Below are positions 1-24,305 of a stretch of DNA of 24,305 nt, in pieces. The DNA comes from a virus (Duplodnaviria > Caudoviricetes). Position 1 is the first letter of the stretch. Each line of letters opens with the position of its first letter. The notes under the pieces are model-generated. The model had not been told where the DNA came from. It saw only the letters and a list, made by a program, of their open reading frames with translations, and did not search any database. The stretch spans positions 1 to 24,305 of the IMG/VR virus record IMGVR_UViG_3300038365_000070. One strand, 5' to 3'. Both the position numbers and the translations under genes were made by a program.

Positions 1-247
1 GCAGCATATGCTGTAATTCACTTTGTGCGCCGGAAATCGTGCGGGTATAACTATATAAATAAGCGCCCCAGGGAATCCCGAGGCGCTCACACTCTCTTAC
101 ATTGCGCGCATACTGTACATCATCCTGCGATGTACTGTTGCTGCCATACCCCAATTGGAGAATGGCGAACTGCAGTCCGGCCGCTTTTGCTTTGTTCCAG
201 TCCACACGGCCATTGCAGTAACTCACGTCAATTCCTCTGTACGACAT
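1..247 (-). CDS. GH25 muramidase endolysin, 5' part (runs off the left edge)
   Basis: Not in the ORF track. Manual translation from ATG 247 with RBS AAGGAGG: MSYRGIDVSYCNGRVDWNKAKAAGLQFAILQLGYGSNSTSQDDVQYARNVRECERLGIPWGAYLYSY. GIDVS, DW..vk..G..Fai and G.Y.YSY are GH25 hallmarks. Confidence 0.92.
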   Translation of the reverse strand, partial: MSYRGIDVSYCNGRVDWNKAKAAGLQFAILQLGYGSNSTSQDDVQYARNVRECERLGIPWGAYLYSYTRTISGAQSELQHML

Positions 248-264
248 TTTATGTATTAACCTCC

Positions 265-408
265 TTATGTTGTGGCCGTGCCGGTACTGTAGGTTTCACC
301 AGTGATAGTTTTGTACTGGTCTGCCGTAATCAGGCTGTACCCAACTGCCTGTTTCAGTTGGTCGAGTGTCGCCCATTTGTGAGTATAAGCTAACTGCCAA
401 AATTTCAT
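265..408 (-). CDS. XkdX-family small phage protein (47 aa)
   Basis: Not in the ORF track. MKFWQLAYTHKWATLDQLKQAVGYSLITADQYKTITGETYSTGTATT carries the XkdX motif IT.dqYk.ITG..Y. ATGA overlap with the upstream gene; typical position before lysis genes. Confidence 0.88.
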   Translation of the reverse strand: MKFWQLAYTHKWATLDQLKQAVGYSLITADQYKTITGETYSTGTATT

Positions 409-728
409 GTTGCTTCACCGCCCTTCGCCGCTGCAAACTGCAATGTTAATGCAGACACCTGCTGTCCCAATCCATCAATCGTCTGCTGCACCGACTCCGG
501 CACTGTGGTCGGCGCCGCGAATTTGCCGTCAGACCAGAGATACCCCTGCTGCGCGTCACCTGTCGTGTCGGTGATTTCAACGTAATACTGCAGCATGTCC
601 GGATGAATAATCTGTTCCAATGCCAGTTCTCCATCTCCTACATCTTTCTTATAACGTCCTGAACAGCGGGTTTCCACGGACATTACCTGCCCACCATAAT
701 TTACAAATGCATATCGTTTTGTTGCCAT
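405..728 (-). CDS. Probable tail-fibre assembly/XkdW-like protein (107 aa)
   Basis: RBS AGGAGG; lies between fibre genes and xkdX; G(Y/W).W.DGKF.AP motif followed by a short coiled-coil (QQTIDGLGQQVSALTLQ). Confidence 0.65.
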   Translation of the reverse strand: MATKRYAFVNYGGQVMSVETRCSGRYKKDVGDGELALEQIIHPDMLQYYVEITDTTGDAQQGYLWSDGKFAAPTTVPESVQQTIDGLGQQVSALTLQFAAAKGGEAT

Positions 729-739
729 GTTCGTACCTC

Positions 740-1415
740 CTATTTTAGATATTCGATAATTATTGCTGCACTTTTAAATGTTTTGGGATATCTAGCATCA
801 TAATCGCTCGTTTGCCATCCTCCAGCTCCAAATGGGAGTTTATTATTACATGAAACCGGATTGAATTGAGTAATTTCTGTAAAATCTTCGTAAGTTGCCT
901 TTATAAATTTTACAGAAATTACTCCTCCGGATATTCCCCCATATTTAGAAGATGAATTTGTATCTCCACCAATTATTTTTGTGTAACTATCATTGGATAA
1001 ATAATATTTCCCATCACCGCCTTGGTAGTTTCCAATATTTCCACCAGATGCTCCTCCTCCAGTTCCTGAATACACAGAATAAGCTCCATTTATAATACTA
1101 TCGGAAGCGTTAGAACCGGCATTAGTAGATAATAGGTTTCCAAAGGACGTAACAGCAGAATCCAATGTTAATATATAATTTGAACCTTTTTGAATAGGCA
1201 ATATGCTTTCAGCAATGCCCCCAGCACCACCGCCCCCAGATTGGCTCCCACCACAAATACTTTGCCCACCCGCGCCGATGCATGTCACCCGATATGTTCC
1301 GCTTCGTGGACACGTCCATGTTCCGGACTCCGTAAGAATTTGTGTAGGTTGTGTAAATCCATCAGGAGGTACCCCCCCCCCGTTGGGATTTTCTGGTAAT
1401 CAACACTTCGCCCAA
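740..1415 (-). pseudogene. Glycine-rich tail fibre-tip/receptor-binding protein paralog 2, frameshifted at a G10 tract (possible phase-OFF allele; 224 aa if G9)
   Basis: AGGAGG (1423-1428) then TTG at 1415. As sequenced it reads MGEVLITRKSQRGGGTS* (TGA 1362-1364). Removing one G gives MGEVLITRKSQRGGVPPDGFTQPTQILTESGTWTCPRSGTYRVTCIGAGG..., in frame with ORF 740..1288 and colinear with the 227-aa paralog. Confidence 0.85.
1372..1381 (-). repeat. Poly-G10 homopolymer (C10 on + strand) inside the 5' end of fibre-tip gene 2
   Basis: Counted directly (1372-1381) and consistent with the + strand ORF reading T-P-P-P (acc ccc ccc ccg). It is the longest homopolymer I noticed in the window. Confidence 0.95.
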
Positions 1416-1427
1416 TTTTATTCCTCC

Positions 1428-2111
1428 TCACTTTATTTGCTCTATAATGACTGCGCCATTTAATTTAGGGGTAACCTCAAAGGCTTCACCGGTATCACTA
1501 GGGACGGCCTGTTCAAATTCTCCTGTTCCCTGTCCACCACCATATAAATCTTTAATACTTGTTCTTTGATTTTCGCTTAGAACAATGTATCGATAAACAC
1601 TGGAAAGTGGATTTGCTACTGACATAAGCACTCTACTTCTAGATGCACCACCATACTTTGCGGCACTGTCTGTACTTCCTAAGTTTGAACCTGTATAATT
1701 TCCAATATTACCACCATTGCCAGCACCGCCTGTTCCACTTTGCAATGTTACTCGTTCAGTCGTATACGTAAACGTTGCTACCCCATCTGAACCTGCCGTT
1801 GCAGATAAATAAGCACCAAAACTTGAAACCCCTGCATCCAATGTGATAGCAATGTTGCTGTCCTTAGCTAATTTTAATGTGCTCTCTGCTATTCCACCGC
1901 CGCCACCATTAGTAAACCAGTTATGTTCACCCCCTGGACCTTCTTGCATATACCCAGCCGCTGTACCTCCGCTTCCAATACAGGATATACGGTAGGTACC
2001 AGATTCAGGTACTGTCCATGTGCCAGATTGCGTCAAAATCGCTACAATTGGGTATGCAACGCTCGGAGGAATACCTGCACCACCCCGTCTTGAAATTAAA
2101 CAATCACTCAT
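1428..2111 (-). CDS. Glycine-rich tail fibre-tip/receptor-binding protein paralog 1 (227 aa)
   Basis: ILTQSGTWTVPESGTYRISCIGSGG...GGGGGIAES...SSFGAYLSATAG...GAVIIE is the glycine-rich fibre domain pattern. ATGA-coupled to the upstream fibre gene, RBS GGAGGT. Confidence 0.82.
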   Translation of the reverse strand: MSDCLISRRGGAGIPPSVAYPIVAILTQSGTWTVPESGTYRISCIGSGGTAAGYMQEGPGGEHNWFTNGGGGGIAESTLKLAKDSNIAITLDAGVSSFGAYLSATAGSDGVATFTYTTERVTLQSGTGGAGNGGNIGNYTGSNLGSTDSAAKYGGASRSRVLMSVANPLSSVYRYIVLSENQRTSIKDLYGGGQGTGEFEQAVPSDTGEAFEVTPKLNGAVIIEQIK

Positions 2112-3070
2112 GTGACCACCTCCAAGTGTACCGTGATATCAACGCCCGGCTTAAAATCATAACAGGTTAAAGTCAAGGTACCATCTCCTGTAACTGCCTT
2201 GTCAAGGTAACCATAGGCATCCAACTGAGACCGTGCGGTATCTACATCGTCTGACTGCACTAGGTCCATCACCGGACACATTGCGGCAGTCAAGCCAGAA
2301 ACGCTGACCGTCTGCGTGTAGGGTCCGTCGCCGGTCCAGCCGGATGCAGGTACTGCAACGTCAAATTGATAATGGTTTGTTTTCTCATTCCATGCTTCAC
2401 GTTCTGCTGCGGTGATGTGTACGGTAGTATCGGCTACATGATTGCTGAGTTGTATCGCTTGCGCAGACGTCATATACCCATCATGTGTACTGTCAGCTGC
2501 CGGAATGCTAATTATATTTCCATCTGCTGAAAGAGCACTGTTATCCCCAAGTTTAACGCTGGTTGCCGCAATTGCTTGAAAATCATTCAATGCTTTCTGT
2601 ATTTTAGCAACGTCTGCCTTACTTGCGATAACGACAGTCGGGTCAATCACCACGTTAACGCCTCGCGCATCCACCACACTAATATAGATGTACAGGTCCA
2701 TCTCCATAATGGCGCCGGATGTGACAACTTCTTTCGGAAGCTCCGGCGTATTCCCAATGGCAATTAATCGTCCTGCATCATCCTGCACACCAATTTCCCG
2801 CATGATCCAGCCGCCGACTGAGGATGGTAAAACCGCATGCAGAATCATGCGGTTTGCCTGCTGCGGATCCTGCGTGACCTCTGCAATCGCACCGCTCCAC
2901 ACTTGATGCTTTAACGCTGTCATACCGCTTGTTGGTACATACGGTGTACCGTTCGCGTCCCCGACAACAATCTGTGAAAAATTAACTTTTGTTCCTGTCA
3001 ACACGCTGTTGGCAATGGCCGCATTTCCAATATCCGTGCACAGCGTTCCAAATAATTGTGTATCCGCCAT
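2108..3070 (-). CDS. Tail fibre protein with N-terminal tail-collar (DUF3751-like) domain (320 aa)
   Basis: N-terminus T..G.A.IAN......VVGDANG..Y.P....TAL..QVW...GGW.MREIG..D..G.LIAIGN.PE..K. Middle motif HVADTTVHITAAEREAWN. C-terminal WTGDGPYTQTVSVSG domain. Follows the XkdU-like gene. Confidence 0.88.
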   Translation of the reverse strand: MADTQLFGTLCTDIGNAAIANSVLTGTKVNFSQIVVGDANGTPYVPTSGMTALKHQVWSGAIAEVTQDPQQANRMILHAVLPSSVGGWIMREIGVQDDAGRLIAIGNTPELPKEVVTSGAIMEMDLYIYISVVDARGVNVVIDPTVVIASKADVAKIQKALNDFQAIAATSVKLGDNSALSADGNIISIPAADSTHDGYMTSAQAIQLSNHVADTTVHITAAEREAWNEKTNHYQFDVAVPASGWTGDGPYTQTVSVSGLTAAMCPVMDLVQSDDVDTARSQLDAYGYLDKAVTGDGTLTLTCYDFKPGVDITVHLEVVT

Positions 3071-3071
3071 A

Positions 3072-3683
3072 TTAACTCCTTTCCAATACAGTAACGGTCA
3101 AGGCTGATTTCATTCCCACCGCTGTGCTGACTGTGCTTACACTGTCATATTGATGCACCTGCCACGGATAAATTGTCATGATGACACCCAATTTGCTGAC
3201 AACGAAAATTCCGGATTCAGCACTTGACTGGAACACAATGCGAATAATATTTTGCATGTTTGCCGGCACAACCCGATGGAGTGTATCATATACCGCCCAA
3301 CGAACGGTATACAATTCCGATGGAATCCGTACGGTTAGTGTATAACCGGAAATTTCTATTGAATATCCGTCATCCCCACAAATGGATGCCAGCATTTGCC
3401 GGAGGCGGCGGATGGTAAACGGCAGCATTTCATTCAGCCGAATGATGACTGCCTTGCGGCGGTCATCCAGTGTACCCGCCGGAGCGATACCAATAATGTT
3501 TTCCCATCGTCTGATCCCATTTGCAGTCATGTAATTGAGAAAATTGTCATTAAGAGCATCGTCCGCACCAGCGCACCAACGGTTTAATTCCGTATCTTCT
3601 GCTCCGGCAATTTCCTGCAGTTCCCGCACATTTTTAAGAATATCAGGAATGTAAGATTCAAGTTGTACTGCTCTGCTGGCCAT
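3072..3683 (-). CDS. XkdU/DUF2313 baseplate wedge protein
   Basis: L.SYIP..L...RE, GI.RWE.IIGI, TLDDRR and VPAN motifs; directly after baseplate J. Confidence 0.85.
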   Translation of the reverse strand: MASRAVQLESYIPDILKNVRELQEIAGAEDTELNRWCAGADDALNDNFLNYMTANGIRRWENIIGIAPAGTLDDRRKAVIIRLNEMLPFTIRRLRQMLASICGDDGYSIEISGYTLTVRIPSELYTVRWAVYDTLHRVVPANMQNIIRIVFQSSAESGIFVVSKLGVIMTIYPWQVHQYDSVSTVSTAVGMKSALTVTVLERS

Positions 3684-4746
3684 TGTTTGTCACCGCCCCT
3701 CTCACCGGAATATCTTCATCAGGCACCGGCAGGTTTGCCGCTGTGCCGTTAAGCGTCACCGCTTCCACATCCAGCACGCCGTCCACGTCCAAAATGTGCG
3801 CTTCCGTTTGACTGAGACGGACCACAACATTTCCGTCTGCCCACTTTGCAGACAGTGACGCAAGATAGGTATCCACGGCAGTTTCCGCATTAGGAGCAAT
3901 ATCATCCCAGGTATGCCCCTGTACACAGGTAATGTTGGCCGATACATCTACTGTAAACGCTTTGGCCCCTTGCACTGTGACTGTGTGGCCGATAGGCGCA
4001 AGCCCAAGACCAATGCCGTGGTTCTGCTCCGGGTCTACCATGGTCTGTACCTCTTGTATCAGATCATCGGTTGGCACCCCGTTTTGAGATGTCGTAAAAA
4101 TGACTTTGACGGTGCCCGGGCCATTCCATACCGGATATACCCTAACACCGCCAACACCACTGATTGCGCCGACTCTTTGTTTATAATCCGCAATATTTCC
4201 GCCAAAAGACTGTGCCTGAATATTATCAAAATATCGTTTTCGGAAGGTTTCCGTGTCCTCTTCATCTTCCCCCGGTACAAGCAGTTCTGTAATTTCAGCC
4301 GTTTGAAGGCCAGAAATATAGTCAACCGGAGTGAGCGTGCCAAAGTATCGATTTCCTTCCGTCCCCGGTGTTTCACACTGGATTTTATAATGTGTATCGT
4401 CAATCTTATCCGTGACTGTATAATGCAGTGCTTCAATCGAAAATCGGGTACCATTGGGTACTTCTGCGCCGGTTAATTCTGCTTCCAGCACCGCCATAGT
4501 CGCTTTGTATGGTGCTAATCCGCGCTCTGCTGCCCGGCGAATTAAATATTCCCGTGTTTCCGTATCCGCGAAAGATTCATTTAAAATATGATTCAGCTGC
4601 AAATATGCTTGTCTCAGTTCAATCGCTGCAGGGGCCAATGCATCATAAATAATACTGCCCTCCCGCTTGTCAATAGAGTCCGGTACTGCTGCCAGCATCC
4701 GCTGCAAAATAGTATCATAGGTCATATCTTCATACACGTCAGACAC
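3658..4746 (-). CDS. Baseplate J-like protein (XkdT family); start may be GTG 4737
   Basis: DKREGSIIYDALAPAA, GN.ADYK, V.PVWNGPGTVKV and GLAPIGH.VTV motifs. Confidence 0.93.
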   Translation of the reverse strand: MSDVYEDMTYDTILQRMLAAVPDSIDKREGSIIYDALAPAAIELRQAYLQLNHILNESFADTETREYLIRRAAERGLAPYKATMAVLEAELTGAEVPNGTRFSIEALHYTVTDKIDDTHYKIQCETPGTEGNRYFGTLTPVDYISGLQTAEITELLVPGEDEEDTETFRKRYFDNIQAQSFGGNIADYKQRVGAISGVGGVRVYPVWNGPGTVKVIFTTSQNGVPTDDLIQEVQTMVDPEQNHGIGLGLAPIGHTVTVQGAKAFTVDVSANITCVQGHTWDDIAPNAETAVDTYLASLSAKWADGNVVVRLSQTEAHILDVDGVLDVEAVTLNGTAANLPVPDEDIPVRGAVTNNGQQSSTT

Positions 4747-5137
4747 TCACCTCCTTGTCTGCTTCCAAATCGCCGTAAACCGTATGTACTGTAAACGTAA
4801 CTGTCAGCTTACTTCCAGCCCGGGAAAACTGAAAACTATCCACACTGTCAATGCGGTCATCTTGTGTTAATGCTTCCGCTATTCGCCGCTTCAATTCGGA
4901 CTGCACATAATCCATTGGCATTCCGAAAAGGTCATCCATTTCGATACCATAATTCCAGCTGAATACAGGATACTGGTAACGCTCAATATTCAGCATTAAA
5001 AATACAGCCTGCCGAATAGCATCCATACCATCAACATGCCCGGCAATATGCTGCTCATCTAAATACAATTTATAAGTAAGGCTTGGCTGAGGTGTGACAG
5101 TATCAATTGAAAAATTACCTTCATCATAGGGAATCAT
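4739..5137 (-). CDS. XkdS/DUF2634 baseplate (sheath initiator) protein
   Basis: DG..AIRQAV...L..ERY.Y...SWNYG.E and EL.RRI.EAL.QDDRI..V..F motifs. Confidence 0.9.
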   Translation of the reverse strand: MIPYDEGNFSIDTVTPQPSLTYKLYLDEQHIAGHVDGMDAIRQAVFLMLNIERYQYPVFSWNYGIEMDDLFGMPMDYVQSELKRRIAEALTQDDRIDSVDSFQFSRAGSKLTVTFTVHTVYGDLEADKEVSV

Positions 5138-5139
5138 TT

Positions 5140-6384
5140 CTATTTCACTCTCCCATAACTGTAAAAATGCTGCTTCCAGTAAGGCGTTGTGCAGCTTGTG
5201 TATTGCACCTGCGTCCCTCCTTCTTCCAGCATGGTGCCATTACCCGCATAGATTCCAACATGCGTGATTGTTTCGCCGCAATTGTAGGTACCTTTGAAAA
5301 AGATGATATCGCCCGCAACGGCCTCTGACGCTGAAATTGCTTTGCAGTAATTATCAAATATGCCCTGCGCTGTGCACCGCGGCATGTTTTTAACACCGGA
5401 ATGTGTAAAAACGTAACAAACAAAGCTGCTGCAGTCCATAGCCTTATGCGGCGTATTGCCGCCCAGCACATACGGTGTGCCCAGAAGGCTGTCCCCAACT
5501 GCTTTAAGCTTTGCCCAATTGGCTCCAACAGTCCCAGTATTACTTATCCGATAATACCGGAGCACGTGCGGTACATAGAGCGGGTCGCCCTCTCCAGTTG
5601 CATTGTGATATTCAGCCGCAGCGGCTTGACTCCACGTTTTGCAGCCGCTCCACTTTCCATCCGCACGGCCTAAATAGAAGGCAGGGCCATAGTTGTAAAT
5701 CTGTAATGCCATACTGATTCCCGGCTGGTCGCCGGGGCCCTTACATCCTGCAATCTGTAAAGCTTTATGCAGCTCCTGTATACCACACTGAATACTGTAA
5801 TTCGGGTCAGTAATACCATTCGGCACTTTTGGATACTTGGTATTGTATTCACCTTCTGCAGACTGCATAGGATCTTTTCCATTGCCCCCGGACTCTTGCA
5901 TCATCACCGCTAAAATCAGCGGCACATAAGCAGTCATGCCGTAATCTGCCGCTACAGATTCCACTGTGGATTTATATGCCAATACTGCAGCGCTGAGATT
6001 TACGGCTGAAGCACTGCCGTCTACGCCGGTACCGCTGACAGAATAGCCGCCTGTGCGGTCGATAATTAAAAATTGCTGGCCGCCGGGCATCCGTAAAAGG
6101 GTAACACCTTCATCTTTCTTGAGGGAATTGTAAACATTCACAGAGGTTTTAGTACCGTCTTCCGAATCCATTTGAATCTGAAAATCAGTGACCGAACGGG
6201 TAAGCATAAGCTGAGACTGTGGAATGACCATCTTGTCCTTATCATCAATTCTAATTTTGAGAGGGTCAGCACTGACAACGGTTCCAAACATTACAGTCAT
6301 TGGTTTTTCTGCATTAACTGTCTGCTTAATAATCATGCGGATTGAATTTACAAATTCTTCAGCTAGCACTGTTAATCGCCGCAC
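5140..6384 (-). CDS. XkdR/DUF2577-like spike fused to lysozyme-like and NlpC/P60 domains (CwlT-like bifunctional hydrolase); start may be GTG 6369
   Basis: aa ~1-112: FGTVVS.DPLKI..D...LK..E.V.LLR..GGQQF.IIDR. aa ~130-280: LAVMMQESGG...DPMQS.EG...ALQ.YNYG...GDP.YVPHVLRYY. aa ~295-414: LGTPYV.GG...DCSSFV...GDIIFF...THVGIYAG. Confidence 0.88.
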   Translation of the reverse strand: MRRLTVLAEEFVNSIRMIIKQTVNAEKPMTVMFGTVVSADPLKIRIDDKDKMVIPQSQLMLTRSVTDFQIQMDSEDGTKTSVNVYNSLKKDEGVTLLRMPGGQQFLIIDRTGGYSVSGTGVDGSASAVNLSAAVLAYKSTVESVAADYGMTAYVPLILAVMMQESGGNGKDPMQSAEGEYNTKYPKVPNGITDPNYSIQCGIQELHKALQIAGCKGPGDQPGISMALQIYNYGPAFYLGRADGKWSGCKTWSQAAAAEYHNATGEGDPLYVPHVLRYYRISNTGTVGANWAKLKAVGDSLLGTPYVLGGNTPHKAMDCSSFVCYVFTHSGVKNMPRCTAQGIFDNYCKAISASEAVAGDIIFFKGTYNCGETITHVGIYAGNGTMLEEGGTQVQYTSCTTPYWKQHFYSYGRVK

Positions 6385-7420
6385 CTTCTACAACAAGGTC
6401 CATTGTATGAACGTTGCCCTCCCATTTATGGGTCACACGGTCTACGATCATATAATTGTCCTGCATAACGTTTCCCATATTGAGACGTACATAAATTCGA
6501 CTTCCTCCCCGTACACGGTTATCACCTGGTACCCCCTTTAGAGTGGCACTTCTTTGAACTGAATTATATAGCTGAAGCAAAGTATTCACTTTTTGTATTG
6601 CATGCGCTTCATCATCCCCAGTATTAGCTTTCGGGCTTCCATCTTTGTTTAACGTTTTCGTCGCATTGGTGCTGCTAGTACCCGTTTCATATTTCTCCAA
6701 TAGCCCATATTTTGAGATGCTTGCTTCATCTTTTGCCATGTATACCTTACGGGAGCTACTATTACTGTCGGTAAAAACGAGTTTTACCAGGTTATACGTC
6801 TGACTGTCAATAGTAGTCTGTAAATCATAATCCTCTGTTGTACTGGAGGTAATCATTAAAGGGAGTGTCATATTTTCTATATTTTTCAGGGTAAGCTTTC
6901 CGACGTCATCATACAAAATAAAAAGCTTGTTGTTCTCCATCAAAGCGGTATCCAGCAAATCTCCGATGATATCGAAAAGAGTTTTATTATCGCCATTGTA
7001 TGTATCAATTAAAACCCCTGTTTTGTCCAAATTCCCAATCGTTAAGCGATAGGTATCCGCGATGAATTTGATAATCATTTCAAGCGGTTCATGCTCAAAA
7101 ATAAAAGAATCTGTATTTTTCAGGTATCTCAACTGGTCATATGCGGTAACATGTATTTTCCCATCTTTGCTGTGACTGGTAGTAAATGTAAATCCATGGA
7201 ACAGCTTTGTGCTTCCATCCGCAAGTTCCACAACATCTCCTGGTTCAATTACATGGTCTGTATACATATCCCACGTTAGTATTCCGGGTGACCCGCTTCG
7301 TGAGGTTTCCCATGTAATCCCCTCACATACACATGGTGTATACCAAACGCCACGGTCATAATACTTTAAATCCAGTATGAAATTTGTAGGCCGTACTGGA
7401 TATAGATTTATAATACTCAT
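6359..7420 (-). CDS. XkdQ/YqbQ baseplate hub protein
   Basis: I.W...R.GSPG.L, LF.GF.F, TAYDQLRYLKN.D, LYDD.GKL.LK and ID..TYN.VKL motifs. Likely start is ATG 7420 (ATGA overlap with the LysM gene, RBS GGGAGGTG). Confidence 0.9.
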   Translation of the reverse strand: MSIINLYPVRPTNFILDLKYYDRGVWYTPCVCEGITWETSRSGSPGILTWDMYTDHVIEPGDVVELADGSTKLFHGFTFTTSHSKDGKIHVTAYDQLRYLKNTDSFIFEHEPLEMIIKFIADTYRLTIGNLDKTGVLIDTYNGDNKTLFDIIGDLLDTALMENNKLFILYDDVGKLTLKNIENMTLPLMITSSTTEDYDLQTTIDSQTYNLVKLVFTDSNSSSRKVYMAKDEASISKYGLLEKYETGTSSTNATKTLNKDGSPKANTGDDEAHAIQKVNTLLQLYNSVQRSATLKGVPGDNRVRGGSRIYVRLNMGNVMQDNYMIVDRVTHKWEGNVHTMDLVVEGAAINSAS

Positions 7421-8130
7421 GGTACGGCTAACACCTCCCCAGGATAAATCCACCAGCCATTTGACGAACTGGCGTGACCATGTTTCTTCGCTGTATTTTC
7501 AATCGTTGCTTTATTGGCAGCATATATTTTAGCCCATTTTGCACCATCTCCATATACTTTTTTCGCAATCAGCCACAGAGAATCATTTTGCTGCACCCTA
7601 TAGTTTTTTACCGTCTTTTTCCCTACTGTAGACCTTATTTTTGTAGCGGTTGTAGTCACTGTTCCGTTGGATGCCTGTACGATTGTATAGTTTTTTAAAT
7701 TTCGGTCCATATAGGTTTTTAGATTTACCTGAAACACAAAATCGTCACCATTTTCAGCGTCTTCTTCCTGCTGATAATCCTCCAAAGATACGTTGAGATT
7801 TGTATCATAAACAGCAATATTAGATCGGTCAATTCGAGTAACGATAAACCGAAACGGAGCACGAGAAGTTTTCAGATGGCTTAAAAATTTAACCCATTCC
7901 GCAGGCGTGTATACCAATGAATGATACGTGTTAAATGCCCATGGATATATACCTGCATTTTCCGCAGGAATTTCAAAGGTGAAAGATATATCCGTCAACC
8001 CCGGTGCTTTTAAGTGATTGATAGTGGTATCATCTACAAGAGACACTGTCTGATTACGGTTATTAATCTTCATAGTTAACTTTCCAGGCGTAATTGGCAA
8101 AATCGCACCTGCAAGATAAAATCTATACAT
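7417..8130 (-). CDS. XkdP-like LysM-domain tail tube initiator
   Basis: N-terminal LPITP.KL..KINN.N.T..L; C-terminal LysM YRVQQNDSLWLIAKKVYGDGAKWAKIY.AN...WIYPGEVL.VP. Confidence 0.92.
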   Translation of the reverse strand: MYRFYLAGAILPITPGKLTMKINNRNQTVSLVDDTTINHLKAPGLTDISFTFEIPAENAGIYPWAFNTYHSLVYTPAEWVKFLSHLKTSRAPFRFIVTRIDRSNIAVYDTNLNVSLEDYQQEEDAENGDDFVFQVNLKTYMDRNLKNYTIVQASNGTVTTTATKIRSTVGKKTVKNYRVQQNDSLWLIAKKVYGDGAKWAKIYAANKATIENTAKKHGHASSSNGWWIYPGEVLAVP

Positions 8131-10460
8131 TAGGATCTATGCACTCCTTCCGCACCGCTTGAAGCAACCTTATAAATGTCTCTCGTCATTTTCTCATAAG
8201 CGCCGTCAATGTCCATATCTGACGCAAGGTTCTGCGTCACGCCGCCCATATGAACCGTTACATTAGCAGTTGTCAGCCGGTTGATAGCCTTTTTCTCCGC
8301 AAGGTCACGCATATATTTTAAATCTTCAGTAGACTTTGAAGTATTTGATGCCGTAGCTGCTGTATTATCCGCTATATTTTTGTTGGATTCACCGCTGCCT
8401 TTGAGCTGCTGAATAATTTTATCCAATTGGGAAGTGCTTCCACTCTTAGACGCTGCAGCATGCATGGACTGGACTGTCTGAACAAGTCTTTCTCCAGCTT
8501 TAGAAGCCGCCAGTGCTTGATTGTTAACATCCTGCGTTCGCTTTGCCTGATTCTGGGAACGGTTCACCGCATTTTGAACTAGTTCGCGCTGGGATTGTGT
8601 CAATTTTTGCTTATCCTGAGCAGTAATGCTTTTTGCCCAGTTTTGTGTTGTGTCCGCAAATGATGCCTTTAGTTGATAATGCGTTCCTTTGAGTTTATTA
8701 ATGACCGATAATACAGCATTAATCGGCTTGGCCATGACATTCACGCCATCCTGTACCACTTTAACTGCACCAGCAATGGCATCTACAAAATTATCACGAA
8801 TTCCATATGCCATTGTCTGAAACATTAATCTTACAAAATCGGCTAATGTCTGCAGATTTTCACTGCCGGTAGCTGCCACATTATAAATAGACATACCCAG
8901 CCATTGAAACCACGTTCCAGCAACTCCAATCGCCATTTGCAAAACCCTCAATGCATTGGTTAAACCACCTACATAGTTGATCGCAAAAGCAAGGGTCGCT
9001 GCAACAACGGCAGTTATTAATGAAAACTTAATTGAAGCTTTTACAGCATTGGCTTGCGTTACTGCATTTCTCGCCATCGCTAATGTTTGTTCATCATATG
9101 CTGCAGCATTCGCTAAAATAGCCCGTGCATGTACCGCTTCAGAAACTGTTGCTAAAGCTTTCTGAGCATTTACAAGTAGTAACGACATTCGATACCCCGA
9201 AAGTGCACCCACAATTCCCCATATAACCGGTGAAATTGTCTTCCAATTTTGCCCGATGAAGTTTCCTACTTTTGCTGCGATTTCAAGGAGCTTTTCTGCG
9301 GCATTGGCCGCACTTTGTATCCCAAGTACAAACCTTGCCGCAAATTCCTGAGCTGTTTTGCTGTTGGAAAACTGCTGCAGCTTCTGCAAAGCAGGTTCAA
9401 AAGCTTTTATGGAATAGTTTTTAATGGACGTTGCAATCTGAGAAAAAGTGTAAGGGACTTTGTTAAGTTTCCCACTTATTTCATCATAGTAAGACAAGAT
9501 TGCATTTTTTACGGTTTGTGCTGACAGCTTTCCCTGTTCCGCCATTTGCTTTAACTGCCCAGGATTCTGAATTCCCTCATACTTCATAAGAGCCTTTTCA
9601 ATAATAGGAGCTTGTGAAACAACAGATCTGTAATCTTGTCCACGCAATGTACCGACGGCCATTGCCTGTTCCATCTGGATCGTAGCATTCTGCGCGGCTT
9701 GGCTTGGCGTATGAGTAACTGAAAACATTTTTTGCAGAGATTCATCAAATTTTAACAGTTCATCATTATTCTTAAACAGATTCCCCGTTGCATTTTTAAG
9801 TTCAGCTACCGACTGCGCCATTTCTGTAAAGGGAGCACGTGACCGTTGTGCAGCTTGGTAAATCTGATCCATGAATTCAGCCGTCGTTTTTGAACCATCA
9901 TTAATTAAATTTACCGCAGACGTAGCCGCTGTATAATCATCCGAAATATCAATTATTTTTCTCACGCCCTGCATTCCCAAATAGGTAGCGGCTATGCCTT
10001 TTAGTTTGAGCCACAGCCCATCTGCAATGGTGGAAGATGTCGATAGAGACCTGCCAAAATTATTTTGATTTGGTGTAAGTTTCTTTGTGCCATTCACGAT
10101 CTGCTGTGTTTGGTCTAACACAACCTTCGTCTTTTGCGAAACTCCACCCATCTCAGAGTTTGTCCTGGACACCTGCTCCGCCATCTCAGCTGCAGCAGAA
10201 ACTCCGTCACGCATATTGTTGTTAACTGTTTTCTGCGCCTGTGCAGTAGCCTGTTCCCTCTCCTGCATCCGTAAAAGTTCTGCCGTTGATTCAGCCAAGG
10301 ACTCTCTTGCTGCATTCAGGTTTTTAACCTCCACCATATTCCCCGATGCAGCATGTAGGCGCTGCATACTGGATATGGTAATATTCATTGCAGTCGTAAT
10401 ACCACGGAATACAGGACTCATCCCATCATACATTTTCATTGCGGTTGTAATGGTTGGCAT
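8130..10460 (-). CDS. Tail tape measure protein (776 aa)
   Basis: Ala/Gln-rich helical protein with tape-measure core (IYQAAQRSRA...A..Q..QAMA.G.LRG.DY.SV) and hydrophobic segments; lies between chaperone and LysM genes. Confidence 0.95.
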   Translation of the reverse strand: MPTITTAMKMYDGMSPVFRGITTAMNITISSMQRLHAASGNMVEVKNLNAARESLAESTAELLRMQEREQATAQAQKTVNNNMRDGVSAAAEMAEQVSRTNSEMGGVSQKTKVVLDQTQQIVNGTKKLTPNQNNFGRSLSTSSTIADGLWLKLKGIAATYLGMQGVRKIIDISDDYTAATSAVNLINDGSKTTAEFMDQIYQAAQRSRAPFTEMAQSVAELKNATGNLFKNNDELLKFDESLQKMFSVTHTPSQAAQNATIQMEQAMAVGTLRGQDYRSVVSQAPIIEKALMKYEGIQNPGQLKQMAEQGKLSAQTVKNAILSYYDEISGKLNKVPYTFSQIATSIKNYSIKAFEPALQKLQQFSNSKTAQEFAARFVLGIQSAANAAEKLLEIAAKVGNFIGQNWKTISPVIWGIVGALSGYRMSLLLVNAQKALATVSEAVHARAILANAAAYDEQTLAMARNAVTQANAVKASIKFSLITAVVAATLAFAINYVGGLTNALRVLQMAIGVAGTWFQWLGMSIYNVAATGSENLQTLADFVRLMFQTMAYGIRDNFVDAIAGAVKVVQDGVNVMAKPINAVLSVINKLKGTHYQLKASFADTTQNWAKSITAQDKQKLTQSQRELVQNAVNRSQNQAKRTQDVNNQALAASKAGERLVQTVQSMHAAASKSGSTSQLDKIIQQLKGSGESNKNIADNTAATASNTSKSTEDLKYMRDLAEKKAINRLTTANVTVHMGGVTQNLASDMDIDGAYEKMTRDIYKVASSGAEGVHRS

Positions 10461-10464
10461 GCAG

Positions 10465-10653
10465 TCACCTCACTTTTGTTTCCAATGCACGTCTTTCCTC
10501 CGCTTCATGTTTGAGTTTAATGTCGAGAGTTGCAATTACGAAGGCTTTTTCCCTTATAGGGAGACTGGCATATGTACCCGGCAACCAGCGGAAACGGCTA
10601 ATACATAGATATTCATAAACTGCTTCCGGGTCCGCAAAGCTGCCTTCGATTAG
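10465..10653 (-). CDS. -1 frameshift extension of the tail assembly chaperone (lambda gpT/XkzB-like, 62 aa)
   Basis: Not in the ORF track. The -1 frame after A AAA AAC reads LIEGSFADPEAVYEYLCISRFRWLPGTYASLPIREKAFVIATLDIKLKHEAEERRALETKVR*. It fills the gap to the tape measure gene and has no start/RBS of its own. Confidence 0.85.
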   Translation of the reverse strand, partial: LIEGSFADPEAVYEYLCISRFRWLPGTYASLPIREKAFVIATLDIKLKHEAEERRALETKVR

Positions 10654-11135
10654 TTTTTTGCTTCATTTACCAGATCATCCATGCTCGGATTATACCCATT
10701 GATTTCAGAGACTTTCATTGTATAATTGTCATACTCCGCCGGCATTAACATTGCACGAAGTAAAGAAATTTCATCTTTTACGCCATAACTGTCCTGCAAA
10801 GCCGCGTTCTGGAGGTCGGGAAAAACTGTTGCCGACGCAGCTAATTCTGCTGTGAATTTTTCCTGGTCAAGCTGCTGCGTCAGAATTTGATTTTTACCAG
10901 GCGTTGCCATTAAACGCATGCACTTTGTACGCAGAACAGACATTCTTTCTGCGGTTAATGCACGGATTTCCCATTCCAATGGTTCACCCGTTTGTGGATT
11001 TTTCATGCGCTTTGACGCCACAATTTTCTTATTTTCAGGCATTTCAACATTTTCCTTATAAAACATGGAAAGGTCTGTTGCCTGAACTTTAACAGATCCT
11101 TTTTCTTCTTCTGTATTTTCAATCCTTGCATTCAT
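10650..11135 (-). CDS. XkdN-like tail assembly chaperone
   Basis: S.R.K...GEPLEWEIRALT, VFPDL.NA.LQDSYGV, ML.P.EY, ends LVNEAKN*. RBS GGGAGGT. Confidence 0.92.
   Translation of the reverse strand: MNARIENTEEEKGSVKVQATDLSMFYKENVEMPENKKIVASKRMKNPQTGEPLEWEIRALTAERMSVLRTKCMRLMATPGKNQILTQQLDQEKFTAELAASATVFPDLQNAALQDSYGVKDEISLLRAMLMPAEYDNYTMKVSEINGYNPSMDDLVNEAKN
10653..10659 (-). other. -1 programmed ribosomal frameshift slippery heptamer A AAA AAC
   Basis: GCA AAA AAC TAA at the chaperone end fits X XXY YYZ, with an open -1 frame downstream. Confidence 0.85.
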
Positions 11136-11150
11136 CTGTTATACCTCCCG

Positions 11151-11630
11151 TTAAGCAATTCCCATTGGTGTTTTGAATGTTTCCGGCATCTGTACGCCTT
11201 CAAAAGTGAACGGTACCTCTTCATCCAGAAAGTTTTCTGAACTTGCATCAAACTGAGCAAAGACGATTTTATCCAAATTACATCCCTTTAGCACAACTGT
11301 TTGCCTGCCGACACTGGATGTCGGGTCCTCATTCGTAGTCTGAATATCAAAATAGAAGTCTTTGCCTGTATTGATGTACTCCAACATCAACGTGCGGAAA
11401 ATAGATTCCACTGTATGAAGTGTCATGGTGCCGGTCCCTTTGCCGCCCACAGCTTTATTCCCCTGCGTAGTACGTCCCAGTATTGGGACGGCTTTTTTTG
11501 TTTTTTCATAAGTAGCAGACAACTTAGTAGCATGAATAAAGTTGTATCGTTTTCCATTAATAGTTACATAGCACTCTGCCAGTGAAGACGAAATAGCATC
11601 ACTAGACTGGAAAAACGTAGAATTTGGCAT
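11151..11630 (-). CDS. XkdM-like tail tube protein
   Basis: DAIS..LAECYVTING.RYNF, VPILG....GNKA.G.KGTG, YFDIQ.TNEDPTSSVGRQTVVLK.CNLD and FTFE motifs. Confidence 0.95.
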   Translation of the reverse strand: MPNSTFFQSSDAISSSLAECYVTINGKRYNFIHATKLSATYEKTKKAVPILGRTTQGNKAVGGKGTGTMTLHTVESIFRTLMLEYINTGKDFYFDIQTTNEDPTSSVGRQTVVLKGCNLDKIVFAQFDASSENFLDEEVPFTFEGVQMPETFKTPMGIA

Positions 11631-11644
11631 ATTTTATCCCTCCC

Positions 11645-12955
11645 TTAATTTACAATTACAGTCATATACATCTGTTCCATTGCTGCTACAGGTGTAATGG
11701 TTTCAGACAGAACAACGCTCTTTTTGGTATCACCTTGTGTGACGGATATATTTGTAGGCTGAAAATCAGTAATCGCCCCCATTGATACCAGCTGATTATT
11801 GTAGGTGATGACATCGCTGGAAAAGCTGGAACGGCCGGATGCATCGTTTGGAATTTTGTCCAGATACTTGTCACGGAAAAGTGACCCCATATCATTTGCA
11901 ATTTGATCCAGCACACGGACAACCTGATTATTTTGAAAAGATGTACCCTTATCAGGCGTCAAGGTAATAAGGGTATTAATATCTGTCAAAATATACAAAT
12001 TGCCATTTATACGATGCAGCATCAGTTTTCCGGCCCAAATCCCACTTTCAAGATCCTGCTGGGTATAATCGGCACTGACGGTATATTCCCCGTTATATTC
12101 TTTGTTTCCGCAGGTGCTGCTGATAGAGCACGCCGCTTCAAGTCCAGAAAGCCAATATACAAGGCCATAATCTGGCTCACCATCTCCAATGCAGGCATTT
12201 TCCACACTGATAACGCCTTCATAATCTGCGGAACTGACACGATATCCCACCATCTGAAACTTTACGCCGACGGTATCCCGCATGCGCTGTACAAAAGATT
12301 CAAATAGTTTTTCTGTATCCGAATCATCAGTTGGGCATCCAAGAATATGAAAATTATAGGACTCAATTTTGTTGAGAAAATTCTGATAATCATTACCGGT
12401 AATGGTACCATTAGTACCACCTGAAAGGGGAGTACCGGCCGTTGCTGCAAGGGTGGCATCATCTTTCCATATCACAAAATCGTTGTCCTGCAGGGCAGCC
12501 GCATTCTCTACTGCTGTCTGCTTTTCAACCGCCACACCTGCTAAAATCGTGCTGACATCAAACTTTGTTGTATCGTCCACATTCACCTGAATCATAATTT
12601 GAATATCATTCCCACGGGTACCGCCGTATTTAGCGGTTGCAAATGTGTTCTGCGCTTTTGCAGCTACCCCCAGTTTAAAAGCAAGCAGTTTCGTCGCGTG
12701 GTGAAAAATCTCCCGAATAGGAAGGAGCTCCACAGCATTGTAATCATATCCAAAGATAGACTTTGCATGCCGGGAAAAGTCATCCGCTGTTACTGAAAAG
12801 ACTTCTCCGTCTGGTCCCCAATCAAGCTGCAGCGGCATCGCCACAATCCCGCGGTCGGACAGCATGGTCGATGCCTGTGCCGCAGATACAAAATTGATAT
12901 AGGCTCCGGGAAGCACTTTATCCTGTGCTGTAAATGTACCGCCTCCAAGTGCCAT
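11645..12955 (-). CDS. XkdK-like contractile tail sheath protein
   Basis: MALGGGTF..Q.KVLPGAYINFVS, AKY.GTRGN, DINTL, N.VVRVLDQIAND and AMEQ.YMTV motifs. Confidence 0.96.
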   Translation of the reverse strand: MALGGGTFTAQDKVLPGAYINFVSAAQASTMLSDRGIVAMPLQLDWGPDGEVFSVTADDFSRHAKSIFGYDYNAVELLPIREIFHHATKLLAFKLGVAAKAQNTFATAKYGGTRGNDIQIMIQVNVDDTTKFDVSTILAGVAVEKQTAVENAAALQDNDFVIWKDDATLAATAGTPLSGGTNGTITGNDYQNFLNKIESYNFHILGCPTDDSDTEKLFESFVQRMRDTVGVKFQMVGYRVSSADYEGVISVENACIGDGEPDYGLVYWLSGLEAACSISSTCGNKEYNGEYTVSADYTQQDLESGIWAGKLMLHRINGNLYILTDINTLITLTPDKGTSFQNNQVVRVLDQIANDMGSLFRDKYLDKIPNDASGRSSFSSDVITYNNQLVSMGAITDFQPTNISVTQGDTKKSVVLSETITPVAAMEQMYMTVIVN

Positions 12956-13140
12956 TATTGAATCACTCCTTTCAGGTATTTGTCTAAGGCCGTCTGCACT
13001 TGTTCGTGCGTATAGGTTTGACCATCTTGCAACAATGCAGCCAGCAAATCGTGTCGGCTGGCATACCGCTTTGCAGACAGCAATTGCTCTTTGGTGTAGG
13101 CTGTTGCAGACTGGACCGTTGTATTAGCTGTATCGGCCAT
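12955..13140 (-). CDS. Small conserved phage protein upstream of the sheath gene (61 aa)
   Basis: RBS AAAGGAGTG before ATG 13140. YTKEQLL.AKRY...DLL.ALL.DG..YT..QV...L.KYLKG pattern, familiar from this position in clostridial myophages. TAATG-coupled to sheath. Confidence 0.75.
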   Translation of the reverse strand: MADTANTTVQSATAYTKEQLLSAKRYASRHDLLAALLQDGQTYTHEQVQTALDKYLKGVIQ

Positions 13141-13145
13141 AAAAA

Positions 13146-13568
13146 TCACTCCTTTACTTCCTGATCTTGCGTAAGATTTTCCATCATTTGAGGCGTTTCC
13201 TCAGATGGGCGCAAAATCACATTGTAATTTACAAACAAGTGCAAATTTCCGTTCTGCACCTCATACTTGATATTTGAGCCGCGGATTTTCTGGCCCGATT
13301 GCAGTGTCAGCACCCGTAGAATGGGGACGAGCTGCTCTGCCAAATCATACAGGCTGTTCCTTCCCTCATCATTAGCGGGAAAATACTGCAAATCAAATGG
13401 CTGCATACGCATCTCCTGCCCCATAATTTGAGGAACAGTATCCAGTTCTAAAGGCTGTACAAAAAAGCAGGGCGGGTTAAATTCCTGCTCTGCTTCGCTG
13501 TCGTAAAATGCTACATTTTTGACCGTCGCCGCTGCGGCGGAAATACCCTGTATAATATCATTTACCAT
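13146..13568 (-). CDS. Tail terminator/completion protein (XkdJ-like)
   Basis: EQ.F.PPCFFV, FDLQYFP and G.LH.FVNYN motifs; last neck gene before the sheath. Confidence 0.82.
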   Translation of the reverse strand: MVNDIIQGISAAAATVKNVAFYDSEAEQEFNPPCFFVQPLELDTVPQIMGQEMRMQPFDLQYFPANDEGRNSLYDLAEQLVPILRVLTLQSGQKIRGSNIKYEVQNGNLHLFVNYNVILRPSEETPQMMENLTQDQEVKE

Positions 13569-14112
13569 CTAGCATCTGCTCCATATATTTCGCCAGTGCG
13601 TGTTCAATCTTCGCTTCCATGCCGTTTTGCACCTCGTTTGTGGAAATGGTCATCATAAATTTGCCGGGCACCCACGATTTTTTCAGCCGTTTTCCAATGG
13701 CAGGCACAAATCGTCCTGGCTCTTGCCGATGTCCGTATTCCACATATGCCGCATACAGTACGCTGTTTGATACCTCAACTACATAAGTATCTCCCTCTTT
13801 GCGTACAGCGGATGCGGCCCATCCTCGTCTTAACGTACCACCATGATGTAAGGTAAAAGTGTATTTTTTCCCCTTAACCGTATGAAATTTTTTCTTTCCG
13901 TCTTTCGTACGGTATTGTACAGTACGCGCTTTTCCCCGCTCTGTTTGTGTGACGGACTGGCCAACCGGCGTCCGCTTAATACACTTACGCAGCAGTTCTG
14001 CCGCCAATTGCTGTGATATGTCCCGACAAAATTCATCCAAGCTGGAAGCCATCTTTTGAAACCGTTGTGCAAATTTCTCAAACTCGTGGAAATCGAATTC
14101 AACGTCGCTCAT
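13558..14112 (-). CDS. HK97 gp10-family tail completion protein
   Basis: KRTPVG...GGTLRRGW...N.V.YA.YVEYGHRQ..GRFVPAIGKRLK..WV.G.FM. ATG 14112 overlaps the upstream TAA (TAATG). Confidence 0.9.
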   Translation of the reverse strand: MSDVEFDFHEFEKFAQRFQKMASSLDEFCRDISQQLAAELLRKCIKRTPVGQSVTQTERGKARTVQYRTKDGKKKFHTVKGKKYTFTLHHGGTLRRGWAASAVRKEGDTYVVEVSNSVLYAAYVEYGHRQEPGRFVPAIGKRLKKSWVPGKFMMTISTNEVQNGMEAKIEHALAKYMEQMLDGK

Positions 14113-14477
14113 TATGCCCACCTGCGGAACAATTTCAGCGTAATTTCCGTGTGACTCTCATATACGGCGGGCTGCCCGCTTTGACTGTAGGCTGTAGTCT
14201 GGCCGTTTTGTGTCACAATCAATTTACTGCCCGGTTTAATTTCCACGCCCGGAGGCAAGAACAGCTTTGTGACCTGCGTTAATGCTGCCCCGCCGCCGTC
14301 CGCACTGTCTGCAGCGGGAATTGACCCATAGGACAGGTGGCACGGCTGGTCGGTTAGCACTGTTACCTCTTTGTAGCGTGTGATTGCACCATCAAGGTAT
14401 TTTTGATACTCTACTACATCACACTTTCCGGTATGCAGCGTCCCCAGCGCTGCCCGGACCGTATCCATCATGCTCAT
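14112..14477 (-). CDS. Head closure/head-tail joining protein (XkdH-like)
   Basis: DQPC.LSY, Q.TKLFL.P.VEIKPGSKL.VTQ.G and P..Y.SH.EI motifs. Start at ATG 14477 or GTG 14486. Confidence 0.82.
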   Translation of the reverse strand: MSMMDTVRAALGTLHTGKCDVVEYQKYLDGAITRYKEVTVLTDQPCHLSYGSIPAADSADGGGAALTQVTKLFLPPGVEIKPGSKLIVTQNGQTTAYSQSGQPAVYESHTEITLKLFRRWA

Positions 14478-14479
14478 AT

Positions 14480-14857
14480 TTACCACACCAGCTTTCTGTA
14501 TTTTGCAAATTCGCTTTCTCCGGCATTTTGTAGGGTTGCAATGGCTGCCGCCATACGCTGCGTAAGACTGCTTCCAATGGAAAGCTGTACGGTGGTGTCG
14601 CCCTCTTTGATAGACTGCACTGCCGCCTGCGTGGTTTCATCGCTGAGCTTGCCAGTCGAATATTTCGCCTGCAAAAATTCCCCGCAGGCACGGTCCACTT
14701 GTGCATAATGCAGACCGTCTGGCACCGTGTCCAGATTGCAGGCATTGCAAATATCCTGCGCCGCCCGGTCAATGCAGTAGGACAATGCCCATACGTCATC
14801 TGATTGGACGGTATACCCCAGCATCGCAAGGCGGAATTTTACATCCTCTGTTATCAT
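14480..14857 (-). CDS. Head-tail connector/adaptor protein
   Basis: I.N.CN...VPDGL, V.SIKEGDT.V and F..YRKL.W motifs; ATGA-coupled to the major capsid gene. Confidence 0.87.
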   Translation of the reverse strand: MITEDVKFRLAMLGYTVQSDDVWALSYCIDRAAQDICNACNLDTVPDGLHYAQVDRACGEFLQAKYSTGKLSDETTQAAVQSIKEGDTTVQLSIGSSLTQRMAAAIATLQNAGESEFAKYRKLVW

Positions 14858-15903
14858 GACTTTGCCATGTTAATTGTGGCACAGACCAGCCCTGACGGGT
14901 TCGGCAGCACAGGAATAAAGAGCCCGGACGCTTTTGTCCATACGGCAACCGGGTCCGGCTCTTCCCAGCGGGACAGGGTAATAAACTGCTGAGAAGATTT
15001 TTCCGTGTAAGGTCCGGCTGCTTCCTCTTCAGGCGTTACACCCCATAGACCAATACCTGCTGAACCGTCATTCTGGGGTGCAAATAGAGACAGAGCATTT
15101 TCCGCAAAGAATCGTGTGCTGGTCTTTTTACCCCTTTTCTTGGTGTCCGCATATTTGATATAGGTGGCATCATTTGCCAACAGCGTCAAACCGCTGAACA
15201 TTGCAGAAAGCAGGTTATTAAGCTGAACCGGTGTCACCAGCATGCCTGTACCATTCGCACCGTTAACTGCTTTCTGGATGGCTGTATTTTTCTGCATCAG
15301 ACGCAGAATGGGCGTTGAAGTGACACCCAGTGTGAGTTTCTGACCAAGTGCAGAACCAATATCGACCCATGTCTGAATATCGCCAAGGATATCTGCCGAC
15401 GGATCCGCCCAGGAAGCAGTACTGTTTACAACATTGCCGGTAGGAACTTTATAATCCATCTGCAATGTAACCTTGTTTTCCTGAACTGTAACCTTGCCGG
15501 TCTGAAGTGCTTCCATTTTCATAGCTTCCGTGCGGGTTTTGACGGTTTCTGCCATTCTTCCCATATCATCAAACAAATACTGGAGAATGCTGTTCTGCTG
15601 TACGCCGTGATCTAAAAGCATCCTCGCCTGCTCTGTAAGATTGATTTTTTCCTTAATAAGCAGTTTTTGCACGGTTACACGCTCAAAATCTTTTCGCTCA
15701 CCAATCGCTGCTTCTGAGTCAAACCCATGTACCATTGCGGCATATGGCAGATTCTGCGTATCTGCCAGACGTATATACTCAGCTTCAAAGTTCTGCGTTT
15801 TCTGATCAGGGAAAAGAGAATCCCCCATATAGTTACGGACAATCGAATAATTCTGTGAAAAATCAAGCAGGTCTTTTTGTGTAACCAAATCAAATAAAGT
15901 CAT
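14854..15903 (-). CDS. Major capsid protein (lambda gpE-like family)
   Basis: 349 aa after scaffold and decoration genes; LFP..K, H.FD.EA.IG, IKEKI, C-terminal W.E.DPV..WTKASGLFIP.LP.P. Confidence 0.9.
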   Translation of the reverse strand: MTLFDLVTQKDLLDFSQNYSIVRNYMGDSLFPDQKTQNFEAEYIRLADTQNLPYAAMVHGFDSEAAIGERKDFERVTVQKLLIKEKINLTEQARMLLDHGVQQNSILQYLFDDMGRMAETVKTRTEAMKMEALQTGKVTVQENKVTLQMDYKVPTGNVVNSTASWADPSADILGDIQTWVDIGSALGQKLTLGVTSTPILRLMQKNTAIQKAVNGANGTGMLVTPVQLNNLLSAMFSGLTLLANDATYIKYADTKKRGKKTSTRFFAENALSLFAPQNDGSAGIGLWGVTPEEEAAGPYTEKSSQQFITLSRWEEPDPVAVWTKASGLFIPVLPNPSGLVCATINMAKS

Positions 15904-15924
15904 TTTAATTACTCCTCTCTTTTA

Positions 15925-16293
15925 TCAGGTTCCGCTGCCAGTTGTACTTGTGAGATCGTCAAAATACAGCCCACGTGCTGAAAGCGCTGTTATTGCTGCC
16001 GCCGCCGGAACGGCAGGCAAGTAGTTTCCGTATAGGTGCCCGGCAGTGTAAACAGCCCCCACCGTATCGCCATGTGTTACATCCATATCGTTTACCAGAA
16101 TGCCAATTGCCGTAGCATCATTTGCAGGAATAACTGTACCGGCTGGTACAATCTTTCGATCACCGTCCTGTACTCCCAAGGACGCCGGCACTTGACAAGT
16201 TTTTGCAATCAGTCCCACTGCACTGGCAATAAAATTGGCGCCATTCTCGGTAGATTCCGTATAAACGTACCCGGAAGTTGCTAAATCAGCCAT
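15925..16293 (-). CDS. Probable head decoration protein (122 aa)
   Basis: RBS GGAGG before ATG 16293. RKIVPAGT..PAND.TAIGIL..D.DVT.GD..GA...AG pattern, located between scaffold and capsid. Confidence 0.75.
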   Translation of the reverse strand: MADLATSGYVYTESTENGANFIASAVGLIAKTCQVPASLGVQDGDRKIVPAGTVIPANDATAIGILVNDMDVTHGDTVGAVYTAGHLYGNYLPAVPAAAAITALSARGLYFDDLTSTTGSGT

Positions 16294-16921
16294 TATCGTT
16301 TCCTCCATTCTTAGGTTTTACTGTGAATTTAGTGTTGTAATTCTGTGCAAATTTAGCACCGTTGCTTATACCTCCTTCGCCATCATCATCGTCATCGTCA
16401 GATGCAGCTCCGGGATGCATGCCTTTGAGCGTATGCTTTTCTGGTGCTTTGAACAGCATTTTGCTGTCCTCAGCTTTCATGAGCTCTTTCAGTTTTCCGC
16501 CGATGCCCTTGACACCTTCTTTTTCATCCAGCTCGGCTTTGTCCATATCTATTCCATCCGTCAGCAGAAGCTTTACCGCTTTTGAGTTTAATGCACCAGA
16601 CTTGGCAATTGCCATATCCAGAGCATTACTGATCTGCAGTTTTTTTATTTTTGCACTGGATTCCTTTTGTACTTTTTTATTCTCTTCCTGCAAATCTTCA
16701 ACTTTCTTTCTCAGTGCCTCTGCATCGCCGCCAGAGGATTTAAGAGACTCAATCTGTCCATCACGGGTTTTAACGTCCTTTTCAAGCTGCTTTTTGGTGG
16801 CATCCAGTGTGTCATAATCGGACTTTTTGACATACTCTTTCAGCTCTTTAGCGAACTCGGCAGCAACTTTATCGGCTGCCGCATCATCAAGGCCAAGTGC
16901 TTTTAACTGTTCTTTTGTCAT
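16286..16921 (-). CDS. Capsid scaffolding protein (Phage GP20-like)
   Basis: MTKEQLKALGL.D, charged coiled-coil, A.N.KAVK.LL and LF motifs; RBS AGGAGGT. Confidence 0.87.
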   Translation of the reverse strand: MTKEQLKALGLDDAAADKVAAEFAKELKEYVKKSDYDTLDATKKQLEKDVKTRDGQIESLKSSGGDAEALRKKVEDLQEENKKVQKESSAKIKKLQISNALDMAIAKSGALNSKAVKLLLTDGIDMDKAELDEKEGVKGIGGKLKELMKAEDSKMLFKAPEKHTLKGMHPGAASDDDDDDGEGGISNGAKFAQNYNTKFTVKPKNGGNDNG

Positions 16922-16949
16922 TGGTTACCTCCTGATTTTAAGTATGAAG

Positions 16950-16971
16950 CAGGCAGCCATATGGCTGCCTG
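16950..16971. repeat. Perfect 22-bp palindrome CAGGCAGCCATATGGCTGCCTG (hairpin or weak terminator)
   Basis: Intergenic between minor capsid and scaffold genes; only a weak U-tract on either strand. Confidence 0.6.
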
Positions 16972-16996
16972 TTTCTAATTTATGAGAAATTAAAGC

Positions 16997-18022
16997 CTAT
17001 GCATGCTGTTTTGACCATTCGTTATAGGTCATATCTTCCGGCACATAGTAGGTCTTGCCATCCTCCCCGCGTGCAGCACGCTGTCCTGATGTCTCAAAAT
17101 CAACAACCGGCGCTTTGCAACAGCGGCAGTTTGCATGAAACAGCGGTGCATTGACACCTGGTTCTTCTTCTGAAAGTGGGAACTGCTGACCGTCCATATC
17201 ACCACAGATAGGACAAGTATGGCTGTCCAGTGCAGCCACAATTTCATATTTTTTGACGCCCAACTCTTTGAAATTATCGCTTTGCGCCTGATTTGCAAAA
17301 TGCGCAGATTCAGTTTGTACCAGCGTCTGCGCCCTGTGTTCGGACACGCCAAAGCGGTCGGACAGGTGCTTTGTCAACTTGTCTGGCGGGTCGCCGCGGA
17401 TGATACCCTGCGTCAGCCCTGCATCCAGTTCCTGCACCAACTGTGCACGATTCTTCCAGATGTGTTTGCTGAAATCAGAACCATCCGCCGCCCATGGCTT
17501 TGCTAACACCTTTTCCACCTGTGTGGTGTTAATTTTTGCAAAAGGCGCACCATGGCCGACGCCTTTTTGCACTTCATAGGCTGTATGGAAATAGGTGTCC
17601 ATGTAAATTTTTTGAAGCAAGGTATGCATTCCATCTTCAAGACTTTCCGAAGCTTCATACGCATGTTGAAAGCACTGCAGTTTCAATGCTTCCAGCCGGC
17701 CGATATGTACTTTCGCACTGGCATTGACAAGCTGCTTTTTCCAGTCTGCGTCGATACCGTTTTCCTGCCCATGCTTGATGTACTCCTCAACTGTCCAGTG
17801 GAATTCCTCCAGTTCGTCTTTTTGCAGCATCCGGCGTGCCTGAAACATGGAAATGCCATTGTTATCAGCAAATTTAGCATACCAGCGTTCAATGTCCGCC
17901 TGCATGGAGCGCGCTGCTTTTTTATATGCTGCGGCAACGTCTACGCCATAGATATCCGCCTTGTGCATTTCTGCATCCATAAGAGCCGCCATGCGCTTGG
18001 CCCAATATTCAGCGTTTCGCAT
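16997..18022 (-). CDS. Minor capsid/head morphogenesis protein (SPP1 gp7/Mu gpF family)
   Basis: YW..R, PW..DG..FS..IW.N, A.LD..TC.IC..MDG..F, NAP.FH.NCRC and AR...GKTYYVP.DMTY.EW. Start at 18022 or 18028. Confidence 0.92.
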   Translation of the reverse strand: MRNAEYWAKRMAALMDAEMHKADIYGVDVAAAYKKAARSMQADIERWYAKFADNNGISMFQARRMLQKDELEEFHWTVEEYIKHGQENGIDADWKKQLVNASAKVHIGRLEALKLQCFQHAYEASESLEDGMHTLLQKIYMDTYFHTAYEVQKGVGHGAPFAKINTTQVEKVLAKPWAADGSDFSKHIWKNRAQLVQELDAGLTQGIIRGDPPDKLTKHLSDRFGVSEHRAQTLVQTESAHFANQAQSDNFKELGVKKYEIVAALDSHTCPICGDMDGQQFPLSEEEPGVNAPLFHANCRCCKAPVVDFETSGQRAARGEDGKTYYVPEDMTYNEWSKQHA

Positions 18023-18392
18023 TAGCATCCACCGCCCAGGCTTTCAAATTCTTCTGAAAGCTGTCAGCAACGGTGTCTACGAAACTATTAAACTCTATAT
18101 TGTTCACCGGTATGTAGGCTTTCACAAAATTATCAGGTTTACATATATGCATTTCGCCGTTTGCATCATGGATAACGTAATCTCCGATAGATACACGAGG
18201 GTAGCCTTCTGACGTCTTGACAAAAAGTTCGCCATCTGCATTAAGCAACATGTCAGACTTTTCCAAAGCCTTTAACGCCCACGGCGGAACACCAAGCCAA
18301 TTATCGGTTTTTGCGATTGTTTCTGTGTATTGAAATGCCTCAACCACAATGGGCCTTCTCCTGTATCTTAACGTGTGTTCTCCAAATGTCAT
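18009..18392 (-). CDS. Conserved phage protein of unknown function (PGDYG-like pattern)
   Basis: YRRRPIVVEAFQY...KTSEG...SIGDYVI....GE...CKPD.F...Y; RBS AGGAGG; ATGA overlap with the portal stop. Confidence 0.75.
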   Translation of the reverse strand: MTFGEHTLRYRRRPIVVEAFQYTETIAKTDNWLGVPPWALKALEKSDMLLNADGELFVKTSEGYPRVSIGDYVIHDANGEMHICKPDNFVKAYIPVNNIEFNSFVDTVADSFQKNLKAWAVDANAKR

Positions 18393-19873
18393 TTTTGCAT
18401 TTCCTCCTGTCCATTGTTGTCATGCTGTGAGAACGTCCCGTCACCATACATCTGCATGTCTTCCTGCTTTTGCTGTTTGAGTTCGGCCAGTTCCTTATCC
18501 ACGTTGTCGACAAACGGATGATGTGCCAAAATCGTGCGGTCAGAAACAATTCCCATGCTGTCCTTACATTGTGTAATCAGGTCTCCGTTGTTGGCCATCA
18601 TGCTTCGATTAAATGTAAATGTCACCGGCACATTTGAAAAATCCCCTTGTCCCGTATTGGCAAAGTGAGCATCAATATACCAGCGCAACTCCTCCAGTGC
18701 CGCTTGAAATTCTGTTTCCATAGCGTTTGCATCCAAATCAATATCGCTGTACATACTCTGGATATTCATCTCATTGGGATTGTTCGCCAAACGGTCATCT
18801 TTAGCATCATATCCGCCAGCATTTTCAATCAAAGCCATTTTAAATATTTTCAGGATTGCTGTGTAATTTTCAGCATTGACTTCCACGGAAATAGATTTTA
18901 GATCTCCACCGGGTTCTTCTTTTTCGTTAACCACACTTACAGCACCATACGTTGCTAGATTCTCTCGAAATTCGCCCAGATCTTGTCCGGCGTAATTGAC
19001 TAAAACCATGATAGAATTACGGGGGTCCTCCAGCATACGGTCTGCAAAAGCGCTTTCCATATAATTGATGCCATCCTGTAAAGACTTTACTTTGCGAATG
19101 AGAGGAATTTCATCCGAATTGTACTTCCACGCAATCAGCGGGACTTTATTCCATATCAGCGCGTTCCCATTCTCGTCGATTGCATACGGACGATACGCCG
19201 GCTTTTCTGGAATCAGAATACCATGCTGATAGGTAAAATAATAAATACCGGTGTTGGTGTATGCTTCAACATGTTTGATAACCTCGGAAATCCGTTTGGA
19301 AGTGTAAGTCATAATCCCATACATATGTACAGCCGCATCGAGTATGGTGTGCTCTTCATCTGCCCAAAAAGGCAAAATTGTGTGTGGTTCAAACCTGCGC
19401 AGTCTAAAATTTCCAAGCTGGTCGTAATATGGCATGAGCCAAGCTGTACCGCCATTCAGCGCGTCTGCCCCAATTTGCCGGAGCTGCCTTTGAAAAGAGG
19501 CTCCCAGAACTGTTTTGAGCAATGCAGAATACGTGTTATTTTCAGTCATAATCGTAAATGGCTTTCCCAGCAGATAGTTCACTTTCTGATTGACCATTTT
19601 AGCATACTGATTATCTATAATCTTTGTATTCGGCAAATTCTTGACCGGCTGGCGATGGCCGAACCGGCCAATAGCCATACGTTCTTTTTTCAGAATATCC
19701 TGCCTGCCTCGATAATAATTCTTTCCTGCCAACTGCATCTTCCGTTTCTTAGAACTTTCCCAATTCATAATTTCCTGGCATAAAAAATCCCGGTCGGTAA
19801 TGAAATCCAAAGCGCCGGATTCCATCATCCCGACTGGGAACATACTATTATTATCGGACAAAAAAGGCTGCAA
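18389..19873 (-). CDS. Portal protein, SPP1 gp6-like
   Basis: YY.G..DIL, NQKV.YLLGKP, W.KVPLI..KYN..E and MYSDIDLDAN..ETEF motifs; TTG start with RBS AAAGGAGGTG. Confidence 0.95.
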   Translation of the reverse strand: MQPFLSDNNSMFPVGMMESGALDFITDRDFLCQEIMNWESSKKRKMQLAGKNYYRGRQDILKKERMAIGRFGHRQPVKNLPNTKIIDNQYAKMVNQKVNYLLGKPFTIMTENNTYSALLKTVLGASFQRQLRQIGADALNGGTAWLMPYYDQLGNFRLRRFEPHTILPFWADEEHTILDAAVHMYGIMTYTSKRISEVIKHVEAYTNTGIYYFTYQHGILIPEKPAYRPYAIDENGNALIWNKVPLIAWKYNSDEIPLIRKVKSLQDGINYMESAFADRMLEDPRNSIMVLVNYAGQDLGEFRENLATYGAVSVVNEKEEPGGDLKSISVEVNAENYTAILKIFKMALIENAGGYDAKDDRLANNPNEMNIQSMYSDIDLDANAMETEFQAALEELRWYIDAHFANTGQGDFSNVPVTFTFNRSMMANNGDLITQCKDSMGIVSDRTILAHHPFVDNVDKELAELKQQKQEDMQMYGDGTFSQHDNNGQEEMQK

Positions 19874-19893
19874 TAGCTGTCACCTCCTTTTCT

Positions 19894-21120
19894 TCATACA
19901 AATTGAAATTTGGGCCTACGTAAAATTGTATTTACAAAATACCGGATGTCATCCATTGCATGGTCGTTTTCCTTAATAGGCTTGTCCTCCGCTTTTTTAT
20001 CGTCCCAGCGGTAGGACTTGAATTCTGTAATCGCACCGGAGCAGTTTTCACAAACTGCAATCTTGCCGTCATGAAACGCTGCGGCGGTGCGGCGAATGCC
20101 ATTTAACACGTCATTGTTCGCCGGCCGAACATAAAACCGGCCATGTCTGCGGATACAGGTAATAAAAGAAGCCGCAGACGGGTCAATCACGACTGCCTGA
20201 ATCTTACGGTCGCCCGCGAGGTGTTCCAACGCCGTATAATATTCTTCGTCTGTGCGCTGTTGCTGCGTGTCACGGCCACTGTAATAATATTCGTCACAGC
20301 GGTACCACACGTCCTGATACAGCCCCCACAGCCCCATGCTGCAAGGATTCAGCGTACCATAATCGCAGGATATGTAATACTGCACATAGTCCCGCGGCTT
20401 GCTCGGCACAATGCCCTTCCCATTTGCCTGCTCCGGGTAAATCAGGCCTTCGGCCATCACCCACTCACCCTTTATGTAACGGTCATAGAATACACCCGAA
20501 TACATAGTTTCATAGCGTTTACGGACTTCCGGTGCCAGCGTCAAGTTGTCGTCCATCGTGAAATGCAGATGCAGGGCATTCTTTTTCTGCGCCTGCTGCA
20601 CCCATTCCAGATAAAACCAATGCGCCGGGGATTCCGGGTTACAGTTAAACCAAAAGCGGCTGCCCGGAACGCTGCATCTGGCAAGAGCTTGCTCCACAAA
20701 GCTGCGTGGCATCAGTGCAACTTCATCAAAGAGTACGCCAGCAAGCGTCATGCCTTGAATCAGCATATAGGAACTTTCATCCCGCCCGCCAAACATGAAA
20801 TAACTATTCGTGTGTCCACCGGCCGAAATAATCAGCTTGTTTTCACTGCGCCGTTCCTCAACCTTGAACAAGCCTTCCAGCCAGTGCGACATTTGCAGGA
20901 TAACGTTGCGCCGCAGGGACTCAATCGTTTTGCCGCAGATGGCAAAATTTTGACCGCTGAACTGTGTCATGCTCCACATCACAAATCCAGCGGTCATGGA
21001 TAAAGTTTTCCCTGAACGGATGGAACCGTCACAAATCAGCGCATCATATCCGGCGTACTGCGGCAGCTGCCACCATTCTAATGTAATCAGCTGCTTTTGT
21101 CCGAATCGTCCGTACTGCAT
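19894..21120 (-). CDS. terL: Terminase large subunit, PBSX family
   Basis: Walker A GSIRSGKT, Walker B VLFDEVALM, NCNP motif, nuclease motifs DYGT.NP, DPSAASF and DHAMDDIRY. Confidence 0.96.
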   Translation of the reverse strand: MQYGRFGQKQLITLEWWQLPQYAGYDALICDGSIRSGKTLSMTAGFVMWSMTQFSGQNFAICGKTIESLRRNVILQMSHWLEGLFKVEERRSENKLIISAGGHTNSYFMFGGRDESSYMLIQGMTLAGVLFDEVALMPRSFVEQALARCSVPGSRFWFNCNPESPAHWFYLEWVQQAQKKNALHLHFTMDDNLTLAPEVRKRYETMYSGVFYDRYIKGEWVMAEGLIYPEQANGKGIVPSKPRDYVQYYISCDYGTLNPCSMGLWGLYQDVWYRCDEYYYSGRDTQQQRTDEEYYTALEHLAGDRKIQAVVIDPSAASFITCIRRHGRFYVRPANNDVLNGIRRTAAAFHDGKIAVCENCSGAITEFKSYRWDDKKAEDKPIKENDHAMDDIRYFVNTILRRPKFQFV

Positions 21121-21494
21121 TTTGCATCCACTTCCTTTGCACTTTTCCTAATCTGTTCAAGAAGATTGTTCTCTGCCTTGTCGGTCTGTGTATCCGCTGG
21201 ATGGTCGCGCCACTTATCCGGCCGGCGGTTTTTTAGCCAGAACACACACGCACCAACGTCACCGGATTTTGCCTTTTCACATAGGGCACTTTCCACTTCA
21301 TAATCAACAACTTCTTTGCCCTTTTTTAGGGCCTCACAAATCTTACCATACTTGTTTTTCCACTCATACAGCGTCTTTGCAGAAATTCCCAGGTTATGCG
21401 CAATCTGTTCATCCGTCAGGCCGTCTCTTGCCCAGCCTTGCAGCAATGTTAAACCTTCCGGCGTCAGCCATTTTTGATATTTTCCTTTTGCCAC
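21087..21494 (-). CDS. terS: Terminase small subunit (HTH)
   Basis: KYQKWLT.EGL..L.GWARDGLTDEQIA.N.GI...TLYEWK and FWLKNRRPDKWRD; overlaps the terL start. Confidence 0.88.
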   Translation of the reverse strand: MAKGKYQKWLTPEGLTLLQGWARDGLTDEQIAHNLGISAKTLYEWKNKYGKICEALKKGKEVVDYEVESALCEKAKSGDVGACVFWLKNRRPDKWRDHPADTQTDKAENNLLEQIRKSAKEVDAKCSTDDSDKSS

Positions 21495-21658
21495 TATGGA
21501 CCACCGCCCGGCGGCCGCCCGACGCGCATCAGGTTGTCCCGCAGCTTCCGCTGCAGTCGGTCAAGTTCTGCCTCGTCATTGTTGTCACGCCGTGGCTTTA
21601 CCAGTAGGTCAGCAATCTCTCTGTACAATTTTCGACGGTGTTCTACAACTGGGTCCAT
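21494..21658 (-). CDS. Small hypothetical protein (54 aa), first ORF of the late operon
   Basis: Not in the ORF track. RBS GAGGGAG, ATG 21658, MDPVVEHRRKLYREIADLLVKPRRDNNDEAELDRLQRKLRDNLMRVGRPPGGGP*. Its TAG overlaps the terS GTG (TAGTG). Confidence 0.72.
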   Translation of the reverse strand: MDPVVEHRRKLYREIADLLVKPRRDNNDEAELDRLQRKLRDNLMRVGRPPGGGP

Positions 21659-21676
21659 GGTATCAACTCCCTCAGA

Positions 21677-21708
21677 GTATAAAAATAGCAGTCTTTAACC
21701 AGACTGCT
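21677..21708 (-). terminator. Intrinsic terminator-like hairpin at the 3' end of the late leader
   Basis: Minus strand AGCAGTCT-GGTTAA-AGACTGCT followed by ATTTTTATAC. Confidence 0.65.
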
Positions 21709-22110
21709 GGATAATCAATGACAGGGCTTATGATTTCTCCGCCTGCCCGGATAGATATCACCTGCCGACACGGACTGACATTACAGTCTGTCAGTACAGG
21801 ATAATGCAGCCTCCGGCTCGGATGCCTAAGTCGTCACTGTGTGTCTGCTTTTTACCGCCCATAGCAGAAATTTGGGCGTCAATAGGGTGTGTCTTGTGCA
21901 TCCGTGCTGTGTTCTCGTACGCAGCAAAACTACTTCAAGTTTATGTTTTTGAGGAGAAAAATTAAAGTACCGGCTAAGCCTCACGCGGCCTTACCGGCAT
22001 AGGTGCCGCTCTGTCTCCCGACGGTACGGCGGAGTGTAAAAGTATCGATTGGAGGAAAATGCATGAACATGGAAGCACCTTTTACAAGGCTCCCTTGCTT
22101 CCGTTTTCCG
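21680..22110 (-). ncRNA. Candidate structured ncRNA / 5' leader of the late operon (~430 nt), family not recognised
   Basis: Bounded by an extended -10 promoter and a terminator, with no ORF of 60 aa or more inside it. Contains three GNRA-capped hairpins, an H-type pseudoknot within a 7-bp stem and further hairpins. Confidence 0.55.
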
Positions 22111-22117
22111 CAATTCT

Positions 22118-22128
22118 ATAGTACCACA
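22118..22128 (-). promoter_or_regulatory. Putative late promoter, extended -10 (TGTG-G-TACTAT) without a consensus -35
   Basis: TRTG-n-TAnnnT 70 bp downstream of the activator stop. The -35 position reads ACCACT, consistent with activator dependence. Confidence 0.6.
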
Positions 22129-22145
22129 CTTTGACGGTGGAGTGG

Positions 22146-22187
22146 TTAGGAGAAACTTTGAGTTACAAAGAAAAACTTAGAGAAATT
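22146..22187 (-). promoter_or_regulatory. Imperfect direct repeats upstream of the late promoter, possible activator-binding site
   Basis: Minus strand AATTTCTCTAA (22177-22187), AAGTTTTTCTT (22168-22178) and AAGTTTCTCCTAA (22146-22158). Confidence 0.4.
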
Positions 22188-22197
22188 GGGAGTGTTT

Positions 22198-22722
22198 TCA
22201 GCTGCTCCAGCTAAAGACCTCCTGTGGTGACAAATTGGATAGCTCTTTCAAAAGTGAATCTGCCTTTTGACTTACCCATCCAGCATCGCAGTATTCTGTA
22301 TCCGCAGCAATTTCCTTCCATGTTGGGCGGCGTCCGCTCCACTTTTCACGTTGCCGCCGGTCTTTAGGTCCCATGTAGGCAAGTTCTAAAATTCTCCGTT
22401 CTGCCCGCCCCAGTGTGCCCAGCGCTACCCGGCACCAGTCATGCTGCTCTTGCAAACGAACGATACGTTTTCGACACGCTGTAATCTGCCGGTCAAAGTA
22501 TGTACAGTTGTCCCGCATGGCGGTGTTGGCTGTCTGGTCACTGGTGCTGCCCTTGCCGGTCGGCATTCCGGACAGGTTGGGCGACTGCAAGGAAAACTTG
22601 CCGCGTTCCTCCTGACAATGCCGAATGGTCGCCCATTCTTCATCTATCATTTGAGGGATGTCATAATATCTCTGCAGCAGCCTTTTAATTTGTTCCGGCG
22701 TCATTGGTTCCATTGTAAACAT
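22198..22722 (-). CDS. ArpU/RinA-like late transcriptional activator; start may be ATG 22713
   Basis: SP.LSGMP.GKG...D.TA, AL..L...ERRILEL.Y and TWKEIA HTH; canonical position just upstream of the packaging genes. Confidence 0.8.
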   Translation of the reverse strand: MFTMEPMTPEQIKRLLQRYYDIPQMIDEEWATIRHCQEERGKFSLQSPNLSGMPTGKGSTSDQTANTAMRDNCTYFDRQITACRKRIVRLQEQHDWCRVALGTLGRAERRILELAYMGPKDRRQREKWSGRRPTWKEIAADTEYCDAGWVSQKADSLLKELSNLSPQEVFSWSS

Positions 22723-22733
22723 CCCTTTTCAAG

Positions 22734-22853
22734 TCATTTACGGTATATGTTCTTTAAAACATTTGACATTTTAAGCACTGACGACCAAAAAGTGAGTCTA
22801 AGTTTCGTGATAAAGATTTTACAGCGCTTTTTTACGAACAATTTTTTACTCAT
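22734..22853 (-). CDS. Possible small basic peptide (39 aa)
   Basis: RBS AGAGGAG, ATG 22853, MSKKLFVKKRCKIFITKLRLTFWSSVLKMSNVLKNIYRK*. Ends just before the activator RBS. Confidence 0.4.
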   Translation of the reverse strand: MSKKLFVKKRCKIFITKLRLTFWSSVLKMSNVLKNIYRK

Positions 22854-22882
22854 TTGTTTCTCCTCTGGTTTTGATGTATAAT
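22854..22882 (+). promoter_or_regulatory. Putative sigma-A promoter of the moron
   Basis: TTGTTT (22854-22859), 17-bp spacer, perfect TATAAT (22877-22882), then AGGAG RBS (22896-22900) and ATG 22910. Confidence 0.65.
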
Positions 22883-22909
22883 TGTTAAAATTTGTAGGAG
22901 ATGATGTAA

Positions 22910-23737
22910 ATGGATACTGAATTGGAACAAAATAAAAATGTTGACTTACAGCTGAAAGGTGCCCATGGAAATGCCGCATATAATTTGACTGACAAAGTAT
23001 CTCAAAATGTTGGTAACACTTTAGCAAACCTTTGGTATCTTGTTTTTGGTGGTATTTCAGAAAAAGCAGAAGAGAAGAAAATGCGATTAGGAATAAAGCT
23101 TCAACAATATCAAAGTGAATTGCAACAGGCCTATTCCAATGTTCCGGAAGAGAATCGTCAAGATGCCCCATTGCAAGTCGTTGGTCCTGCTCTTGAAAAG
23201 TCACGCTACTGTGTCGAATCAGATGAGATTCGAAAAATGTTTGTAAACTTGATTGCAAAATCTATGGATAAAACATATAACACCAAAGTACATCCTTCTT
23301 TCCCCGAAATCATTTCACAAATGTCTCCACTTGACGCACAAAATCTTAAGCTTATATATGAGGCTAAATATCAACTTCCTATTGCAAAATATCGATTTAA
23401 TCTTGTTAAAGAAGGTAGCCATAAGGATGTAAAACCGTTGGTCTTCCTTTCAAACCCTGAAGTACAAAGCGTTGATCTGCAAGCTTCCTCAATAACTGTA
23501 TTGTCTAGGCTTGGGCTATTAGAAGTCACATTCGATGAATATGTATCAGAATCCAACGCTTATGATGCTTTTCAAACCGATCCGCTGCTTCTAGCTTTTA
23601 AAAATATGGTTCCTACTGAGCCAGAATATGGTTATCAATCCCCAGAAGACGATGATAAAATAAAAGAGTGCATTATGATGAAGGGACTGGTTCGTATAAC
23701 ACCGATAGGAAAAGACTTTGCATCAGTTTGCATATAG
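22910..23737 (+). CDS. DUF4393/Abi-alpha-like protein (moron, candidate abortive-infection defence)
   Basis: GPALE.SRY......IR.MF.NLIA.SMD......VHPSF.EII.QMSP.DA..L, S...L.RLGL and C-terminal ITPIG..F..VC. AT-rich, opposite strand, own promoter. Confidence 0.82.
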   Translation: MDTELEQNKNVDLQLKGAHGNAAYNLTDKVSQNVGNTLANLWYLVFGGISEKAEEKKMRLGIKLQQYQSELQQAYSNVPEENRQDAPLQVVGPALEKSRYCVESDEIRKMFVNLIAKSMDKTYNTKVHPSFPEIISQMSPLDAQNLKLIYEAKYQLPIAKYRFNLVKEGSHKDVKPLVFLSNPEVQSVDLQASSITVLSRLGLLEVTFDEYVSESNAYDAFQTDPLLLAFKNMVPTEPEYGYQSPEDDDKIKECIMMKGLVRITPIGKDFASVCI

Positions 23738-23825
23738 CTACTTTGTTAATTGCATTTTACATTGTATTAAAAACACGTCTTGATTAGATAACGAGCAAAG
23801 TGTCGTAGTTTCTTTCCCATCACAA

Positions 23826-24254
23826 TCATAAATTTGAAATCCAGACTTCAACTTGTCCCGGCCCGTCTAAGTACCGCTTGCGCATCTGTGACTCTGTGAC
23901 TTGTTTATCATCTTCATAGGCCACACCGTTCAGCGCGTCACAGATGATTTTTCCGATGTTGTCCCAGTCTGGCTTCTTTGTGGGCAACTCTGTTCCGGCC
24001 AACATAGCCGCACGGCGTTTCTTACTGGTGCTTTTCGGTATCGGATACCCGGCAAAGATTTTAATGCGCAGCGCGCCTTGCAGGGGAACGAATGGCCGAA
24101 CTTTCAATGACTCCTGAAAGCGCAACCGCACCAGTTCTTCATAAGCAACCGTTTTGTCCGGCGTATAGGTCATGCTCATACCGTTTTTGGCACGGACAAC
24201 CTTTGGACGGGCTTTGCCGACCGGCGGACCGGGAACGGTGAAATAGATAGTCAC
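23826..24254 (-). CDS. rusA: RusA-family Holliday junction resolvase
   Basis: F.VPG.PVGKARP, YTP.KT..YE, PIPKS.SKK and KKPD.DNI.K.ICDALNGVAY.DD.QV. Likely start GTG 24254 after RBS AAAGGAG. Confidence 0.94.
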   Translation of the reverse strand: MTIYFTVPGPPVGKARPKVVRAKNGMSMTYTPDKTVAYEELVRLRFQESLKVRPFVPLQGALRIKIFAGYPIPKSTSKKRRAAMLAGTELPTKKPDWDNIGKIICDALNGVAYEDDKQVTESQMRKRYLDGPGQVEVWISNL

Positions 24255-24258
24255 TGGC

Positions 24259-24305
24259 TTAACTCCTTTCGATTGCTGGAAGAATGCCATCTTTTTTAAG
24301 CGTGT
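24259..24305 (-). CDS. 3' end of an upstream gene, possibly a KilAC-type antirepressor
   Basis: Reads ...TLKKDGILPAIERS*, resembling the LK..GILP.IE C-terminus of Firmicute phage antirepressors. Only 14 codons are visible. Confidence 0.45.
   Translation of the reverse strand, partial: TLKKDGILPAIERS

Follow-up and report, generated by a model that had tools for sequence, protein, structure and literature searches.

Natural length variation of a poly-G tract in one of a pair of predicted fibre-tip adhesin genes, in a myophage that probably infects Caproicibacterium

Sorensen and colleagues reportedly described, in Cell Rep in 2021, the phase variation of receptor-binding proteins (RBPs) of Campylobacter Fletcherviruses through polyG tracts. 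Slipped-strand mispairing is an established process at homopolymers, and slippage occurs there regardless of function. The RBP genes of Fletcherviruses contain tracts of 7 to 11 G's (PMC12633550 and PMC8713573, in the portions available), and a constant RBP1 is accompanied by a phase-variable RBP2 (available portions of PMC8713573 and PMC11868660; background in PMC10877375). Two other contingency loci, agt of phage T2 and rIIA of phage T4, are built on A runs in defence-related genes, for which reversion rates were measured and the minority alleles were rare (Gomez, Barrick, Waters, PMC12633550, as excerpted), and the same excerpt names a PB1-like baseplate gene and a methylase gene as further carriers of polyG tracts (PMC12633550). 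A different kind of receptor variation is found in T-even gp38 and in the adhesins of hafunaviruses, which have conserved ends and Gly motifs and exchange their variable segments (PMC12032242 and PMC8651126, excerpts). In the literature that we found, polyG switching of a phage RBP had been tested only in the Campylobacter Fletcherviruses, and a search of mainly open-access literature returned nothing on a comparable tract in phages that infect Oscillospiraceae or other Clostridia. Here, we describe a poly-G tract that varies naturally in length, as the sequences compared below show, in the gene for a second tip protein of a myophage, probably an accessory adhesin.

The window, by which we mean the whole 24,305-nt stretch of DNA analysed, is an entire virus record and carries its morphogenesis module on the minus strand (terminase, SPP1-type portal, major capsid, sheath, tape measure, lysozyme/NlpC-P60, baseplate J, a Mu gp48-like protein and the fibre). 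The phage is a myophage. Past the 320-aa fibre gene, two Gly-rich tip genes are followed by a 107-aa gene, XkdX and a GH25 endolysin, and the features of this region are as follows.

1..247, minus strand: GH25 endolysin, truncated by the contig end (PF01183)
265..408, minus strand: small gene of the XkdX family (PF09693)
405..728, minus strand: conserved 107-aa gene after the tip genes, with 95% identity to the siphophage record L001
740..1415, minus strand: tip gene 2, Gly-rich; its in-frame product (P0003) is 224 aa long and is predicted to be a fibre-tip adhesin of Gly_rich_2-like type
1362..1415, minus strand: 17-codon product of the OFF allele, from the TTG start to a TGA stop right past the tract, as read in the sequence
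1372..1381, minus strand: poly-G tract, G10, in the OFF state (it reads C10 on the plus strand)
1423..1428, minus strand: AGGAGG ribosome-binding site of tip gene 2, with a 7-nt spacer to the TTG
1429..1431, minus strand: GTG that shares bases with the tip gene 1 stop (GTGA) and reads in frame into the gene-2 body at G5, G8 and G11
1428..2111, minus strand: tip gene 1, the intact 227-aa paralogue, with interrupted Gly codons
2108..3070, minus strand: short tail fibre/adaptor of 320 aa, with a PF12571 N-terminus and a C-terminal ~90 aa as in siphophage homologues

Searches of Pfam and PHROG gave no match for the 107-aa gene (405..728), and a promoter and terminator scan returned background levels only (4 vs 5.9 and 2 vs 2.5). 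The last ~90 aa of the fibre, compared between window 2079-2375 and the related loci L001 and L020, are common to myophage and siphophage-type tails. Elsewhere in the window, a DUF2577 baseplate protein is fused with Lysozyme_like and NlpC/P60 domains (5140-6384, minus strand). An Abi_alpha gene in a stretch of low GC (PF14337; 22910-23737, plus strand) lies on the strand opposite to the phage genes, overlaps a TTG ORF (22734-23258, minus strand) and is likely a moron defence gene.

The sequence-only reading had proposed that a G10 run holds the second tip gene in the OFF frame, and the AGGAGG site, the TTG start at 1415 and the stop after 17 aa were all verified. The TTG frame crosses the run at codons 12-15 and ends at a stop at 1364-1362, and the whole gene, up to its stop at 740, measures 676 nt (3n+1) from the TTG. 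Beyond the run, the gene-2 body (740-1372) is stop-free for 210 codons, in agreement with the earlier statement that the remainder holds no further lesion. Read from TTG 1415, the frame yields 223 aa at G6, 224 aa at G9 and 225 aa at G12; it stops at 16-17 aa at G7 or G10 and at 42-43 aa at G8 or G11.

No other G/C run in the 24.3-kb window reaches a length of 7. The plus strand holds 12 C runs of length 5, none of 6 to 9 and one of 10, whereas a first-order Markov model predicts 0.03 C runs of at least 10; the G runs of this strand reach 5 at most. L001 establishes where the gene starts and where it is broken: its flanks match, its run is G6 and in frame, and an intact 223-aa gene opens with an identical ribosome-binding site and TTG. 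Both points are also established by a protein on record with exactly the sequence of the G9 product (P0003). We ruled out a break at the A4 or C3 run preceding the tract, given that homologues retain these flanks and differ in G count alone. The tract sits in a natural Arg-Gly-Gly-Val stretch and thus a run could emerge here without selection for switching. Farther along the gene, a perfect 18-nt inverted repeat with a 21-nt spacer lies within the variable part of the gene-2 body (868-924); in the homologous locus L018, the spacer of the equivalent repeat is altered towards the arm sequence, as template switching might do.

Tract length varies and sets the reading frame. We obtained 11 complete tracts from the window, four sequencing runs and six homologous loci, which do not amount to 11 independent samples given that L017 and L018 come from one assembly, and these comprised one G6, three G7, one G8, one G9, four G10 (window included) and one G11. 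The stretch is contained wholly or partly in 20 of the 22 listed sequencing runs (8 studies); none of the 22 was listed as an RNA run holding the stretch, which is uninformative on expression. The tract was read in 4 of those 20 runs (4 studies), and each showed one tract length, as read from assembled contigs, which lose rare variants. X1 gave a single contig spanning all 2,001 nt, with G10 and 12 substitutions, and X2 likewise gave G10. In X7, 1 base was missing at 1372 (depth 20.6 of 20.6), resulting in an in-frame G9, and in X10, 1 extra base (18.8 of 18.8) resulted in G11. Besides these two tract changes, no indel occurred in the 2,001 nt despite 6 other runs of 5. The substitution at 1403 in X2 and X10 marks a 5' end typical of siphophage-type loci, and their tracts may thus come from a relative; more generally, the tract flanks are common to several phages within one sample, so that the tract of a contig may derive from a co-occurring relative. 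X7 has the window's base at 1403, and thus a window-type 5' end, and the window's gene-2 body is present in this run as well, apart from one difference.

Homologues were collected by a pattern scan, the matches of which were true for 6 of 6 metagenome contigs, 2 of 3 viral contigs and 0 of 10 genome contigs. All 10 genome-contig matches lacked both the flanks and the run and were put down to chance, as were L003 and L036 from the viral contig scans. The loci with a complete tract were L001 (G6), L016, L017 and L018 (G7), L020 (G8) and L019 (G10). L019 and L020 show no mismatch in 1,789 nt, the tract being their sole difference (G10 vs G8), and L016 differs from the window over 1,973 nt by 2 mismatches and a single gap, which is located at the tract. 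These comparisons indicate that the tract changes much faster than the surrounding bases. Two outcomes that had been named in advance as speaking against a switch did not occur: length was not invariant in the homologs (G6-G11 were observed), and, given that independent assemblies give G10 and other lengths, the tract is not a uniform G9 misread through assembly error.

Tip gene 1 is free of such a tract. Its Arg-Gly-Gly stretch is encoded by interrupted codons in 7 of 7 loci, which have 3 different 5' sequences, and the longest G run in its first 60 nt is 4 in the window and 4-5 across the seven, in line with the earlier remark that the paralogue encodes this segment without a long G run. In L021, a gene-1 allele has an in-frame G7 inside its body (328-334), which indicates that G runs can appear in Gly-rich tip genes outside the 5' tract. 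The two paralogues had been said to align end to end; this holds only loosely: BLASTP aligned residues 1-102 (48%), and in a multiple alignment the proteins are 38% identical overall and have a C-terminal motif in common.

Both tip genes likely encode proteins that we predict to be fibre-tip adhesins. A Pfam search of the two window proteins (P0002, P0003) gave no match; Gly_rich_2 (PF21722) was matched by 5 of 16 aligned relatives (best E 1.2e-9), and the Atlas sets both proteins beside Gly_rich_2 clusters (0.95 for gene 2, 0.96 for gene 1). The Atlas model of gene 1 (pTM 0.69) has a TM of 0.63-0.65 to parts of tail-collar-fibre proteins and of 0.59 to a Gly_rich_2 domain. The tip gene product has a PHROG tail match (E 2.6e-5), and its gene is positioned after the fibre gene. 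A profile search collected 463 representatives at E <=0.001, either stand-alone or within longer proteins, and a profile search of PDB sequences returned nothing under E 0.17. In the alignment, the tip proteins have conserved ends, with Gly motifs spaced by hypervariable segments. When the complex of P0003 with a trimer of the fibre C-terminus was predicted, it scored 0.33 compared to 0.00 for the best control. This was rated weak on a calibration in which 116 of 157 solved pairs, as against 2 of 215 mismatched pairs, reached the mark; of these, only 18 solved pairs, along with both mismatched ones, scored 0.60 or less. The runs agreed in at least 66% of contacts, with a partner pLDDT of at least 72. 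This model weakly suggests that the C-terminal ~90 aa of the fibre may bind the tip protein.

The exact 224-aa in-frame product is recorded on 8 contigs in a protein collection. Gene-2-type proteins numbered at least 35 among the matches listed (for one cluster, the best 15 of 23 members), comprising 18 with a full N-terminus, 3 with the G8 alternative start and 14 that were N-truncated. The 18 full-N-terminus proteins among the matches listed read QRGGVPP (10), QRGVPP (6) or QRGWVPP (2), and in the last group the run is presumably interrupted. The 14 N-truncated calls, 3 of which were tied to DNA (window, L016, L018), are not countable as OFF alleles, given that they could reflect contig ends or missed TTG starts. 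We considered a 182-aa product from an internal start as a functional protein and found it unlikely to work, given that the missing first 42 residues include conserved motifs. OFF alleles filed as 182-aa or 229-aa "hypothetical proteins" represent an annotation trap.

We consider it probable, though well short of assured, that tip gene 2 is an accessory tip adhesin gene subject to slipped-strand phase variation. Mispairing would change the G count and thereby switch the gene on or off. Both tip proteins would sit at the tip of the short fibre, where gene 1, always made, would supply the constant tip, and gene 2 an accessory tip that may be dispensable on the usual host. The phages seem to be temperate: 4 of 5 related records are classed as proviruses, and no integrase was recognised in the part of the window's ORFs that was scanned. 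Slippage would take place in phage replication and probably in the prophage state too, yielding lysogen clones or virion pools with or without the second tip, and such a mixture of virion types would alter host range. Given that the phages seem temperate, the tract could drift during lysogeny as well, which would explain why majority alleles differ between samples. The interpretation first proposed for this locus thus survived in part, with the variable tract, the tract-free paralogue and the fibre-tip resemblance standing, but decay of the gene keeps a lesser yet substantial chance. That interpretation did not include the range of tract lengths from 6 to 11, the presence of the module in siphophages or the exchange of gene bodies under a constant 5' end that bears the switch.

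Decay is the core of the main rival, which we regard as possible yet doubtful. Here, the run is a mutational hotspot without a selected role, and a dispensable gene 2, unselected in lysogens, drifts, is mostly OFF and heads to loss. The length distribution fits, with 9 of 11 complete tracts out of frame and only 2 (G6 and G9) in frame, which is no more than chance expectation and counts against a selected switch. The provirus class of 4 of the 5 related records and the tendency of homopolymers to slip whatever their function are also in its favour, as is L018, which carries, in addition to G7, two further frameshifts (-1 and +1 changes at two G5 runs, window-equivalent 1218 and 935) and either is a dead, decayed copy or points to platform error in its assembly. 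However, the body is intact in 4 of the 5 OFF loci in which it can be read whole (window, L016, L019 and L020), and the run has been retained in two tail types and in several bodies that have diverged deeply. The form with an interruption (QRGW) is rare, at 2 of 18 full-N-terminus proteins among the matches listed, and the paralogue avoids the run. Such repeats are also under-represented in tail-type genes of coliphages, at 0.77x (PMC12633550, in the part available), which argues against drift.

It is very improbable that the lengths are a sequencing or assembly artefact, with all true alleles in frame and the differences arising from homopolymer errors or collapsed repeats. The sequencing platform is off record, L004 and L021 stop inside the run and L017 one base beyond it, and the two G5 indels of L018 are of the kind seen on some platforms. 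Breakage at the run would likewise be expected of mixed tract lengths, though, and G10 recurs in the window, X1, X2 and L019, the last assembled at a coverage of 302. Differences of 2-4 bases at the tract occur without another indel across 1.0-2.0 kb, and Illumina read-level slippage at repeats of phage T2 averaged 2.94e-4 (PMC12633550, in part).

We give an equally slight chance to a three-state switch, in which G8 and G11 alleles would be translated from the GTG at the gene-1 stop with another N-terminus, leaving only G7 and G10 OFF. The frame from this alternative GTG (1429..1431) is open, giving 229 aa at G8 and 230 aa at G11 with a different N-terminus, and 3 database proteins were called from it. 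A GTGA stop/start overlap is also a classic coupling arrangement. The GTG is nevertheless absent from L001 and L017 and has no clear ribosome-binding site, and its product loses the N-terminal motif conserved in both paralogues. An invertible-segment switch of the Gin/Cin or shufflon kind was rejected given that no inverted pair flanks the tip genes in 200-3200 of this partial record, in which both genes run in the same direction.

A 3.0-Mb record of Caproicibacterium sp. XB1 (Oscillospiraceae) holds the nearest named relatives of both the fibre, at 74% identity, and tip gene 1, and further relatives occur in Ruminococcaceae/Oscillospiraceae MAGs. On the strength of these relatives, the host is probably Caproicibacterium. 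The 5' end of gene 2 is nearly constant ahead of bodies that are 42-51% identical to that of the window (P0001), and within single samples, alternative bodies of both tip genes occur between conserved ends, as contig joints and loose ends. In L001 and L020, the same fibre C-terminus, two tip genes and 107-aa gene stand behind a Dit + Sipho_Gp37 tail, which indicates that the module crosses tail types. Under the phase-variation reading, the switch-bearing 5' end would stay in place as the variable body is swapped by recombination among related myo- and siphophages of the same host group, and receptor variation would have two layers, namely which adhesin is encoded and whether it is made. Of 9 fibre-homologue loci, 8 have different tip genes or end too early. 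In L031, the place directly after the fibre gene (5764-7538), where its relatives have tip genes, is taken by a very Cys-rich repeat protein of 258 aa, a gene for 102 aa and another gene with a CxxxCxxC motif, which we take to be radical-SAM-like.

A bolder proposal is that the locus represents an adhesin cassette that is both portable and switchable and passes between temperate phages with contractile and with non-contractile tails that infect caproate-producing Oscillospiraceae, with the switch set in lysogeny and the arrangement convergent in L030; we offer this only tentatively and think it rather unlikely to hold in full. The constant poly-G 5' end would have been recombined onto many tip bodies, and each lysogen clone, with its switch set during lysogeny, would release its own virion type. 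L030 is another myophage, and its tip genes are unrelated to those described here. Across 5 related records (116 kb), G/C runs of 8 or more occur in two, as the present tract and as the G9 of L030, which is also the sole G/C run of 7 or more among L025-L033. This G9 (in L030 6247-6346) lies in a 14-codon ORF, 39 nt past tip gene A, and one added G would extend the ORF to 29 codons, with its stop overlapping the ATG of the unrelated tip gene B. The G9 is possibly a convergent coupling switch. Under the portable-cassette proposal, the unrelated tip family of L030 would have placed its G9 leader independently, and poly-G control of the second tip would be a convergent rule. None of 20 homologues of L030 gene B had an N-terminal extension containing the leader, and the viral contigs searched held no second copy of the G9 outside its own record, which makes it a lead only.

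If the phase-variation reading is true, polyG switching also occurs in temperate phages that infect Gram-positive anaerobes, and it affects a further adhesin family. Alleles that are ON, OFF or apparently interrupted occur naturally, and the likely host genus has a named genome (Caproicibacterium sp. XB1). For caproate fermentations, this would suggest how phages could keep up with changing host surfaces.

Compared with the known systems, the locus resembles T2 agt and T4 rIIA in that homopolymer slippage frameshifts a phage gene, but here the run is of G, the gene is a tail gene, and the assembled majority allele itself differs between samples. With T-even gp38 and the hafunavirus adhesins, it has in common that a Gly-rich protein is encoded separately, immediately past the fibre gene, that both termini of this protein are conserved, and that the variable part is exchanged; it differs in having two tandem copies, one of them behind poly-G, and in having no sequence match to a solved structure. 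A tblastn search of P0003 against 50,697 GenBank phage records (E 0.01) gave no match and hence no sequence link to the Fletchervirus RBPs. The arrangement nonetheless resembles that of those phages: an accessory tip gene contains a G tract (7-11 in Fletcherviruses, 6-11 in the present locus), the neighbouring tip gene lacks one, and a frameshift switches the tract-bearing gene off. The Fletcherviruses are lytic phages of Campylobacter, whereas the phages described here are of temperate type and probably infect Caproicibacterium (Oscillospiraceae), and the tip protein is Gly_rich_2-like and belongs to a module present in both myo- and siphophages, in which the bodies are swapped under a constant 5' end.
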